Of a DNA stretch of 64,000 nt, positions 1 through 64,000 are shown in pieces. Position 1 is the stretch's first letter; each line of letters starts with the position of its first letter. Both the position numbers and the translations under genes were made by a program. This DNA comes from an uncultured delta proteobacterium. GTDB lineage: Bacteria; Myxococcota_A; Polyangia; Fen-1088. The stretch is taken from assembly GCA_963737265.1 (NCBI GenBank), contig CAVTRY010000007.1, positions 224,001-288,000 of the forward strand. The letters are read 5' to 3'. The notes below the pieces were generated by a model that worked only from the letters and a program-made list of their open reading frames with translations, was not told the origin of the DNA and made no database searches.

Positions 1-790
1 CCATTTCCTGGATTTCCTTTTCGCCATCGTTGCGCGGCTGAACCCGCGTCACCGCATCGAATCCCACGAGCGCGGCTGCGAGGTCGCCTTTTTTCACCTG
101 CACCGTCGCGGCGAAATAACGCGCCTGAAGATAGTACGGGCTGGCAGGCGGGATGTTGGCGAAGGTCAGCAGCGCCTCATCCAGCCGGCCGCGGAAGTAG
201 GCGTACTTTCCGCGCACGTAGGGCACCGACGGCTCGAGTTGATCGGGCGGGATATTTTCCAACCGCTTGAGATAATCGTCGACGTTTTCGAAATCCTCGG
301 TGTGCAACCCAATCTCGACCAGCCGCTGCAAGGCCTGCTGCTCCTGGCGCGAACCGCCAGTTCGTTTCGCTGCCATCAAGAAATAGTGCCGGGCCGAGTT
401 GTAGTCCTTTTCCTGGAACAGAGATTCGCCGAGCAGCACCAGCGCATCGTCGTAGCCCGGGGCGTTGGGATACCTCTCGACGACGTCTAGCAAAATCGTG
501 GCGGCTTCGCTGTAGTTGCGCAGCTTGAAGAGCATTTCCGCGTCGACCACTCGCCTCATCGCGGCGGTGGAATCGGCCGGGGCCGCGTCCTTGAAATCGT
601 TCGAGATCGATCGAACCCGCTCTTCCAAGTCCGACAGCTTGCCGCTCGCATCCTCAAATTCGTCGGCGCGAGTAGGTGCGGCGGGCAACAGAGCCGCCAC
701 GAGTGCCAGCACTGGCCTGAGCGCAAGCCGATGTCTAAACGACGCTCGTTCGGCTCTCGTGCGAGGGTTGATCCCGGTGGCAATGGGCAT
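1..790 (-). CDS. Secreted TPR-repeat protein (partial, runs off the window start), myxobacterial gliding/outer-membrane TPR type
   Basis: Manual translation from ATG 790 after a GGAGG RBS: MPIATGINP...LALVAALLPAAPTRA signal peptide, then TPR helices (YSEAATILLDVVERYP, ALVLLGESLFQEKDYNSARHYF, VPYVRGKYAYFRGRLDEA). Absent from the ORF track because it has no stop in the window. Confidence 0.8.
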   Translation of the reverse strand, partial: MPIATGINPRTRAERASFRHRLALRPVLALVAALLPAAPTRADEFEDASGKLSDLEERVRSISNDFKDAAPADSTAAMRRVVDAEMLFKLRNYSEAATILLDVVERYPNAPGYDDALVLLGESLFQEKDYNSARHYFLMAAKRTGGSRQEQQALQRLVEIGLHTEDFENVDDYLKRLENIPPDQLEPSVPYVRGKYAYFRGRLDEALLTFANIPPASPYYLQARYFAATVQVKKGDLAAALVGFDAVTRVQPRNDGEKEIQEM

Positions 791-814
791 CGGATTTCCT
801 CCGGCGCGCGGCAG

Positions 815-1519
815 CTACTTCTTTGCCGAAGGCGAACCCGTACCCTCGGGTGCCACGAGATTGACCTTGAACTCGACCGCGGGCTTGTCTTCCATGTTGG
901 TCGTCAATCCACCCTTTTCGTAGCCCAGCACGGTGACCACCGTGGCCTTGCCGTCCGCCGCGATGAAGGTGTTGCTGGAGCTCGCCTTGAACTTGTAGCC
1001 CTTGAGATAGCTAAACACGCCGAATCCACTGCCCTGATAAACGAGCTGCACGGAAAGGGTGTGATTCCCAGGCTGGATGGCGCCGTTGTAGACGTCGAAT
1101 TCCGACATGTCGGCCAAGCGGCCGGTGTCGTCCACCTTGTTCATGATTTGCACGCCGTCGAGGGCGTACACAACCTTGATCAGCCGGAAGGTGGCACCCA
1201 TCTCGTTCTTGTGCTTGATGACACAGCGGGAAGCACCGATGACCCCACCGAGGACGGTCTCCTTGAGAAGATTCAGGCGCGCGCGGGTGCGAAAGACCTG
1301 TTCCTTGAGGTCGTTCACACTCCGCTCAAGCGCCTTTAGGCGAACCGCAGAGGCACTGCCGTCAGCGGCCGCCGCGGTCGCCGGAGCAGCACGTTCTGCC
1401 GGTGCGGGAGCCGGTAGGGGCGTCGTTGCGGAAGCAGTATCCTCGGCCTCGGCGCGCGGCATGCAAAAGCCCGCGGCAAGTACAAAACCTAGGACCCCCA
1501 AAGATCGTCGAGTCGTCAT
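815..1519 (-). CDS. Secreted coiled-coil/beta-sandwich protein of unknown function, co-oriented with the TPR gene
   Basis: ORF 815..1606, likely start MTTRRSLG at 1519 (GGAG RBS). Signal peptide, Ala/Pro linker, coiled coil (VRLKALERSVNDLKEQVFR), beta-rich C-terminus. Confidence 0.7.
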   Translation of the reverse strand: MTTRRSLGVLGFVLAAGFCMPRAEAEDTASATTPLPAPAPAERAAPATAAAADGSASAVRLKALERSVNDLKEQVFRTRARLNLLKETVLGGVIGASRCVIKHKNEMGATFRLIKVVYALDGVQIMNKVDDTGRLADMSEFDVYNGAIQPGNHTLSVQLVYQGSGFGVFSYLKGYKFKASSSNTFIAADGKATVVTVLGYEKGGLTTNMEDKPAVEFKVNLVAPEGTGSPSAKK

Positions 1520-1751
1520 CTCACAGCTCCTTCTGAGTCCTTCTGAGCATTCACTGTCGAATCGGCGGGCTTGGCCCGCCACCCCGAGGTGCGGGCACGG
1601 AACCACCGCCCCAGGTTCGCACCGGAGGGTTGTAGTCTATAGCAGGCGACTCCGCGTCTAGTCAAAAGTACCTCGATCCGCGGGCGCCAAGACCCGCAGC
1701 TCCCACATAGCGGGTCGCATCTTACCAGAACTCGGGAAAGTCTGCCCGCGA

Positions 1752-2840
<1,089 letters not shown>

Positions 2841-3092
2841 TTAGACAGCCTCGATGCTGACGAGCTTGCGACTACCGGACTGGCTGTACTTCACCTTACC
2901 GGTCTTGAGGGCAAAGAGCGTGAAGTCGCGCCCGATGCCGACGTTGAGGCCGGGGTGAAACAGCGTCCCGACCTGGCGGACCAGGATGTTGCCGGCAAGC
3001 ACCTGCTCGCCCGCGAAACGCTTCACACCACGCCGCTGCGATTGCGAGTCGCGCCCGTTGCGAGAGCTGCCTTGACCCTTCTTGTGTGCCAT
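2841..3092 (-). CDS. rpmA: 50S ribosomal protein L27
   Basis: [24 protein letters not shown]...[10 protein letters not shown]...[14 protein letters not shown], the C-terminal part of track ORF 2841..3998. Confidence 0.97.
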
Positions 3093-3097
3093 GGCGT

Positions 3098-3415
3098 CTA
3101 GGCTCCTGCTTTGATGGAGACGATCTTGAGCGCGGTAAAGGGCTGACGGTGTCCCGCCTTGCGCCGATACGACTTGCGCCGCTTGTACTTGAAGATGATG
3201 ATCTTCTTGCCAAGTCCCTCTTGCAGCACCTCGGCCTCGACCTGGATGCCCGAGACGTTGGGCTTGCCAACCTGGACGTTTCCACCGTCGTCGGCGAAAA
3301 GCAAAGGCGAGAAAGAAAGTTTGTCTCCGGGGTTTGCGGTAAGCTTCTCGACGCGCAGAGTTTCCCCCTCCGCCACGCGGTATTGCTTTCCTCCGGTTTG
3401 AATTACAGCGTACAT
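3098..3415 (-). CDS. rplU: 50S ribosomal protein L21
   Basis: [17 protein letters not shown]...[24 protein letters not shown]. Confidence 0.97.
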
Positions 3416-3441
3416 AACTTGGGCTCCCGAGCGAGGCGCGT

Positions 3442-3469
3442 AATCTAGAGGAGATTCGCGCGCTGTCAA
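3442..3469 (-). promoter_or_regulatory. Putative sigma70 promoter of rplU-rpmA-obgE
   Basis: Minus strand TTGACA-N16-TAGATT upstream of rplU. Confidence 0.5.
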
Positions 3470-3572
3470 GAACGAAGCTACACATTCGGCGAAGCGCGAC
3501 CCGCCGGTCGTCCATGCGTCGGGCGATGTAGTTCCGCGCGCCCGCCGCGATCTTCTGATAGACGTAGCTCGC

Positions 3573-4898
3573 ATGCCGAGCGAAGGGAAACGCGCGCATC
3601 CGCTGCTTTGGGTACCGAGCCTCTACTTCGCCATGGGCACGCCCATGATCGCCGTGTCGGTGGTGGCGGCCATTATGTACAAGAATCTGGGGCTGACCAA
3701 CACGCAGATCGCCGCCACCACGGGCGCGATGTACCTGCCCTGGGTGGTCAAGCCGCTGTGGGCGCCGCTCGTCGAGCTCTTTCGCACCAAGAAGTTCTTT
3801 GTGCTCGCCATGGAATCCACCATGGTGCTCATGTTCGCGGGCATGGCGTTCGCGCTCAGAATGCCAGCCTATCTGCCGCTCACCGTCGCGCTTTTTTGGA
3901 TCACTGGCTTCGCATCGGCCACCCAGGATATCGCGGGCGACGGCGTCTACCTGACATCGTCGAGCGCGAAAGAGCAGGCGCTCTACATCGGCGTGCAAGG
4001 CACGGCGTGGAACCTTGGCCGGGTGCTGGTTTCGGGCGCGCTGGTCAGCCTGACCAAGCTTTTGTTCGACTGGGCCGCGGCGGGAAAGCCCGCGCCAGCC
4101 AGCGGTCCCAATCCAGCTTGGTTCACGGCGTGGATGGTCGTCATGTTGCTCATCGCCGTCATTCTAGCCGCGACCGTGCTGTGGCACTGGTACTTGCTTC
4201 CGCAGGGTGCCAAGGCCGCGGACGCCGCCACCAGCGTGTCCGGCGCCCTGCGCACCACCGGCGACGCGTGGGCTAGCTTCTTCAAGAAGCCGCGCGTGTG
4301 GATGATGATCGCCACGGTCTTTTTCTATCGTTTCGCCGAAGGCTTCATCGAAAAGATCGGTCCGCTCTTTCTCATGGACAAGCGCGCGGACGGCGGCCTC
4401 GGCCTCGACAACATGGTTCTTGGCAACATCAACGGCACTGCCGGCACCGTCGCGTTCGTGGGCGGAACCCTGCTAGGCGGCTTGCTGGCCGCGCGCTGCG
4501 GCCTGCGCCGAGTCTACTTGCTGCTGGCCTTCGCGCTGAACATTCCGCACATCACATTCTTCTACTTGAGTCACGCCATGCCCACCAGCCTCGCCTTGAT
4601 CACCGGCGTGGTGCTAGTCGAAAAGCTTGGCTACGGCCTCGGCACCGTCGGCATGATGCTCTATATGATGCAAGAGCTGTCGCCCGGCCGCTATCGCACG
4701 GCCCACTACGCCTTCGCCACTGGCATCATGGCGCTCAACATGATGCTGACCGGAATGGTGAGCGGCCGCATCCAAGCCTGGCTGCATTATCCAATGTTTT
4801 TCGCCTTCGTGCTGCTCGCCTCGATTCCGCCCATCGTCATCGCGTGGTTCGCGCCGTTTCGCTCGCCGATTGGGGCTGCCGAAGAACCGACCGCGTGA
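3573..4898 (+). CDS. MFS transporter, AmpG-like
   Basis: About 12 hydrophobic segments; [26 protein letters not shown] and YRFAEG motifs typical of AmpG permeases. Confidence 0.85.
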
Positions 4899-5082
4899 AG
4901 AGGACGCGCTGCTGGAGGAAAGAATCTGCGCACCTTGGCCGCCAAAGTGCGCATTTGATTTCGCGGCTGCCCGCATTAGCGACGGAAAAGAAGACTGTTC
5001 TCGTCAACTTTTCTATGGTTTTCGCCGGCCTGCCACCCATGATGGCCGTGGCCGGCTTCTTGCTTGCTAGCCGGCGCAGCGA

Positions 5083-6870
5083 TTGCGACAGCGCAAAGAT
5101 CCGTCACGCGACGCAAACAACGAGGCCCGTCATTTGAACCCAACAGCCGCTCCCAACTCCGCCCAGCCAATTTCGTCTGGAGCGGGATCTCAGCCGATCT
5201 TGCAGATCGTTCCCGCGCTGCGCGCACCAAGCGCGTCCAGAGCGCACGAAGATGTCTCGCATGGCGGCCTCGGTCCGGAACAGATTCTCGCAGCCCTGCG
5301 GGACATCGAGCGACCGCTCTTCGCGGCGGTCAAAGGCCTTGACACCATCCTTACCGATCGTGCTCCCCACACACTTGAAGGCTTGACCGGCGTGATTCCA
5401 GCGGTTCCCATCGAAAACCTCGGCTCAGCTTCGTTTCGGCGCGAGCACAACCTTCGCTACGCCTACGTTTCGGGCGCCATGGCGGGCGGCATCGCTTCCG
5501 TCGATCTCGTGGTCGACATGGCCCAGTCTGGCTTCTTGGGCTTTTTTGGCGCCGGCGCCTTGACCCTTCCCGCCATCGACCAGGCGATTCGGCAAATCCA
5601 GGCACGCCTGCCAGGCGGCGAATCCTACGGCGTGAACCTTCTGCACAACTATTATGACGAACAGCTCGAATGGGCGACGGTGGAGCTGTACCTGTCGCTC
5701 GGCGTGACCCGCATCGAAGCGGCGGCTTTCGTGTCGATGACCGCGCCTCTCGTCTACTACCGGGTGAAGGGAATCCATCATGCACAAGACGGCCGCGTGG
5801 TCGTGCCCCATCACGTCTTCGCCAAGGTCAGCCGGCCGGAGGTGGCGACGCAATTCCTGTCGCCGCCGCCCGAGACCATGGTGCGCGACCTCTTGGCGAG
5901 CGGAAAGATCACGCCCGACGAAGCGGCCCTGGCGGCCGAGATTCCCGTGGCGAGCGAGATGACGTGCGAGGCGGACAGCGGCGGCCACACCGATCGGCGA
6001 CCGCTCTCGGTGCTGCTGCCCATGATGCTGCATGAACGCGAGCAGGCCATGCAGCGGCACGGTTACGCCGAGCGCGAAATCGAAATTCGCCTGGGCGCCG
6101 CGGGCGGCATCGGCGAACCGCTGTCGGTTCATGCCGCTTTCGCGATGGGCGCGGACTACATCGTCAGCGGGTCGATCAATCAGGCGTGCCGTCAATCCGG
6201 CACCGCGCCGCGCGTGCGGCAGATGCTGGCCGAAGCTTGCATGGCCGATGTTGCCATGTGCCCTGCGTCCGACATGTTCGAAATGGGCGGCAAGGTCCAG
6301 GTGCTCAAGCGCGGCACCATGTATCCGCAACGCGCGCAACGCCTTTACGAGCTTTACAAGACCTATCCGTCGTTCGATGCCATTCCCGAGCCCGAGCGCA
6401 AGAAAGTTGAAACCCAAATCTTGAAGCGCACCTTCGCCGATGTGTGGCAAGAAACCGAGCGCTACTGGATGTCGCGCATGCCTGACGAGGCCGAGCGCGC
6501 GCGCAAGGACGAAAAGCACAAGATGGCGCTGTGTTTTCGTTGGTATCTTGGCATGTCCTCGCGCTGGGCACGTCTCGGCGAAGAGAGCCGCCAGGCCGAC
6601 TATCAGATCTGGTGCGGCCCCGCCATCGGCGGGCTCAACCGCTGGACCCAGGGCACCTTCCTGGCGCGCGCCGAGAATCGCGACGCGCCGACGCTGGCGC
6701 ACGCGCTGCTGGTGGGCGCCGCCGTATTACAACGGCGCGAACTCGCTGCCCGCGCGTGCGTCGGCAACCTGCCCACGGTGGTGGCCGCGATGAAGCTCAG
6801 TGACAGCTGGCTTATGGACGGCAAGAACGCTGTATCCGGCAGCGTTGGCGGAACTGCTTTGGGTCTGTAG
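5083..6870 (+). CDS. pfaD: PfaD-family FMN-dependent enoyl reductase (PUFA/trans-AT PKS type); start uncertain
   Basis: YVSGAMAGGIAS, GFFGAG, YGVNLLH, AKVSRPEVA, EADSGGHTD, GAAGGIG, GSINQ, PASDMFEMG.KVQVLKRGTMYP.RA..LY, DYQIWCGPAIG. Confidence 0.9.
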   Translation: MRQRKDPSRDANNEARHLNPTAAPNSAQPISSGAGSQPILQIVPALRAPSASRAHEDVSHGGLGPEQILAALRDIERPLFAAVKGLDTILTDRAPHTLEGLTGVIPAVPIENLGSASFRREHNLRYAYVSGAMAGGIASVDLVVDMAQSGFLGFFGAGALTLPAIDQAIRQIQARLPGGESYGVNLLHNYYDEQLEWATVELYLSLGVTRIEAAAFVSMTAPLVYYRVKGIHHAQDGRVVVPHHVFAKVSRPEVATQFLSPPPETMVRDLLASGKITPDEAALAAEIPVASEMTCEADSGGHTDRRPLSVLLPMMLHEREQAMQRHGYAEREIEIRLGAAGGIGEPLSVHAAFAMGADYIVSGSINQACRQSGTAPRVRQMLAEACMADVAMCPASDMFEMGGKVQVLKRGTMYPQRAQRLYELYKTYPSFDAIPEPERKKVETQILKRTFADVWQETERYWMSRMPDEAERARKDEKHKMALCFRWYLGMSSRWARLGEESRQADYQIWCGPAIGGLNRWTQGTFLARAENRDAPTLAHALLVGAAVLQRRELAARACVGNLPTVVAAMKLSDSWLMDGKNAVSGSVGGTALGL

Positions 6871-6909
6871 CTTCCGACGGCCGCTAACGGCGCTGTCAGT
6901 CTTCGCTGG

Positions 6910-7311
6910 CTACGGCGCACAGAGGTCGAGCAAGTCGCCGCTGCTGCTGGTGAAGGTGAAGCAGCCCTGGTCGCCGAAACCGGGACAGGTGGTGCTGCTG
7001 CTGAGACAGGTTAGGTAGCATAGATTGTTTACACATACGGCGGGGTAGTTCTGCGAAACCTGGTAACAGTCGATGTCGGAGCTGCAGCCCGACGTGCAGA
7101 AGAATCCAGCGCCCGATGAAGCGGGAAGGCTCGTGGACAAGCAGCTTAACAAGTTGGGGTACGCGCTGGGGTTCGCGCAGATATCGCCTGAGTAGCAGGT
7201 TTCGTAGGGGTTGTCGACGATTGGCGCTGTGCCGTTGCTGGGAGAGGAGCTACCGCAGCCCACCGCTGTGAAAGCACCGAGGAGACAAGCCAGAAGTTTC
7301 CAAAACCGCAT
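6910..7311 (-). CDS. Small Cys-rich lipoprotein
   Basis: Signal peptide with lipobox AVGC; mature part rich in Cys. Confidence 0.7.
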   Translation of the reverse strand: MRFWKLLACLLGAFTAVGCGSSSPSNGTAPIVDNPYETCYSGDICANPSAYPNLLSCLSTSLPASSGAGFFCTSGCSSDIDCYQVSQNYPAVCVNNLCYLTCLSSSTTCPGFGDQGCFTFTSSSGDLLDLCAP

Positions 7312-7406
7312 TGAAGCCTCCCTTCGTGTTGGTCAGCCGAGAATAGCACATGCATGGGGTATTCCACCAAGGAGCCAGGCGCGGTCGCGGTCTATGGTAG
7401 CTTGGC

Positions 7407-9186
7407 ATGACCGTGTCCCGTCACAAACTGCTACTGGTCGGCCTCGCAGTTGGCGTGTTTGGCGCTTGCGCCACGCAACCCATCACTAAGTTGGTCGGCG
7501 GCCGCCAGATCAGCACGCGTTCGGTCGACCCGAACGCCTACGAACACGTCAGCCGCGCCTTGCTCTACGAGGAACAGGAGCGCTGGCAGGACGCCGCGAC
7601 CGAGATCCAGCGCGCGCTCGCGTTCGACAGCGATGCACCCGAATTGCACGCGCACCTGGCCGAGATCTTTCTGCGCATGGATCGCGTCAAAGAGGCGTCG
7701 GCCGAGGTACGCGATTCGCTGCGGATTGGTGCCAGCGCGAGTGGGCTCGTCGCCGACGCGCACGTGCGCCGGGCGCAGGGGGACATGGCTGGCGTCGTGG
7801 CGGCGCTTCGCCGCGCCAAGGGCGAGGTTGATTTTCAGTCGAGCGACGACGACGCCGAGACGGTGTACCTGGAGCTCGCCGATGCCGAGTTGCATGTGCT
7901 CGACATCGCGGGGGCGCGAAGCGACCTCGAAACCCTGTGCCAGGCCGTGCCGGCGTCGGGCAGCGGCCACATGCGCTTGATGGCGCTCGATTGGGCGACG
8001 GGAGAGATGACCCTGGCCGAGGAGCAGCTACGTGCTGCCTTGGCCGAGGAGCCGAACCAGATCGAGGCCATCGCGGCGCTGGCGTGGATCTACGCGGCCT
8101 CGGGCAGAAACGACGACGCCCGTCGAACCTTTCTCGACGCACTCGATCGGTCGGAGGGATCGCTCGAACATCGCGGCGGCGTTCGCGCGTTTCCTGGTCG
8201 GCATCGGCAGCAACAAGGAAGCCGAGCAACTGGCGGACGATTCGGCGGTTCCCGACGGCAGCTTGGACGCCGAGTCGCTCGATGCGCGCATCGAGCTCGA
8301 ACGCTCGGCACGCCGCCTCGACCGCGCCTTGGCGTTGCTCGCGCGCGGGCGCACCCTCGAAATGCCCGACGAGCGGAAGACGCGCCTTTCGTTCACCGAG
8401 GCCGCGCTTCTCAAGGAACAAGGCAAAACCGACGCGGCGGTCGCGGCGCTGATGAAGGTCGGTACGGATTCGCCGCTTTATCTTGAGGCCCGCTTGCGGG
8501 TTGCCGAGCTTCTGCGTGAAAGTGGTAAACTCGCCGAGGCTGAGCGCGTGGTCGGCGATGCCACGGGCTTGGCCAAGGGAGATCGAAACACCGTTGATGC
8601 CGAGGTGGCGGTCAGCCTGGCGCTCATCGAGGAGAAGCGCGGGGATCCGGCAACAGCCGTCGCGCGCCTGGAGAAATTGTTGACCAACAATCCCAGCGAC
8701 GCCACGGAGAGCCGAGTGACCATGACCCTGGCGGCTATCGAAGACCGCCGTGACAACTGGAAGCGTGCGCTCGATCTGGTCGAGGTGCTGCTGGCCAAGC
8801 AACCCGGGTCGGTCGAGGCGCTCAATTTCTGGGGCTTCGTGGCGGCCGATCGCGACCACGACCTCGATCTTGCCAGCAAGCGATTGCAAGTGGCCAATAC
8901 CCTCGATCCCGGCTCGGGTGGGCTCATCGACAGCTTGGGCTGGGTTCATTTTCACGCGCGCGACTTGACCAAGGCCAGCCTCTTCCTGGAGCAGGCGGCC
9001 CACCTCGAGCCCATCGACCCTGAAATCCAGTGGCATCTCGGCGAGCTGTATGCCGAGCGTAAAGAGATTGAACGAGCGGCGACGACCTTTCGCCGCGCGC
9101 TTGGCTTTAGCCCCGACGAACGGCTGCGACGGAAGCTCGAAGCGAGCCTGGCGCGGCTCGCCGCGCGCAAGGTATCGAAGCAATGA
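7407..9186 (+). CDS. TPR lipoprotein (LbcA/PA4667-like), split by a one-base insertion at about 8167 (error or pseudogene)
   Basis: Lipobox VFGAC. TPRs run in ORF 7407.. up to GSLE, then continue in ORF 8032..9186 (IAAAFARFL..., ALNFWGFVAADRDHDLD, LIDSLGWVHF, DPEIQWHLGELY). Confidence 0.8.
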
Positions 9187-10013
9187 CGGCGTTGCGCGAT
9201 GTCGTTCGCGGCGCCTGCTGTTGTCTTTTGGTGATGGCCGCTGGTTGCGCCGGCACCGCCCACGTCACACGCAGATATCCGGCGCCGACGGCCGAGATCC
9301 TGTTGCAGGCTGTGAGAGCCCGGCAGTCTGCCGTACGCGGCAGCAACATCGAAGCGCGCGCTACGAGCTGGCTTGGTGGGCAGCGCGTGCGCGGAACCGT
9401 GCAAATGCTGGTGGAGCGCAGCGGCCGACTGCGCTTCGAGGCCGAGGTTTCCTTGCAGGGCACGGTGGCGGCGCTGGCGGTGGACCACGGACAGTTCACC
9501 TTCATCGACCACCAGAAGCATGTCTTTCGCAAAGGCCCGGCCTGCCCGGCGAATGTCGCCGCCCTGATTCGCATTCCGCTCGCGCCCGAGGCGGTGGCGG
9601 CTATTCTGCTCGGAGACGCTCCGCTGGCCAAAGACGACAAGCTGGCTGGCGTGGAATGGGACGGCGCACGCGGCGCGGACGTATTGGTCCTGCGCGACCG
9701 GCACGCTACGACGCTATGGCTAGGACTGCGACGGCCGGATCCGATGAAGGCGGAGTGGGACGTCTTGTATCTGGAGGGACTAGATGCTAATGCGAAGACC
9801 CGCTGGCGCGTGGCTTACGACGATTTCGAACGCGTGGGCGGCGTTGCGTTGCCGCGCCTGGTGCGTTTCGCCGAGTCGGGCAAGGACTTCGACGACGGTG
9901 TCGAAATCAAGGTTCGCGAACGCCTGCTCAACCCGACTTTTCCTGAGCGGGCCTTCGTGCTGGAAGAGCCCTCGGGCTACACCGTCGAGCCCGCGTTTTG
10001 CGGCGTAATGTAG
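9183..10013 (+). CDS. Lipoprotein, probably LolA/LolB-like fold (DUF4292-like)
   Basis: Lipobox AAGC; beta-rich RSGRLRFEA and VAYDDFERVGGVALPRLVRF; ATGA overlap with the TPR gene. Confidence 0.6.
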   Translation: MTALRDVVRGACCCLLVMAAGCAGTAHVTRRYPAPTAEILLQAVRARQSAVRGSNIEARATSWLGGQRVRGTVQMLVERSGRLRFEAEVSLQGTVAALAVDHGQFTFIDHQKHVFRKGPACPANVAALIRIPLAPEAVAAILLGDAPLAKDDKLAGVEWDGARGADVLVLRDRHATTLWLGLRRPDPMKAEWDVLYLEGLDANAKTRWRVAYDDFERVGGVALPRLVRFAESGKDFDDGVEIKVRERLLNPTFPERAFVLEEPSGYTVEPAFCGVM

Positions 10014-10085
10014 TCGGCTACCGTTGCGTACCCCGCCGTCGCGGTGCCTCCCGCCGTTAAAAGGGATGAATTTAATCTTTTTTAA

Positions 10086-10114
10086 TTGCGGGCGTGTTTT
10101 CGCGCTCGTATCTT
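10086..10114 (+). promoter_or_regulatory. Putative sigma70 promoter with AT-rich UP element for the activase operon
   Basis: TTGCGG-N17-TATCTT preceded by ATGAATTTAATCTTTTTTAA. Confidence 0.5.
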
Positions 10115-10165
10115 CACGCCTGCTCCCTCGTGCCGTACCGGCGAGGGCTGTCGGGAAGGCTGCCC

Positions 10166-13100
10166 ATGCACGACGATGCAACGTTTGCCCGAAACTCTTT
10201 TCTTCTTGGAGTCGACGTCGGCTCCACGACAGTCAAGGTCGTGGTGGTCGATCCGGTGTCGCGCGAAATCTTGTGGGCGGACTACCAACGCCACCAAACC
10301 CGCCAGGCCGAAAAGGTGCTGGAGCTGCTGGAGGCGAGCTGCGAGCGTTTCCCGAGTCTTGCCACGTCGCCCGAGGCTGTTCGCGTGTTCATCACGGGCT
10401 CGGGCGCATCGCCGTTGGTCGATCCGATCGGCGCGCGCTTCGTCCAAGAGGTCAACGCCGTCACGCTGGCGGTCGAGCGGCTGTATCCTGACGTGGGCTC
10501 GGTGGTCGAGCTCGGCGGTCAGGACGCCAAGATCATCATCTTCAAGGAAGGCAAGGACGAGAGCGGACGCAGCACGGGGAAGACCGCCATCGCGTCGATG
10601 AACGACAAGTGCGCGTCCGGCACGGGCGCCACCATCGATAAGTGTTTCATCAAAGTGGGAATGCCCGCGGCCGACGCTGGGCGCCTGCGCTTCAGCGATG
10701 GGAAACTGCATCACGTCGCCGCCAAGTGCGGTGTGTTCGCGGAGACCGACATCGTCAATCTGGTCAAAGCCTCCATTCCGGCCGAGGAGATCATGTGCTC
10801 GTTGGCCGACGCCATCGTGATGCAGAACCTGTCGGTGCTCACCCGCGGCAACACCCTTCGCCACAAGGTGCTGCTGCTCGGCGGCCCCAACGCCTACCTG
10901 CCCTTCTTGCAGGACTGTTGGCGCAAGCGCATTCCCGAAACCTGGGCCTCGCGCGGCTACGCGTATCCGCAAGACGTGCCCCTCGAAACGCTCATCTTCG
11001 TTCCGCCCAAGGCGGAATACTATGCCGCGTTCGGGGCGGTGATGTACGGCGCGCAAGAGCCCAGCCAGACGGGGACGTTCCACGGATTGGACGCTTTGCG
11101 ATCCTTCATCGCCTCGGGGCGAAAGGCCAAGCTTGGCGATGCGGCGGGTCCGCCGCTGGCGCGTTCGACCACGGAGCTGGAAGACTTTCGCACGCAATAC
11201 CGCATTCCCCGTTTCGAGCCGGCCAAGCTGACACCTGGAAGCGTGGCGCGCGTCGTGGTCGGCATGGACGGCGGCTCGACGTCGTCGAAAGCCGTCGTCA
11301 TCGACGAGCAGCGAAATATCCTGAAGAAGGAGTACCAGCTTTCCAAGGGCAATCCGATCCAGGATGCGAAGGAGATCCTTTCGCGCCTCAAAGCTTGGGC
11401 CGAGAGCCAGCAGGCGACCCTGGACGTCATCGGCTTCGGTGCCACCGGGTACGCGGCGGACGTGCTGGAAAAGACCGTGCGCGCCGATGCCAATCTGGTC
11501 GAAACCGTGGCGCACATGACGTCGGCAACGACCTACTTTGGCGACGTGGACGTGGTCTGCGATATCGGCGGGCAGGACATCAAGGTGCTGTTCCTGCAAA
11601 ACGGCGACATCAAGAACTTTCGTCTGTCGAACCAATGCTCGGCCGGCAACGGCATGCTTTTGCAGGCCATGGCCGATCAGTTTGGCGTACCCATCACGGA
11701 GTACGCGAATACGGCCTTTGCCGCCACCCTGTCGCCGCGCTTCAGCTACGGCTGCGCCGTCTTTCTCGACTCCGACCGGGTAAATTTTCAGAAAGAAGGC
11801 TACGCCAAGGAAGAGCTACTGGCCGGGCTCGCGCAAGTGTTGCCCAAGAACGTCTGGCAGTACGTCGTCCAGATCCCGCGCATGGCGGCGCTTGGGCGCA
11901 GATTCGTGTTACAGGGCGGAACCCAGTACAACCTGGCGGCCGTCAAAGCCCAAGTCGACTACATCAAAGAACGCGTGCCCGGCGCGGAGGTGCTGGTGCA
12001 TCCCCACTGCGGCGAAGCGGGTGCCATCGGCGCCGCCTTCGAGGCCTTGCGCGTGGTCAAGCGGCGCGGCCATTCCACCTTCGTCGGACTCGACGCCGCC
12101 ATCAACATGGCGTGGGAGGCGCGCAACGATGAAAGCACGCGCTGTCATTTCTGCGCCAACAACTGCGCCCGCACCTTCATCGACACGCATACGCCCGACG
12201 GCGGACAGGCGCGCTACATCAGCGGATTTTCCTGCGAAAAGGGAACCGTCGAATCGAAGGACGCGATGGTCGCCATCGCGACCGAGCGCAAGTCGGTCAT
12301 GAAGCGCTTTCCCAACCTGGTCGACTATGAAGCGCGCCTGCTGTTCAAGCACTTCTACGATCCGCGCCCGCTGCCCGAGGACGGCGCGCCGATGGAGGAC
12401 ATCGAGGTACAGAAGACGCTGCTCGGCGTGCGCCGCGTGCCCATCCAGCGCGGTTTTAGGCGATCGAGCACCGAAGCTCTCGATCGGCGGCGCAAGCTCC
12501 GCATAGGAATTCCGCGTGTGCTCAACATCTGGTCCACCGCGCCCTTCTGGCGGACCTATTTGGAAACGCTCGGGCTCCCGCGCGCCAATGTTGTCTTCTC
12601 CGACACCACGTCGGAGGAAATGTGGATCGAAGGCGGCAAGTACGGCTCGGTGGATCCGTGCTTCCCCGCCAAGGTTGGGCAAGCCCACGTGCACAACTTG
12701 CTCTTTCACCATCACAAACCCGAGCTGCCGCTTCACTACATCTTCAATCCCAGCCTTACCCACGTGCCTTCCTTCGTGAAAAACGCTCAAGACTATGCCT
12801 CGTGTCCCATCGTGGCCGGTTCGCCCAACGTGCTCAAGGCGGCCTTCACCAAGGAGATGGATTTCTTTGCCCAGCGAGGGATCCGCTATCTCGACTCGGC
12901 CTTCACCTTGATTGAGCCGCACCTTCTGCGCCGACAGCTGTTCGAGGCCTTCGGCGAGATTTTACAAATCACCGAGGACGAGTCGGATTTCGCCAGCCAA
13001 GAGGCGTTCGCGGCCATGCGCCGACTCGACGAGGAGATGGAAGCGAAGGGCAGGGCAATCCTCGACGAGGTCGAACGCGACAACCGGGTGGCGCTGCTGC

Positions 13101-13837
13101 TTCTCGGCCGCCCGTACCATCTCGACCCGGGGCTTAATCACGCTGTGCTGGAAGAATTTCAATTGCTGGGCTTTCCCGTGCTCAGCATCCGCTCGATTCC
13201 CAAGGACGAATCCTACCTCGGGCGATTCTTCGCCGAGGATCTGGCCAGCGGTCGCATCAAGAGCCCGCTCGAAATCAGCGACGTGTGGCCCGAGAACTAT
13301 TCGTCGAATTCGGCCATGAAGGTGTGGGCCGCGAAATTCGCCAGCCGCCATCCGCACGTTGTGATTCTGGATCTGTCCTCGTTCAAGTGCGGGCACGATG
13401 CGCCCACCTACGGAATCATCGACAGCATCATCTCGTCGGCGGGCACGCCCTACTCGGCATTGCACGATATCGACGCCAACAAGCCCGGCGGTTCGATCAA
13501 GATCCGCGTGAAGACCTACGCGCACAGCCTGGCCCTGCACCAGGATCGCCTGGCGGATCTGTCCCGGGCGAAGGCAGAGCTTGGCCACCGGATCGATTTG
13601 AAACGCCTCGAGCTTTTGCGCCGCAAGCAACACGAGCTGGGGGCGCGCGCCTTGGGCGACACGGGCATCGCCCGCCAGATTTCAGAATTGGTCGATCGAG
13701 TAAATCGTTACGAACGCGATAACAGCAACGATGCGGAGAGTGCCAAGGCGCTGGCCGCGAACGCCACGCGCGCCGACATGGGTCTGGTCCGCCTCGGCGT
13801 TCGTCGCGACCGGTCCGATACTATCTCGCACATTTGA
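10166..13837 (+). CDS. CoA-substrate activase with two BadF/BadG/BcrA/BcrD ATPase domains plus a DUF2229 reductase/dehydratase domain (PlsA/Ger-like)
   Basis: Act1 GVDVGSTTVK...ELGGQDAK...MNDKCASGTG...CGVFAETD; Act2 GMDGGSTSSK...DIGGQDIK...NQCSAGNG...CAVF; CHFCANNC...SCEKG; Red1 GIPRVLN, CFPAK, CPIV, LLGRPYH, SFKCGHDA, IKIRVKT. Confidence 0.88.
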   Translation: MHDDATFARNSFLLGVDVGSTTVKVVVVDPVSREILWADYQRHQTRQAEKVLELLEASCERFPSLATSPEAVRVFITGSGASPLVDPIGARFVQEVNAVTLAVERLYPDVGSVVELGGQDAKIIIFKEGKDESGRSTGKTAIASMNDKCASGTGATIDKCFIKVGMPAADAGRLRFSDGKLHHVAAKCGVFAETDIVNLVKASIPAEEIMCSLADAIVMQNLSVLTRGNTLRHKVLLLGGPNAYLPFLQDCWRKRIPETWASRGYAYPQDVPLETLIFVPPKAEYYAAFGAVMYGAQEPSQTGTFHGLDALRSFIASGRKAKLGDAAGPPLARSTTELEDFRTQYRIPRFEPAKLTPGSVARVVVGMDGGSTSSKAVVIDEQRNILKKEYQLSKGNPIQDAKEILSRLKAWAESQQATLDVIGFGATGYAADVLEKTVRADANLVETVAHMTSATTYFGDVDVVCDIGGQDIKVLFLQNGDIKNFRLSNQCSAGNGMLLQAMADQFGVPITEYANTAFAATLSPRFSYGCAVFLDSDRVNFQKEGYAKEELLAGLAQVLPKNVWQYVVQIPRMAALGRRFVLQGGTQYNLAAVKAQVDYIKERVPGAEVLVHPHCGEAGAIGAAFEALRVVKRRGHSTFVGLDAAINMAWEARNDESTRCHFCANNCARTFIDTHTPDGGQARYISGFSCEKGTVESKDAMVAIATERKSVMKRFPNLVDYEARLLFKHFYDPRPLPEDGAPMEDIEVQKTLLGVRRVPIQRGFRRSSTEALDRRRKLRIGIPRVLNIWSTAPFWRTYLETLGLPRANVVFSDTTSEEMWIEGGKYGSVDPCFPAKVGQAHVHNLLFHHHKPELPLHYIFNPSLTHVPSFVKNAQDYASCPIVAGSPNVLKAAFTKEMDFFAQRGIRYLDSAFTLIEPHLLRRQLFEAFGEILQITEDESDFASQEAFAAMRRLDEEMEAKGRAILDEVERDNRVALLLLGRPYHLDPGLNHAVLEEFQLLGFPVLSIRSIPKDESYLGRFFAEDLASGRIKSPLEISDVWPENYSSNSAMKVWAAKFASRHPHVVILDLSSFKCGHDAPTYGIIDSIISSAGTPYSALHDIDANKPGGSIKIRVKTYAHSLALHQDRLADLSRAKAELGHRIDLKRLELLRRKQHELGARALGDTGIARQISELVDRVNRYERDNSNDAESAKALAANATRADMGLVRLGVRRDRSDTISHI

Positions 13838-13855
13838 TCGGGAAGGAGCAGCGTC

Positions 13856-16800
13856 ATGATCGGGAACGGGACCGAATCCGCGCAGCAGGCAAGGCGAAGC
13901 TTGCCGGTCATCAACGAACCGGCCTTCGACAGCAAAAGCGAGCTGACCGATGTGGAGAAGGAGCTGGCCGAGTTCGAACGCGAAGAGCACAAACGCCTGG
14001 GAATTCCGGCCCTCGATCGCCATTGGCGCGACGCCATGGTCAATCCGCAATTCAGCAAGAGCGAGCGGCCGAATACGACCTTGCTGGTTTCCGGATTGAC
14101 CGCCGCGCACGACCACCTGGTCAAGGCGGTGCTGAGCGGGCTTGGTTACAACGTTGAAGTCATCGATGTCCCCGACAACGAATCGCTTCGCTACGGCAAG
14201 GAATTCGGCAATCGCGGACAGTGCAACCCCACCTATTTTACCGTCGGCAACCTGGTCAAGTTCCTGACCGAACGCTGTCGCGACGAAGGTATAGAGCCCG
14301 CCCAAGCGGTGCAGCGTTACGTCTTTCTCACCGCCGGTGCATGCGGCCCGTGTCGCTTCGGCATGTACGCGACTGAATATCGCAAGGCCCTGCGCGATGC
14401 TGGCTTCGACGGCTTCCGGGTCATGCTGTTCCAGCAGCAGGGCGGCCTGGCGCAGGCAACGGGACAGGAAGCGGGCCTGGAATTCACGCCGAAATTCTTC
14501 ATTGGACTGCTCAAGGCGCTAATGGCGGGCGACGTGCTCAATGGCCTCGGCTACCGCATGCGCCCGTTCGAGGTGGAGCCGGGAAGCACGGATCAGGCAC
14601 TGGCGCGCGCCAAGGAACATGTGCAGACAGCGCTCGCTAATCGGAGCTCGCTGCTTCTGGCGCTGTTGCGCGCGCGCAAGGAAATGGCCACGGTGAAATG
14701 CGATTTCACGCGGCCCGCGCCGCGCGTTTCGATCATCGGCGAATTCTGGGCCATGACCACCGAGGGCGATGGCAATTACCGGCTGCAGCGATTCCTCGAA
14801 CAAGAAGGCGCCGAGTGCGACGTGCAGCTCGTCACCAACTGGATTCTCTACAGCGTGTGGGAAGCGCGCTACGACGCGCGCACGCGCGCCAATCTGCGCG
14901 GCAAGGACAACGCCACATCGAGCTTGAAGGGGCCCGAGTCGCGCGTGGGCTTGCACCGGGCCACTCTGTTTCTCGCGGATCGTGTGCTGCGCATGGCATT
15001 TCAGTCCTTCGCGACACTCGGCGGATTCCGCGGCTACAAGCTGCCCAACATGGACGAGATCGCCTCCGTCGCGCACCAGCACTACGACAACCGGCTGCGC
15101 GGCGGCGAAGGGCACATGGAGGTGGGAAAATTCATTCTCAACGTGCTCCACAACAAATCGCACATGACCCTGTCGGTGAAACCGTTCGGTTGCATGCCGT
15201 CGTCGGGTGTCTCGGACGGCGTGCAAAGCCTCCTCACCGCCAAGTTCCCGCAAAGCCTGTTTTGCGCCATCGAGACCTCGGGCGACGGCAAGGTCAACGT
15301 GCAGAGCCGCGTGCAGATGTCCGTGTTCAAGGCGCGCCAGAAGGCGCAGGTGGAATACCAGGAGGCGCTCGACCGCTTCGGAATCACGCGCGAGCGCCTG
15401 CAAGAATTCTTTGCGGCCCATCCGCGCTACGCGAGCCCGTTGCGCCGCTCCCCGCACGCGGGCGCTGGCACGGCCGCGGATCGCTTGGCCGAGGTCGCGC
15501 CGCTCATCGGAAAATCGCCGCTGGCGGTGCGGACGATCGAGGCGCGACGGCATGCCGAGGCCGCCGTGCGATCGGCGCGCGGCGTGGTCAGCCAGGCGCT
15601 GCGCACGGCCGAGCGGCTGCGCGCGCAGCCGTGGCCAATCCTCGAACGTTTGGAGCGTGTCAAGGCTGCGTGGCGAACGCCGGTGGCGACGCCTGCGCCG
15701 TCTGCCGACACCGTGGCGAATCATCAAGACGCCAAGCCTGTGATGGCGCCCCTTCGCTCGGCGAAGCTCGCCGTAGTGCCAGCGACCGCGCGCGACGTGC
15801 CGGCGCCGGTGCAGCAGCCAGCCAAGGCGCCACCAGTCGCCAAAGCGCCGCCTCTTCCCGTCAGCGAGCCGTCGTCCGATCCCGCCAGCGCGCTCAGCGT
15901 GGCCCGCGGCGTGGGCAACGCGGCCAAGGATTTCCATTGGCTCAAGGAAAACATACCTTGTCAGTCCGCTTGTCCGGCCCACACCGACGTTCCCGCGTAC
16001 ATGAAGGCCATCTCCGCCGGCCGCTTCGACGAGGCCTACGAAATCAATCTGCGCGACAACGTCTTTCCGGCGGTGCTCGGTCGGGTTTGCTCGCGGCCCT
16101 GCGAAGCTGCCTGCCGCCACGGCTGGAAAGGCCTCGGCGAGCCGGTGGCTATCTGCTGGAGCAAGCGCGCATCTTCCGATCTTCGCAAGGGCAAGCCGAC
16201 GGTCTTGCCACAGCTTGCTCCTCCGACGGGAAAACGCGTGGTCATCGTGGGCGCGGGCGCCGCTGGGCTCGCGGCGGCGCGCACGCTGGCGCTGCTCGGC
16301 CACGGCGTCGTCGTGCTCGAACAGCACGCGCGTCCCGGCGGCATGATGGTGCAAGACATCCCGGAATTCCGCCTGCCGCGCGACGTGGTGGAGCTCGAGA
16401 TCGAGCAGATTCGCCTGACCGGCGTCGAAATTCGTTGTGGCGTTGCCTTGGGCCGCGAGGTGACGATGGCCGAGCTCGAGGCCGAGTACGACGCCGTGAT
16501 TCTGGCCGCCGGCACTCTTCGCCCCAACACCCTCGATCTGCCTGGCAAGGAATTGCGTGGCATCGAGCACGGTCTGGATTTTCTGCTCAAGGTGAATGAA
16601 GGTGAGGCGAGCGGCGAGAAAGTCGCCTTGGGCGAGCACGTGCTCGTCATTGGCGGCGGGTTCACCGCAATGGATTGCGCCCGCACGGCGGCGCGCCTGG
16701 GCGCGAACACCGTGCAGCTCACGCCTGCGCCCGGCGGCCGCGATCAAATCCCTGCGCTCAAGCTGGCCGCGGAAACCGTGCGCGTGCTCTACCGCCGGTC

Positions 16801-17713
16801 CAAGGAAGAAATGCTCATCACCCCGGGCGAGATCGAAGACCTGCAACACGAAGGCATGGATCTGGAAATCATGGTGGCGCCAGTGGCCTACCTTGGCGAC
16901 GAAAACGGCGAAGTACGCGGCATGCGTTTCGTGCGCACGCAAATGGGACCGACCGACGCCTCGGGACGACGGCGCCCCGAACCCATCCCCGGCACCGAAT
17001 TCGAGCTGCCAGCGACCACCGTGCTGCTCGCGACCGGACAATTCCCCGACGGAACCATTGTCGGCAGCGACGGTCAGGGGCTGGTCACGCCGGACGGCTG
17101 GCTTGCCACCGGCTCCGCGCATCGAACTACGCGACCCAAGATCTTCGCTGCGGGCGACTTTGCCACCGGGGCGAGATCGCTCATCGAAGCCATCGCCCAC
17201 GCCAAGGAATGCGCCTTGGTGGTGGACGAAAATCTCGTAGGCAAGCGCCGCATGCAAGAGCTGGCGATTGTGGAAGACGCGCGCGAAACCGGACGCACGC
17301 GCGCGATGGACGAGGTGCCACGGCGAAAGATGCGGCTGCTGCCGGTGCTCGATCGCACCCTGAGCGCCGAGGTGGAGCAGGGCTTCGATCGCGAGCGCGC
17401 GACTGAGGAAACCCTGCGCTGCTACCTGTGCCACCACAAGATGGAGATCGATCCCGCCGTGTGCACCAATTGCGACCTGTGCCTCAACGTAAAGGCGCGC
17501 GCCGATTGCATCATCAAGGTCAGCTCATTCCAGTACGACGAAGCCGGTCGCATCAAGGGATTCGAGCGTGCCACCGCCGAAGACGATCATCCGCGCATCT
17601 GGATCAACCAGAACGAATGCATCCGCTGCGGTGCCTGCATCGACGTTTGCCCCGACGACGCCATCAGCTTGCAAAAGGTCAGCCTGCGAACCGTGATGAC
17701 GGCCAAAGCGTAG
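13856..17713 (+). CDS. Fusion protein: 2-hydroxyacyl-CoA dehydratase-like (PlsR/Red2) domain + Pro/Ala linker + GltD/NfnB-like FAD/NAD(P)H FeS oxidoreductase + C-terminal ferredoxin
   Basis: N-terminal GKEFGNRGQCNPTY, GACGPCRFGMY, IIGEFW, GGEG, KPFGCMP. From about 15950: PCQSACPAH, GRVCSRPCEAAC, VIVGAGAAG, VIGGGFTAMDCAR, YRRS, IFAAGD, RCYLC, CTNCDLC, CIRCGACIDVCP. Confidence 0.88.
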   Translation: MIGNGTESAQQARRSLPVINEPAFDSKSELTDVEKELAEFEREEHKRLGIPALDRHWRDAMVNPQFSKSERPNTTLLVSGLTAAHDHLVKAVLSGLGYNVEVIDVPDNESLRYGKEFGNRGQCNPTYFTVGNLVKFLTERCRDEGIEPAQAVQRYVFLTAGACGPCRFGMYATEYRKALRDAGFDGFRVMLFQQQGGLAQATGQEAGLEFTPKFFIGLLKALMAGDVLNGLGYRMRPFEVEPGSTDQALARAKEHVQTALANRSSLLLALLRARKEMATVKCDFTRPAPRVSIIGEFWAMTTEGDGNYRLQRFLEQEGAECDVQLVTNWILYSVWEARYDARTRANLRGKDNATSSLKGPESRVGLHRATLFLADRVLRMAFQSFATLGGFRGYKLPNMDEIASVAHQHYDNRLRGGEGHMEVGKFILNVLHNKSHMTLSVKPFGCMPSSGVSDGVQSLLTAKFPQSLFCAIETSGDGKVNVQSRVQMSVFKARQKAQVEYQEALDRFGITRERLQEFFAAHPRYASPLRRSPHAGAGTAADRLAEVAPLIGKSPLAVRTIEARRHAEAAVRSARGVVSQALRTAERLRAQPWPILERLERVKAAWRTPVATPAPSADTVANHQDAKPVMAPLRSAKLAVVPATARDVPAPVQQPAKAPPVAKAPPLPVSEPSSDPASALSVARGVGNAAKDFHWLKENIPCQSACPAHTDVPAYMKAISAGRFDEAYEINLRDNVFPAVLGRVCSRPCEAACRHGWKGLGEPVAICWSKRASSDLRKGKPTVLPQLAPPTGKRVVIVGAGAAGLAAARTLALLGHGVVVLEQHARPGGMMVQDIPEFRLPRDVVELEIEQIRLTGVEIRCGVALGREVTMAELEAEYDAVILAAGTLRPNTLDLPGKELRGIEHGLDFLLKVNEGEASGEKVALGEHVLVIGGGFTAMDCARTAARLGANTVQLTPAPGGRDQIPALKLAAETVRVLYRRSKEEMLITPGEIEDLQHEGMDLEIMVAPVAYLGDENGEVRGMRFVRTQMGPTDASGRRRPEPIPGTEFELPATTVLLATGQFPDGTIVGSDGQGLVTPDGWLATGSAHRTTRPKIFAAGDFATGARSLIEAIAHAKECALVVDENLVGKRRMQELAIVEDARETGRTRAMDEVPRRKMRLLPVLDRTLSAEVEQGFDRERATEETLRCYLCHHKMEIDPAVCTNCDLCLNVKARADCIIKVSSFQYDEAGRIKGFERATAEDDHPRIWINQNECIRCGACIDVCPDDAISLQKVSLRTVMTAKA

Positions 17714-18053
17714 GGGCCACGACTGGACCTGAACGCACCACGGCGTTCGCAACAAGCCAGAACAAGAGGAGCTATATCGCCGAAGCCGATCCGCGCCGCC
17801 GCGCTGGCCAAGGCCATGACCGACGAGCAGCGCGCGTGTCTGAAGTCGCTCCCATTGGCAACGGCCCCGCGCCCATTCGTTCGCCACCCATCATAGCAAG
17901 CACAACGAAGCGGACGAAATCCTGCTTACGAAGCGGCCTCGCAATCGCCGCGTCGAGGCGCCGTCCGCCAACAGGGTGAAATCACGCGACTTCGCCGCCC
18001 GGGACGGCCGGCAAAGCCCACCACCCGCTGCTGCGATAATGTTATTCTTCGCA

Positions 18054-18072
18054 GGCTAATAGAGCGTTGGGC
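18054..18072 (+). other. Putative integron attI simple site
   Basis: GGCTAAT (L box) - AGAGC (5-bp spacer) - GTTGGGC (R box, GTTRRRY), preceded by GATAATGTTAT; lies at the head of the attC array in the same orientation. Confidence 0.55.
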
Positions 18073-18093
18073 GGACGAACATCATTCTGGAAT

Positions 18094-19813
18094 GGGTGCA
18101 GATCTTGCAGACGACAATGAATTGCGGCCGAAATGCACAGCTTTGTAGACAAAAGGGGGCTCTACAAGGCACCTATGGGTTGTCAACAACCATAGATAGC
18201 CAGGAGGCCCCCAATGCAGATACAAGCACAGTCGACCGCCGCCGAGAAGCCCTTTGCTGATAGCCAGCGCTACTTTCAGCAATTCGTCCACCGCCTGTCA
18301 TCGGCGGACACCATGCGCATGACCCATGGCGAGCTGGAGCGATACATGGAGCGAGACGGCTTTGAGTTGCTGCGTGTCCTCTTTCAAGACCACCTGGATC
18401 TGCGAGGACCAGGCGAGGCACAGAGCGACGTGGTGGGCAGCGATGGCGTACGGCGGCCCCATGCGCGGATGCTCGAACGGAAGCTCAAGATTGTTTTCGG
18501 GACCGTTGAGGCCGGACGCATGGGCTACTCGGCGCACGACGCAGAGACGCTCTTTCCCCGCGATGCCGAGCTGAATCTGCCGCCGAATCTGTATTCCATG
18601 GGGTTGAGCGCCGCGTAGCCAATGAGGTCATCAAGGGATCGTTCGACTCGGCGGTAGAGTCCGTGGCCGTAACGACCGGGACGACCGTGCCCAAGCGCCA
18701 GGCGGAAGAGACGGCGGCGCGGGCGGCTGCGGACTTCGATGCTTTCTACGCAAACCGCAGTGCGGACTCGACACGCGCGGCCGCCAAGACCGGCGAGATA
18801 CTAGTGCTGACGACGGACGCCAAGGGCATCGTGATGCGGACCGAAAGCCTGCGTGAGGGAACGCGAGCGGCAGCGGAGAACAGCCAACACAAGCTCGCAA
18901 AGCACCTGAGTCCTGGCGAGAAGCGGAATCGCAAGCGGATGGCGCAAGTAGCAGCCGTGTATACGATCAACCCCTTCGTGCGCCGGCCGGAGGACGTTGT
19001 CAGGGAGATGCGGCCGAAAGCCGGCGATGCGCCGGCGCCGACTCGGCCCCGACCTGAAAACAAGCGAGTCTGGGCCAGCGTGGACAAGTCCGCCGACGAG
19101 GTGGTCGGTGCCATGTTCGCGGAAGCGCAACTTCGAGATCCCTCTGGCACCAAACAGTGGGCAGCACTGGTAGACGGGAACCCGACGCAACTCAAGCTCA
19201 TCAAGCAAAACGCCAAGCGCCTTGGCGTAGCCGTAACCATCGTGGTCGACATCATCCATGTACTGGGCTACATGTGGTCGGCCTCTCTGGCGATCAACGG
19301 CGAAGGTAGCGCCGCAGCTGAGCAGTGGGTAACCAAGCGACTTCTGGCGCTGCTGCGGGGCGAGTCAAGCAGCGTCGCTGCTGGAATGCGCCGCAGCGCC
19401 ACGCTTCGCGAAATGACCACCAAGGACCGCGCAGTCGTCGACACCTGCGCCGACTACTTGCTCAAGTACCGTGCGTACCTGCACTACGACCGCTATCTCG
19501 CCGACGGCGTGCCCATCTCAACTGGAGTCATCGAAGGCGCCTGTCGCCACTTAATCAAGGACCGAATGGACATCACCGGCGCTCGTTGGGGCCTCGCGGG
19601 TGCGGAGGCCGTCTTGAAGTTGCGCTCATTGCGCTCCAGCGGCGATCTCGATGAATACTGGGCTTTCCACGAGAGAGCCGACTATGTCCGCAACCATGCC
19701 GACCGATACAAGGCCGCGCCGCCCGCCACCATCCTGCCGTTGAACCTCACTCGCCGAGGCCACCTGCACGCAGTCAATTAGCCATCAAACCGTCGCCGAA
19801 AGGAACTGCACCC
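18094..19813 (+). mobile_element. ISKra4-family insertion sequence; no target duplication visible
   Basis: Imperfect terminal inverted repeats GGGTGCAGATCTTGCAGACGAC (left) and GGGTGCAGTTCCTTTCGGCGAC (right, reverse complement) enclose the transposase. Confidence 0.8.
18214..19781 (+). pseudogene. ISKra4-family DDE transposase with a one-base deletion at about 18597
   Basis: ORFs 18214..18618 and 18663..19781 join as LYSHGVERRVA if one C is restored. Motifs TDAKGIVMR, LVDGN, VDIIHVLGY, PISTGVIEGACRHLIKDRMDITGARW. Confidence 0.85.
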
Positions 19814-20090
19814 TTCGACGATACGGCCTTGGGTGGTACCCGTCCGTGCGCAGTTCCTCGGCGAGCTTCGCGAGAAACTCTCCTCGGCCCTGCGCCTCAA
19901 TCATCTCGAACGTCTCGTCGTCGGACCCAGGGGCTCCGCCATTGCGCTTGGCCTCCAGGTACGCCGCTTCGAGCGTATCGAGTTTCATGATGTGGACGTG
20001 CAGTCCCCCAAAGCGATGCGCAGGGGCGGACTTCGCCCGTTGGCCTATCTTCGCTCGAAGTTCTTGCAAACTGATGGTGGGCTTTGTCAT
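19814..20090 (-). pseudogene. Group II intron reverse transcriptase/maturase, N-terminal fragment (RT0 to start of RT1)
   Basis: MTKPTISLQELRAKIGQRAK...HRFGGLHVH...LEAAYLEAKRNGGAPGSDDETFEMIE...LAEELRTDGYHPRPYRR, cut by the IS end before the IPK motif. Confidence 0.85.
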
Positions 20091-20600
20091 CCCGCTCTTG
20101 CCTCGCTTCTCTGCTTCGATTGCCTCCGGCAGGGCCCCTTTGCTCCGCGGGCGTTACCCCGCTTCCTCGCTCGTACGGACCCATCCGTCAGGCTCTCGCC
20201 TTCACCGCACTTCGCCTTCCGGCTCGCGCGACTACCTTGCTTCCGTGGGTTTTCTCCACGGGGCGAGGAGCCCTTCCCTGTTTTCTCCCATGACCTTGAG
20301 CGCGTGCTGCCGTCCTTTACCCCGCCGGGCGGTGCCTCCGCAGATCGCGTTTGGAGTCACCTGCTGCCTTCGCCCCTGCTTGGCCAGCTCGGCACCCGGG
20401 GTTTCTTCATCTCGGGGCCTTGTCCAGACGTTCACTCGTCGTTGCGGCCCGCGCCCTTGCTCACCCCGCCATGCGGGGCTTTGTCGGTAGGCTTCGCCGC
20501 CAGGATTTCCCTTCTCGGCGCCACCCAAGCTATGCGGTTTCGATCTTCTACCGCTTCGGGACTTTCACCTTATGGTTTCATGGGTACCTCCAGGCATCAC
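19814..20600 (-). mobile_element. Group II intron, 5' half only (RNA domains I-III plus start of the RT ORF), inserted antisense in attC1
   Basis: Minus strand begins GTGATGCCTGG...ATAAGGTGAAAGTCCC. DIII-like GAGCGAGGAAGCGGGGTAACGCCCGCGGAGCAAAGGGG at about 20131-20175. RT ORF follows. Confidence 0.8.
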
Positions 20601-20701
20601 CAAGCCGATGAAGCGCTCGTCAATCCCGCCGCAGAGACAACGTGTAGAATCGAGGCAGCAACTTGGCGGCGGGCTTGCAGCTGAACGGCAAGGCGTTAGC
20701 C
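20601..20701 (+). repeat. attC site 1 (R'' end displaced by the intron)
   Basis: CAAGCCGATGAAGCG...CCCGCC...GGCGGG...GCAGCTGAACGGCAAGGC-GTTAGCC; imperfect palindrome ending in GTTRRRY-like core. Confidence 0.75.
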
Positions 20702-21106
20702 GGACCTCTCTCTGTGACCCTGTTCCCAAAACTGACGTGGACTGTAAACCCGAACCGGCAAGTGAATGCTGGTCTCCAATATGTCCCGATCACCCGAGAC
20801 CAAAGCATCTGCCCTACCGACCACGGCAGAAGCAACGATCCATTCATCATCGGCGTCGCGTAACCCAAGGTCAAGATGCCGCCGAGGCTTGGCGACGACC
20901 TGATGGTCGCGCAAAAGAGCCTCGATCTCGGCGACAACCTTGGGCGGCACCTTGATCCGCTTGAGCAAGGTCCGCTTGAGCTCGGTCAACACAACCTCGC
21001 CGGTGATTAGTTCATGTTCGACGAGGATGTGGCGCAGCAGGTCCGCGCATATTCCGCGGCTCGCGAACGCGCTGACCAGGATATTCGTGTCGAGAAAGAC
21101 CCTCAC
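20696..21106 (-). CDS. PIN-domain toxin (putative TA toxin), integron cassette
   Basis: MRVFLDTNILVSAF...E...RDADDEWIVASAVVGRADALVSGDRDIL; its stop codon lies in the attC1 core site. Confidence 0.9.
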   Translation of the reverse strand: MRVFLDTNILVSAFASRGICADLLRHILVEHELITGEVVLTELKRTLLKRIKVPPKVVAEIEALLRDHQVVAKPRRHLDLGLRDADDEWIVASAVVGRADALVSGDRDILETSIHLPVRVYSPRQFWEQGHRERSG

Positions 21107-21324
21107 GACACGGCCGAAAAGACGTCTTCGTCAGTCAAGAGTCCCCGAGCTTCGGCAAGCGGAAGGACCATATTCCGGAGGCGTTCGAAGCGAAGGAGAG
21201 ACAGTTGACGTCGAAGAGCGTCTCGTGCCAGGTCACTGCGCGTCCGCCCCGTCTGCTTCGCCAGGCGATCAAGATCGCGTTCCAAGTCGTCATCGAGCCT
21301 CAGGGTCAATGTTCCGTGCTTCAT
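21103..21324 (-). CDS. CopG/RHH antitoxin
   Basis: TLTLRLDDDLERDLDRLAKQTGRTRSDLARDALRR; GTGA overlap with the PIN gene. Confidence 0.88.
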   Translation of the reverse strand: MKHGTLTLRLDDDLERDLDRLAKQTGRTRSDLARDALRRQLSLLRFERLRNMVLPLAEARGLLTDEDVFSAVS

Positions 21325-21351
21325 GTGCTACAATGTAACACGCGATGGGCC

Positions 21352-21412
21352 GGCTTACCACCGATGAAGACGGGCGCTTGCGCGCCCGCAGCTTATCGGC
21401 GTAGCATCCGAG
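21352..21412 (+). repeat. attC site 2 (degenerate)
   Basis: GGCTTAC-CACCGATGAAG-ACGGGCGC TT GCGCGCCCG-CAGCTTATCGGC-GTAGC-ATCCGAG. CCGGCTTAC is complementary (one mismatch) to GTTAGCCGG, which opens this cassette. Confidence 0.6.
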
Positions 21413-21460
21413 AGACCAAACTTAGGTGTAGTATCAAAATTCAGTCGAAAGGAACGGGCG

Positions 21461-21832
21461 ATGAAGCGCAATGCATTCTTGCTTCCCGTGGTCATGCTCC
21501 TTGCGGTAGCAGGCTCTTGCACCAAGAGCAGCTCCTCGACGGTCGACCTGCGCGGCAGGCTGATCAACGCTCCCGAGGACTACTTCCTCGTCGTCTGTGA
21601 AACGGGAGAGCAGCTATGGGTCGACCTCTATACCCTCCAGCCCTGGTGGTCGCAAATGACCGCAGCCGTAGATGCCGGTGCCGGTCTTGCCCCGCCCCTA
21701 TACGTTGATATGAGGGCCAAGGTGGAAAGCAACGGTCCTTACGGACACGCCGCCAAGACAAATCGTGCGGTTGTGGAGGTCGAGGAAATGCGGACCATCG
21801 ACGCCGTCATTCCAGCAGACTGTTCGCAATGA
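21461..21832 (+). CDS. Hypothetical lipoprotein, integron cassette
   Basis: Signal peptide with lipobox AGSC; single ORF filling the interval between attC2 and attC3. Confidence 0.7.
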   Translation: MKRNAFLLPVVMLLAVAGSCTKSSSSTVDLRGRLINAPEDYFLVVCETGEQLWVDLYTLQPWWSQMTAAVDAGAGLAPPLYVDMRAKVESNGPYGHAAKTNRAVVEVEEMRTIDAVIPADCSQ

Positions 21833-21840
21833 GGCGGGCT

Positions 21841-21944
21841 GTCGAGCAAGCCGTTGCAGCTGATGTGGTCGCCGCAGGGACATCGTGTACAATCGCTGGG
21901 CCGGCTTGGGGGCGCCCACACCGCTGAACGCGATCGCGTTCGGC
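21841..21944 (+). repeat. attC site 3
   Basis: GTCGAGC-AAGCCGTTGCAGCTGATGTGG...CCACACCGCTGAACGCGATCGC-GTTCGGC, 104 bp, starting 8 bp after the cassette stop codon. Confidence 0.8.
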
Positions 21945-22018
21945 AGACGGCAGTCATCTCGTCTCGCGCGCGACGTAGCCCGTCGGATCGGCCTCGCAGC
22001 AGACTTGTTCCAACCTGA

Positions 22019-22411
22019 CTAGCCAGGTCGGGACGCACTTTTCTTTGCCCGAAACTTCACAGCGGGCAGACCTTCAAAGTCTGCATCCTGCGTCCACAAC
22101 GTCGCTTCAATTTGTCTCGCGGTCGCAAGGACGACGCTGTCGGCAAGGGCCAGCTTCGTGTCGGTTCCAATCTTTGCGGCAATCAGCGCCAAGGCCGAAT
22201 CAAGGTCTAAGACCCTCCCTTGTTGCATCACGGCTACCGCTTGAAGTGCGGGTCCCTCACCACGTTGCTGGCATACCCGTTTGAATACTTCGACCAAACA
22301 GATCGAAGGAACCATCAACTCATCGGTGGCCTCAATCGCCGGTGCAAAGAATCCTGCATTCGGCCCATCCGCGAAGTATTCCAGCCAGGCGGAAGAATCA
22401 ACAACGTTCAC
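22019..22411 (-). CDS. vapC: VapC-family PIN toxin, integron cassette
   Basis: MNVVDSSAWLEYF...EVFK...LADSVVLATA...LWTQDADF. Confidence 0.92.
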   Translation of the reverse strand: MNVVDSSAWLEYFADGPNAGFFAPAIEATDELMVPSICLVEVFKRVCQQRGEGPALQAVAVMQQGRVLDLDSALALIAAKIGTDTKLALADSVVLATARQIEATLWTQDADFEGLPAVKFRAKKSASRPG

Positions 22412-22614
22412 ACTCGATCCTTGTCGCGAGGTACCGTCGTGTTGATTCCTTTCAAGAAACCACGCATCTCGCGTGGAGATCGGACAGGAATGAACTCGAC
22501 TCGATCAAGGTACTGCAAGGCTTCCACCTTTTGCCCGGCCTTCAGCCCAAGGGTCTTACGGATTCGCAGAGGTATGACTACCTGGAATTTTGGGGATAGC
22601 GTGACCGTCGACAT
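22408..22614 (-). CDS. AbrB/MazE/SpoVT-family antitoxin
   Basis: MSTVTLSPKFQVVIPLRIRKTLGLKAGQKV; overlaps the vapC start. Confidence 0.9.
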   Translation of the reverse strand: MSTVTLSPKFQVVIPLRIRKTLGLKAGQKVEALQYLDRVEFIPVRSPREMRGFLKGINTTVPRDKDRV

Positions 22615-22673
22615 AATTTCCTTCGTACAACGATATGGTAATCTATCATTAGATCGTTGTACGATGCAGGGCT

Positions 22674-22710
22674 GGCTAACCAAGCCGTTGAAGACAGCAA
22701 GGCGTTCGGC
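22674..22710 (+). repeat. attC site 4 (internally deleted remnant)
   Basis: GGCTAAC-CAAGCCGTTGAAG-ACAGCAAGGC-GTTCGGC; both ends match attC1/attC3 but the site is only 37 bp. Confidence 0.6.
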
Positions 22711-22801
22711 AGACTGGCGCGACGCAGACTGGGCCCTTGGACAGGGCATCCACTCGCTTGCACTACCATATGCATACATGTGCCTCATGCCGTCAGAGCG
22801 G

Positions 22802-24109
22802 TCACGGGCGGACGAAGGCGTCGTAGATCGCGCGCAGGCCTTTGGGAAGATCGGCGGCGTCGACGCCGACGATGATGGACAGCTCGGAGGCGCCTTGGTC
22901 GATGATACGCACGTTGACGCCTGCCTGCGCGAGCGCTCCAAAGAGGCGCGACGAAACACCGATCCGGCGCGACATGCCGTATCCGACGGTGGCGATGAGC
23001 GCGAGGTTGCGCTCGACGCTGATGGAATCGGGATCGCAGGCACCGCGGATCTCTTGCAGCACGGTGTCCTCGACCACCTCGAAGTTTTTCTGGTCGATGA
23101 CCACGCACATGGAATCGATTCCCGACGGCGACAGCTCGTAGCTCACGCCCTTGGTCTCGAGAATGCCCAGCACGCGGCGGCCGAAGCCGCGCTCTTTGTT
23201 CATGAGCGTCTTTTCGATCTGGAGAATGCAGAACCCGTTGCGACCGGCGACGCCGGCGATGGGGCGATCCGCGGCTTGATTCTCGGGAACGATCAAGGTT
23301 CCCGCGGCGCTGGGATCGTTGGTGTTGGCGATGCGGATGGGAATGCCCACCTGTTTGCAGGGCAGGATGGCTTCTTCGTGAAAGACGTTCGCGCCGGAAT
23401 AGGCAAGCTCGCGCAGCTCGCGGTAAGTCACTTGTTCCATGGGCGCGGCGTCGGGAACGATGCGTGGGTCGGCCATGAGCAGGCCAGAAACGTCGGTCCA
23501 GTTCTCGTACAGCGTGGCAGCCGCGGCGCGGGCGAGAATGGCGCCTGAAATGTCCGAGCCGCCGCGCGAGAAGGTCTTGACCTTGCCCTGCGGTCCCGTG
23601 CCGTAAAAGCCGGGAAGCACGAAAATTCCTTGCCCCGGAAGATGGCCGGGTAGCTCCTTCCAGGTCCGCTCGTCGACGAGGCCGTTCGAGGTCAGAAAGA
23701 CCGTGCCTTCGGCTTCGACGAAAGTGCCGCGCAAATATGCCGCCATGATGCGCGCCGAGAAATGTTCGCCACGCGAGGCAATCCAATCGCGGTCGGCACC
23801 CGCGCGCACGGCCTTTTCCAACGAATCGATGAGCGCGGACATCCCGGCATCGACCGAAAGGTCGCGCTCAATCTCAAGGAAGCGTCCACGCAAGAGCGCA
23901 ATCGAAGGCCCAGGATCCATGTCGCGCGAAACCATCTCGTGGATGGAGAGGAGAATGTCGGTGACCTTGGGATCCTGCTTGTGCCGCTTGCCCGGCGCGG
24001 AAACCACGACCGCACGTCGTCGCGCATCGGAGCGGATGATGTCCGCAACCTTGCGGAACTGAGCGGCATCGGCAAGGGAAGTTCCCCCGAACTTGCAGGC
24101 AATGGTCAT
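22802..24109 (-). CDS. lysC: Aspartate kinase
   Basis: CKFGGTSLADA, VVVSAPGKR, SRGE, TFSRGGSDISGA, ENWTDVSG...DPRIV, C-terminal ACT domains. Confidence 0.93.
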   Translation of the reverse strand: MTIACKFGGTSLADAAQFRKVADIIRSDARRRAVVVSAPGKRHKQDPKVTDILLSIHEMVSRDMDPGPSIALLRGRFLEIERDLSVDAGMSALIDSLEKAVRAGADRDWIASRGEHFSARIMAAYLRGTFVEAEGTVFLTSNGLVDERTWKELPGHLPGQGIFVLPGFYGTGPQGKVKTFSRGGSDISGAILARAAAATLYENWTDVSGLLMADPRIVPDAAPMEQVTYRELRELAYSGANVFHEEAILPCKQVGIPIRIANTNDPSAAGTLIVPENQAADRPIAGVAGRNGFCILQIEKTLMNKERGFGRRVLGILETKGVSYELSPSGIDSMCVVIDQKNFEVVEDTVLQEIRGACDPDSISVERNLALIATVGYGMSRRIGVSSRLFGALAQAGVNVRIIDQGASELSIIVGVDAADLPKGLRAIYDAFVRP

Positions 24110-24241
24110 GGCTTCCTTACTTCCCCGATCCGCAGCGGGGAAGCAAGCCCCAAACCGAGCGCTGTGGGCATCTCGGCGCGCGCCTGCTCGCGCAACGATC
24201 AACCGGTGTTTCCGACAAGCGTTTCGGAGAGGCGCTTCGGA

Positions 24242-24283
24242 CAAGCGCTTCCGTCCAGTGTTGCCTCCTGGCGGAAGCGCTTG
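24242..24283. terminator. Stem-loop downstream of the hsp20 pair
   Basis: CAAGCGCTTCCG...CGGAAGCGCTTG, a perfect 12-bp inverted repeat; no clear U-tract. Confidence 0.35.
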
Positions 24284-24301
24284 GCAGATGCGGTAGCCAC
24301 G

Positions 24302-24712
24302 CTAGTTCGTTTTCACGGCGATCTGCCGCGGCTTCGCGTGCTCCAGCTTCGGCAGCTCGAGGCGGAGGACGCCACTTGTCAGCTTGGCGTCGATCTTCGC
24401 TTGGTCGATTACTTCCGACAGAGTGAACTGACGGAAGAACGTGCCCGCTTGGTACTCGCGCAGAACGCTCGTCTCGCTGGCGGATTCGGGTGCGTCGATG
24501 TGGGCGCTCAACGTCAGCACGTCTTCGCGCAAGTCGATCTTGAGGCCCTCTGCCTTTACGCCCGGCATGTCGGCGAGCACGGTGATGCAGTTGTCGTTCT
24601 CGAAAATATCGACCGCCGGTAGGTAGACCGGCCCGGGGCGCGTCTGTTCGGGAACGGCCGGTACGCCTGTCTTCTCGGTCTTCTGCAAGTCTTTATTGGA
24701 TTCCTTGAACAT
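24302..24712 (-). CDS. Small heat-shock protein Hsp20
   Basis: PAVDIFE...ADMPGV...FFRQFTLSEVIDQAKIDAKLTSGVLRLELPK...RQIAV. Confidence 0.93.
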   Translation of the reverse strand: MFKESNKDLQKTEKTGVPAVPEQTRPGPVYLPAVDIFENDNCITVLADMPGVKAEGLKIDLREDVLTLSAHIDAPESASETSVLREYQAGTFFRQFTLSEVIDQAKIDAKLTSGVLRLELPKLEHAKPRQIAVKTN

Positions 24713-24762
24713 GGCGACTCCTCCTGATTCAAAACGATTCTGTAGTTCCGCCTTAGTTCCGC

Positions 24763-25230
24763 CTATGCCTTCACCACGATCTGCCGTGGCTTGGCCGCTT
24801 CCGCCTTGGGCAGCGTAAGTGTCAGCACACCGTCGATGTAGCGTGCCTCGACGCGATCCGCGGCTACCTCTCCGGGCAGGGTCACGGTGCGGCTGAATTC
24901 TCCCTCGGCGCGCTCCTTGCGATGGTAGCTGACGCCGTTCTGTTCCTGCGCGATTTCGCGCTTTCCCGAAATTGATACGCGATTGCGAAGCGCGGAGATC
25001 GAGAGGGCCTCGGCCTTCACGCCCGGGATTTCAGCACGCACGTAGAAATGGTTGTTGTCTTGGGTAACGTTCATGGGTGGGAAAACTCCCGCCGCGATCT
25101 CGCTCGATGTGTCCGCGCCCGACAGCGTGTCGAACACGCGCAGCATTTCACGCCGTAGCTGATCGAATTCGGCGAAGGGGTTTTCGAAGGCTGGCCTCGA
25201 AGGCCAAACTCTCTTGAAAAGCATGGTCAT
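24763..25230 (-). CDS. Small heat-shock protein Hsp20
   Basis: FPPMNV...RAEIPGV...YHRKERAEGEFSRTVTLP...ARYIDGVLTLTLPK. Confidence 0.93.
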   Translation of the reverse strand: MTMLFKRVWPSRPAFENPFAEFDQLRREMLRVFDTLSGADTSSEIAAGVFPPMNVTQDNNHFYVRAEIPGVKAEALSISALRNRVSISGKREIAQEQNGVSYHRKERAEGEFSRTVTLPGEVAADRVEARYIDGVLTLTLPKAEAAKPRQIVVKA

Positions 25231-25267
25231 CCTCCTCGGTTGGTTGTTCGAACTGCCTGGATAATTC

Positions 25268-25309
25268 GGCTTCGTGAAGGTTAAGTAACCACCTTCAAAA
25301 AGCCGTCAA
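25268..25309 (-). promoter_or_regulatory. hsp20 promoter overlapped by an inverted repeat
   Basis: TTGACG-N16-TACTTA on the minus strand; GGCTT..TGAAGGT / ACCTTCA..AAGCC palindrome. Confidence 0.4.
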
Positions 25310-25340
25310 GGGGTCCGAATTCCGCTGGTGACGGACCGCG

Positions 25341-26879
25341 CTACCCATGCAGAAAGGTCAGCGACTTGGCGGTCCAGTCGATGATGGGCGTCCACCACAG
25401 GCCGAACAGGATCAGCGCGGCCGAGAAAGTGCCGAGCATGATTTGATAACCGATGCGCGGGCGCACGATGAGCTCGCCCGCGGGTTCGTCGAGGAACATG
25501 GCACGCACGATGCGCAGGTAGTAATAGAGCGAAACGGCAGTGTTGAGGGCGGCGATGACGGCGAGCACCACGTACCAGCCACCGCCCTCTTCGGAATAGT
25601 GGTTCAGCACGGCCACGAACAGGTACCACTTGCCGGCAAAGCCGGCCAAGGGCGGCAGGCCGGTGAGCGAGAAGAGAAACACGGCAAGGCTGATGGCCAG
25701 TAGAGGATGGCGGCGCACCAGGCCCTTGCAATCGGCGACGGTTTCCGAACCCGTGGCCTGGCCGATGGCGATGACGGCGAGAAAGGCTCCGAGGTTCATC
25801 ACGAGATAGACCAGCAGGTAGATCATCACGCTCTGCACGCCGAGCAGCGACGCCGCCGAAAGCCCCATGAGGGCGTAGCCCGCGTGCGAGATGGACGAGT
25901 AGGCGAGCAGGCGCTTGAGGTTGTTCTGGTGAAGCGCGGTGAAATTGCCGAGGGTCATGGTGACCGCGGCGAGCACGCCCACGATGGCGGGCCAGGGCAC
26001 ATCGTTGAGCCCGCGGGCAACGCCTTCGGCTCCGGCGGAACTGGCAAGCGAGCTGTAGAGGACGCGAATGGCGAGCGCGAATCCAGCTGCCTTCGGACCC
26101 ACGGAAAGAAAGGCCGTGAAGGGTGTCGGCGCGCCTTCGTAGACATCGGGACACCACATGTGCCAAGGCACGGCGGCGATCTTGTAGCCGATCCCGCATA
26201 GCACGAAGATGACGGAGACAATAAAGGCCAAGCGCAAGGCGGCCTGACTGCCCGCCACCGCCGGCATGGCGAGGGCGTCGAGGCGCGCGCCGAGACCGAG
26301 TAGGCTGGTGCTGCCAGTCAGGCCATAGATGTACGAAAGACCGAAGAGCATGATGCCGGAGGCGACGCCACCGTAGATAACGTATTTGAGCGAAGCCTCG
26401 GCGGCGCGCCGGTCGCCAGGTTTGTAACCGGCAAGGGCATAGCTCGGCAGCGAAACCATCTCGACCGCGAGGTAGAGCATGAGCAGGTCGGTCGAGCTGG
26501 CCATCAGAAACATGCCGAGCACCACCGACAGCAGCAGGGCGTAGAACACGCCGATGCGCTGCCGCCCGAAATCTCCGGAGCCTGCGGCGATGAGAACGGT
26601 CAGGGCGCCTGCGGCCAGGAACAACCACTTGAAGAAGGTCGCGAAGGGATCGCTGGCAATCATGCCGTTGAACATCGCCCGGCTTTCGACGTGCTGAAAG
26701 ACGAGGCAACCAGCCGCGACGGCAAGACACGTCAGCGCGCCGAGAGTCAGGAAGAGGACGCGATGGCGGCTTTTCTTCCAACCCAAATCGAGGAGCAAGA
26801 GCAACAGAACGCCCGCGGTCAGGACCAATTCGGGCCTGAACCAGGACGCGCTCGCGAGGTTGAATTGGGTAGTGGTCAT
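25341..26879 (-). CDS. nuoN: NADH-quinone oxidoreductase subunit N
   Basis: EASLKYVIYG, YKIAAVPWHMWCPDVYEGAPTP, KRLLAYSSISHAGY, SLTGLPPLAGFAGK. Confidence 0.95.
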   Translation of the reverse strand: MTTTQFNLASASWFRPELVLTAGVLLLLLLDLGWKKSRHRVLFLTLGALTCLAVAAGCLVFQHVESRAMFNGMIASDPFATFFKWLFLAAGALTVLIAAGSGDFGRQRIGVFYALLLSVVLGMFLMASSTDLLMLYLAVEMVSLPSYALAGYKPGDRRAAEASLKYVIYGGVASGIMLFGLSYIYGLTGSTSLLGLGARLDALAMPAVAGSQAALRLAFIVSVIFVLCGIGYKIAAVPWHMWCPDVYEGAPTPFTAFLSVGPKAAGFALAIRVLYSSLASSAGAEGVARGLNDVPWPAIVGVLAAVTMTLGNFTALHQNNLKRLLAYSSISHAGYALMGLSAASLLGVQSVMIYLLVYLVMNLGAFLAVIAIGQATGSETVADCKGLVRRHPLLAISLAVFLFSLTGLPPLAGFAGKWYLFVAVLNHYSEEGGGWYVVLAVIAALNTAVSLYYYLRIVRAMFLDEPAGELIVRPRIGYQIMLGTFSAALILFGLWWTPIIDWTAKSLTFLHG

Positions 26880-26886
26880 GCGTTTC

Positions 26887-28536
26887 TCACAGCGGTTTGA
26901 TGCCAGCAATAAGCTGGATCAGGGCTGGATTGATGACGCTCAGGATGGCTTGCGGGTAGAAGCCGAGCCCGATGGCGATGGCGCCGAGCGGATAGAGCAC
27001 GATGCGCTCGCGCCAGTTAAGGTCGGGGTAGTCTTTGTAGATGGGATTGAGCTTGCCGAGGAAGGCGCGGTGGATGGCCCACAGGTAATAGGCCGCGGTG
27101 ATGATGACCGCGGTTGCCGAGATGGCGGTGAACAGCATGTAGGTTGGGAACGAGCCCGACAGAACCAGGAACTCGGACACGAAGCCGCACATGCCGGGCA
27201 GACCGAGCGACGCGAAGAAAGCGAGTCCCGTCATCGCGGTGTATTCGGGCATGGCCGCGGCGAGACCGCCGAAGCGGCCGATCTCGCGGTGGTGGGCGCG
27301 GTCGTAGATCACGCCCACGATAAGGAAGAGCATGGGCGAAACGATGCCGTGGGAGAACATGTTGAACACGGCACCCGAGATGCCCGCCGGGGTCATGGCC
27401 GCCATGCCGAGCAGGGTGAAGCCCATGTGGCTCACCGACGAGTAGGCGATGAGCTTCTTGAGATCGCTCTGCGCCAGACACACGAAGGCGGCGTAGACGA
27501 TGTTGATGACGCCGAAAAGCGCGATGGCGTTGGCAGCCCAAGCGGTGGCGTCGGGCAGAAGCGGGTAGTTGAAGCGCAAGATGCCGTAAGGACCCATCTT
27601 CAGGAGCACGCCGGCCAGGATAACCGAGACGGGCGTGGGCGCCTCGACGTGCGCGTCGGGCAACCACGTATGGAACGGGAACATGGGGATCTTGATGGCG
27701 AAGCCGATGAAGAGCGCGATGAACGCGATCTTGCTGAAGGCGAAGCCGAACACGGCGGCCGAATGCGCGAATACGCCCTCGTGCCCTTGGGTCGCCAAGG
27801 CGAGCAGGTTGAAGGTGTGGCCGCTCGACATGGTGCCATCGGCGAGGGGCGCGGCGTGGCTGTTGTAGTAGATGCCGATGATCGCCAGCAGCATCAGCAC
27901 CGAGCCCACCAAGGTGTAGAGAAAGAACTTGATGGCGGCGTATTCCTTGCGCGGCCCGCCCCAGATGCCGATGAGGAAATACATCGGCAACAGCATCACC
28001 TCCCAGAACACGTAGAACAGGAACATGTCGAGCGAGACGAAGGTGCCCATCATACCGGTCTGGAGCAGCAGCAGCATGCACATGTAGCCCGGCACCATGC
28101 GCACCGAGAAGTGTTTCGGGTGGTGGCCGTCGTCATGCCCATGTTCGGTCATGCCGGCCATCTCGCTGTACTTGGCGCCGCCCCACCACGGCATGGAAGC
28201 GATGAAGGCGACGACCGAAATGATGCCGGTGAGGAGCACCATCGACACCGACAGGCCATCGACGCCCATCAGGTACTCGATGTTGAAGGTCTTGATCCAG
28301 GTGAAATGTTGGACCATTTGAACGCCCGACTTGGCCGGGTCGAACCACACCCACACCAGGATCGAACAGATCAGCGACAGGCCGCTGGCAGCAAGCCCCA
28401 CGATGCGCGCAAGCTGATCGAGCGCATGGCGAGAAAGGCCCAGGAAATAGCGGGCAGCGGTGAACAGGAGGATCACCGCCAACCCGATGAGCGGGAAGAA
28501 AGTGGCCCAGGAGAGGACGTTCTGTTGGCTGATCAT
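26887..28536 (-). CDS. nuoM: NADH-quinone oxidoreductase subunit M
   Basis: GVDGLS, FYVFWEVMLLPMY, AAIKFFLYT, KIPMFPFHTWLPDAHVEAPT, KKLIAYSSVSHMG. Confidence 0.95.
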   Translation of the reverse strand: MISQQNVLSWATFFPLIGLAVILLFTAARYFLGLSRHALDQLARIVGLAASGLSLICSILVWVWFDPAKSGVQMVQHFTWIKTFNIEYLMGVDGLSVSMVLLTGIISVVAFIASMPWWGGAKYSEMAGMTEHGHDDGHHPKHFSVRMVPGYMCMLLLLQTGMMGTFVSLDMFLFYVFWEVMLLPMYFLIGIWGGPRKEYAAIKFFLYTLVGSVLMLLAIIGIYYNSHAAPLADGTMSSGHTFNLLALATQGHEGVFAHSAAVFGFAFSKIAFIALFIGFAIKIPMFPFHTWLPDAHVEAPTPVSVILAGVLLKMGPYGILRFNYPLLPDATAWAANAIALFGVINIVYAAFVCLAQSDLKKLIAYSSVSHMGFTLLGMAAMTPAGISGAVFNMFSHGIVSPMLFLIVGVIYDRAHHREIGRFGGLAAAMPEYTAMTGLAFFASLGLPGMCGFVSEFLVLSGSFPTYMLFTAISATAVIITAAYYLWAIHRAFLGKLNPIYKDYPDLNWRERIVLYPLGAIAIGLGFYPQAILSVINPALIQLIAGIKPL

Positions 28537-28555
28537 GAGCGCATTACCCCGGTCG

Positions 28556-30808
28556 TCACTTGATGAGGAAGTTGAGAAGCACGATGGCGATGGCGCCCAC
28601 CAGCGCTCCGTAAAGATAGGTTTGAATGCGCCCAGTCTGCACCCGGCGCAAAAGGCCACCCGCCGACAGCGTCGAGTTGGCGACCAGGTTGACGGCACCG
28701 TCGACGAGGTAGCGGTCGATGGCGCCATCCAAATTGGCAAACACGCGCGTGATGGCGCCGGCCAGATTCACAAGCCCGTCGATGAGGTGTTTGTCGAACC
28801 ACGACAGCACGCGCGCCAGCGCAAGCGAGCCACGCAGGATTGTCGCCTGGTAGAGCTCGTCGACGTAGTACTTGTTGTAAACCACTGTCCACGGCCGCTT
28901 CCAGCGTTCGAGCAGGCGCGCGGGGACGTGGCTTTTGCCGTCCTTGTAGAGCAGGCGGGCGAAAAACCAACCGATGAAACCGGCCGATACGCCGATGAAT
29001 TGGAATAGAAACTCGACGGAATGCGGTTGTTCCGCAAACTTCACCACCGCTGGCAGGGCGGGCTCGAGCCACGCTTCCAGGATGGGTGCCGTGCCCGTCC
29101 AAGCGGTCGGAATGCCGAGGATGGACACCAGCACCGCGCCCGCCGCCAGCACCGCCAATACGCCGATGATCGATAGCGGTGATTCGTGCGGTGTCGCCCC
29201 GTGGCCGTGGCCGTCATCGTGGCCGCCGCCGCGGTACTCGCCGGTGAAGGTCATATAATAGCTGCGGAACATGTAGAACGACGTCCCGGTCGCCGCGATG
29301 ATTCCGATGAAATAGATAAACTGTCCGAGCCAGGGGGCAGGCCAGCCGAGGAAGGCGAGATTTTCCTGCGTGAACGCCTTCCACAAAATTTCATCCTTGG
29401 AATAGAAGCCGCTGGCCCACGGGAAGCCGGCAATGGCCCAACACGCGATGAGGTAGGTCCACTTGGTCACCGGCATGTGCTTGCCGAGCCCGCCCATCTT
29501 GCGCATGTCCTGCTCGTGGTGGCAGCCGAGAATCACCGAGCCCGAACCAAGGAACAGCGTGGCCTTGAAAAAGGCGTGAGTCAGCAAGTGATACGAGCCC
29601 GCCCAGTATGCGCCCACGCCCACGCCGATGAACATGAAGCCGAGCTGCGACACCGTGGAATAGGCCAGCACCTTCTTGATGTCGTACTGGAAAAAGCCGA
29701 TCGAGGCCGCGAACAGAGCAGTGAGCGCACCAACGAGCGCCACCCAGCCCATGGCCGTCGGCGACAGGGCGAAAATGAAATTGAGCCGGGCCACCATGTA
29801 GACACCGGCAGTGACCATCGTGGCGGCGTGGATGAGCGCGGAGACGGGCGTCGGGCCCGCCATGGCATCCGGCAGCCACACATGTAGCGGCAACTGCGCG
29901 CTCTTGCCCATGGCTCCCACAAACAGCAGGATGCCCACCATGGCCAAAAGGCCAAAGCCGAAGAGTCTTTGCTCCTTCAGTTTCTCGGCCACGCCGGTGC
30001 TGGTAATGACGACCTCATCGCGCAGCTCGCGAAAATTCAGCGTGGGGCCAATTTTGATGTCGAGGTGCTCGGAGCCTTCCGCGGCCTGAACCGCGCCGGG
30101 CGCGCTGGTCTCGGCGTAGCTCATTCGCCCGTCCGGACCCTTGCTCCACGCCCCGCCCAGTGCCCAGAAAAGCAGGAACAGGCCAAGGATGAACCCGAAG
30201 TCGCCAAAGCGGTTGACCACGAAGGCCTTCATGCCGGCGGCGGCCTTCTGCGGATCGGTGTACCAGAACGAAATCAGCAGATAGCTGCACAGTCCCACGC
30301 CTTCCCAGCCGAAGAACATGAGCACGAAGTTGTCGCCCATCACGAGCAACAACATGGAGAACACGAACAAGTTGAGATAGGCGAAGAAGCGCCAGTACGA
30401 CGGCTCGTCGGCCATGTATCCGGTCGAGAAAACGTGAATGAGCGTTCCGATGAAGGTGATGATGAGAGTCATCATCATGCTCAGCGGATCGAGCGCGAAT
30501 CCCAGATCCACCGACACCTTACCCGCGGTGAACATGTTCCACAGGGTGTCCTGCAGAAAGCGATGCTCGCCGTCGAGCCCGAGCAGGGTCGCGTAGGCGA
30601 CGCAGGCTACGGCGAACGATGCCGCCATGGCGCCGATGCCGATGCTGTGAACCAGACCCTTGCCGACCTTGCGCTGCAGACGCAGACCGATGGTTGCGTT
30701 GACAATCGCGCCCACCAGCGGAAAGAACGGGATGAGCCACAGGTAACTCACCGAGTGAGTCGCAAGCGGAACCAGATGGTGTGCGGCGTGTTCCATAGTG
30801 ATTTCCAC
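28556..30808 (-). CDS. nuoL: NADH-quinone oxidoreductase subunit L
   Basis: WEGVGLCSYLLI, KAFVVNRFGD, GKSAQLPLHVWLPDAMAGPTPVSALIHAATMV, DIKKVLAYSTVSQLG. Confidence 0.95.
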   Translation of the reverse strand: MEITMEHAAHHLVPLATHSVSYLWLIPFFPLVGAIVNATIGLRLQRKVGKGLVHSIGIGAMAASFAVACVAYATLLGLDGEHRFLQDTLWNMFTAGKVSVDLGFALDPLSMMMTLIITFIGTLIHVFSTGYMADEPSYWRFFAYLNLFVFSMLLLVMGDNFVLMFFGWEGVGLCSYLLISFWYTDPQKAAAGMKAFVVNRFGDFGFILGLFLLFWALGGAWSKGPDGRMSYAETSAPGAVQAAEGSEHLDIKIGPTLNFRELRDEVVITSTGVAEKLKEQRLFGFGLLAMVGILLFVGAMGKSAQLPLHVWLPDAMAGPTPVSALIHAATMVTAGVYMVARLNFIFALSPTAMGWVALVGALTALFAASIGFFQYDIKKVLAYSTVSQLGFMFIGVGVGAYWAGSYHLLTHAFFKATLFLGSGSVILGCHHEQDMRKMGGLGKHMPVTKWTYLIACWAIAGFPWASGFYSKDEILWKAFTQENLAFLGWPAPWLGQFIYFIGIIAATGTSFYMFRSYYMTFTGEYRGGGHDDGHGHGATPHESPLSIIGVLAVLAAGAVLVSILGIPTAWTGTAPILEAWLEPALPAVVKFAEQPHSVEFLFQFIGVSAGFIGWFFARLLYKDGKSHVPARLLERWKRPWTVVYNKYYVDELYQATILRGSLALARVLSWFDKHLIDGLVNLAGAITRVFANLDGAIDRYLVDGAVNLVANSTLSAGGLLRRVQTGRIQTYLYGALVGAIAIVLLNFLIK

Positions 30809-30817
30809 GACGAGCGA

Positions 30818-31129
30818 CTATTGCTTCAGTGTCGTGGCCCGCGACGCATCGATGTTGCGTAGCATTTGGTAAATAGTGAGGATGATGGCCAGGCCCACGG
30901 CGGCCTCGGCGGCGGCAAGCACGATGACGAAGAGGCCGAAGACCTGGCCCGAAATGCCGCCCGCAACGTAGCGGCCGAACGCCACCAGGTTGAGGTTGGC
31001 GGCGTTGAGAATCAGCTCGATGCCCATGAGCACGGCGACCGCATTGCGACGGGTGACCACGGCGAGCAGGCCAAACCCGAAAAGCAGCGCGCCAATAACG
31101 AGAAAATGATTGAGGGTGAGATTTGCCAT
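30818..31129 (-). CDS. nuoK: NADH-quinone oxidoreductase subunit K
   Basis: RRNAVAVLMGIELILNAANLN, AAAEAAVGLAI. Confidence 0.95.
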   Translation of the reverse strand: MANLTLNHFLVIGALLFGFGLLAVVTRRNAVAVLMGIELILNAANLNLVAFGRYVAGGISGQVFGLFVIVLAAAEAAVGLAIILTIYQMLRNIDASRATTLKQ

Positions 31130-31146
31130 GTTTGTTCGCCCCAGCG

Positions 31147-31653
31147 TTAATCGTCGGACTTCACTTCCTTGCGGGCGATCACAATCGCGCCGATCAAGGT
31201 TGCAAGCAGCACGACCGATACGACTTCGAATGGCAACAGCCACGTGCCGAGCAGACCGTTGCCGATGGCGGCGGTGGTGGCGACCACCGGTGGCTTATCG
31301 GTCAGTTTCCACGGCGCCCAGATGGCCGCGAAGGAAAGCATGGTCGCCACGACGAGAAAGACCACGCAACCGCCGACGAGCCCCATGCTGCGGTTGGAGA
31401 CGTTGATGTCCTGAATCTGGCTCGTCAGCATGACGGCGAAGATAATCAGCACGAGCACGCCGCCGATGTAGACCAGCACTTGGGTGATGGCGACGAAATC
31501 CGCCGACAGGAGAACGTAGAGGCCGCCCACGCCGACGAGACACGACAGAAGGCCCATGGCGCTCCAGAAGATATTGCGCGACAGGGCTACGCCGCCGGCG
31601 CCGCCAAGCGTGGCGAGGGCAAGAAATAGGAAGATGATGAGCTCGGGTTGCAT
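31147..31653 (-). CDS. nuoJ: NADH-quinone oxidoreductase subunit J
   Basis: ADFVAITQVLVYIGGVLVLIIFAVML, LLPFEVVSVVLLATLIGAI. Confidence 0.93.
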   Translation of the reverse strand: MQPELIIFLFLALATLGGAGGVALSRNIFWSAMGLLSCLVGVGGLYVLLSADFVAITQVLVYIGGVLVLIIFAVMLTSQIQDINVSNRSMGLVGGCVVFLVVATMLSFAAIWAPWKLTDKPPVVATTAAIGNGLLGTWLLPFEVVSVVLLATLIGAIVIARKEVKSDD

Positions 31654-31692
31654 GCCTAGGTGCCTTCCCTAATCCGAATTCTAATCTTTCGT

Positions 31693-32274
31693 CTAATCTT
31701 TCTTAGGGCCGCCAGGAAAAACGCCAGGAGACGCTATCCACGAACGCTCCGCCATGCGTTTGCGCAGGATTTCGCCGACCGGAGCGCGGGGTGCGTCCTG
31801 GCCCTTGACGGGCCGGTAGAACGGCACTGGCTTTTCCGCATCGGGCACCCAGCGAAAGACCAGGCTGTCGATAGCCTTCATGGTGGATTCGAATTCGCGC
31901 GTGTGCTGGATGGCGCCGGTGGGGCACGGCTCGACGCACAGGCCGCAGAACATGCACTTCGATTCGTCGATGTCGAACTGGGCGATGACCCGCTGCTTGG
32001 GGTTGGCCGGATCCTTGTCGGTCGTGATCTTGATGACGCTGATGGGGCACGCGCGCTCGCACGCCATGCACCCCGTGCAGACATTCATGTCCACTTCGAG
32101 GAGGCCGCGGTAGCGCGACGGCAACGTGTCCGCCACGCGTTTTTCCGTGCGATCCGGGTACTGCACGGTGATCGGCCGGCGAACCATGTAGGACAGCGTG
32201 ACCGATAGGCCTTCCCAGAACGTCTTCACGACATCCGTGATATGGCCGAAATATTCGCGAACCGATTCAGCCAT
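31693..32274 (-). CDS. nuoI: NADH-quinone oxidoreductase subunit I
   Basis: TVQYP, RYRG, CTGCMACERACP, CMFCGLCVEPCP. Confidence 0.93.
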   Translation of the reverse strand: MAESVREYFGHITDVVKTFWEGLSVTLSYMVRRPITVQYPDRTEKRVADTLPSRYRGLLEVDMNVCTGCMACERACPISVIKITTDKDPANPKQRVIAQFDIDESKCMFCGLCVEPCPTGAIQHTREFESTMKAIDSLVFRWVPDAEKPVPFYRPVKGQDAPRAPVGEILRKRMAERSWIASPGVFPGGPKKD

Positions 32275-32280
32275 GGCACA

Positions 32281-33663
32281 TCACCAATTGGTCAGATCCA
32301 CGCGATCGCCCGTGACCCGATCGATATTCCGGCGCGTGTCGCGCAAGAACTTGACCAGGAGAGCACCCGCGCAAATGGTGAGAAGAATGCCGGTGATCTT
32401 GGACCCAAGCGGCGGGACGAGCAGTTGCCACAGCAGGGTCACGATAAAGCACAGGAATGCGCCGGGCACGAGGTACTTCCAACACAACGACATCATCTGA
32501 TCGACACGAACCCGCGGTAACGTCCAGCGCAGCCAGATAAAGAGGAAGACGAGCGCCCAGGTCTTGACGATGAACACGACCATCGATGCGGCCTGCAGCA
32601 GGAACCACGGCGGCCCAGGAAGAAGGCCAACGCCGCGCGCGTGTTGGTACATTTCGGGCGAGACAAAGGGGATCTGCCAGCCACCCAAAAACAGCGTCAC
32701 CGCCAGACCCGCCATAATCCACATGTTGGCCCACTCGACCATGAGGAAGATGGCGAGGCGGAAGCCCGAATACTCGGCGTGGTAGCCGGCGACAAGCTCG
32801 GATTCGGCTTCGGGCAGATCGAAGGGCGTGCGGTTGCCTTCGGCGAGCGAGCTGGTCACACTGATGAAAAAGGCGACCAAGGCGGCCGGATTGCGAAAGA
32901 CGAACCACTCCCACGGAAGCCCGCCCTGGGCGCGCACGATGCCCTGCATGGACAGCGTTCCCGCCATCAGCACCGGAACCATGAGGGCAATGCCGGCCGG
33001 GATTTCATAGGACAACACCTGCGCGGCGCCACGAATGCCTCCAAAGAGCGCCCACTTGGAATTGGACGCCCAGCCCGACACCAAAATGCCCACCACCACG
33101 AACGCGGTTACTGCGGTCACGTAAAACACGCCGACGTTCATGTCCGTGACCACGGTGCTTTCGCCGAACGGCAGCACCACGAAGGGCAACAGCAGGCCGA
33201 CCATGGAGAAATACGGGGCAGCGCGGAAGAGAAGATTGTCGGCCGATCCCGGAATCGTGTCTTCCTTGAGCACCATCTTCACGGCATCGGCTACCCAGGC
33301 CAGAAAGCCCGCCGCGCCGGTGCGATTGGGCCCGATGCGGCTTTGCATGCGGCCAGCCACGCGGCGCTCGACCCAGGTCGAGACCCCGCCGAAGACCGCG
33401 GTGTAATTCACGGCGATGAAGGCAACCAACAGCAGGAAGCCGGCGTAGACCAGATTGCGATAGGGCGACGTCGCCAGATCCCAGCCGAGCCACTCCTTCG
33501 CGAGCGCATTGAGAATCTCGGGCCGGTTGAGCGGAAAAACGGCCAGCGCCCCGACGTACAGCCCGAGCGGCACGCCGAACGCCATGAACAGCGTGACCAG
33601 AATCGCGAGGCGCGGATAGCGCCGGGTGAGCGACGTTGAATCGAGCGCGAGCGAAATCTTCAC
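32281..33663 (-). CDS. nuoH: NADH-quinone oxidoreductase subunit H (N-terminal extension)
   Basis: [64 protein letters not shown]; GTG start overlaps the nuoD stop. Confidence 0.93.
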
Positions 33664-34817
33664 CGGTCCACCTCCGGAGCGACGACGTCGAGGGACGCGA
33701 TGATGGCAATGAGGTCGGCCACCATGATGCCCTGGGAAAGCTCCTCGATAATCCCCATGGCCATGAAGCTGCCGGTGCGCACGCGCAGGCGATAGGCCTT
33801 TTCCGAACCGTCGGATACGACGTAGTAGAGCATCTCGCCGCGTGCGGATTCGACGCGGCCCACGGCTTCGCCCGCTTCGGGCTTGAGCTTGCGCGCAACC
33901 TTGGCCTGAATGTCGCCCTCGGGCAGCTTGGCGAGCGCTTGGCGGGCGATTTTCGACGATTCGACGATTTCCTGCACGCGCACGAAGAAGCGATCCCAGC
34001 AGTCGCCCACCGTGCCCGCGCGACCGGTGCCCACCGGCACGTTGAAGTCGAAGTCGGGATAGGCGCCGTAGGGCATGTCGCGCCGGATGTCCCACTTCAC
34101 GCCCGATCCGCGCAGGTTGGGACCAGCCAAGCCGTAGTCGATGGCCAGCGCGCGACTGATGACGCCCACGTTGGCCAGACGCTGGACGAAGATTTTGTTG
34201 AACGTGATCAGGCGATCCCATTCCTGAATGTAGCTGTCGAGATGATCGAGGAAGCGCAAGACCTTGGTGCCCCAACCTTCAGGCAGGTCGAAGGCCACGC
34301 CGCCGATGCGGTGGAAGTTGAAGGTCAGGCGCGCGCCGCACAGCTCTTCAAGCAGATCGTTGATGGATTCGCGTTCGCGCAAGGCGTGGGTGAGCGGCGT
34401 GGCCGCGCCGATGTCTTGCGCCATCGTGCCGATGGAAATGAAGTGGTTGGAAATGCGGCACAGCTCGCCGGCGATGGCGCGAATGTATTGCGCGCGCGGC
34501 GGTGGCTCGACGCCAAGCAGGCGCTCGATGGCGACGGCGTAGCCCTCGTTGGCGAACATGGCCGCCAAGTAGTCGATGCGATCGGTGAAGGGCATGTACC
34601 CTGGGTAGGGCACCATTTCTCCGATCTTTTCCAGGCCGCGATGAAGATAACCAATCTCGGGCACCGAGCGACGAATGACTTCGCCGTTGGTCTGCGTGAC
34701 GAAGTTGATGACCCCGTGGGTGGACGGGTGTTGCGGGCCGAAGTTGACGACGATTTCTTCCTCCGTCGTCGTGGTTCGACGAAGAATGTGGCGGTCGAGC
34801 TCCATGTCGATGGGCAT
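33660..34817 (-). CDS. nuoD: NADH-quinone oxidoreductase subunit D
   Basis: [33 protein letters not shown]-terminal EVDR; no Ni-binding CxxC. Confidence 0.95.
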
Positions 34818-34819
34818 GG

Positions 34820-35530
34820 CTAGACCTTCCCTTCGGTCGAGGGCGCCTGCGAGGCAGCCGGAGGAGGCGAAGAAACCGATCCCGTGGCCGTGGCCGTGGT
34901 CGTGGTCGTGGCCGTGGCCGTGGCCGTGGCCGTGGTCGTGGCCGTGGCCGTGGCCGCCTTCACTTCTGGCGCTGGAGCCGCGGCCGCCACCGCAGCCGCA
35001 ACTGCCTTGCGCTTCTCATCGGTGATCTTCGAAAGCTGCACCAGCGGATCCGGCCGTTCGTTGCCCATGCCGTGGTAGCCCCCGGCTTCCTGGTAGTCCT
35101 TGCGCAGCGGATAACCAACCCAGTCGTCGGGCAGAAGAATCCGGCGCAGATCCGAGTGGCCGACGAAATTCACACCAAACAGGTCGTAAATTTCCCGCTC
35201 CAGCCAAGTGGCGGCTTTCCACACGCTTTCGACCGACGCAATCGACGGTGCCGCACGATCGGTTTCGACCTTGATAACCAGGCCATGGCGATGCACCAGC
35301 GAATAGAGGTGAAAAACCACCTCGATGACATTACGCGCCGGCCAGTCCACGGCAGTTACGTCCTGACAGTAGTCGAATTCCAGCCCGGCAGTGCTTTTCA
35401 GGAACTGGCATACCTCGACAATCTTCTCCCCCTTGACCACCACGAACTTGTCGCCCTTGGTCTCCGACAGGACGCCCACGGCTTCACCGAAGCGCTCCTT
35501 GAGCTGGGCGCAGACTTCTTCCGCCGTCAT
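34820..35530 (-). CDS. nuoC: NADH-quinone oxidoreductase subunit C with Ala/Thr low-complexity tail
   Basis: [40 protein letters not shown]. Confidence 0.93.
34883..34954. repeat. Hexanucleotide microsatellite (CGTGGC/CGTGGT) x12 in the nuoC tail
   Basis: Directly visible tandem repeat. Confidence 0.9.
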
Positions 35531-35531
35531 G

Positions 35532-36113
35532 TCACTTGGCCTTGCTTGCCGGAATCGGCGCCGGAATCGGCGCCGGAATCATCATGGGTGAATTTGGATC
35601 GACGCGGCCAGGGCGCATCTTGGTTTTCCAGCGCTCGCACATCATGATGTCCTGAATGCGCAGCAGCCCCTCGGTAAGCGCCTCGGGCCTCGGCGGGCAG
35701 CCCGGCACATAAACATCGACTGGGATGATCTTGTCCACGCCCTTGCACACCGAATACGAAGCCTGAAACAGGCCGCCGCAGTTCGCGCAGGACCCCATGG
35801 ACAGAACGTACTTGGGCTCGGCCATCTGGTCGTAGAGCAGCTTGGTACGCACGGCCATCTTGTAGGTCAGCGTGCCAGCGACGATCATGAGATCGGACTG
35901 GCGCGGACTGGCACGAAAGATGGCGGCGAAGCGATCGAGATCCGCGCGCGGTCCACCCGTCTGCATCAGCTCGATTCCGCAGCAGGCGAGACCGAACAGC
36001 AGGTAGTGGATGGAGTTCTTGCGCGCCAAATTGATGGCGTCGTCGAGCAGGCTCGTGTTGGTGAGCAAGACGCCCGTGCCGGGCTCGGCCTGATAGAAGT
36101 TTTGATCGGTCAT
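35532..36113 (-). CDS. nuoB: NADH-quinone oxidoreductase subunit B
   Basis: [42 protein letters not shown]. Confidence 0.95.
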
Positions 36114-36135
36114 CGGCGACTTTTTCGGCGCCAGC

Positions 36136-36591
36136 TTACGCGCTTAGCGGTAGCGGAGCTTTTTCTTCCTTTTGATGGGTCGCTTGATCGCTTGCGGCGC
36201 GCGGCGCCTGCGACAGCTTCTTGATCCATTCCAAATCGCCGTGCGCCCAGGCCCAAGCCAGCCCCACCAGCAGCACCGCAGTGAAAAGTATTAGTTCGCT
36301 AAACGCTACCCAGCCGGTCCCCTTTTGAATCCAAGACGCGTACACCACCACCACCGGGAAGGTCAGCGCGATATCGACCTCGAAAATGATGAACACCAGC
36401 GCGATGAGGTAGAAACGCGGATTGAAATTGTACCAAGCCGAGCCGATGGGCCGCTCGCCGCACTCGTAAATAGAAAGCTTGTTGGCGCTGGGAAAACGCG
36501 GCCGCAAGAATCCACCGACGATCAGCATGACCAAGGCGAACAGGATTGCGACGATGGCAAACGCGAGCACTGCGCCGAATTGGTAACCCAT
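36136..36591 (-). CDS. nuoA: NADH-quinone oxidoreductase subunit A
   Basis: [29 protein letters not shown]. Confidence 0.93.
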
Positions 36592-36635
36592 ATTCACCTT
36601 CTGACCCGAGGATTTCCTGAGCCTTTCGGACGCCA

Positions 36636-36664
36636 TTAGTAGACGCTTGGGCCACGGACGTCAA
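36636..36664 (-). promoter_or_regulatory. Putative sigma70 promoter of the nuo operon
   Basis: TTGACG-N17-TACTAA on the minus strand. Confidence 0.5.
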
Positions 36665-36750
36665 GTGTCCCAGGAAAACCGGATGAAAACAGGAGTTGCG
36701 TCGCCTTTCTTTTTGTTAACGCGACGAAAAGCCGCGCTATCCTACGCGCC

Positions 36751-37959
36751 ATGAGCGATTCCGACCGGAACGAGTCACCCGAAACTCCGCCTCCGGCAAG
36801 CACCATCACCGAACCCGCCACCGGCAAGACGCGTTTTGGCAACGAGGCCATCGCGCCCTATTTCTTCGTCGTCTTGTTCGTGCTGGCGTTCTTTGCGGTG
36901 GGCTACGTGCTGCTGCCGTTCTTCGGCGACATGGTGATCGCGTTTCTTTTCGTGATCATGCTGACGCCCGTGTATGCGCGCGTGTGCCGGGTGCTGGGAG
37001 ACAGGCAGGTGCTGGCCTCAGGCCTCGTCGTGGTGGGACTGGTGGCGGTGGGCGCCGTGCCCCTGTTCCTCATCGCTTCGGCGCTCCTGCGGGACATCGG
37101 CGAAGCCTCGATCGCGTGGGGCAGCGCGGGCCGCTCGCTTGCGTTGCGGGCCATCGCTGGGCGCAACGGGGTGATCATGAGTGGCGTGTCCAATCTGGCC
37201 TCGCGGCTCGGCATCACCCTGGCGCCCGAATGGGTGGAACAGGCGCTGCTCGATACCGGCCGCAGCCTGACCCAGTGGCTCGCCACGCGCGCCAATACCT
37301 TTGTTTCCAGCCTTCTTTCGACGGCGCTGCACGTCGTCATCACGCTTTTCTCAATCTTCTACCTGTTCATCAACGGCGATCGGCTGCGCACCTTCATCTA
37401 CCGGTTGTCGCCGCTCAAACACGACGAGGACCAGATCTTCATCAACAAGCTGGGCGAGGTGGGCCGGGCCATTCTCGTCGGCAGCGGAACCGCCAGCGCA
37501 CTGCAAGGCCTGGTTGCGGGCGTCGCCTGGGTCGCGGTGGGCCTGCCCTCGCCCGTTCTGTGGGGCATCCTCATGGCCGTCGCGGCGTTTCTGCCGCTGG
37601 TCGGAATCGCGGCGGTGGTCCTTCCGGCGACGATCTACTTGTGGGTCGACGGTCGCCCTATCGCCGCGACGATGTTTCTCGTCTTCTGCATGGGCCAATC
37701 GTTCTTCTTCGAGTACGGGGTCAAGCCGCGCATCATGGGCTCCTCGATGCGCATGAACAATCTGCTCGTGTTCCTCAGCCTGCTTGGCGGAATCATGGGT
37801 TTCGGGATGGCGGGCTTGCTCTACGGACCGCTCATCATGACCCTCTTCTTGGCCCTGGTTCAGCTGTACGAAACCCGCTACAAGCTGCACATTGCCCGTC
37901 GCCTTTCGGTGACACTGCCGGCTGGCGCGGGGGTCGAGGAGAAAACGAGGATATTCTAA
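36751..37959 (+). CDS. AI-2E family transporter
   Basis: Hydrophobic pattern; FYLFINGDRL, ALQGLVAG, LPLVG, VKPRIMG, LSLLGGIMGFGMAGLLYGPLI. Confidence 0.88.
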   Translation: MSDSDRNESPETPPPASTITEPATGKTRFGNEAIAPYFFVVLFVLAFFAVGYVLLPFFGDMVIAFLFVIMLTPVYARVCRVLGDRQVLASGLVVVGLVAVGAVPLFLIASALLRDIGEASIAWGSAGRSLALRAIAGRNGVIMSGVSNLASRLGITLAPEWVEQALLDTGRSLTQWLATRANTFVSSLLSTALHVVITLFSIFYLFINGDRLRTFIYRLSPLKHDEDQIFINKLGEVGRAILVGSGTASALQGLVAGVAWVAVGLPSPVLWGILMAVAAFLPLVGIAAVVLPATIYLWVDGRPIAATMFLVFCMGQSFFFEYGVKPRIMGSSMRMNNLLVFLSLLGGIMGFGMAGLLYGPLIMTLFLALVQLYETRYKLHIARRLSVTLPAGAGVEEKTRIF

Positions 37960-38031
37960 GGCCAAGATCTTCCGCCCGGTGGCGACGCGATTCGCGCACG
38001 GCGATGATACAATGGCGGAAAGGTTCTCCTC

Positions 38032-41000
38032 GTGCCGTCGCTCAAGGTCATCTGCCCGAAATGTGTCAAGGGACAGCAAGTGGTTGGCGATATTCCGCCA
38101 AGCGGAATCGACCAAGTCTGCATCTATTGCAAAACCACGTTCAAGGTCAGGCGGCCGGCGGCTTCGGTCGTCGATGACTTGCCTGCCGCCCGCGAGGCGA
38201 TTCCCCGCCCAACCGATCTGCCGGTTTCTCGCGATACCGTCCCACGCTCAGGCGATCTGCCGGTTTCTCGCGATGCCGTCCCGCGCCCAGGCGACCTGCC
38301 GGTTTCTCGCGATGCCGTCCCGCGCCCAGGCGACCTGCCGGTTTCTCGCGATGCCGTCCCGCGCCCAGGCGACCTGCCGGTTTCTCGCGATGCCGTCCCG
38401 CGCCCAGGCGACCTACCGGTTTCTCGCGATGCCGTCCCGCGCCCAGGCGACCTACCGGTTTCTCGCGATGCCGTCCCGCGCCCCACCAACCTTCCCGCGC
38501 CAAAGGGGCCGTCGTACGGCCCGAATCTTCCCACGACCACATCCGAGCGGACGCCTTCCAAGACACCCCCGCTCGGGCTCGCCTTGGAGCTGTCTTTCCA
38601 TCAAGACTTTCGGGCAGCGCAGGGCTCGCAAGGTCTCGGGTCTTCCGGCGAAATTGGCTCGCTCGACCTGGGATTGCCCCCCATCCCTCCCGGCGTTCCC
38701 AAGGGACCACCCGATCTGCGCAAGCCACCGCCCATTCCCAGTCTGGGGGGCAGCGCAGGACCGCCCGCCCCGCGGCCAGAGCCTCCGGCACGCACACCGA
38801 GCCGCAAGACTGGAGCCGCGGCATCCGCTGGGAATCTGGACCTCGGCTTCAGCTTGGAGCTCGAGGGCGACGCAGACGCACCATCGGATGCCGGGCGCGC
38901 CGCCATTCCGTTCCCGGGCGCGCGCGTGGCAAGCCAAGGCCTGGCGGAATCGGCTGCGGCCGGCATCAATGACGTGCCGGCCCTGGCGCCAGTCACCAGT
39001 CGAGGAGCGTCGGCGACGCAAGCGCTGCGTCCCGTGGCGCAGAAAATTCCAGTTCCCAAATGGCTGTTCTTTGCGGGCGGAGGCCTAATCGTGGCAGTTG
39101 CCGCGGCTTTTGTCCTCATGCCCATCTTGCATTCCGCGCCGAATCCCGAGAGCGTGATGAGGCCGTTCTTGCCAGAGTTGGCGAAAGACAATCTTCTGGC
39201 CTACGGCAACGCTGCCGATCATCTGGCCAAACGCGCCGCCGAATTCAAGAACGGCAACGCAAGGCTGCGCATCAAAGCCGCTGAATTGATCCTGACGGCG
39301 CTCGCCGTGCACGGGGAGGATCCCGCGAAGGCACGACGCGCGGAGGAGTTGCTGGAAGGCATCATACCGCAGCCCAAATTAGCGTCGGCCCTCGGCCGCG
39401 CACGCGCCCTTTTGGCCATCGCCAAGGGCAAGGCGCGGGATGTCGATGGCTTGCTCGCCGACCGCTCCGCTCCAGAAAGCCAGCTCATCCTCGGCATCGC
39501 CCGTATCGCCGAAGACAAGGCCGGCGCAGCCGTAACGCCACTTCGCCAATTCGTCGTGGCCCGACCGGCGGAGGCTGTCGGCCACTATCTGCTCGGCAAG
39601 GCCCTGGCCGCCAGCGCCGGCCCGGAGGCCCGCAAGGAATTCGAGGCCGTCTTGGCTGCGAACCCCACCCACGTGGGGGCGAAAGTGGGGCTGGCCCGTC
39701 TTGAGGAAACGCCGGAGAAACGCCTCGCAGCCGCCCGCGCGATCGTCGACCAGAAAGCGCAAGGCGCGGGCGCCACCGAGATGGCCGAGCTGCAGCTGCT
39801 GCTCGGCCAATCGGCCCAGGCGCTCGGGCGCACACCCGAAGCCGCGGACGCATTCCAGCGGGCGATTGCCTTCGACAAGCGTCTCATCGCCGCGCACCTC
39901 GCCCTCGGCGAGTCGCTGTTGTACGAAGGCAAATACCCACAGGCGCTGGAGCGGCTCAAGACGCCTGGACCGGCCCTGGAGGCAACCCCGGCGGGCAAGT
40001 TTGGTTTGGGCGGCGCACTCCTCGCCACCGGAAACGCAGAACGCGGATTGGCGTTGGTGAATGCCGCGGCCAAGGAACGCCCCGAGGATCCGCGTGGACC
40101 TTTCTGGCTTGGCTTTGCCAACACCCTCAAGAATCCCCCCAATCTGCCTGCCGCCGAGCAAGACTACCGCGATGCGATCAAGCGCGATGCCAAGTTCCTG
40201 CCTGCTTCGCTGAGGCTCGCGGCGCTCTTGCAGCAGGAGAACAGGGCAGACGATTCCCTCGCCGTGTTGCGCGCCGCCGAGGAAGCCGGCGCCCCGCCAT
40301 CCGTGTTGCAGTTGGCCTGGGGCGAGGCCCTCATCGTCGCCAAAGAGCCGGGCAAAGCCGAGGAGATTTTTCGCACGGCTCTCGCTGCCGATCCCGGCTC
40401 GGTGTCGGCGCGGCTGGGAATTGCCTCCGCGCTCGAAGCCCGGGGCAAATTGGCCGAGTCCAAGGAGTCTCTGGAAGACACGCTCAAATCGTCGCCAGAA
40501 ACCCTGGGCTTGCGCGAACGTCTGGCGCAGATATGCCTAAAATTAGGGGACAAGACCCAAGCGCTCGCGCGTTTCCAGGAGGAAATTCAGGCCGGTCACG
40601 CCACGCCCGCTTTGCGACTGGCGGTTGCACGGATTGCCCTCGACCTCGGCAAGCTTGAGCTCGCTCAGAGTGAAGTGAAGAAGGTTCTGGACGACAATCC
40701 GCGCAACGCCGAAGCCACCTTCGATTTGGCCCGCGTCTATGAAGCGCGCAACGAAGTCGGCGCGGCACTGCAGGAGTACCGCCACGCCACCACCTGGGAA
40801 AACGCGCCGGCCTATGGGCTCGCCTACGGCCGTCTGCTTGCCAAGGTCGGCAAGGAACACGAAGCCCTGATGGCCCTCGACGTGGCGACGTCCCAGGCGG
40901 ATGGCCGAATGGAACGCGGTCGGATCTACTATCGCCGGGGTGAATTGGAAGACGCGCTGGCCGATTTCCAGGCCGCGTCCAAGATGACCCCCGGCGAGGC

Positions 41001-41379
41001 CGAGCCCCTCATTTTGCAGGGACTTTGCTACGACAAGATCGGGCAACCAGCGAAGGCCGAGGAGGCCTGGCGGGCGGCATTGCGCGCGGATCCCGATGCC
41101 CCCGAACCCCACTACCGCCTAGGCCGCACGGAAATGGATCGCGGAAAACCGGCCGGCGCGATCGAGCACTTCCGCAAGGCGGAGGCCAAGGCGCCCGAGA
41201 AAGCGCCTTGGCGGGCCGAGCTGTACTTCCAGTTGGCCCAAGCCGAGCTTCTCACCGGGTCGAAGGCGGCCGCCCTCGCCGGGTTCAAGAAGTACTTGGA
41301 GCTCGCCCCACCAGACGCGCCCGCGCGACCCGAGGCGACCCACCAGATCGCCCGCCTAGCGAACAACGCCAAGAAGTAG
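38032..41379 (+). CDS. Zinc-ribbon / Pro-rich linker / single TM / multi-TPR protein (myxobacterial type)
   Basis: CPKC...CIYC at the N-terminus, repeat and Pro-rich linker, TM WLFFAGGGLIVAVAAAFVLM, many TPRs. Confidence 0.85.
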   Translation: MPSLKVICPKCVKGQQVVGDIPPSGIDQVCIYCKTTFKVRRPAASVVDDLPAAREAIPRPTDLPVSRDTVPRSGDLPVSRDAVPRPGDLPVSRDAVPRPGDLPVSRDAVPRPGDLPVSRDAVPRPGDLPVSRDAVPRPGDLPVSRDAVPRPTNLPAPKGPSYGPNLPTTTSERTPSKTPPLGLALELSFHQDFRAAQGSQGLGSSGEIGSLDLGLPPIPPGVPKGPPDLRKPPPIPSLGGSAGPPAPRPEPPARTPSRKTGAAASAGNLDLGFSLELEGDADAPSDAGRAAIPFPGARVASQGLAESAAAGINDVPALAPVTSRGASATQALRPVAQKIPVPKWLFFAGGGLIVAVAAAFVLMPILHSAPNPESVMRPFLPELAKDNLLAYGNAADHLAKRAAEFKNGNARLRIKAAELILTALAVHGEDPAKARRAEELLEGIIPQPKLASALGRARALLAIAKGKARDVDGLLADRSAPESQLILGIARIAEDKAGAAVTPLRQFVVARPAEAVGHYLLGKALAASAGPEARKEFEAVLAANPTHVGAKVGLARLEETPEKRLAAARAIVDQKAQGAGATEMAELQLLLGQSAQALGRTPEAADAFQRAIAFDKRLIAAHLALGESLLYEGKYPQALERLKTPGPALEATPAGKFGLGGALLATGNAERGLALVNAAAKERPEDPRGPFWLGFANTLKNPPNLPAAEQDYRDAIKRDAKFLPASLRLAALLQQENRADDSLAVLRAAEEAGAPPSVLQLAWGEALIVAKEPGKAEEIFRTALAADPGSVSARLGIASALEARGKLAESKESLEDTLKSSPETLGLRERLAQICLKLGDKTQALARFQEEIQAGHATPALRLAVARIALDLGKLELAQSEVKKVLDDNPRNAEATFDLARVYEARNEVGAALQEYRHATTWENAPAYGLAYGRLLAKVGKEHEALMALDVATSQADGRMERGRIYYRRGELEDALADFQAASKMTPGEAEPLILQGLCYDKIGQPAKAEEAWRAALRADPDAPEPHYRLGRTEMDRGKPAGAIEHFRKAEAKAPEKAPWRAELYFQLAQAELLTGSKAAALAGFKKYLELAPPDAPARPEATHQIARLANNAKK
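38215..38487 (+). repeat. 39-bp coding tandem repeat x7 (DLPVSRDAVPRPG), plus a degenerate copy at 38176-38214
   Basis: Unit GACCTGCCGGTTTCTCGCGATGCCGTCCCGCGCCCAGGC, no spacers. Confidence 0.95.
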
Positions 41380-41421
41380 CGGAGCCCGCACGTGGCGCGG
41401 GCGCAGCCGGTGTGTGAACTC

Positions 41422-41930
41422 TCACATCCTACCAAGGTTGGCCTCGATGCACTTCACCGCTGCAGCTTGCTCCTTGTCGCAGAATGGATCACGGATGGCA
41501 CTGACCCCGTTTTCGTCGCATTCCCAGTGCTCGAACCGGCTGCCGAAGCAAGCAGTCATACATGCGGCTCAGCTCGGCCTTGCAAATCGGCCCCGTGGCC
41601 ATGGACTCGCATCCCTGAACACATTCGTCTTGGTGACTGCAATGGAGCGACGCTGGTATCCGGCAGATCTCTTCGCACTTGCGTGCCTTGTCGCTTGTCG
41701 GGATTGCTTGTCGCTGTTCGACAACCGCTGCTGGCGGCGCCGTTGGCACTGCGGCCTTCACGGTGGGCGCCTTCGGCACAACCGCCGCATCCCGCTGAGG
41801 CGCGACGGTGCGGGTGTGGGTCAGCTGTGGATTTAGGCTTGGTTTGCATCCGGCAACAGCCATACATACCAGCGCCGCGACACTGGCGCGCAGCCCAAGC
41901 CGGGCCTGCGTCAGACAGCAGAATAGGGTG
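41422..41930 (-). pseudogene. Cys-rich lipoprotein with a one-base insertion at about 41535; start uncertain
   Basis: VAGC lipobox ...YDCLLRQPV continues in another frame as EHWECDENGVSAIRDPFCDKEQAAAVKCIEANLGRM*. Confidence 0.6.
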
Positions 41931-41997
41931 ACGTTCTTAATACGGCGACCCAGCACTAAATCTCCTTCCCTGCGACTCGAAGGAAAGCATCCTGGCC

Positions 41998-42954
41998 CTA
42001 TTGAAGCAGGGAGAGGTCGATCTTGTCGGAGTCTAGCCATTGCCTATCCATATCATCGTTGAACAGCCCTCGCGATGACGCCAGGTCGTCGATGGACGAG
42101 TAAGGCGCGAGCCCGGAAACCTGGCAGGTGTAGGTTACGCCTGCCGGGAACGCCACCCCGATCGCACCAAGGTCCGGCCAGAGAAGTTGTGTCGCCGAGG
42201 TATAGACCTGGATATGAGGTGAGGCGACCGTAGGGTTGTCAGGGCTCAGGTCGAGCATGTACACCTCGTTCGAGATGCCCGTCCATGACAGTTTCGAGTC
42301 CTTGGTAATAGGCTCCATCACGCAGACTCCAGATTGGCATTGCACATAATAGGTGCACGGGGAATTGACCGCACGACTGCCTGGCACCGAACACTCTGCC
42401 GGGAGTCGCAGTAAATAGTCGCCGTAACTCTGTGCCGTCAGCGCCTGAGCACAGGCAGCAAGCCCGATTGGAGTCATGTTGCTCCCCGCGCTGGCCATCC
42501 GCGCTTCGCAAGCGGCACCTCCATATCGACCTTCACAATTCTCCTCGGTGCCGAATTTCATCTTGAGGTATTCTGGGCTATGCGCCATCATCCCGCATAG
42601 CGCCTTCGCATATGCCGAACAAGCTGCCGACCATGAAGCGGAATCCGACGCGTCGGTCGACACACCGGTGCCCGCCTGCGCGTCGAGCTTTGCGCCGATG
42701 TCGGCGCTCACGTCTCTGCTCGGGCCAGCGTCCGCACCTGTATTCGCGCCCACCTCGTCCTTCCCATCACTTGTGGACATCCCCACATCGCTTGTACTCG
42801 CGCGCGGAGCTGCATCCAGATTCCCCCCATCCTGTCCGCTGGCGTGGCTACCCGACTCGCGGCAGGCAGAACCCAAACATAGAACGCACCAAGCAGCCGC
42901 CACGAGCCATCGGCTGCCACCGCGCACCCGCATCACGTGCTCGCTCTTCGTCAT
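41998..42954 (-). CDS. Cys-rich secreted lipoprotein, possibly internally deleted
   Basis: Lipobox GSAC, DAG-type linker, Cys-rich domain, then an abrupt switch to a beta-rich C-terminus. Confidence 0.6.
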   Translation of the reverse strand: MTKSEHVMRVRGGSRWLVAAAWCVLCLGSACRESGSHASGQDGGNLDAAPRASTSDVGMSTSDGKDEVGANTGADAGPSRDVSADIGAKLDAQAGTGVSTDASDSASWSAACSAYAKALCGMMAHSPEYLKMKFGTEENCEGRYGGAACEARMASAGSNMTPIGLAACAQALTAQSYGDYLLRLPAECSVPGSRAVNSPCTYYVQCQSGVCVMEPITKDSKLSWTGISNEVYMLDLSPDNPTVASPHIQVYTSATQLLWPDLGAIGVAFPAGVTYTCQVSGLAPYSSIDDLASSRGLFNDDMDRQWLDSDKIDLSLLQ

Positions 42955-42979
42955 TTGCCACTTCTCCTAACGAAAGTCG

Positions 42980-43525
42980 TCATCTCAAGAACCTGCACGC
43001 GCACTGGCACGCACTTGCAGGGTTGCCCGACACGTCCACAACAGCTCCTATGAGGGTGTCCGACGGTCCCTTGCCCCCGGCAACCTCCAAGAGCACCAGC
43101 CTCTCCTCGGCCGAAGCACCTGATCTGATCCGAGAAGCGAGAATATCATCCACCAACGGATCCTGCATCGGCCGAAGAGCTCGAATAGCGGCGATGCGAA
43201 CAATCGGATCCGGGTCGTCGAAATACCGCTACACGGTACCGACTGCGGGCGAATATCCCGAGTTTTCGATAGCCCGCAACGCCGTGATCTTGTTCGTCGC
43301 ATTATGGGCCTTCCAGAGCTTTTGAATCAGAAACTCGCCCACTTCAGCCGCCTTCTCGTTGTTTCCCTGCTTGGCAAACCGCCTGGCATAAGCCCCGAGC
43401 CCGTAGAGGCCGGTTTGACTGAAGGGCTCCTCAGCCAGCAATGATTTCATCGCGGCCACACCCTTGTCGTCAGGCCTGGGCGTCATCGATAGCGCATAGA
43501 GGATACGGAGCCTGAGCCCCAGCTG
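42980..43525 (-). pseudogene. HEAT-repeat protein fragment with an in-frame TAG at 43229-43231
   Basis: ORFs 43229..43486 and 42980..43168 share a frame: ITALRAIENSG...V*RYFDDPDPIVRIAAIRALRPM. Confidence 0.6.
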
Positions 43526-44766
43526 GCCTTGTACAGCGTTGCGTTCGAATGCTTTGTTCCATCCGGATCATCAGCCGGATTGATCGATGAGTTGATGATG
43601 GGAACGTAGTCATCGATCGGGACGTACAAGCCGAAGAGCTCCAGTTTGGTGTCGTCCGTCCGGAAATTACAACGTTCGAGGACGATGCTCGCGCCGGCGT
43701 AGAGTACTGTCTTCTCCATCGCCGGCATTCCCATGAACGAGTTGATCTTCACCGTCGCGCCCATGCTCGCCCCTGCGGTGATCTTGAGGTTGGTCTCGCC
43801 CAACGCAAGTGGCTTGGCGTCGATATTGAAGGTGAGGTTTGGGTCGAAGCTAAGACTGATCGCCTTGCTCTGATCGGTCTTCGCGCTCGGGCTGCCGTTG
43901 CCCGGCTGGTCCGCCACGGGAAACTGCGGATTCTGCGTGGTGAACTTGCACCACGGATGGTCCACGCCCGCATCCGCTTGGCCCGGAGTTGGATCTTGTT
44001 CAAACGTCGTCGACGGGCTCGCGTTGGGTACTTTGCCACCCGGGAACAGTGTCCCCGGATCAAAAGCTGGCGGATCCCACCGAGTATCCGGATCCACTCC
44101 GGCGTCTTGCTCGGTGCCCGGATTGCAGATGTTGATCTCGTCGCACGGGTTGTTGTCTCCGGGGAGTACTAGTCCTGAACAGTCAACAGAAACGCACCAG
44201 GCGTGTTCAGCGCAGCGTGCGTCGGTTCCTGGCTGCAGCGTCGCTGGGCACGTGGCGACGTCCATGATCTCGCGACACAAGTAAGAGGCGCCAAATTGCG
44301 ACTGGCATTCCTGGTCGCTGGTACATTCGCGCGTCGTTCCTCTGTCAAGTGGAATTTGACGCTTGTCCGCGTACGTACATCCTTCGCCGTTCTTTCCGGT
44401 TCCTATGGCAAGGCTCCCCGCGTCGGGCTGCGGAGGACATCCAGACGTGGGTGGGTTCGCAGTCGCACCGATTCCCGCATCGGGGTGTGCTATCAGCCAC
44501 TTCAGCTCGTCTTGGGCGGCAAAGATCGCGGCATCCGTTGCAGGATTCCCAACAGGCGTCGGCAGTTGGGATGCGACCTGGTCCTCCGGTTTGCAATTGG
44601 GCATCGGGGGCGCGTTCTGTGGAACTGCGGGGTCATTGAGAGGCTGGGAACTCGCAACCCAGATACAAGGTGAGAAGCCCGCTGATAGCACCAGCCAGAA
44701 CTGCATGCGGCCTACGGGCTCCGAAGATATTTCGCATGCGCGTCCCCTTCCTATGGCACGGCGCAT
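43483..44766 (-). pseudogene. Fragment of a large Cys/Pro-rich secreted protein
   Basis: Cys-rich CTSDQEC motifs. A plausible lipoprotein signal (MRNIFG...LYLGC) lies in a different frame, and the C-terminus runs into the HEAT fragment. Confidence 0.5.
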
Positions 44767-45014
44767 TTGTATTACGACTCCCTGAGCCAGGTAAACCCGG
44801 TATTTAGATACTTCTTTGAAAGAATTTTCTATTCAGCTGAAACATATTGATTTCGCACGAGAAAAGTCCCCAGTCGTCGGCAGGGATTGAGATCGCGAGC
44901 GGAGGCACTCAGTCCCAGCCTGCAGGGCCACAAGCTTCGTGCGCTTCGGTCGTGGTCTAGCTTGAACGAGCAGCGCTGCTTGTATTTCGCGGGGGACTCG
45001 CTAGGGTGGAAATC

Positions 45015-46259
45015 ATGAGCACGCTGATTTCCGCCGCCATGGCTGCCGCGTGTGCTGCCCTGTTTGCCGGTGGGTGCGCCACCACCGGCTTCAAGGCCCC
45101 GACCTTCAACGCCTCGACCGTAGACGGCGCGGTCAAGGCCAGCAATGCCTTCGGCTTTGCTCTCTACCGCCAGGCCCGGAAAGGCCAGGACAACTTCGTG
45201 TGCTCGCCGGCCGGGGCTGCCATCGCCCTGACCATGGTCGCTGCCGGCGCTCGCGGCGAAACCCAGGCCGAGATGTTGCACACCCTGCACATCGATCCCG
45301 CGAACCCCGACCAGACTTACGGATCGTTTGCTACCATCCTGGCGGCGCTTAAATCGCGCGATGGAGACGACGACCTAGTGATGAACGTGGCCGATCGCGT
45401 GTGGGTACAGAAAGACCTCAAGCTCTGGCCCGACTACGTTTCGCTGCTTCGCGACGGTTTTCGCGCACCGCTGGCCGAGGTGGACTTCAAGACGGACAGC
45501 GAAGCTGCGTTGTCGGCCATCAACCAATGGGCCTCGGACGAGACCCACGGCCGCATTCCGCAAATCCTCGCAGGACTAAACGATGCGGTCCGTATGGTCC
45601 TGGCCAACGCCGTCTATATGATGGGTGCGTGGCAGCAGCCGTTCGAGGAAAACGATACCCGCAACAGCAAGTTCGCCACAGTGAACAAAGAGTCCACGGT
45701 CAGGATGATGAGGCAGGTCTCAACCTTCCGGTTCGCAGAAGTGCACGGCGCGAAGCTGATCGAGCTGCCCTACAAGGGCGGACTATCGATGATTGTGGTG
45801 CTCCCGAAAGACGTCGACGACTTGGCCAAGATCGAGGAGCGACTTAGCGACTCCTATCCCGATTGGATCGGAGCATTGAAATACAGAGAGGTCGATCTGG
45901 AGTTGCCCCGTTTCACCGTAACGACGGAGCTGCCGCTAATACCCATGCTTACAGCGATGGGGATTCGGCGGGCCTTCGACCCAGATCGCGCGGACTTTTC
46001 GGGGATGGCCGTACCCGAGGTTACTCTCTTCGTCGGGAATGCGATCCAGAAGGCCTGGATTGAGACGAACGAGATGGGGACGGAGGCCTCGGCGGTGACT
46101 GTGGTCGAGGTGCATGCCGTGCTGATCCGTGCCATCGACAGACCGCCGCCTCCGCCACCGGTCATCTTCCATGCGGACCATCCGTTTTTGTACCTGATCC
46201 GCGATATGAAGAGCGGCGCAATTCTGTTTCTTGGACGCATGGTGAAGCCGGCGCAGTGA
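45015..46259 (+). CDS. Serpin (serine protease inhibitor), lipoprotein
   Basis: NAFGFALY, NFVCSPAG, GARGET, INQWASDETHGRI, LANAVY, hinge EMGTEASAVT, FHADHPFLYLIRD...ILFLGR; lipobox AGGC. Confidence 0.93.
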   Translation: MSTLISAAMAAACAALFAGGCATTGFKAPTFNASTVDGAVKASNAFGFALYRQARKGQDNFVCSPAGAAIALTMVAAGARGETQAEMLHTLHIDPANPDQTYGSFATILAALKSRDGDDDLVMNVADRVWVQKDLKLWPDYVSLLRDGFRAPLAEVDFKTDSEAALSAINQWASDETHGRIPQILAGLNDAVRMVLANAVYMMGAWQQPFEENDTRNSKFATVNKESTVRMMRQVSTFRFAEVHGAKLIELPYKGGLSMIVVLPKDVDDLAKIEERLSDSYPDWIGALKYREVDLELPRFTVTTELPLIPMLTAMGIRRAFDPDRADFSGMAVPEVTLFVGNAIQKAWIETNEMGTEASAVTVVEVHAVLIRAIDRPPPPPPVIFHADHPFLYLIRDMKSGAILFLGRMVKPAQ

Positions 46260-46360
46260 GCGCGCGGTGGTCAGGCAAGCGGGCCGCATATCGGATCTCG
46301 TGTGCTTCTTGTTTGCCGAGGCACTGCGAAGCTGCGAGTATGGCGGTTCTGAGGAAGAAC

Positions 46361-47571
46361 ATGCGCCACACCATCACTGCCATCCCGTTTGCTGTCTCGC
46401 GATTGTCCATCTGGGTGCCTGCCACAGCTCGAGTCCGCCGAGCTCGGGCGAAAGTGGGGCCGGCGGCAGCGCTACCGGGACGGGCGGCGCAGTTGGAGGA
46501 ACCGCAGGCGGCGGAGGAACCTCCAGCCAGGGCGGTGCCCCAGCCATGGGCGGCTCGTCAGCAAGCACGGTTGCGGCGGGCACCTGCGATGTCCCAGCCG
46601 AGGCCGGACCCGAGCCGACGACCGGCGCGACCGTGGTCGGCGACGGCACGCCTGCGAGCTGCACGGCGGCGGCATTCGAGACTGCCGTGCAAAAGGGCGG
46701 CCCCGTCACGTTCAACTGCGGCCCCGATCAGGCCACCATCACGCTCGACCATCAAATCGAGCTCCTGAACAACGCCGGGCCCGGCGCTCTTGGCCACAGG
46801 GTCATCGACGGAGGAAGCAAGGTGACGCTAAGCGGTGGCGACATCACCAGGCTCTTCTACCAGGACGCCTGCGATCCGAGCCTCGGACAGGTTGCCGGCG
46901 ATTGTACCAACTCGCCCAATCCCTCGTTGGTCATTCAGAATTTGGCCCTCGCCAATGCCTATGGGCCCTCTGCCTATTCGTCCTCCTCCGACGGGCTTGG
47001 CGGAGGAGCAATCTACTTGCGCGGCGGCAGTCTCAAGGTCTTTTTTAGTTCATTTTGCAACAACGTGACCGATCAGTCTGGATACCAGTATGCCGGGGGG
47101 GCATCTACGCAGAACACGCGTATGGGCGGGTCTACATCGTCAACAGCCTCTTCGGTGGAAGCCCTGGCTGCGCCAACCGATCGGCCAGTGGCGGCGCCCT
47201 GGGCGGAAGCTCAACATCCTTTACGATTCTCAACAGCCAGTTGACCTACGGTGGCGCAAACAGCTTTGGCGGAATCCCGCCGGCGCCGAACACACCTGGG
47301 GGCGGCTGCGGCGGCGCCATCTTCGCTCATGGCAACGGTATCAACCTGACCATCTGTGGCTCGAACGATTTCGAACAACGAAGCCGTGGCGGTTGGGGGT
47401 GCGGTCTACTATTCCGCCGACGATCTGCTTGGCAGCGTCCAGATCGACCGTTCGGTGTTTGCGGGGAATAGTCCGGACAGCAACCTGCCCTCGCCGGGCC
47501 GTGCAGAGAAGGGCGTCTTCTTGCAGACCGCCACGGCCAACATAACCATCACCAACACGACATTCAACTGA
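46361..47571 (+). pseudogene. Secreted Gly-rich beta-helix (Pmp/pectin-lyase-like) lipoprotein broken by three frameshifts (about 46396, 47100, 47365)
   Basis: VVGDGTPASCT, IDGGSKVTLSGG, repeated GGAI/FxxN motifs across ORFs 46267, 47055 and 47356. Confidence 0.7.
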
Positions 47572-47817
47572 CCGAAGCAGGGGTGGAAGGTGCCACGCCG
47601 CGCGGAAAAATTGGGGGCGTCATTGGCATAAAGCAAAGGCTTTGGTCTTGTTGAAGCGATTCATCCCTGAATCTTAAAGAGATCCGGACGGCGTTGCACC
47701 TCATCGAGAACCACCAAGCAACGGCGACCTCACCGCCGCGTTGCGCGGGTGTGCCTTCCACCACCCCTCCCTAGGAAGGCGCGGGCACCCCACGGCGCTG
47801 GTGCTATAAAAAGCTCG

Positions 47818-49173
47818 ATGTCCCTGCCCACGGTTTACGTCGAAACCTACGGCTGCCAGATGAATGTAGCCGACACCGAGATGGTGCTGCGCCTGCTCGA
47901 ACAGGGTGGCTACGCGCGCACGCTGGATCCGGCCGGCGCCGACGTAATCCTCATCAACACCTGCGCCGTGCGCGAACGCGCGGTGGAGCGCGTGCGGGGT
48001 CGGGCCAGCATGCTGGCCCAGTACAAGTCGCACGACAAGCGCGTGGTCCTTGGCATCACCGGCTGCATGGCCGAGCACCTGCGTGGCGAGCTGCGCGAAC
48101 AAGCGCCCTACGTCGATCTGGTGGTCGGGCCGGACAGTTACCGGCGCCTGCTCGACCACATCGAACGAGCACGAGCGGGCGAGTTCGTGCAGGACACTGG
48201 GCTCGATCCCTTCGAAACCTACGCAGGACTGAATCCCACGGCCACCATCACGAGCGGCACCAGCATGACCGGTGGTGTGACGGGAAACGTGCCGATTCAG
48301 CGTGGCTGCGATCGCTTCTGCACCTTTTGCGTGGTTCCCTTCACGCGCGGCCGCGAGCGAGGGACGCCGCCCGACGAGGTGGTGCGCCAGGTGCGGGTGT
48401 TGGCGGAGAACGGGTTTCGCGAAGTCCAACTACTCGGCCAGACCGTCAATTCGTACCGCTTCGGCGACGTAAGCTTTGCCGACCTTCTGCGCCGTGTGGC
48501 CGAGGTCGACGGCATCGATCGCATCCGCTTCACCTCGCCCTACCCGCTCGACTTTTCGGCGGACGTCATCGCCGCCATGGTCGAGCTACCGAAGGTCTGC
48601 AAGCACGTGCACCTTCCCTTGCAGTCCGCCTCGGATTCGGTGCTGGAGCGCATGCGCCGCGGCTACAGCTTCACCGAGTACGCGACGCTGGTGGAGGCCC
48701 TGCGCACGGCGATGCCCGACGGTGCGATTACCACCGATCTCCTGGTCGGTTTCTGCGGCGAGACCGACGCGGAATTCGAGCAGACGTTTCGCGCCGTGAC
48801 CGACATTCGCTTCGACAATGCCTTCACCTTTGCCTATTCCGAACGCAAGGGAACGCTGGCGGCGCGCAAGATTCCCGACGACGTTCCGGCCGAGGTCAAA
48901 CAGCGGCGCCTGGCACGTGTCATCGAAGAGCAGCGACGAATCACCGCGGAGATCTACGCCGCCGAGGTCGGGCGGCGCGAACGCGTGCTGTGCGAGTCGC
49001 CCTCGCGCCGGACGCCTACCGAGCTGCTCGGCCGCACCGAAACCTACCGACCGGTCATCGTGACGCCTGGCCAAGGCGTCGCCGTCGGCGATTTGCTCGA
49101 TGTTCTCATCGATAGGGCCGGCCCGGGAACGCTCTACGGCCGGCCGCTTGCGGGAGTTTCCGGCCGTGAGTGA
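47818..49173 (+). CDS. miaB: tRNA-2-methylthio-N6-dimethylallyladenosine synthase MiaB
   Basis: ETYGCQMN, NTCAVRE, GCMA, radical SAM CDRFCTFC, RIRFTSPYP, TRAM domain. Confidence 0.95.
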   Translation: MSLPTVYVETYGCQMNVADTEMVLRLLEQGGYARTLDPAGADVILINTCAVRERAVERVRGRASMLAQYKSHDKRVVLGITGCMAEHLRGELREQAPYVDLVVGPDSYRRLLDHIERARAGEFVQDTGLDPFETYAGLNPTATITSGTSMTGGVTGNVPIQRGCDRFCTFCVVPFTRGRERGTPPDEVVRQVRVLAENGFREVQLLGQTVNSYRFGDVSFADLLRRVAEVDGIDRIRFTSPYPLDFSADVIAAMVELPKVCKHVHLPLQSASDSVLERMRRGYSFTEYATLVEALRTAMPDGAITTDLLVGFCGETDAEFEQTFRAVTDIRFDNAFTFAYSERKGTLAARKIPDDVPAEVKQRRLARVIEEQRRITAEIYAAEVGRRERVLCESPSRRTPTELLGRTETYRPVIVTPGQGVAVGDLLDVLIDRAGPGTLYGRPLAGVSGRE

Positions 49174-49678
49174 GCGCAAACGCGAGGGCAAGCCGGTCGC
49201 CATCAGCTTCGTGTGCATGGGCAACATCTGTCGGTCGCCGACCGCCGAAGCGGTCATGCGAAGTCTGGTGCGCGAGGCCGGTCTCGGCCACGCCATCGCC
49301 ATCGACAGCGCGGGAACGGGCGCGTGGCACATCGGCGAGGAACGCGACTCGCGCAGCCGGGCCGTGGCCAAACAACGAGGAATGCCGATCACCGGGGTCG
49401 CGCGCCAGTTCGTGCGCACTGACTTCGATCGCTTCCACCTTGTGCTGGCGCTCGACGAAGACAACCAGCGCGACCTGCAGCGCCTTGCCCCGAGCGACGA
49501 GGCGCGGGCGAAGATCCATCTTCTGCGCGAGTTCGATCCCGACGCTCCGCCCGGCGCCGAGGTACCCGATCCTTACTACGGTGGTCCGGACGGTTTCGAG
49601 CAGGTCTTCGACATTTGCGTTTCGGCCTGCCGCGGGCTTTTGCAGCACCTGCGACGCGTGCATCAACTCGACCCATGA
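49166..49678 (+). CDS. Low-molecular-weight protein tyrosine phosphatase
   Basis: CMGNICRSPTAE, DSAGT, EVPDPYYGG. Confidence 0.93.
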   Translation: MSERKREGKPVAISFVCMGNICRSPTAEAVMRSLVREAGLGHAIAIDSAGTGAWHIGEERDSRSRAVAKQRGMPITGVARQFVRTDFDRFHLVLALDEDNQRDLQRLAPSDEARAKIHLLREFDPDAPPGAEVPDPYYGGPDGFEQVFDICVSACRGLLQHLRRVHQLDP

Positions 49679-50439
49679 GCCGCGAGCCCTTCGTTCCGTC
49701 CATCGAGCGCGCGCTCGGCAGCAGGATCGTCGCCATGGACGCCGTCACGGGCGGCGACATCAACCGGGCGCACGAGGTCCGACTGGCGGACGGACGCGTG
49801 GTCTTCGTGAAAAGCAACGCCCAGGCACCGGCCACCATGTTCGAGGTCGAGGCACGTGGGCTGGCGTGGCTGGGGCATGCGCAAGCGCTGCGCGTGCCGG
49901 CGGTGATCGCGCAGGGCGAGGATTTCCTTGTCTTGGAATTCATTCGCCCCGGACATCGCCAGCCTGATTTCGACAAGAACCTGGGACACGGTTTGGCGAC
50001 GCTGCATCGTGCGGGCGCGCCCGGCTTCGGCCTCGACCACGACAACTTCATCGGTCGCCTTGCCCAGGCCAACGCCCCGCTTCCGACGTGGGCCGAGTTC
50101 TATCGCGAGCGGCGGCTGCTACCGCAACTTCGCCTCGCGCTCGACGGCCATCTGGCGAGCCCGGCCATGCGGCGAGGATTCGACCGCTTGCTTGCCGGCC
50201 TGGAGGAGCTGGTCGGACCGCCCGAGCCGCCGTCGCGCCTGCACGGCGACCTGTGGGGCGGCAACGCCATGGTCGACGAGCGCGGCCTGCCCTGTCTCAT
50301 CGATCCCGCCGCGTACGGCGGCCATCGCGAAGTCGATCTGGCCATGATGCGCCTGTTCGGCGGTTTTGGCGCTCGCGTATTCGCGGCGTATGAAGAAGCC
50401 TTTCCGCTCGCGCCCGGCCACGAAGAACGCGTGGCCCTC

Positions 50440-52221
50440 GGGTGGGTTGCACGGGCCCGGGTTCTGGTGGCGGCTGAAGGGCCCGTTTTCCGAGCGCGCT
50501 ACGGGACGTTGATTCGAGGGCGAGTTGGTGGGTGGCGCGCTCGGAAAACGGGCCCTGGCGTGGTTCCCAAAATGGAAGGAATTTGCGTAGGAAGGAGATT
50601 CATGGCGATGCCTTCAGCTATCCAAGAAGGAGGCACCGCCATGAGACGACCCAATGTCGCAGGATTGACTTTGCAGGCTCTGGAACCGCTCGTCCAGAAA
50701 TTGAACGAGCTCGAACAACAAGCGCTGCGCGGCGATGGCATGTCCGTGGCGACGCTGGGGGCTGCGCTGGCGACGACGTTGTCGACTGTGGGCCGAAGAG
50801 CCATGGAACTGGTCATCCAGCAGGCCGCGCGGGCTCATGGACCTGGACAAGTCTGCACCTGTGGAAAGCAAGCCAAATCCAGAGGATTTGAGAGAACGAC
50901 GTTCGTGGCGAGATTCGGTCGGGTGGAAGCCGATCGTCGACGCAACGAGTGTGTTTGCGGCCGCAGCTGGTTTGCCTTTGACGAGGCTTGGGGCCTTCCT
51001 GCGGGCGAATACGCCGACGATGTGCGCGAGGCGACCGAAAGGCTGGCCTGCCGGATGGGCAGCTTCGACGAGGCCGTCGAGGAACTCCGTTACCTGTGGG
51101 CCGTGGCTCCCGACGGGAGCACCGCCAAGCGATGGGTGACCGAAGATGGAACGCGTGCCGCCCAGGCCGCCCAGGCCGATGCCGAAGCCCATTGGAGCAA
51201 GTACGACCAACAGGTGCACGCCCAGGCTCGCGGTGACCTGTGTGCGCCCAAGCGTACAGAGGGCTTCGGCGTGATCGAGGTTGACGGTGTTCACGTCCTG
51301 ACCTGGAAACCAGGACAAGAGCCACGGCGCAAAGCGACCGACGAGGCGAAGGCGCCGTCTGCGGTCCCGAACGCCACACAGTCGGCAGCGGTCAGCGAGA
51401 CCGGCGAACGTGCCCTTCGCCATCAGGCGCCGAGTACCCTGTCCGAGGTCGCTGGCTCGCCCATGGGGCCCACCGGGCGCTCACCACGGGTCGCCGGCCG
51501 CGAGGTGTGCATGGGACTGACCTACCTCGGGGAACACGCCTGCGAGGAGAGCCCCGGCCGAGGCGTCTTGCTGGACCGGCGCTACGTCGCAACACTCAAC
51601 GACCGAGACGGCTTTTGGCACAAGCTGCACGCCGCCGCCACGACCCAGGGCGTGCTGTCTCGCCAGAAGGTAGTCCGTGTCTCCGACGGTGGCGCTTACT
51701 TCATCGAGCACAGCGACGAGATCTTCTGCGACCAGCCGTTGCTTGGCATCCTCGACTGCCAGCACGCCAAGCAGCATGTCTGGGAGGCAGGTCACAAGGT
51801 CGTGCCGGACAAGAAAGCAGTGCCATCTTGGGTCTTGCCACGTACCGAGGCCATCATGGACGGCAAGGTCGACCAGGTGCTCTCGGGCCTCGCCCAAGAG
51901 CGGCAGCGCTCCACCGGCAGCCAAGCGGTCAAAGCCCTCGACGACTTGACCGGCTACCTGAGCCGCCACAAGCACATGATGGACTACCCCGCATACCACG
52001 CTGCCGGCTATCCGCTGGCCAGTGCCGCCATCGAAAGCACCAACAAGCGCCTCGTCGGCCGGCGCTGCAAGCAAGGCGGCATGCTCTGGAGCGAGGTCGG
52101 CCTTGAAGCCATGGTCGCGCTCAGGGTTGCCTTCTACAACCCGGGGGCCTGGCTCGCCCTCTGGCCTCACACCCAAGCCCAGGCCGCCCAGTCATGAAAC
52201 CCGGACCCGTGCAACCCACCC
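50440..52221 (+). mobile_element. ISKra4-like insertion sequence with 9-bp target-site duplication
   Basis: Terminal inverted repeats GGGTGGGTTGCACGGG(C/T)CCGGGTT; direct repeat GTGGCCCTC at 50431-50439 and 52222-52230. Confidence 0.93.
50641..52197 (+). CDS. DDE transposase (ISKra4/UPF0236-like)
   Basis: GGAGG RBS; CTCG...CVCG zinc motif, EVDGV, VSDGG, LDCQHA, YPLASAAIESTNKRLVGRRCKQGGMLWS. Confidence 0.88.
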   Translation: MRRPNVAGLTLQALEPLVQKLNELEQQALRGDGMSVATLGAALATTLSTVGRRAMELVIQQAARAHGPGQVCTCGKQAKSRGFERTTFVARFGRVEADRRRNECVCGRSWFAFDEAWGLPAGEYADDVREATERLACRMGSFDEAVEELRYLWAVAPDGSTAKRWVTEDGTRAAQAAQADAEAHWSKYDQQVHAQARGDLCAPKRTEGFGVIEVDGVHVLTWKPGQEPRRKATDEAKAPSAVPNATQSAAVSETGERALRHQAPSTLSEVAGSPMGPTGRSPRVAGREVCMGLTYLGEHACEESPGRGVLLDRRYVATLNDRDGFWHKLHAAATTQGVLSRQKVVRVSDGGAYFIEHSDEIFCDQPLLGILDCQHAKQHVWEAGHKVVPDKKAVPSWVLPRTEAIMDGKVDQVLSGLAQERQRSTGSQAVKALDDLTGYLSRHKHMMDYPAYHAAGYPLASAAIESTNKRLVGRRCKQGGMLWSEVGLEAMVALRVAFYNPGAWLALWPHTQAQAAQS

Positions 52222-52346
52222 GTGGCCCTCTACCAGCTTTACTTCCTGATGGTCCACGTGAATCTCTTCGGCGGCTCCTACGTTGCTTCGGTCGAACAGG
52301 CCCTGGCCAGGGTGTGTTCCTGATCTGTAACCGGCATCGCCTTCTT

Positions 52347-53591
52347 TCAGGGCGTGGCGGAACGTCTTACCATCCTATCGACGTTGCGCATCTGCACGAG
52401 GGTGAGAAGCATGGCTCCGATGACGACCCAGCCCAGCACGTGGTAGTTCTCGATGCGCCCGGACGCGCTCTGGACCACGAGCAGGCCGGAAATCGACGAC
52501 GACACGGCGCCAGCAAACTGTTGCATGGATGAGCTGACCGACATGTACGCGCCGCGGTCGGGAAGCGCCGGCACGCCCGAGATGAGCGCCATGGTCGAGA
52601 CCTGCCGACCCGCGATGGTGGCGAACAGCGTGCAGTTTCCGACCATCGCGAGCCACAGGGGCACGCCGTCGAGTCCGGTCCACCACCACACCACCAACAT
52701 GCCCGCAAAAGAGGCGATGGCGAGCAGACGGAATTTGCCGATGCGGTCGGCGAGCCGACCTAAGAGAGGGCCTGCGGCCATGCCCACGATGCCGGAGGCC
52801 ATGTAAATCATCGGGAGATGATTGAGCGACACGCCCAGGTTGTGAACCACGAAGTTACTGGCGAAGGGCTGGAGCATAAAGCCGCCGGTGGCTACCAACA
52901 TGGTGGCCGCGAAGCCGACCAGATAGCGTCGGTTGGTAGCGGTATTGAACAGGTGACGCAGCGGATTCCGGCCTCGCCCAGCTTCCAGGTGGGCCGTGAT
53001 GGGCTTTAACTTCCAAACCAACACGATTCCCACCAACACGCCGACCGCCACGATCATGCGGAACGGTCCGTGCCATCCGAAATGACTGGCCAGAAACAGC
53101 CCAATGGGAATTCCCATCACTTGGCTCGCGGCGAAGGCGCTCTGAATGGTGCCCATCGCCCGGCCGCGCGCCTGCAGCGGAAACAGGTCGGCGACGATCG
53201 CAAAGCTGATCGAACCGATCACGCCACCAAACAGCCCGGTGACCACGCGCGCTCCGAGCAGAAACGGGTAATTGGGCGCGATCCCGCACAGAAACGTCCC
53301 GGCTAGGAATCCCGCGTAGAACATCAGGAGCAGTCGTTTTCGATCGAGCTTGTCGGCGAAGCCCGCCGCCAGGATTCCCGCGATGCCTGCGCTGAACGCG
53401 TAGGCGCTCACCACCAGGCCGAACTGGCGCGCGTTGATTGCGAGCTCGGGCATCAAGATGGGACCCATCGGCGAGAGGATCATGAAATCGAGAACGATGG
53501 TGAACTGCAGGAACGCCAAAAGAACCACCACCAGTTTCTGATAAGTCGAAAAGGTGGGCGGTGGCGGTTTTGCGCCAGGGGACGTGGACAT
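52347..53591 (-). CDS. MFS transporter (DHA1-like)
   Basis: GFADKLDRKRLL motif A, ARVVTGLFGG, about 12 TM segments. Confidence 0.9.
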   Translation of the reverse strand: MSTSPGAKPPPPTFSTYQKLVVVLLAFLQFTIVLDFMILSPMGPILMPELAINARQFGLVVSAYAFSAGIAGILAAGFADKLDRKRLLLMFYAGFLAGTFLCGIAPNYPFLLGARVVTGLFGGVIGSISFAIVADLFPLQARGRAMGTIQSAFAASQVMGIPIGLFLASHFGWHGPFRMIVAVGVLVGIVLVWKLKPITAHLEAGRGRNPLRHLFNTATNRRYLVGFAATMLVATGGFMLQPFASNFVVHNLGVSLNHLPMIYMASGIVGMAAGPLLGRLADRIGKFRLLAIASFAGMLVVWWWTGLDGVPLWLAMVGNCTLFATIAGRQVSTMALISGVPALPDRGAYMSVSSSMQQFAGAVSSSISGLLVVQSASGRIENYHVLGWVVIGAMLLTLVQMRNVDRMVRRSATP

Positions 53592-53621
53592 CATCAACCT
53601 CGTGTGGAGTGAACGGACTGC

Positions 53622-54857
53622 TCAAACAGGCAACGCCGCCAGGAACGCGGATGCATCTAGCACACGAACATCCCCGGCGGTGCCCGCTTCGATGTGATCT
53701 CCGACCACCAGAAACCTATGTCGGATGCCCAATCGGCTGGCGAAGTAGCGAATCGATGCGCCAGGGTTGGTCTTGCTCGCCTTCACCTCGATGATCAGCC
53801 AAGGCTTTCCTTCGCGGCTCACCAGGAAGTCTACTTCACGCCCTTCCTTGTCACGAAGATAGTGCAGATCCAGCCGTGGGTAGCCCCAATCCTGGGTGAA
53901 CTGGCACCACTTGAGCAGATGACTGGCGATCAGGTTTTCGAGGCGTGCGCCAGGCTGAGACACGGCCGACCAGTCCCACAAAAACACCTTGGGCTCACGA
54001 CGCAAGGTTCTGGCCATCCGGCCAGCAAACGGCCGAAGCAAGTAGAGGTAGTACAGTCGTTCGAGGTAGCTGACCCACAGGCGCACCGAGTCCAGTGCAA
54101 CCTGCAAGTCCTCGCGTAGGGAATTGTATGACAAGACTCCGCCACATCGCGAGTCGAGCAGTTCGACGAGTTGTTCGACATGGGAGATAAGCTGGATTCG
54201 CGAGAGATCCCGCAGATCCTCCCGCAGCAAGAGATCCTTCCGTTCGCGGTGCCACAGACGCAAGCGTCGTTCGTTTTGATCCAGGAATGGTTCTGGAAAT
54301 CCCCCGAATCGATGTAGGGACTCGAAAGCCTCGCGCACGGCGGGTTCGGGGCGGCCGCCAAGGCTGTCCAGCCGTTTCAAGGTGTCATCGAGGTCGTACT
54401 TCTGTGAGGGGCTGTTGGGATCAAGCAATTCGCGCACGGACAGCGGGTGCATTCGATACTGGTGGTAGCGGCCAAGCAAGCTGTCGCCGCCACGCTGATA
54501 GACATCGAGACGACCACTTCCGGTAACGAACACGTCACACCGGTCCTTGCGAGTATCCCAAAGCCCCTTGAGAAACCGCTTCCAGCGGGGATACCGATGA
54601 ATTTCGTCAAGCACGACGAGCGGCCTTTCGCCCGGTTTGTGCGTCCGGTACTGGTCGACAAAGGCAAAAGGCTCACGGGCAAAGGCCGAGCGCCAAGCCG
54701 GGTCGTCCCAGTTCCGATAGAGGTCTTTCGAGTGCCGGATTTCCAGCAGCGCATGCCCGAGCGTGGTCTTGCCCACCTGGCGTGGACCCACGACAAAAGC
54801 CATGCGACGCTGGGGAAAGTGGCCCTTCAACAGAAGGTGTTCGAGACTCCGCTGCAC
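53622..54857 (-). CDS. AAA+ ATPase (AAA_14 + DUF4143)
   Basis: GPRQVGKT, LDEIH, VTGSG, FGGFPEPF, KVFLWD, ENLIA, EVDF...IEVK. Confidence 0.9.
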   Translation of the reverse strand: MQRSLEHLLLKGHFPQRRMAFVVGPRQVGKTTLGHALLEIRHSKDLYRNWDDPAWRSAFAREPFAFVDQYRTHKPGERPLVVLDEIHRYPRWKRFLKGLWDTRKDRCDVFVTGSGRLDVYQRGGDSLLGRYHQYRMHPLSVRELLDPNSPSQKYDLDDTLKRLDSLGGRPEPAVREAFESLHRFGGFPEPFLDQNERRLRLWHRERKDLLLREDLRDLSRIQLISHVEQLVELLDSRCGGVLSYNSLREDLQVALDSVRLWVSYLERLYYLYLLRPFAGRMARTLRREPKVFLWDWSAVSQPGARLENLIASHLLKWCQFTQDWGYPRLDLHYLRDKEGREVDFLVSREGKPWLIIEVKASKTNPGASIRYFASRLGIRHRFLVVGDHIEAGTAGDVRVLDASAFLAALPV

Positions 54858-54999
54858 ATGACCAAGTTCTAATATCCTGGTAGAAAGTCAAGACCATTTA
54901 CCAGAAGGCTGGTAGAAGGTCGTATGCCATTTAAGCATTCGCTCGCCCTGGCGGTGGGCTCGGAAAAGTGTAGAACGTCGTGATTCCCCCCGTCCTCCC

Positions 55000-55530
55000 A
55001 TGATCCAGTCCCTCGAGCTTTGGCTTGTGCGCCACGGAGAATCGACCTTCAACGCCGAAGGACGATTCGCGGGCTGGTCGGATCCGCCTCTCACACTGGC
55101 GGGCGAGGCGATGGCGCGAGCGCTGGTTCCCCGGTTGGCCGGTATTCACTTCGATGGAATCTGGCGCTCCGATCTCATTCGGACGCGCGAGACGGCGCGC
55201 CTCGCCGGTTTTTCCGACGTTCCCGCCGACGCGCGCCTGCGCGAGATCCACTTCGGCGACTTGGAGGGCCGGACCTTCGTCGAGATGGACGACGAATGGC
55301 GGGAGCGCCTGCGATCCTTTGCCGACTTCGTTGCTCCTGGCGGTGAGTCGGCCGCGCAGCTCCGATGGCGCGCCGAAGCCTTCGTCGCGGGCCTGGCCCC
55401 AGGCCGCCACCTGATATTCTCGCATGGAGGTTGGATCCGAAGCCTCATGGCAGTGTGCAGATCCGATCGCTTCCCGGATAAGGCCGAGCTGGTGAAAATC
55501 GACTGGCCGAGGCGCGAGATTCTTCCGTGA
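55000..55530 (+). CDS. Histidine phosphatase (CobC/alpha-ribazole phosphatase-like)
   Basis: LVRHGES, SDLIRTRETA, LREIHFGDLEG, FSHGG; overlaps cobQ. Confidence 0.85.
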   Translation: MIQSLELWLVRHGESTFNAEGRFAGWSDPPLTLAGEAMARALVPRLAGIHFDGIWRSDLIRTRETARLAGFSDVPADARLREIHFGDLEGRTFVEMDDEWRERLRSFADFVAPGGESAAQLRWRAEAFVAGLAPGRHLIFSHGGWIRSLMAVCRSDRFPDKAELVKIDWPRREILP

Positions 55531-56981
55531 GCGCGAAGGCGATCATGGTCTGGGGATGTACCTCCGACGCGGGGAAGTCGTTTCTCGCCACGGCGCTGTG
55601 CCGTTGGTTTTCCAACCAGGGACTGAAGACGGCGCCGTTCAAAGCCCAGAACATGAGCAACAACGCGCGGGTCGCGATGGGCGGCGAGATGGGAAGCGCG
55701 CAGTGGCTGCAAGCCAAGGCGGCCCGGCGCGAGCCCGAGGTACGCTTCAATCCCATCCTGCTAAAACCCGAACGCGACACCGCGAGCCAGGTGGTGGTGC
55801 TCGGCCAGGTGGATCAGGAACTGTCCGAGATGGAGTGGCGGCGCCGCTCGCCCCTGCTGTGGGAGCGGGCGCGCCCGGCATTGCACGATTTGATGGCGGA
55901 CAACGACGTCGTGGTGATCGAAGGAGCGGGAAGCCCGGCGGAGATCAACCTCGCCGATGCGGACTACGTGAACCTTGAGACTGCGCGCGAGTCCAAGGCG
56001 CGCTGCCTGCTCATTTCCGACATCGACCGCGGCGGCGCCTTCGCCCATCTCTTCGGCACATGGTCGCTGCTTCCCGCGGATCTGCAACCGCGGCTTTCTG
56101 GGTTCGTGCTCAACAAGTTCCGGGGCGATGCATCCCTGCTCGAACCAGGCCCGCGCGAGCTGCACGCGCGCACCGGGATTCCCGTGCTTGGAACCATCCC
56201 CCTTGTCGCCCACGAATTGCCCGACGAGGACGCGGTGGCACTGGACCATTTCCCATCACCCGACCGAGACGGGGAAAGATTCCGCGTAGGCGTCGTGGCG
56301 TGGCCGCGCATCTCGAACTTCGACGAGTTCCGTCGCTTGGGCTCGTGGCCGGGCGTGCGCCTGCGCTTGGTGCGACGCCCGGAGCAGGTCGACGGCCTGG
56401 ACCTTTTGATCCTGCCCGGATCCAAGCACGTCCCCAGCGACCTCGGCTGGCTGCGCGAGCGCGGCCTCGATTCGGCGGTGCACGCCTTCGCGCGCGCCGG
56501 GAAACCAGTGCTTGGCGTGTGTGGCGGGATGCAGGCGCTAGCGGGCCGCATCGACGATCCCTCTGGCCGAGAGGGAAAAGCGGTGGGTCTCGGACTGCTG
56601 CCGTTTTCCACGATCCACGGGTCGCACAAGATCGTGCGCAAGTCCGAAGTCGCCGTTCCGGTTTTGGGCGGTTTCTGGAAACCGCTGGCGCAACGAAGAC
56701 TGACGGGCTACGAGATCCGCACCGGCACCGTGGCGGGCGTTGATCCGGATTCGATCCAGGCGTCAGTCCAAGCCCGCGGAAATGTCCTCGGCATTTACTT
56801 GCACGGCGTCTTCGAGCACGCGGAAATCCTGGCCGCGCTCTTCGGCGGCGACGCTAGCTCCCCCGATCCGCTGGAGAAGACCTTCGAGGATTTGGCCCGC
56901 CTTGCTGGGGAACACGTGGACATGAAGACCATTTCCGAGTGGGTCGATCCCACCTGCCCTGAATTTCCCGACAAGCTCTAG
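55527..56981 (+). CDS. cobQ: Cobyric acid synthase
   Basis: GCTSDAGKS, PFKAQNMSNN, NPILLKPE, EGAGSPAEINL, DIDRGG, NKFRGD, GVCGGMQ, YLHG. Confidence 0.93.
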   Translation: MSAKAIMVWGCTSDAGKSFLATALCRWFSNQGLKTAPFKAQNMSNNARVAMGGEMGSAQWLQAKAARREPEVRFNPILLKPERDTASQVVVLGQVDQELSEMEWRRRSPLLWERARPALHDLMADNDVVVIEGAGSPAEINLADADYVNLETARESKARCLLISDIDRGGAFAHLFGTWSLLPADLQPRLSGFVLNKFRGDASLLEPGPRELHARTGIPVLGTIPLVAHELPDEDAVALDHFPSPDRDGERFRVGVVAWPRISNFDEFRRLGSWPGVRLRLVRRPEQVDGLDLLILPGSKHVPSDLGWLRERGLDSAVHAFARAGKPVLGVCGGMQALAGRIDDPSGREGKAVGLGLLPFSTIHGSHKIVRKSEVAVPVLGGFWKPLAQRRLTGYEIRTGTVAGVDPDSIQASVQARGNVLGIYLHGVFEHAEILAALFGGDASSPDPLEKTFEDLARLAGEHVDMKTISEWVDPTCPEFPDKL

Positions 56982-57051
56982 CGAGACGCTTCAGGGCAGG
57001 AGTTCCCGGTTGTGCCTGTGCCAAGGCCAGCAAGGTAGGTATACTTCGTCC

Positions 57052-57633
57052 ATGGCCGACGCAGCGGGGAAGGTTGCAACGTACGACGACGTGCTGGCCG
57101 CACCTCCGCACATGGTGGCGGAGATCGTGGATGGCGAGCTGATCCTTTCACCCAGACCCGCGTCGCCGCACGGGGCGGCCGCCAGCACGCTGGGCGAGGA
57201 ACTGGGACCACCCTTCAAGCGAGGACGCGGCGGACCTGGAGGCTGGATTATCGTCGACGAGCCCGAGCTGCATTTCGCGGGTAACGTGCTGGTGCCCGAT
57301 CTGGCGGGCTGGCGGCGCGAGCGCATGGCGCTGTTGCCGGACGCGCCCTTTCTGACCCTGGCCCCGGACTGGATTTGCGAAGTCCTTTCCCCCGGCTCGG
57401 CGCGCTTCGATCGCAAGAAGAAGATGCCCATCTACGGCCAAGAAGGCGTGCGCAACGCTTGGCTGGTGGATCCCGTGGAACGGACCTTGGAGGTCTACCG
57501 CCTGGCCGACGCGCACTGGTCGCTGCTGGCCACGTTTTCCGACGACGAGCACGTGCGGGCCGAACCCTTCGACGCCATCGAGCTTGAGCTTGGCCTGCTG
57601 TGGGCCGACGTCGAGCTGGCCTCAGCAAAGTAG
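57052..57633 (+). CDS. Uma2-family putative endonuclease
   Basis: EIVDGEL, VPDLAGW, APDWICEVLSP, DRKKKMPIY, WLVDP. Confidence 0.9.
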   Translation: MADAAGKVATYDDVLAAPPHMVAEIVDGELILSPRPASPHGAAASTLGEELGPPFKRGRGGPGGWIIVDEPELHFAGNVLVPDLAGWRRERMALLPDAPFLTLAPDWICEVLSPGSARFDRKKKMPIYGQEGVRNAWLVDPVERTLEVYRLADAHWSLLATFSDDEHVRAEPFDAIELELGLLWADVELASAK

Positions 57634-57651
57634 CGCCCAATCGCGGCACGA

Positions 57652-57993
57652 TCACGAGCCCATTTGCAGGACTTTGGTCAGCTTGGTGATGAGCGTCGAG
57701 TCGCCGGTGATCTTGAGTTTGCCGGCGAGGAAGATCTGCATGGCGGCTTGCAAGCCGCCATCGATCATGGCGCAGAAGTCAGTATCCGCCACCTCGATGG
57801 TGCATTGGGGTTGGCCGGATTCGCCGGGCGTGCACGTGGGCGGCGTCGCCTGCAAATCCGCGGTCCATGTGCCGCCGTCGTTGCCACCGATCTTGAACAG
57901 GTAGGTAGCGGCGACATCCTTGGCCCGGCTGGGATTGGCCAGCAGGGCGGCGGGTACGCGTTTGTCGAAAAATTCCTTCACCGATGTGGCCAT
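57652..57993 (-). CDS. SCP2 sterol/lipid-binding domain protein
   Basis: YLFKIGG.DGGTW, CTIEVAD.DF, MQIFLAGKLKITGD. Confidence 0.85.
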   Translation of the reverse strand: MATSVKEFFDKRVPAALLANPSRAKDVAATYLFKIGGNDGGTWTADLQATPPTCTPGESGQPQCTIEVADTDFCAMIDGGLQAAMQIFLAGKLKITGDSTLITKLTKVLQMGS

Positions 57994-58013
57994 CCGGTCC
58001 TCCCAGTGCGTCT

Positions 58014-59435
58014 TCAGCGCGAAGCTTTCTTCCGGCTGTGGTAACGCTCGGCCAAACGGTCAGCGTACCCGTCGATCTGCTTACACGGAACGCGCGAAAT
58101 AGCCAGCGCCCCATCGCGAACGTCTTCAATGATGGTTGCGCCCGCGGCCACCACCGCGCGCTTGCCCACGCGCACCGGCGCGACCAATTGCGTGTCGGAG
58201 CCGATGAAGGCACCGTCTTCGATGATGGTTTGGCATTTCTCGTAGCCGTTGTAGTTGCACGTGATGGTGCCGGCACCCACGTTGACCTTCTCGCCGACAA
58301 TCGTGTCGCCGAGGTACGTTAGGTGGTTCGCCTTGCTGCCGCGGCCGAGACGCGTCTTCTTGGTCTCGACGAAATTGCCCACGTGCACCTCGGGGCCGAG
58401 CTCGGTTCCCGGTCGCAGATGGGCGAACGGACCGACCTTGGCGTTCTCGCCGATGGTCGCCTGGCTGGCGACGCAGTAAGGAAGCAGCTGCGCGCCTTTG
58501 CCGACGACGGTGTCGCTCAGGTTCACGCCGTCGCCGACGCGCGCGAAGGCGGCGATGCGGGTGTTTCCACGCAGCACGACGTTGCGGCCGATCTCGGCGT
58601 CGGGTTCGATGGTCACCGAAGCCTCGACCACGACGTCGTCCGGCGCGCGGAAGGTCGCGCGCTCCATGTGTCCGTCGACGATGCGACGGCAAAGGATCTT
58701 TTCCGCCGCCGCCAACTGCGCGCGATCGTTGACCCCGGACACTTCCTCCACTGCGACGTCGACCGATACCACCCCGATGCTCGACGCGGCCCTGGCGACG
58801 ATGTCGGTCAGGTAGTATTCGCCCTGGGCGTTGCGCGCCGACAGCTTACTCGTCGCCTGGCGCAGGAACTCCGCCGGCGCGGCGTAAATGCCGGCATTGA
58901 TCTCGGCAATCTCGCGTTGTTTGGACGTGGCGTCCCGGTGTTCGACCACCTCGCGGATCTTGCCGCGCTCGTCCCGTACCATGCGGCCGTAGCCCGTCGG
59001 ATCGGGCACCACCGAGGTCAGCATCGCCAGCGATCCGCTCTGGGTTGCTTTCTTCACCAGGGCCATCAGCGTTTCCGTGCGCAGCAGCGGAACGTCGCCA
59101 TACAGGATCACCACCATGCCGTTGAAATTCGCCAGCGGTTTCAGCCCTAGTCGCACCGCATGGCCGGTTCCCTTCTGCTCCTTCTGATTGACCACCGTGA
59201 CGCAGTTCGGTCCGAAGCGGCTTTCGAGCGTCTTCGCCACGTCGTCGATCTGATGCCCGAGCACCGCCACGATGGGCGACGCGCCGAGATCCCGAGCGCG
59301 CTCGACGGCGTAGGCCGCCATGGGAACGCCGAGCAACGTGTGCAGGACCTTGGTTTTGGCCGAATTCATCCGGGTTCCCTTCCCGGCGGCGAGGATGAGA
59401 CATGCGGTTTTCACTTTTGCGGGACGTCGGCTCAC
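58014..59435 (-). CDS. glmU: Bifunctional UDP-GlcNAc pyrophosphorylase / GlcN-1-P acetyltransferase
   Basis: LAAGKGTRMNS, QKGTGHAV, EINAGIY, NAQGEYYLTD, GPFAHLRPG, HLTYLGD, GAGTITCNY. Confidence 0.96.
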   Translation of the reverse strand: MSRRPAKVKTACLILAAGKGTRMNSAKTKVLHTLLGVPMAAYAVERARDLGASPIVAVLGHQIDDVAKTLESRFGPNCVTVVNQKEQKGTGHAVRLGLKPLANFNGMVVILYGDVPLLRTETLMALVKKATQSGSLAMLTSVVPDPTGYGRMVRDERGKIREVVEHRDATSKQREIAEINAGIYAAPAEFLRQATSKLSARNAQGEYYLTDIVARAASSIGVVSVDVAVEEVSGVNDRAQLAAAEKILCRRIVDGHMERATFRAPDDVVVEASVTIEPDAEIGRNVVLRGNTRIAAFARVGDGVNLSDTVVGKGAQLLPYCVASQATIGENAKVGPFAHLRPGTELGPEVHVGNFVETKKTRLGRGSKANHLTYLGDTIVGEKVNVGAGTITCNYNGYEKCQTIIEDGAFIGSDTQLVAPVRVGKRAVVAAGATIIEDVRDGALAISRVPCKQIDGYADRLAERYHSRKKASR

Positions 59436-59533
59436 AGGGGGAACTCCTTCGCGGTGCGGGGCATTCTACGTCAAAGTCTCGCTCTGGCGTCTTTTCCGCG
59501 CGAATCACGAATACGGTATAGAATCTCTCGTCG

Positions 59534-61558
59534 ATGGCACCCTACGTGCTCGTGGTCGAGAGCGACCCCGAATTGCAGCGTCGCATCGGGGATACCCTCT
59601 CCGAAGCGCACTACGCGCTTGCCGCCGAGGCCGAAATCGGCTGGGCCAAGCGCAGCATGCTCATCCAGCCGCCCGACGCCGTGGTGGTCGACACAGCCTT
59701 GCCCGATGGCAGCGGTTTCATGCTTGCCGAGGAAGTCCGCCGGGTGGCAGAAACCGAAAATACACCCATCTTCTTCGTGGCGACGACCCACCGCGGGGCC
59801 AGTCACGCCAGCGAGGCCAAGCGGCGCTTCGCCCCCGCCGAGTATCTGACCGCGCCGCTCGACGTGTCCCGCCTGCTGGCGCTGCTGCTCGAAATGGTTC
59901 CCCCCAGCGAGCCGACGACGCTGGAGCCGGTGGTTGCCGACTATCCGGGCTCGGCCATCGTCGATCTCGACGACGTCAGTGACGTCGATGACCTCGATCA
60001 AAAGCGCGAGCGCCGCCACGTCGAATCGACGGCCAAGCATATGGTTCCGAGCCACGCCGACTTGCGCGGATCGCTGGCGCGTCAGCCGTTCGCCCATGTT
60101 TTGCAGCGGATCTACGCTGGCCGTCTGTCCGGCGCGCTCTTGCTCACGAATGCGTCGGTCAAGAAAATCGTCTCCATGGAAGGCGGTTACCCGGTCGCCG
60201 TGCGCTCCAACGTTCCCACCGAGTGCTTGGGGCAGATTCTGCTCCAGCAACGGATGATTTCAGCCGAGAGCCTCGCCGAATCGCTGCGCCAAATGAAGCT
60301 GAGCAAGCGGCGCCAGGGCGAGCTTCTGGTCGAGATGGGCGCCCTCTCTCCTTACAATCTGTCGCGCGCCTTGGTGTTGCAGATGGAGGCCAAGCTGCTC
60401 GAGGTGTTCTCGTGGCGCGATGGCCGCTTCTCGTTCAAGAAGGGTCAGCCGGGGCACGACCAGCAGGTGCGGCTGGATCGCTCGCCGGCGGCGCTCATCC
60501 TTGAAGGCATTCGGCGCAGCTACGACGCCGAACGCATGCACAGCGTGCTTGGCCCCTTTATCGGTCTATACCTCATGCCGTCCCCCGATCGCCGGCAGCG
60601 CCTGCAGGACATCACCGCCGATCCCAACGAGCAGCGCTTCATCGACAGCCTCGACGGCAGCGTGAAGTTCGAAACCGCGCTCGCCTCGACCATGGTTCCC
60701 ACCGATCGTGCTCGGCTGCTGCTGGTGGCGATGGCCGAGGCGGGCATGATCATCCCTGCCCGCCAGTCTACGCGCCAGCCCACCCAACCGCACGTGCCTG
60801 CCTCGGCCCAACAACCTGAGCCCGCGGAGGACTCGCAGCCTCATCTGTCCGCTGGCGAGCGCAGTCGCGACGATCTTGCGGCGATCCTGGAAGTCATGCG
60901 CCACCAGACCCACTTTGAAGTGTTGGCCCTGGATCGAGAGGCGACGCAGACCGAGGTCGATACCGCGTACGAGGTCCGCGCGCGCGACTTTCACCCCGAT
61001 CGCTTTCGCCCGCGGCCGGAAGACGTGCGCGTGGTGGCGGAGCGTATTTTCGAACGCCTGGAAGAGGCGCACGCCGTGCTTTCGGATGCGACCGCGCGTC
61101 GGCGTTACATCGCGCAGCTCGACCGGGCGAAGACGCAGAAGGCCGCCGGTGGGGCCGAGCCCGCGCCAACCGGCGAGTCCCCGCAGGTGGTCGCCGAACG
61201 TATCTATTTTCAGGGCGTGGCGCATCTGCGGGCGCGCCGCTACCGCGACGGCGCCGAGGCGTTCCGCCAGGCCACCGCCTTGGCCCCGGCCCAGGCCAGC
61301 TATCGCAGCGCGCTTGGCTGGGCCCTGTACCGCCAGGCCCCGGCGGATGCGCGCGCGGTGGCCGCGGGACTTGCCGAATTGCTCCGCGCCGTCGATTCCG
61401 ACTTGAAGAATCCGTGGTCGCGCGTTTCCCTCGGCCGCTTCTACGCCGAAACCGGGATGCCCGACGAGGCCATCCGGGTTTTCGAGGAAGTTCTGCGCAT
61501 GAGCCCCGGATTATCTGATATCGAAGAGGAAATTCGCCGTCTCAGAGGAGCATCATGA
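59534..61558 (+). CDS. Receiver + DUF4388-like + J-domain + TPR protein
   Basis: N-terminal REC (PDAVVVDTALPDGSG), LGQILLQQ...GELLVEMG, HFEVLAL...FHPDRF J-domain, C-terminal TPRs. Confidence 0.8.
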   Translation: MAPYVLVVESDPELQRRIGDTLSEAHYALAAEAEIGWAKRSMLIQPPDAVVVDTALPDGSGFMLAEEVRRVAETENTPIFFVATTHRGASHASEAKRRFAPAEYLTAPLDVSRLLALLLEMVPPSEPTTLEPVVADYPGSAIVDLDDVSDVDDLDQKRERRHVESTAKHMVPSHADLRGSLARQPFAHVLQRIYAGRLSGALLLTNASVKKIVSMEGGYPVAVRSNVPTECLGQILLQQRMISAESLAESLRQMKLSKRRQGELLVEMGALSPYNLSRALVLQMEAKLLEVFSWRDGRFSFKKGQPGHDQQVRLDRSPAALILEGIRRSYDAERMHSVLGPFIGLYLMPSPDRRQRLQDITADPNEQRFIDSLDGSVKFETALASTMVPTDRARLLLVAMAEAGMIIPARQSTRQPTQPHVPASAQQPEPAEDSQPHLSAGERSRDDLAAILEVMRHQTHFEVLALDREATQTEVDTAYEVRARDFHPDRFRPRPEDVRVVAERIFERLEEAHAVLSDATARRRYIAQLDRAKTQKAAGGAEPAPTGESPQVVAERIYFQGVAHLRARRYRDGAEAFRQATALAPAQASYRSALGWALYRQAPADARAVAAGLAELLRAVDSDLKNPWSRVSLGRFYAETGMPDEAIRVFEEVLRMSPGLSDIEEEIRRLRGAS

Positions 61559-62472
61559 TTCAGTCCGATTTCGCCTGGATGAACGGGAAGCTCATCCCCT
61601 TCGCCCAAGCGACCACCCACATTTCCGCCTTCACCTTGCACTACGGGGTGGCTGCCTTCGAAGGCATCCGCTGCTACAAACGCGCGGACGGCCGCAGCGC
61701 CGTGTTTCGCCTGCGCGAGCACATCGAACGCCTATTCGCCTCCATGAAGGTATGCGGCAACGACGTGCCGTATTCGGTAGAGCAAGTCGAAGCCGCATGT
61801 CTTGAAGTGCTGCGCGCCAACAAGCTCGACGAAGCCTACCTGCGCCCGCTGGTCTATGCCGGAGCCGGATCGCTGGGGCTCGGCGCGAAGGACGCGCCCA
61901 TCGAGACCGTGGTTATCGCCTTTCCCTGGGGCGCCTACCTTGGCGAGGAAGCTTTGGCCAAGGGGATTCGCGCCCACGTTTCCACCTTCGTGCGCGGGCA
62001 CGTGAACCACACCATGAGCAAGGCCAAGATCTCGGGCCAGTACGTGAATTCGGTGCTGGCCAAGCGCGAGGCGCAGCGCCAGGGCTTCGACGAGGCCATT
62101 ATGCTCGACGCCGACGGCCGCGTGGCCGAGGGCACGGGCGAGAACATCTTCGCCGTGCACAAGGGGCGCATCTACACCCCGCCGCTCGACATGCCCATTC
62201 TCGAAGGCATCACGCGCGACGCGGTCATCACCCTGGCCAAGGCCGCCGGCTTCGAAATCGTCGAGCAGTCGTTTACGCGCGACTTCCTCTATCAAGTGTC
62301 CGAGGTTTTTTTCACCGGCACCGCCAGCGAGGTCACGCCGGTACGCGAAGTCGACCGTCGCACCATCGGCACCGGGCAGCCCGGGCCGGTCACGCGCAAG
62401 TTGCAGGCGGCCTATTCCGCGGTGGTGAAGGGGCCAGGCGAACCTCATCCCGAATGGCTTGCGTACGCCTAA
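61555..62472 (+). CDS. ilvE: Branched-chain amino acid aminotransferase
   Basis: [53 protein letters not shown]. Confidence 0.95.
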
Positions 62473-62487
62473 GATTGGCCTTGTAAC

Positions 62488-63444
62488 ATGAATCGTAAAC
62501 GCGTCCTGGTGACCGGAGGAGCGGGCTTCGTGGGCTCGCATTTGTGCGAACGCTTGCTCGCCGACGGACACGAAGTCGTATGTCTCGACAATTTTTTCAC
62601 CGGCACCCACGCCAACGTCGCCCACCTGCGCGACAACCCGCGCTTCGAACTGTTCCGCCACGACGTCCAGGAAAGCCTCACCATGGAGGTGGACCAGATT
62701 TTCCACTTGGCTTGCCCTGCCTCGCCCATCCACTACCAGCGCAATCCCGTGCGCACGATTCGCACGGCGGTCGAAGGCACGCTCAATCTACTCGACGTGG
62801 CTCGCGAGTGCGGCGCGCGCATGCTGATTGCTTCGACCTCCGAGGTATACGGCGATCCCGCCGAGCATCCGCAGACCGAAGCCTACTGGGGCAACGTCAA
62901 TCCCATCGGCCCGCGCGCCTGCTACGACGAAGGCAAGCGTTGCGCCGAGGCCCTGGCCACCGCCTACGCCAGCCAATACGGCGTCCAGGTTCGCATTGCG
63001 CGCATCTTCAATACCTACGGCCCGCGCATGCACGAGAACGACGGTCGCGTGGTTTCCAACTTCATCGTGCAAGCCCTTGCGGGCAAGCCGCTCACCCTGT
63101 TCGGCGACGGCAAGCAGACGCGCTCGTTCTGCTACGTCAGCGATCTCGTCGAGGGCTTCGTCCGCCTGATGGCCAGCGAGCACGGCTGCGATCCGGTGAA
63201 CCTCGGCAATCCGCGCGAAAGCACCATGGTCGAATTGGCGACGCTCATCCGGAGCATGGCGGGCTCGACCTCCGAGCTTGTCCATGCGCCTTTGCCCAAG
63301 GACGATCCCGTGCGCCGCAACCCCGACATCAGCCGCGCCAAGAAGCTTCTGTCCAACTGGGCGCCCGCCGTTCCCCTCGAACAGGGCCTCGCCGCAACCA
63401 TCGCGTACTTCAGAACCGTGCTCTACCCGCCATGCCCAATCTAG
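62488..63444 (+). CDS. UDP-glucuronate decarboxylase (UXS-like SDR)
   Basis: [58 protein letters not shown]. Confidence 0.93.
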
Positions 63445-64000
63445 AAAGTGGCACGGAGGCAACCTCCGCGTCTCCGCGCAAAACCCTGATCGTCCTCGCT
63501 GCCTTTGCGCTCGCCGGGGTCGCGTTCGCCGGGGTCTCGTCGTACGACTTCATCGCGCATCTCGACCGCCAGGTGCACGCAATCACCTGTTCGATCGTGC
63601 CTGGGCTCGGGCCGCGCGACGCCAGCGGCGCGTCCGGCTGCCACACCGTGCTGATGAGCCCATACTCGTCGGTGCTGCGCGATCTGACGTGGGGCGGAAT
63701 TCCCATTGCGCTGCCCGCATTCGGCGTCTTTGCGTTTTTGCTCTTTCGCGCCGTCGACCTGCTGCTGCGCAAGCGCATGGTGCGCAGCGAGACCGGCTTC
63801 ATGGTGGTGGCCACAGTCTTGCCGGTGTTGACGTCGATCGCCTATTCGATCGTGTCGGCGACAAAGATCGGGACGTTCTGCAAAGTCTGCGTGGGGATTT
63901 ACGCATCATCGCTGGGCGTGTTCGTGGCCGCGATCACCGCTCACCTGCTGACCAGCCCAAGCGCGGAGGGGCACGCCCGAAAGGGTTCGACGTTGAGCCT
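63432..64000 (+). CDS. VKOR-family membrane thiol oxidoreductase (partial, runs off the window end)
   Basis: Manual translation: TM, loop cysteines (ITCS...SGCHTVLMSPYS), further TMs, CKVC redox motif. Confidence 0.8.
   Translation, partial: MPNLESGTEATSASPRKTLIVLAAFALAGVAFAGVSSYDFIAHLDRQVHAITCSIVPGLGPRDASGASGCHTVLMSPYSSVLRDLTWGGIPIALPAFGVFAFLLFRAVDLLLRKRMVRSETGFMVVATVLPVLTSIAYSIVSATKIGTFCKVCVGIYASSLGVFVAAITAHLLTSPSAEGHARKGSTLS

Follow-up and report, generated by a model that had tools for sequence, protein, structure and literature searches.

The two adjacent genes at positions 10166-17713 of the window (the whole stretch of 64,000 nucleotides that was analysed) raise the question of what reaction is carried out by a reductase of this build and of where it would obtain its electrons. 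By homology to what has been described for Ger, the glycerol ester reductase (T. maritima Tmari_0479, D. alkenivorans SHJ90043), and for PlsA/PlsR, the plasmalogen synthase of C. perfringens, both genes would encode one enzyme of the benzoyl-CoA reductase/2-hydroxyacyl-CoA dehydratase superfamily, forming ether lipids and supplied with NAD(P)H electrons by a module fused to its second subunit. We consider this whole reading evenly poised between right and wrong. Ger and PlsA/PlsR were likened here by their described architecture, and identities were measured against a canonical one-chain paralog of the same genome. All features given below lie on the + strand.

Gene 1 encodes 1223 aa from the ATG at 10166 (10166-13837) and has the Act1-Act2-Cys4-Red1 layout, the "BBD" architecture of PlsA/Ger-type enzymes. 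Its open reading frame starts at a GTG at 10094; homologue alignments begin at about residue 10-14 after ATG 10166, so that 10166-13837 is a reasonable call. Two PF01869 BcrAD_BadFG matches (226.7 bits, two stretches) and PF09989 DUF2229 (156.9 bits) were found, which agrees with the two ASKHA-type activase domains and the DUF2229 domain recognised in the initial annotation. Among PDB sequences, activase domain 1 (ASKHA fold, 10202-10885) matched MbdP (9gai_C, E 1e-13) and activase domain 2 (11258-12046), which holds the best PF01869 stretch, matched HgdC (1hux_A, E 1.6e-24); further matches of the activase part were 9gai_D, 4eht_A and 7yyl_E (E 5.6e-12). The cluster cysteines C149 and C188 of the first domain and C491 and C530 of the second (numbered from ATG 10166) are kept in 17/17 clade and 5/5 canonical sequences. 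Between the activases and Red1 there is a Cys4 motif, C660-x2-C663-x3-C667 ... C690 (12143-12235), a putative metal or FeS site; its letters are CHFCANNC, that is C-x2-C-x3-C with a fourth conserved Cys 23 residues on, and not the CxxCxNxC given before. Red1 is the DUF2229 domain (12500-13195), with C832, C880 and C1075 (at 13388-13390) as conserved cysteines. All 11 candidate ligand cysteines of gene 1, those of the Cys4 motif and Red1 included, are present in 17/17 clade and 5/5 canonical sequences, with the single exception of C663 (4/5 canonical).

As in the activases of class I benzoyl-CoA reductase and 2-hydroxyacyl-CoA dehydratases (HgdC, MbdQ/MbdP, HadI), the domains are of the ASKHA type with two cluster cysteines each, and by analogy with those systems an ATP-driven low-potential electron transfer to a three-Cys FeS partner would be expected. 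Unlike in HgdC-type systems, the two activases stand in tandem in one chain that also includes a catalytic domain. DUF2229 and Red2, and not the PF06050 of benzoyl-CoA reductase and 2-hydroxyacyl-CoA dehydratases, serve as catalytic domains, and in contrast to those systems the unit is without CoA-ester metabolism genes.

Gene 2 (13856-17713, 1285 aa) follows after a spacer of 18 nt (13838-13855) with a Shine-Dalgarno-like GGAAGGAG located 7 nt 5' of its ATG, and the two genes are probably carried on one transcript. It is a single uninterrupted frame in which the order first proposed (N-terminal domain, linker, GltD/NfnB-like module and ferredoxin domain, with no stop) was recovered. The N-terminal Red2 domain (13856-15535, about 560 aa) is the PlsR/Red2 equivalent and is without a Pfam model; residues 1-600 gave zero Pfam matches even at E<=1, PF06050 was matched by 0/25 Red2 members, and kinship with Red1 was not detectable at profile level (hhalign probability 0.5%), which speaks against the proposed enzyme. 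Its C123, C166 and C446 are invariant in 25/25 sequences. In one-chain relatives of 1580-1880 aa, where Red2 is joined to Act-Act-DUF2229, the C-terminal part shows 40-58% identity to it; the order is permuted in protein P0242. A conserved tail and then a Pro/Ala-rich flexible linker complete this part (15536-15940). The linker, which had been placed at about 15670-15900, was measured at 15656-15940 (aa 601-695), where Pro and Ala make up 40% of the residues vs 14-17% in the domains on either side. Within the genus its identity is 33-56%, vs 79-85% for the module and 74-82% for Red2, and its indels among relatives sum to multiples of 3.

Taking into account the canonical paralog of the same genome (1439 aa in one chain, BBD and a weak HGD-D match), gene 1 is colinear with it over 1031 residues (24% identity, E 7e-59), and Red2 aligns with its residues 1021-1359 (23% identity, E 4e-20). 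Like Ger and PlsA/PlsR, the pair has two BcrAD_BadFG activase domains, DUF2229 and then a second reduction domain, which in the Ger/PlsA type stands in the same chain or in a separate gene (PlsR) and here is in a separate gene; the FeS cysteines are all common to the canonical form, save for the C663 already mentioned. The PlsA/PlsR-like assignment made at the outset therefore holds for the Act1-Act2-Red1-Red2 layout and not for close kinship, given the 23-24% identity. Gene 1 and Red2 together are also longer (about 1780 aa vs about 1420-1440 aa in the PlsA/Ger type), and Red2 has no HGD-D or DUF2229 Pfam signal, in contrast to Ger, described in PMC13159169 as BBDHDDH. The pair is assigned by these comparisons to a deep, separate split clade without a characterised member. 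Gene 1 and Red2 were adjacent and on the same strand in 22/22 larger loci examined, with no other conserved neighbour in them, and the pair is a self-contained unit. No gltD-like gene was seen beside the unfused relatives (0/17 loci with DNA available, 10 + 7), and in the source genome there is neither a DUF2229 locus besides the pair and the canonical paralog nor a PF06050 partner.

The low-complexity linker lies in a GC-rich region (69% GC around 15500-16500), where an assembly error, or a stop or frameshift that was overlooked, could give the appearance of a fusion. Two of the genus's 13 genomes (G002 and G010) have the two parts in different frames, and 15366-15553 and 15600-15725 have no coverage from the identical short contigs of run X1. 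Against an artefact, the fusion was colinear in 9/13 genomes (source genome G000 counted): 6 have it as one unbroken frame, 2 with frame changes, and in 1 the contig stops within it; the breaks of G010 are assembly errors, since they run all through its gene 1 too. About 19 protein clusters from separate sources (ENA, JGI, NCBI, Logan) have the fused length. A contig of 24,036 bases from an unrelated metagenome run (depth 25.5) also has the fusion and bridges the linker colinearly, differing from the window by an equal-length diverged stretch and gaps totalling multiples of three. The artefact is close to refuted; the fusion of gene 2 is genuine.

None of the other genera searched yielded the fusion, and the fused proteins form one 50%-identity cluster; it is therefore a local invention of one genus rather than a general solution. 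Of the two arrangements for which a search had been suggested, the same fusion was found within this genus and the adjacent gltD-like gene was not, at the 17 unfused loci. The initial annotation knew of no described PlsR-GltD fusion, and in the literature searched, likewise, neither such a fusion nor any PlsA/Ger electron donor was described.

The appended part is, as first read, a complete GltD/NfnB-like module with a ferredoxin domain; no described Ger or PlsA/PlsR member has a fused NAD(P)H-FAD-FeS-ferredoxin module of this kind. Fer4_20 (aa 699-775, 15950-16180, 54 bits), with two [4Fe-4S] sites of the GltD/NfnB/DPD type, has its cysteines invariant in the 19/19 sequences of the module alignment. 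Pyr_redox_2 (aa 794-1115, 16235-17200) provides FAD and NAD(P)H binding, with GAGAAG at 799, GGGFTAMD at 933 and YRRS at 979, the Y-R-R being invariant in the same alignment. In the C-terminal ferredoxin-like domain (17420-17680; Fer4 at 1249-1271), all 10 Cys (1189-1265), including CIRCGACIDVCP at 1255, are invariant as well. NCBIfam PRK12771 spans residues 695-1273, and the module scored 380.5 bits with its best NCBIfam model, under the curated cut-off of 516. It matched NfnB (4ylf_B, 3.7e-68) and GltD (2vdc_G, 3.2e-53) among PDB sequences. The Fer4_20 and FAD/NAD(P)H core is common to the module, NfnB-like oxidoreductases (Cac_0764 type), KGOR-alpha/NsoC, DsrL and GltD. DsrL has the domain order of this module and is the donor of electrons to DsrAB. 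The C-terminal ferredoxin domain is found in the module and in standalone proteins of about 600 aa beside KorAB, PFOR and sulfite reductase; in contrast to standalone NfnB-like proteins, the module here is the C-terminal half of a BCR/HAD-type catalytic subunit. The KGOR-alpha/NsoC clade of the NfnB-like family is named in PMC10134865.

The nearest standalone relatives of the module (52-60% identity) come from PVC-group and proteobacterial MAGs. Standalone relatives adjoin KorAB-type 2-oxoacid:ferredoxin oxidoreductases in 5/5 sister-genus loci, and also in tiers 2 and 3 of relatives; KorAB-linked copies of the module's own family are 33-34% identical to the fused one. The relative at locus L055 adjoins a PFOR, and those at L052 (Pfam run), L054 and L061 (by clustering) adjoin NIR_SIR sulfite reductase and PAPS reductase. 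The company of ferredoxin-dependent enzymes fits an electron-input role and gives independent support for this reading. No PlsA-like gene was near module-family members (0/80 loci) and the unfused relatives have no gltD-like neighbour, so the functional link depends on one fusion event. The suggestion that the fusion may identify the electron donor thus gains from the neighbours of the module family and loses from the restriction to a single genus and from the 17 unfused loci.

Electrons would have to go energetically uphill from NAD(P)H to reach clusters at the ferredoxin level, which counts against the electron-input reading. NfnB-like proteins with Fer4_20 and Pyr_redox_2 have been shown biochemically to be non-bifurcating ferredoxin:NADP+ oxidoreductases, with ferredoxin to NADP+ as the exergonic direction, according to PMC12221290; that proteins of this domain composition exchange electrons between ferredoxin and NADP+ is a further support for electron input.

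It could be, then, that the module is a bifurcating or reverse NfnB-like unit, which within the enzyme splits the NADPH electron pair between a high- and a low-potential route or returns the enzyme's electrons to NAD(P)+. By sequence, the closest relatives with a solved structure are NfnB-like parts of larger redox proteins, including 8oh5_C, part of the Stn transhydrogenase entry (PMC10482914), and 9n5u_A (labelled NfnA); the FAD is flanked by two FeS arms; and the relatives next to 2-oxoacid:ferredoxin oxidoreductases most likely run from FeS to NADP+. Yet neither an NfnA-like protein nor any other high-potential partner is encoded in the unit, PMC12221290 calls NfnB-like proteins that lack NfnA non-bifurcating, and the reductase requires electron input and not a drain, which makes this role improbable. 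A catalytic role, in which the module turns the vinyl ether of Red1/Red2 into an alkyl ether, had also been raised initially. It would agree with the attachment to the catalytic subunit and not to the activase, and with the two additional electrons that an alkyl ether takes relative to a plasmalogen. It did not survive the comparison well and we regard it as very improbable: the module is made up of electron-transfer parts only (Fer4_20, FAD/NAD(P)H, ferredoxin domain) and lacks any additional domain for a substrate; relatives of the module serve other catalytic proteins, either as their partner or fused to them; and T. maritima Ger, according to PMC13159169, yields alkyl ethers without such a module.

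Electron input by the module leaves the substrate to be considered. The claim of an ether-lipid synthase was upheld in its architecture and went beyond it in the lipid role, which homology and phyletic pattern suggest. Outside the genus, 28 genomes of the class divided into 19 with the split clade only, 8 with the canonical form only, 1 with both and 0 with neither, a complementary distribution that would count toward the same general role. Among 301 phylum genomes, split clade vs canonical form gave 13 with both, 97, 51 and 140 with neither, a negative association (odds ratio 0.37) in which kindred genomes are not independent. In protein P0025 a Red2 (59% identical) is fused to a CarF/PEDS1-type lipid desaturase domain (192.8 bits); this is a singleton, the sole 400-1276-aa protein with a CarF-type domain, and may be a chimeric contig. 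Gene 1 or Red2 was near none of the CarF-like metagenome loci (0/77), CarF presence was not associated with the split clade (39/71/53/138, odds ratio 1.43, p 0.19), and CarF is absent from the source genome.

It is possible that the same machinery, still fed by the module, acts on another substrate; an acyl-thioester or an aromatic would be examples, as would a small molecule of the kind used by double-cubane-cluster proteins. The low identity to the canonical type, the lack of a Pfam family (PF06050 included) for Red2, the absence of conserved lipid genes next to the pair in the loci examined and the activase match to 7yyl_E, the reductase of a double-cubane-cluster protein, are in its favor; so are the 140 of 301 phylum genomes with neither form, where the function is therefore dispensable. 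We hold this explanation to be unlikely, if a serious contender, considering that the pair is strictly colinear with the BBD architecture and keeps its ligands, and that sn-1 acyl esters are the substrates of PlsA and of Ger, the only characterised members of that architecture (PMC13159169). The complementary distribution in the class, the P0025 fusion, though a singleton, and the lack of recurrent CoA-ligase, thioesterase or catabolic genes beside the pair also speak against it.

For an ether-lipid enzyme fed by its module, we infer the following course, along with the docking site, the lipid substrate and the direction in which electrons flow. Since the reaction of Ger and PlsA is the reduction of an ester (PMC13159169; preprint 10.64898/2026.06.23.733905), electrons would be consumed. 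The FAD of the Red2-fused module would be reduced by NAD(P)H, and single electrons would pass to the two Fer4_20 clusters and those of the ferredoxin domain. The flexible linker of about 95 residues would bring this built-in ferredoxin to the single [4Fe-4S] cluster that the paired, fused ATPase activase domains would share, and ATP hydrolysis would drive the electron on to the two three-cysteine FeS catalytic domains of the reductase, Red1 of gene 1 and Red2 of gene 2. There a glycerolipid acyl ester would be converted to an alk-1-enyl or alkyl ether, at 2 or 4 electrons per bond. Ger is described in PMC13159169 as active in E. coli only anaerobically, whereas the source genome here encodes a haem-copper oxidase. 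If the proposal is true, the enzyme, with its NAD(P)H-fed built-in module, would be self-sufficient on NAD(P)H, and the unfused relatives would depend on a low-potential donor apart from the enzyme; the fusion offers a testable idea of the electron source for ATP-driven ether-lipid enzymes.

The two genes encode a putative enzyme resembling PlsA/Ger. It belongs to a split clade that is uncharacterised, in which gene 1 is accompanied by a separate second reduction domain (Red2); here Red2 carries a genus-specific fused module that may serve for electron input. Gene 1 is the long ORF upstream of gene 2 (10166-13837, + strand). In Pfam it showed a tandem pair of BcrAD_BadFG activase domains (PF01869, 226.7 bits, 2 stretches) followed by DUF2229 (PF09989), which scored 156.9 bits (cut-off 29.4) over profile positions 1-217 of 218. 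NCBIfam returned just generic activase and benzoyl-CoA-reductase ATPase models (TIGR00241, 181.2 bits, cut-off 125.4). The PDB sequence matches were activases only, namely HgdC (1hux_A, 1.6e-24), MbdQ/MbdP (1.5e-20 for 9gai_D), and HadI, with a double-cubane-cluster protein reductase also among them. Numbering from the ATG at 10166, the cysteines of the first activase domain (Act1, C149/C188), the second (Act2, C491/C530), and the first reduction domain (Red1, C832/C880/C1075) were kept in 17/17 sequences of the clade and in 5/5 canonical sequences, that is, one-chain proteins of PlsA/Ger type. The Cys4 site (C660/C663/C667/C690) was conserved to the same extent, except that C663 was present in 4/5 canonical sequences. 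The initial annotation had read a CxxCxNxC motif in gene 1, but the actual pattern is C-x2-C-x3-C, and a fourth Cys follows farther on; every other motif it had named in both genes was found in the sequence.

Gene 2 (13856-17713, + strand) is a single 1285-aa frame, and the 18-nt spacer that separates it from gene 1 contains GGAAGGAG. Promoter and terminator scans gave nothing above shuffles. Residues 1-600 of gene 2, corresponding to Red2, matched zero Pfam families even at E ≤ 1. PF06050 was matched by 0/25 Red2 members of the split clade; the canonical paralog encoded in the same genome does match it, with 23.7 bits. A Red2 profile search of PDB chains gave none below E 0.5, and the comparison of Red2 with Red1 by hhalign (probability 0.5%, E 0.13) means that their paralogy is not demonstrable by sequence. 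The residues C123, C166, and C446 of Red2 were retained in 25/25 sequences.

The genome has one further DUF2229 locus, and this is the canonical paralog (contig C13, locus L210, 5263-9582, - strand), a one-chain protein of 1439 aa with two BcrAD_BadFG domains, DUF2229, and a weak HGD-D match. Gene 1 aligned with it at 24% identity over 1031 residues (E 7e-59), and a 380-residue alignment of Red2 with its residues 1021-1359 (E 4e-20) showed 23% identity and paired the three Cys motifs. Canonical forms in general (~1420 aa) match Red2 at just 23-27% identity. The Act1-Act2-Red1-Red2 layout has been described for PlsA/PlsR and Ger (PMC13159169; legend to Fig. 8 of PMC12838417), and the initial assignment of the gene pair to this layout agrees with the domains, with the colinearity with the canonical paralog, and with the ligands. 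The tandem PF01869, the DUF2229 after them, and a second domain homologous to the C-terminal part of the one-chain proteins are shared with PlsA/PlsR-Ger. Ger is described as BBDHDDH, with small HGD-D/DUF2229 matches in its C-terminal part (PMC13159169), whereas Red2 has no such Pfam matches. With the BCR/HAD superfamily, gene 1 shares an activase homologous to HgdC/BcrAD; the catalytic subunits there are of the HGD-D (PF06050) family or fold. For the gene pair there was no PF06050 sequence match, and the Red2 profile found no PDB chain. By these comparisons the split clade appears as a deep, separate clade, the uncharacterised canonical paralog acting as stand-in for PlsA/Ger. The divergent neighbour of the canonical paralog (L210 9692-10567, + strand) is an LPG_synthase_C gene (PF09924, phosphatidylglycerol lysyltransferase C-terminal domain, 136.7 bits). 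This is a membrane-lipid context, and the pair in the window is without one.

Gene 1 and Red2 were adjacent and co-oriented in 15/15 examined Red2 loci from the family and the class and in 7/7 further phylum loci, and the same adjacency was seen in two metagenome loci (L130 and L132). No further neighbour was common to these loci, and the other genes of the window (MFS, PfaD, TPR, DUF4292, and the downstream ORFs) stood beside the pair in 0/15 of the former loci, those of the genus included. Gene 1 and Red2 thus make up a unit on their own. One-chain proteins of 1580-1880 aa also exist in which Act-Act-DUF2229 and Red2 (40-58% identity) are joined, and P0242 (1623 aa) is a circularly permuted one-chain form with the order Red2-Act-Act-DUF2229.

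As to the surroundings in the window, an MFS transporter gene (3573-4898) precedes a gene for a PfaD-family enoyl reductase, of the type found with polyunsaturated fatty acid and polyketide synthases (5083-6870, + strand, 3.3 kb upstream; TIGR02814, 619.2 bits, cut-off 449). Further pfa genes were absent from the examined part of the window, and PfaD beside the pair is not conserved in relatives. Immediately upstream of gene 1 are a pair of TPR-repeat ORFs that overlap each other (7407-8486 and 8032-9186, + strand) and a weak DUF4292 match (E 4.4e-4; 9183-10013, + strand). An ISKra4-family transposase is located ~500 nt downstream of gene 2 and may explain the missing downstream synteny. Its ORF at 18663-19781 (+ strand; 265.4 bits, cut-off 205) covers profile positions 139-422 only, and the ORF just upstream (18214-18618, + strand, 134 aa) may be its detached N-terminal part.

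Misassembly in the linker between Red2 and the module was a doubt that the initial annotation itself had raised. The whole gene 2 protein was searched in 41 related genomes with a strict first look, by which weak matches may be missed. Among the 13 genomes of the genus, the unbroken colinear frame was found in 6 (the window's genome G000, and G001, G005, G007, G008, and G012), the two parts lay in different frames in 2 (G002 and G010), gene 2 was cut by a contig end in 1 (G011), and a Red2 match was absent from 4 (G003, G004, G006, and G009; completeness 74-94%). At the G010 locus (contig C13, L024 4406-11946), gene 1 runs in five frames and gene 2 in two; since gene 1 itself is broken in this way, the G010 breaks look like assembly indel errors rather than pseudogenes. 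The fused length and domains recur in about 19 protein clusters (74-94% identity) from ENA, JGI, NCBI, and Logan. Contigs of four public sequencing runs were also aligned to 14800-16800. The contig of run X3 (24,036 bases, depth 25.5) bridges Red2, linker, and module colinearly, with one diverged 100-nt stretch of equal length. The gap sums in the X2 and X3 contigs were 9 and 3 nt, and the identical short pieces of X1 covered the linker partly, leaving 15366-15553 and 15600-15725 open. Taking together the unbroken frames in relatives, the clusters, and the colinear X3 contig, misassembly is very unlikely as the cause of the fusion.

The fused architecture, for which a wider genome search had been proposed, turned out to be confined to this genus. 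In 12/12 other genera of the family Red2 was present (53-70% identity) without a colinear GltD-like part. The Red2 domain gave 1885 matches at E ≤ 0.001 among 1.84 billion representatives (301 at E ≤ 1e-30), and within the best 150 of the 1885 the fused length occurred in one representative only, P0008 (1271 aa). The module was found in 0/7 phylum loci with long open frames around Red2 (7 genomes), and neither these frames nor those around CarF (2 genomes) held a GltD-like part or another domain. Five proteins of 452-649 aa match the module alone at 81-85% identity. The simplest reading is that they are pieces of such fused genes: 4/5 lie on contigs <4 kb, and the fifth, P0090, may also be one.

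The linker (gene 2 residues 601-695) consists of 40% Pro+Ala. This tether is fast evolving, with 33-56% identity within the genus vs 74-85% for the domains, which is consistent with a swinging electron-carrier domain. The module that follows is composed of Fer4_20 (residues 699-775, Pfam 54 bits), Pyr_redox_2 for FAD/NAD(P)H (residues 794-1115, Pfam 96.5 bits), and a Fer4 motif (residues 1249-1271, Pfam). NCBIfam NF009410 (PRK12771, NAD(P)-binding protein with C-terminal ferredoxin domain) covers residues 695-1273 with profile positions 43-563 of 566; the score of 380.5 bits is below the curated cut-off of 516, as are those of standalone relatives (399.8 and 384.2). The YRRS motif is present, with Y-R-R invariant in 19/19 aligned relatives, and is a putative 2'-phosphate site, as would suit NADPH rather than NADH. 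The two-cluster Fer4_20 and the Pyr_redox_2 domains are common to the module and the GltD/NfnB-type oxidoreductases. The nearest solved sequences (9n5u_A, 9bov_A, and 8oh5_C, 1e-75 to 1e-85) are NfnB-like modules in larger redox proteins, followed by NfnB (4ylf_B, 3.7e-68), GltD (2vdc_G, 3.2e-53), and dihydropyrimidine dehydrogenase.

The nearest standalone relatives are full-length proteins of 590-700 aa with 52-60% identity, from Kiritimatiellia, Verrucomicrobiota, Lentisphaerota, and Burkholderiales MAGs. A quick IQ-TREE with 49 rows placed the 5 fused modules in one clade (SH-aLRT 100) nested in a standalone group of other phyla (100). Sister-genus copies that are 33-34% identical to the module stand directly before KorA-like (POR + POR_N) and KorB-like (TPP_enzyme_C) genes in 5/5 loci; a KorAB operon with a GltD-like gene is absent from the window's genome. 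An origin of the module from this KorAB-linked gene of the family was rejected, as a branch of 2.21 separates the fused clade from the KorAB-linked copies in the same quick tree. The three-gene unit occurs in sister genera (L033-L037) and in Bradyrhizobium, Ramlibacter, and others (L081-L129), and its members are a GltD-like plus ferredoxin-domain protein of ~600 aa, a KorA-like protein of ~620 aa, and a KorB-like protein of 351 aa. These sizes presumably fit KGOR of Azoarcus evansii, reportedly described by Ebenau-Jehle et al. in 2003 as a three-subunit 2-oxoglutarate:NADP+ oxidoreductase.

The neighbourhoods of the module family were compared by identity tier in 80 loci of named genomes. KorAB-type genes follow the relative in the 32-35% and 38-41% tiers. 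In the closest tier, the relative adjoins a 1203-aa PFOR (L055) or a formate-tetrahydrofolate ligase (by Pfam on L053; by clustering on L066 and L080). Three of the closest standalone relatives, in Pontiella, Kiritimatiellales, and an unclassified MAG (L052, L054, and L061), are placed between genes for NIR_SIR sulfite/nitrite reductase and PAPS reductase, called by Pfam on L052 and by common ORF clusters on L054 and L061; in these organisms they may supply assimilatory sulfite reduction with electrons from NAD(P)H. From the KorAB, PFOR, and sulfite reductase neighbours, the family is a modular connection that joins NAD(P)(H) to FeS enzymes at the ferredoxin level. The biochemistry has a precedent in NfnB-like Fer4_20 + Pyr_redox_2 proteins that are monofunctional ferredoxin:NADP+ oxidoreductases (PMC12221290), and PMC10134865 names a KGOR-alpha/NsoC clade of the family. 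Within the examined flanks, 0/80 loci had a homologue of gene 1 or Red2.

The most economical route would bring electrons from NAD(P)H into the FAD of the fused module, then through the Fer4_20 clusters to those of the ferredoxin domain, from which the activase cluster would be reduced; ATP would then drive them through Red1/Red2 to the substrate. A haem-copper oxidase is encoded in the genome, so that the organism can respire oxygen, and with NAD(P)H entering through the enzyme itself it would not need to maintain a low-potential ferredoxin system besides. This electron-input route has against it that NAD(P)H would have to reduce ferredoxin-level clusters in an uphill step and that module and enzyme are tied together by a single fusion event in one genus. 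The search for a gltD-like gene adjoining unfused relatives, also proposed in the initial annotation, showed that none of those examined keeps one nearby.

The function was approached through distribution. In the class outside the genus (28 genomes), 19 had the split clade only (one with stops), 8 the canonical form only, 1 both, and 0 neither; the canonical form was present in 13/13 genomes of the genus. The phylum sample (301 genomes) comprised 13 with both, 97 with split only, 51 with canonical only, and 140 with neither, giving 110/301 with the split clade. The odds ratio for split vs canonical was 0.37, with a Fisher p of 0.002 that is overstated because kin are not independent. The two samples suggest that the split and canonical forms are alternatives for one role. 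In addition, P0025 (729 aa, on one 18-kb Logan contig) joins a Red2 domain of 59% identity to a CarF/PEDS1-type lipid desaturase domain (192.8 bits). A sponge preprint states in its introduction that this family converts alkyl ether lipids to plasmalogens by desaturation in Myxococcus. P0025 represents a genuine but rare fusion or else comes from a chimeric contig: it alone was returned from 5.8 billion clusters at 400-1276 aa, with no second Red2-CarF fusion, and a metagenome scan gave 3 Red2-only and 77 CarF-only loci with 0 joined. CarF was not found in the window's genome, and its occurrence showed no association with the split clade. The records of relatives are labelled as Polyangiaceae, Myxococcales, Deltaproteobacteria, and SAR202 MAGs, and the Atlas clusters resembling Red2 are commonest in Myxococcota, Acidobacteriota, and Bacillota, taxa assigned from few members. 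Considering the phyletic pattern, P0025, and these labels, a glycerolipid ester is the most likely putative substrate.

To our knowledge, PlsA/PlsR and Ger are the sole enzymes that convert a finished ester lipid directly to an ether lipid. Their electron source goes unmentioned in the Ger, PlsA, and review papers examined: PMC13159169 and PMC9702350 have no instance of the word "electron", and PMC12838417 has none of "ferredoxin" or "NADPH". In the literature searched, with most subscription journals outside it, there was no electron donor for PlsA and no such fusion, in line with the initial remark that no PlsR-GltD fusion is described; the Ger supplements may list the split clade. A natural fusion of a catalytic subunit to an NAD(P)H-FAD-FeS-ferredoxin chain is a concrete, clonable donor hypothesis. 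Furthermore, this is a large clade whose second reduction domain is a separate gene invisible to Pfam, which bears on which organisms can make ether lipids. "BBD-only" Ger matches, that is, two BcrAD_BadFG domains plus DUF2229, were taken as being without a second reduction domain in a recent preprint (10.64898/2026.06.23.733905).

Going by record names and Atlas clusters, the hosts of the split clade would be Myxococcota, SAR202, and Acidobacteriota. We consider it rather improbable, as a joint reading, that the split clade is the ether-bond-forming enzyme of soil and ocean bacteria with an aerobic or microaerobic life, a Ger analogue that surveys overlooked because Red2 is without a Pfam model, and that this genus was freed from low-potential ferredoxin by an NADPH-driven, ferredoxin-tipped electron pump. 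If true, the fused protein would reveal the physiological electron route for the whole PlsA/Ger family, would offer an ether-lipid synthase that is self-sufficient when expressed in aerobes, and might account for the missing ether-forming step in aerobes that produce branched ether lipids.
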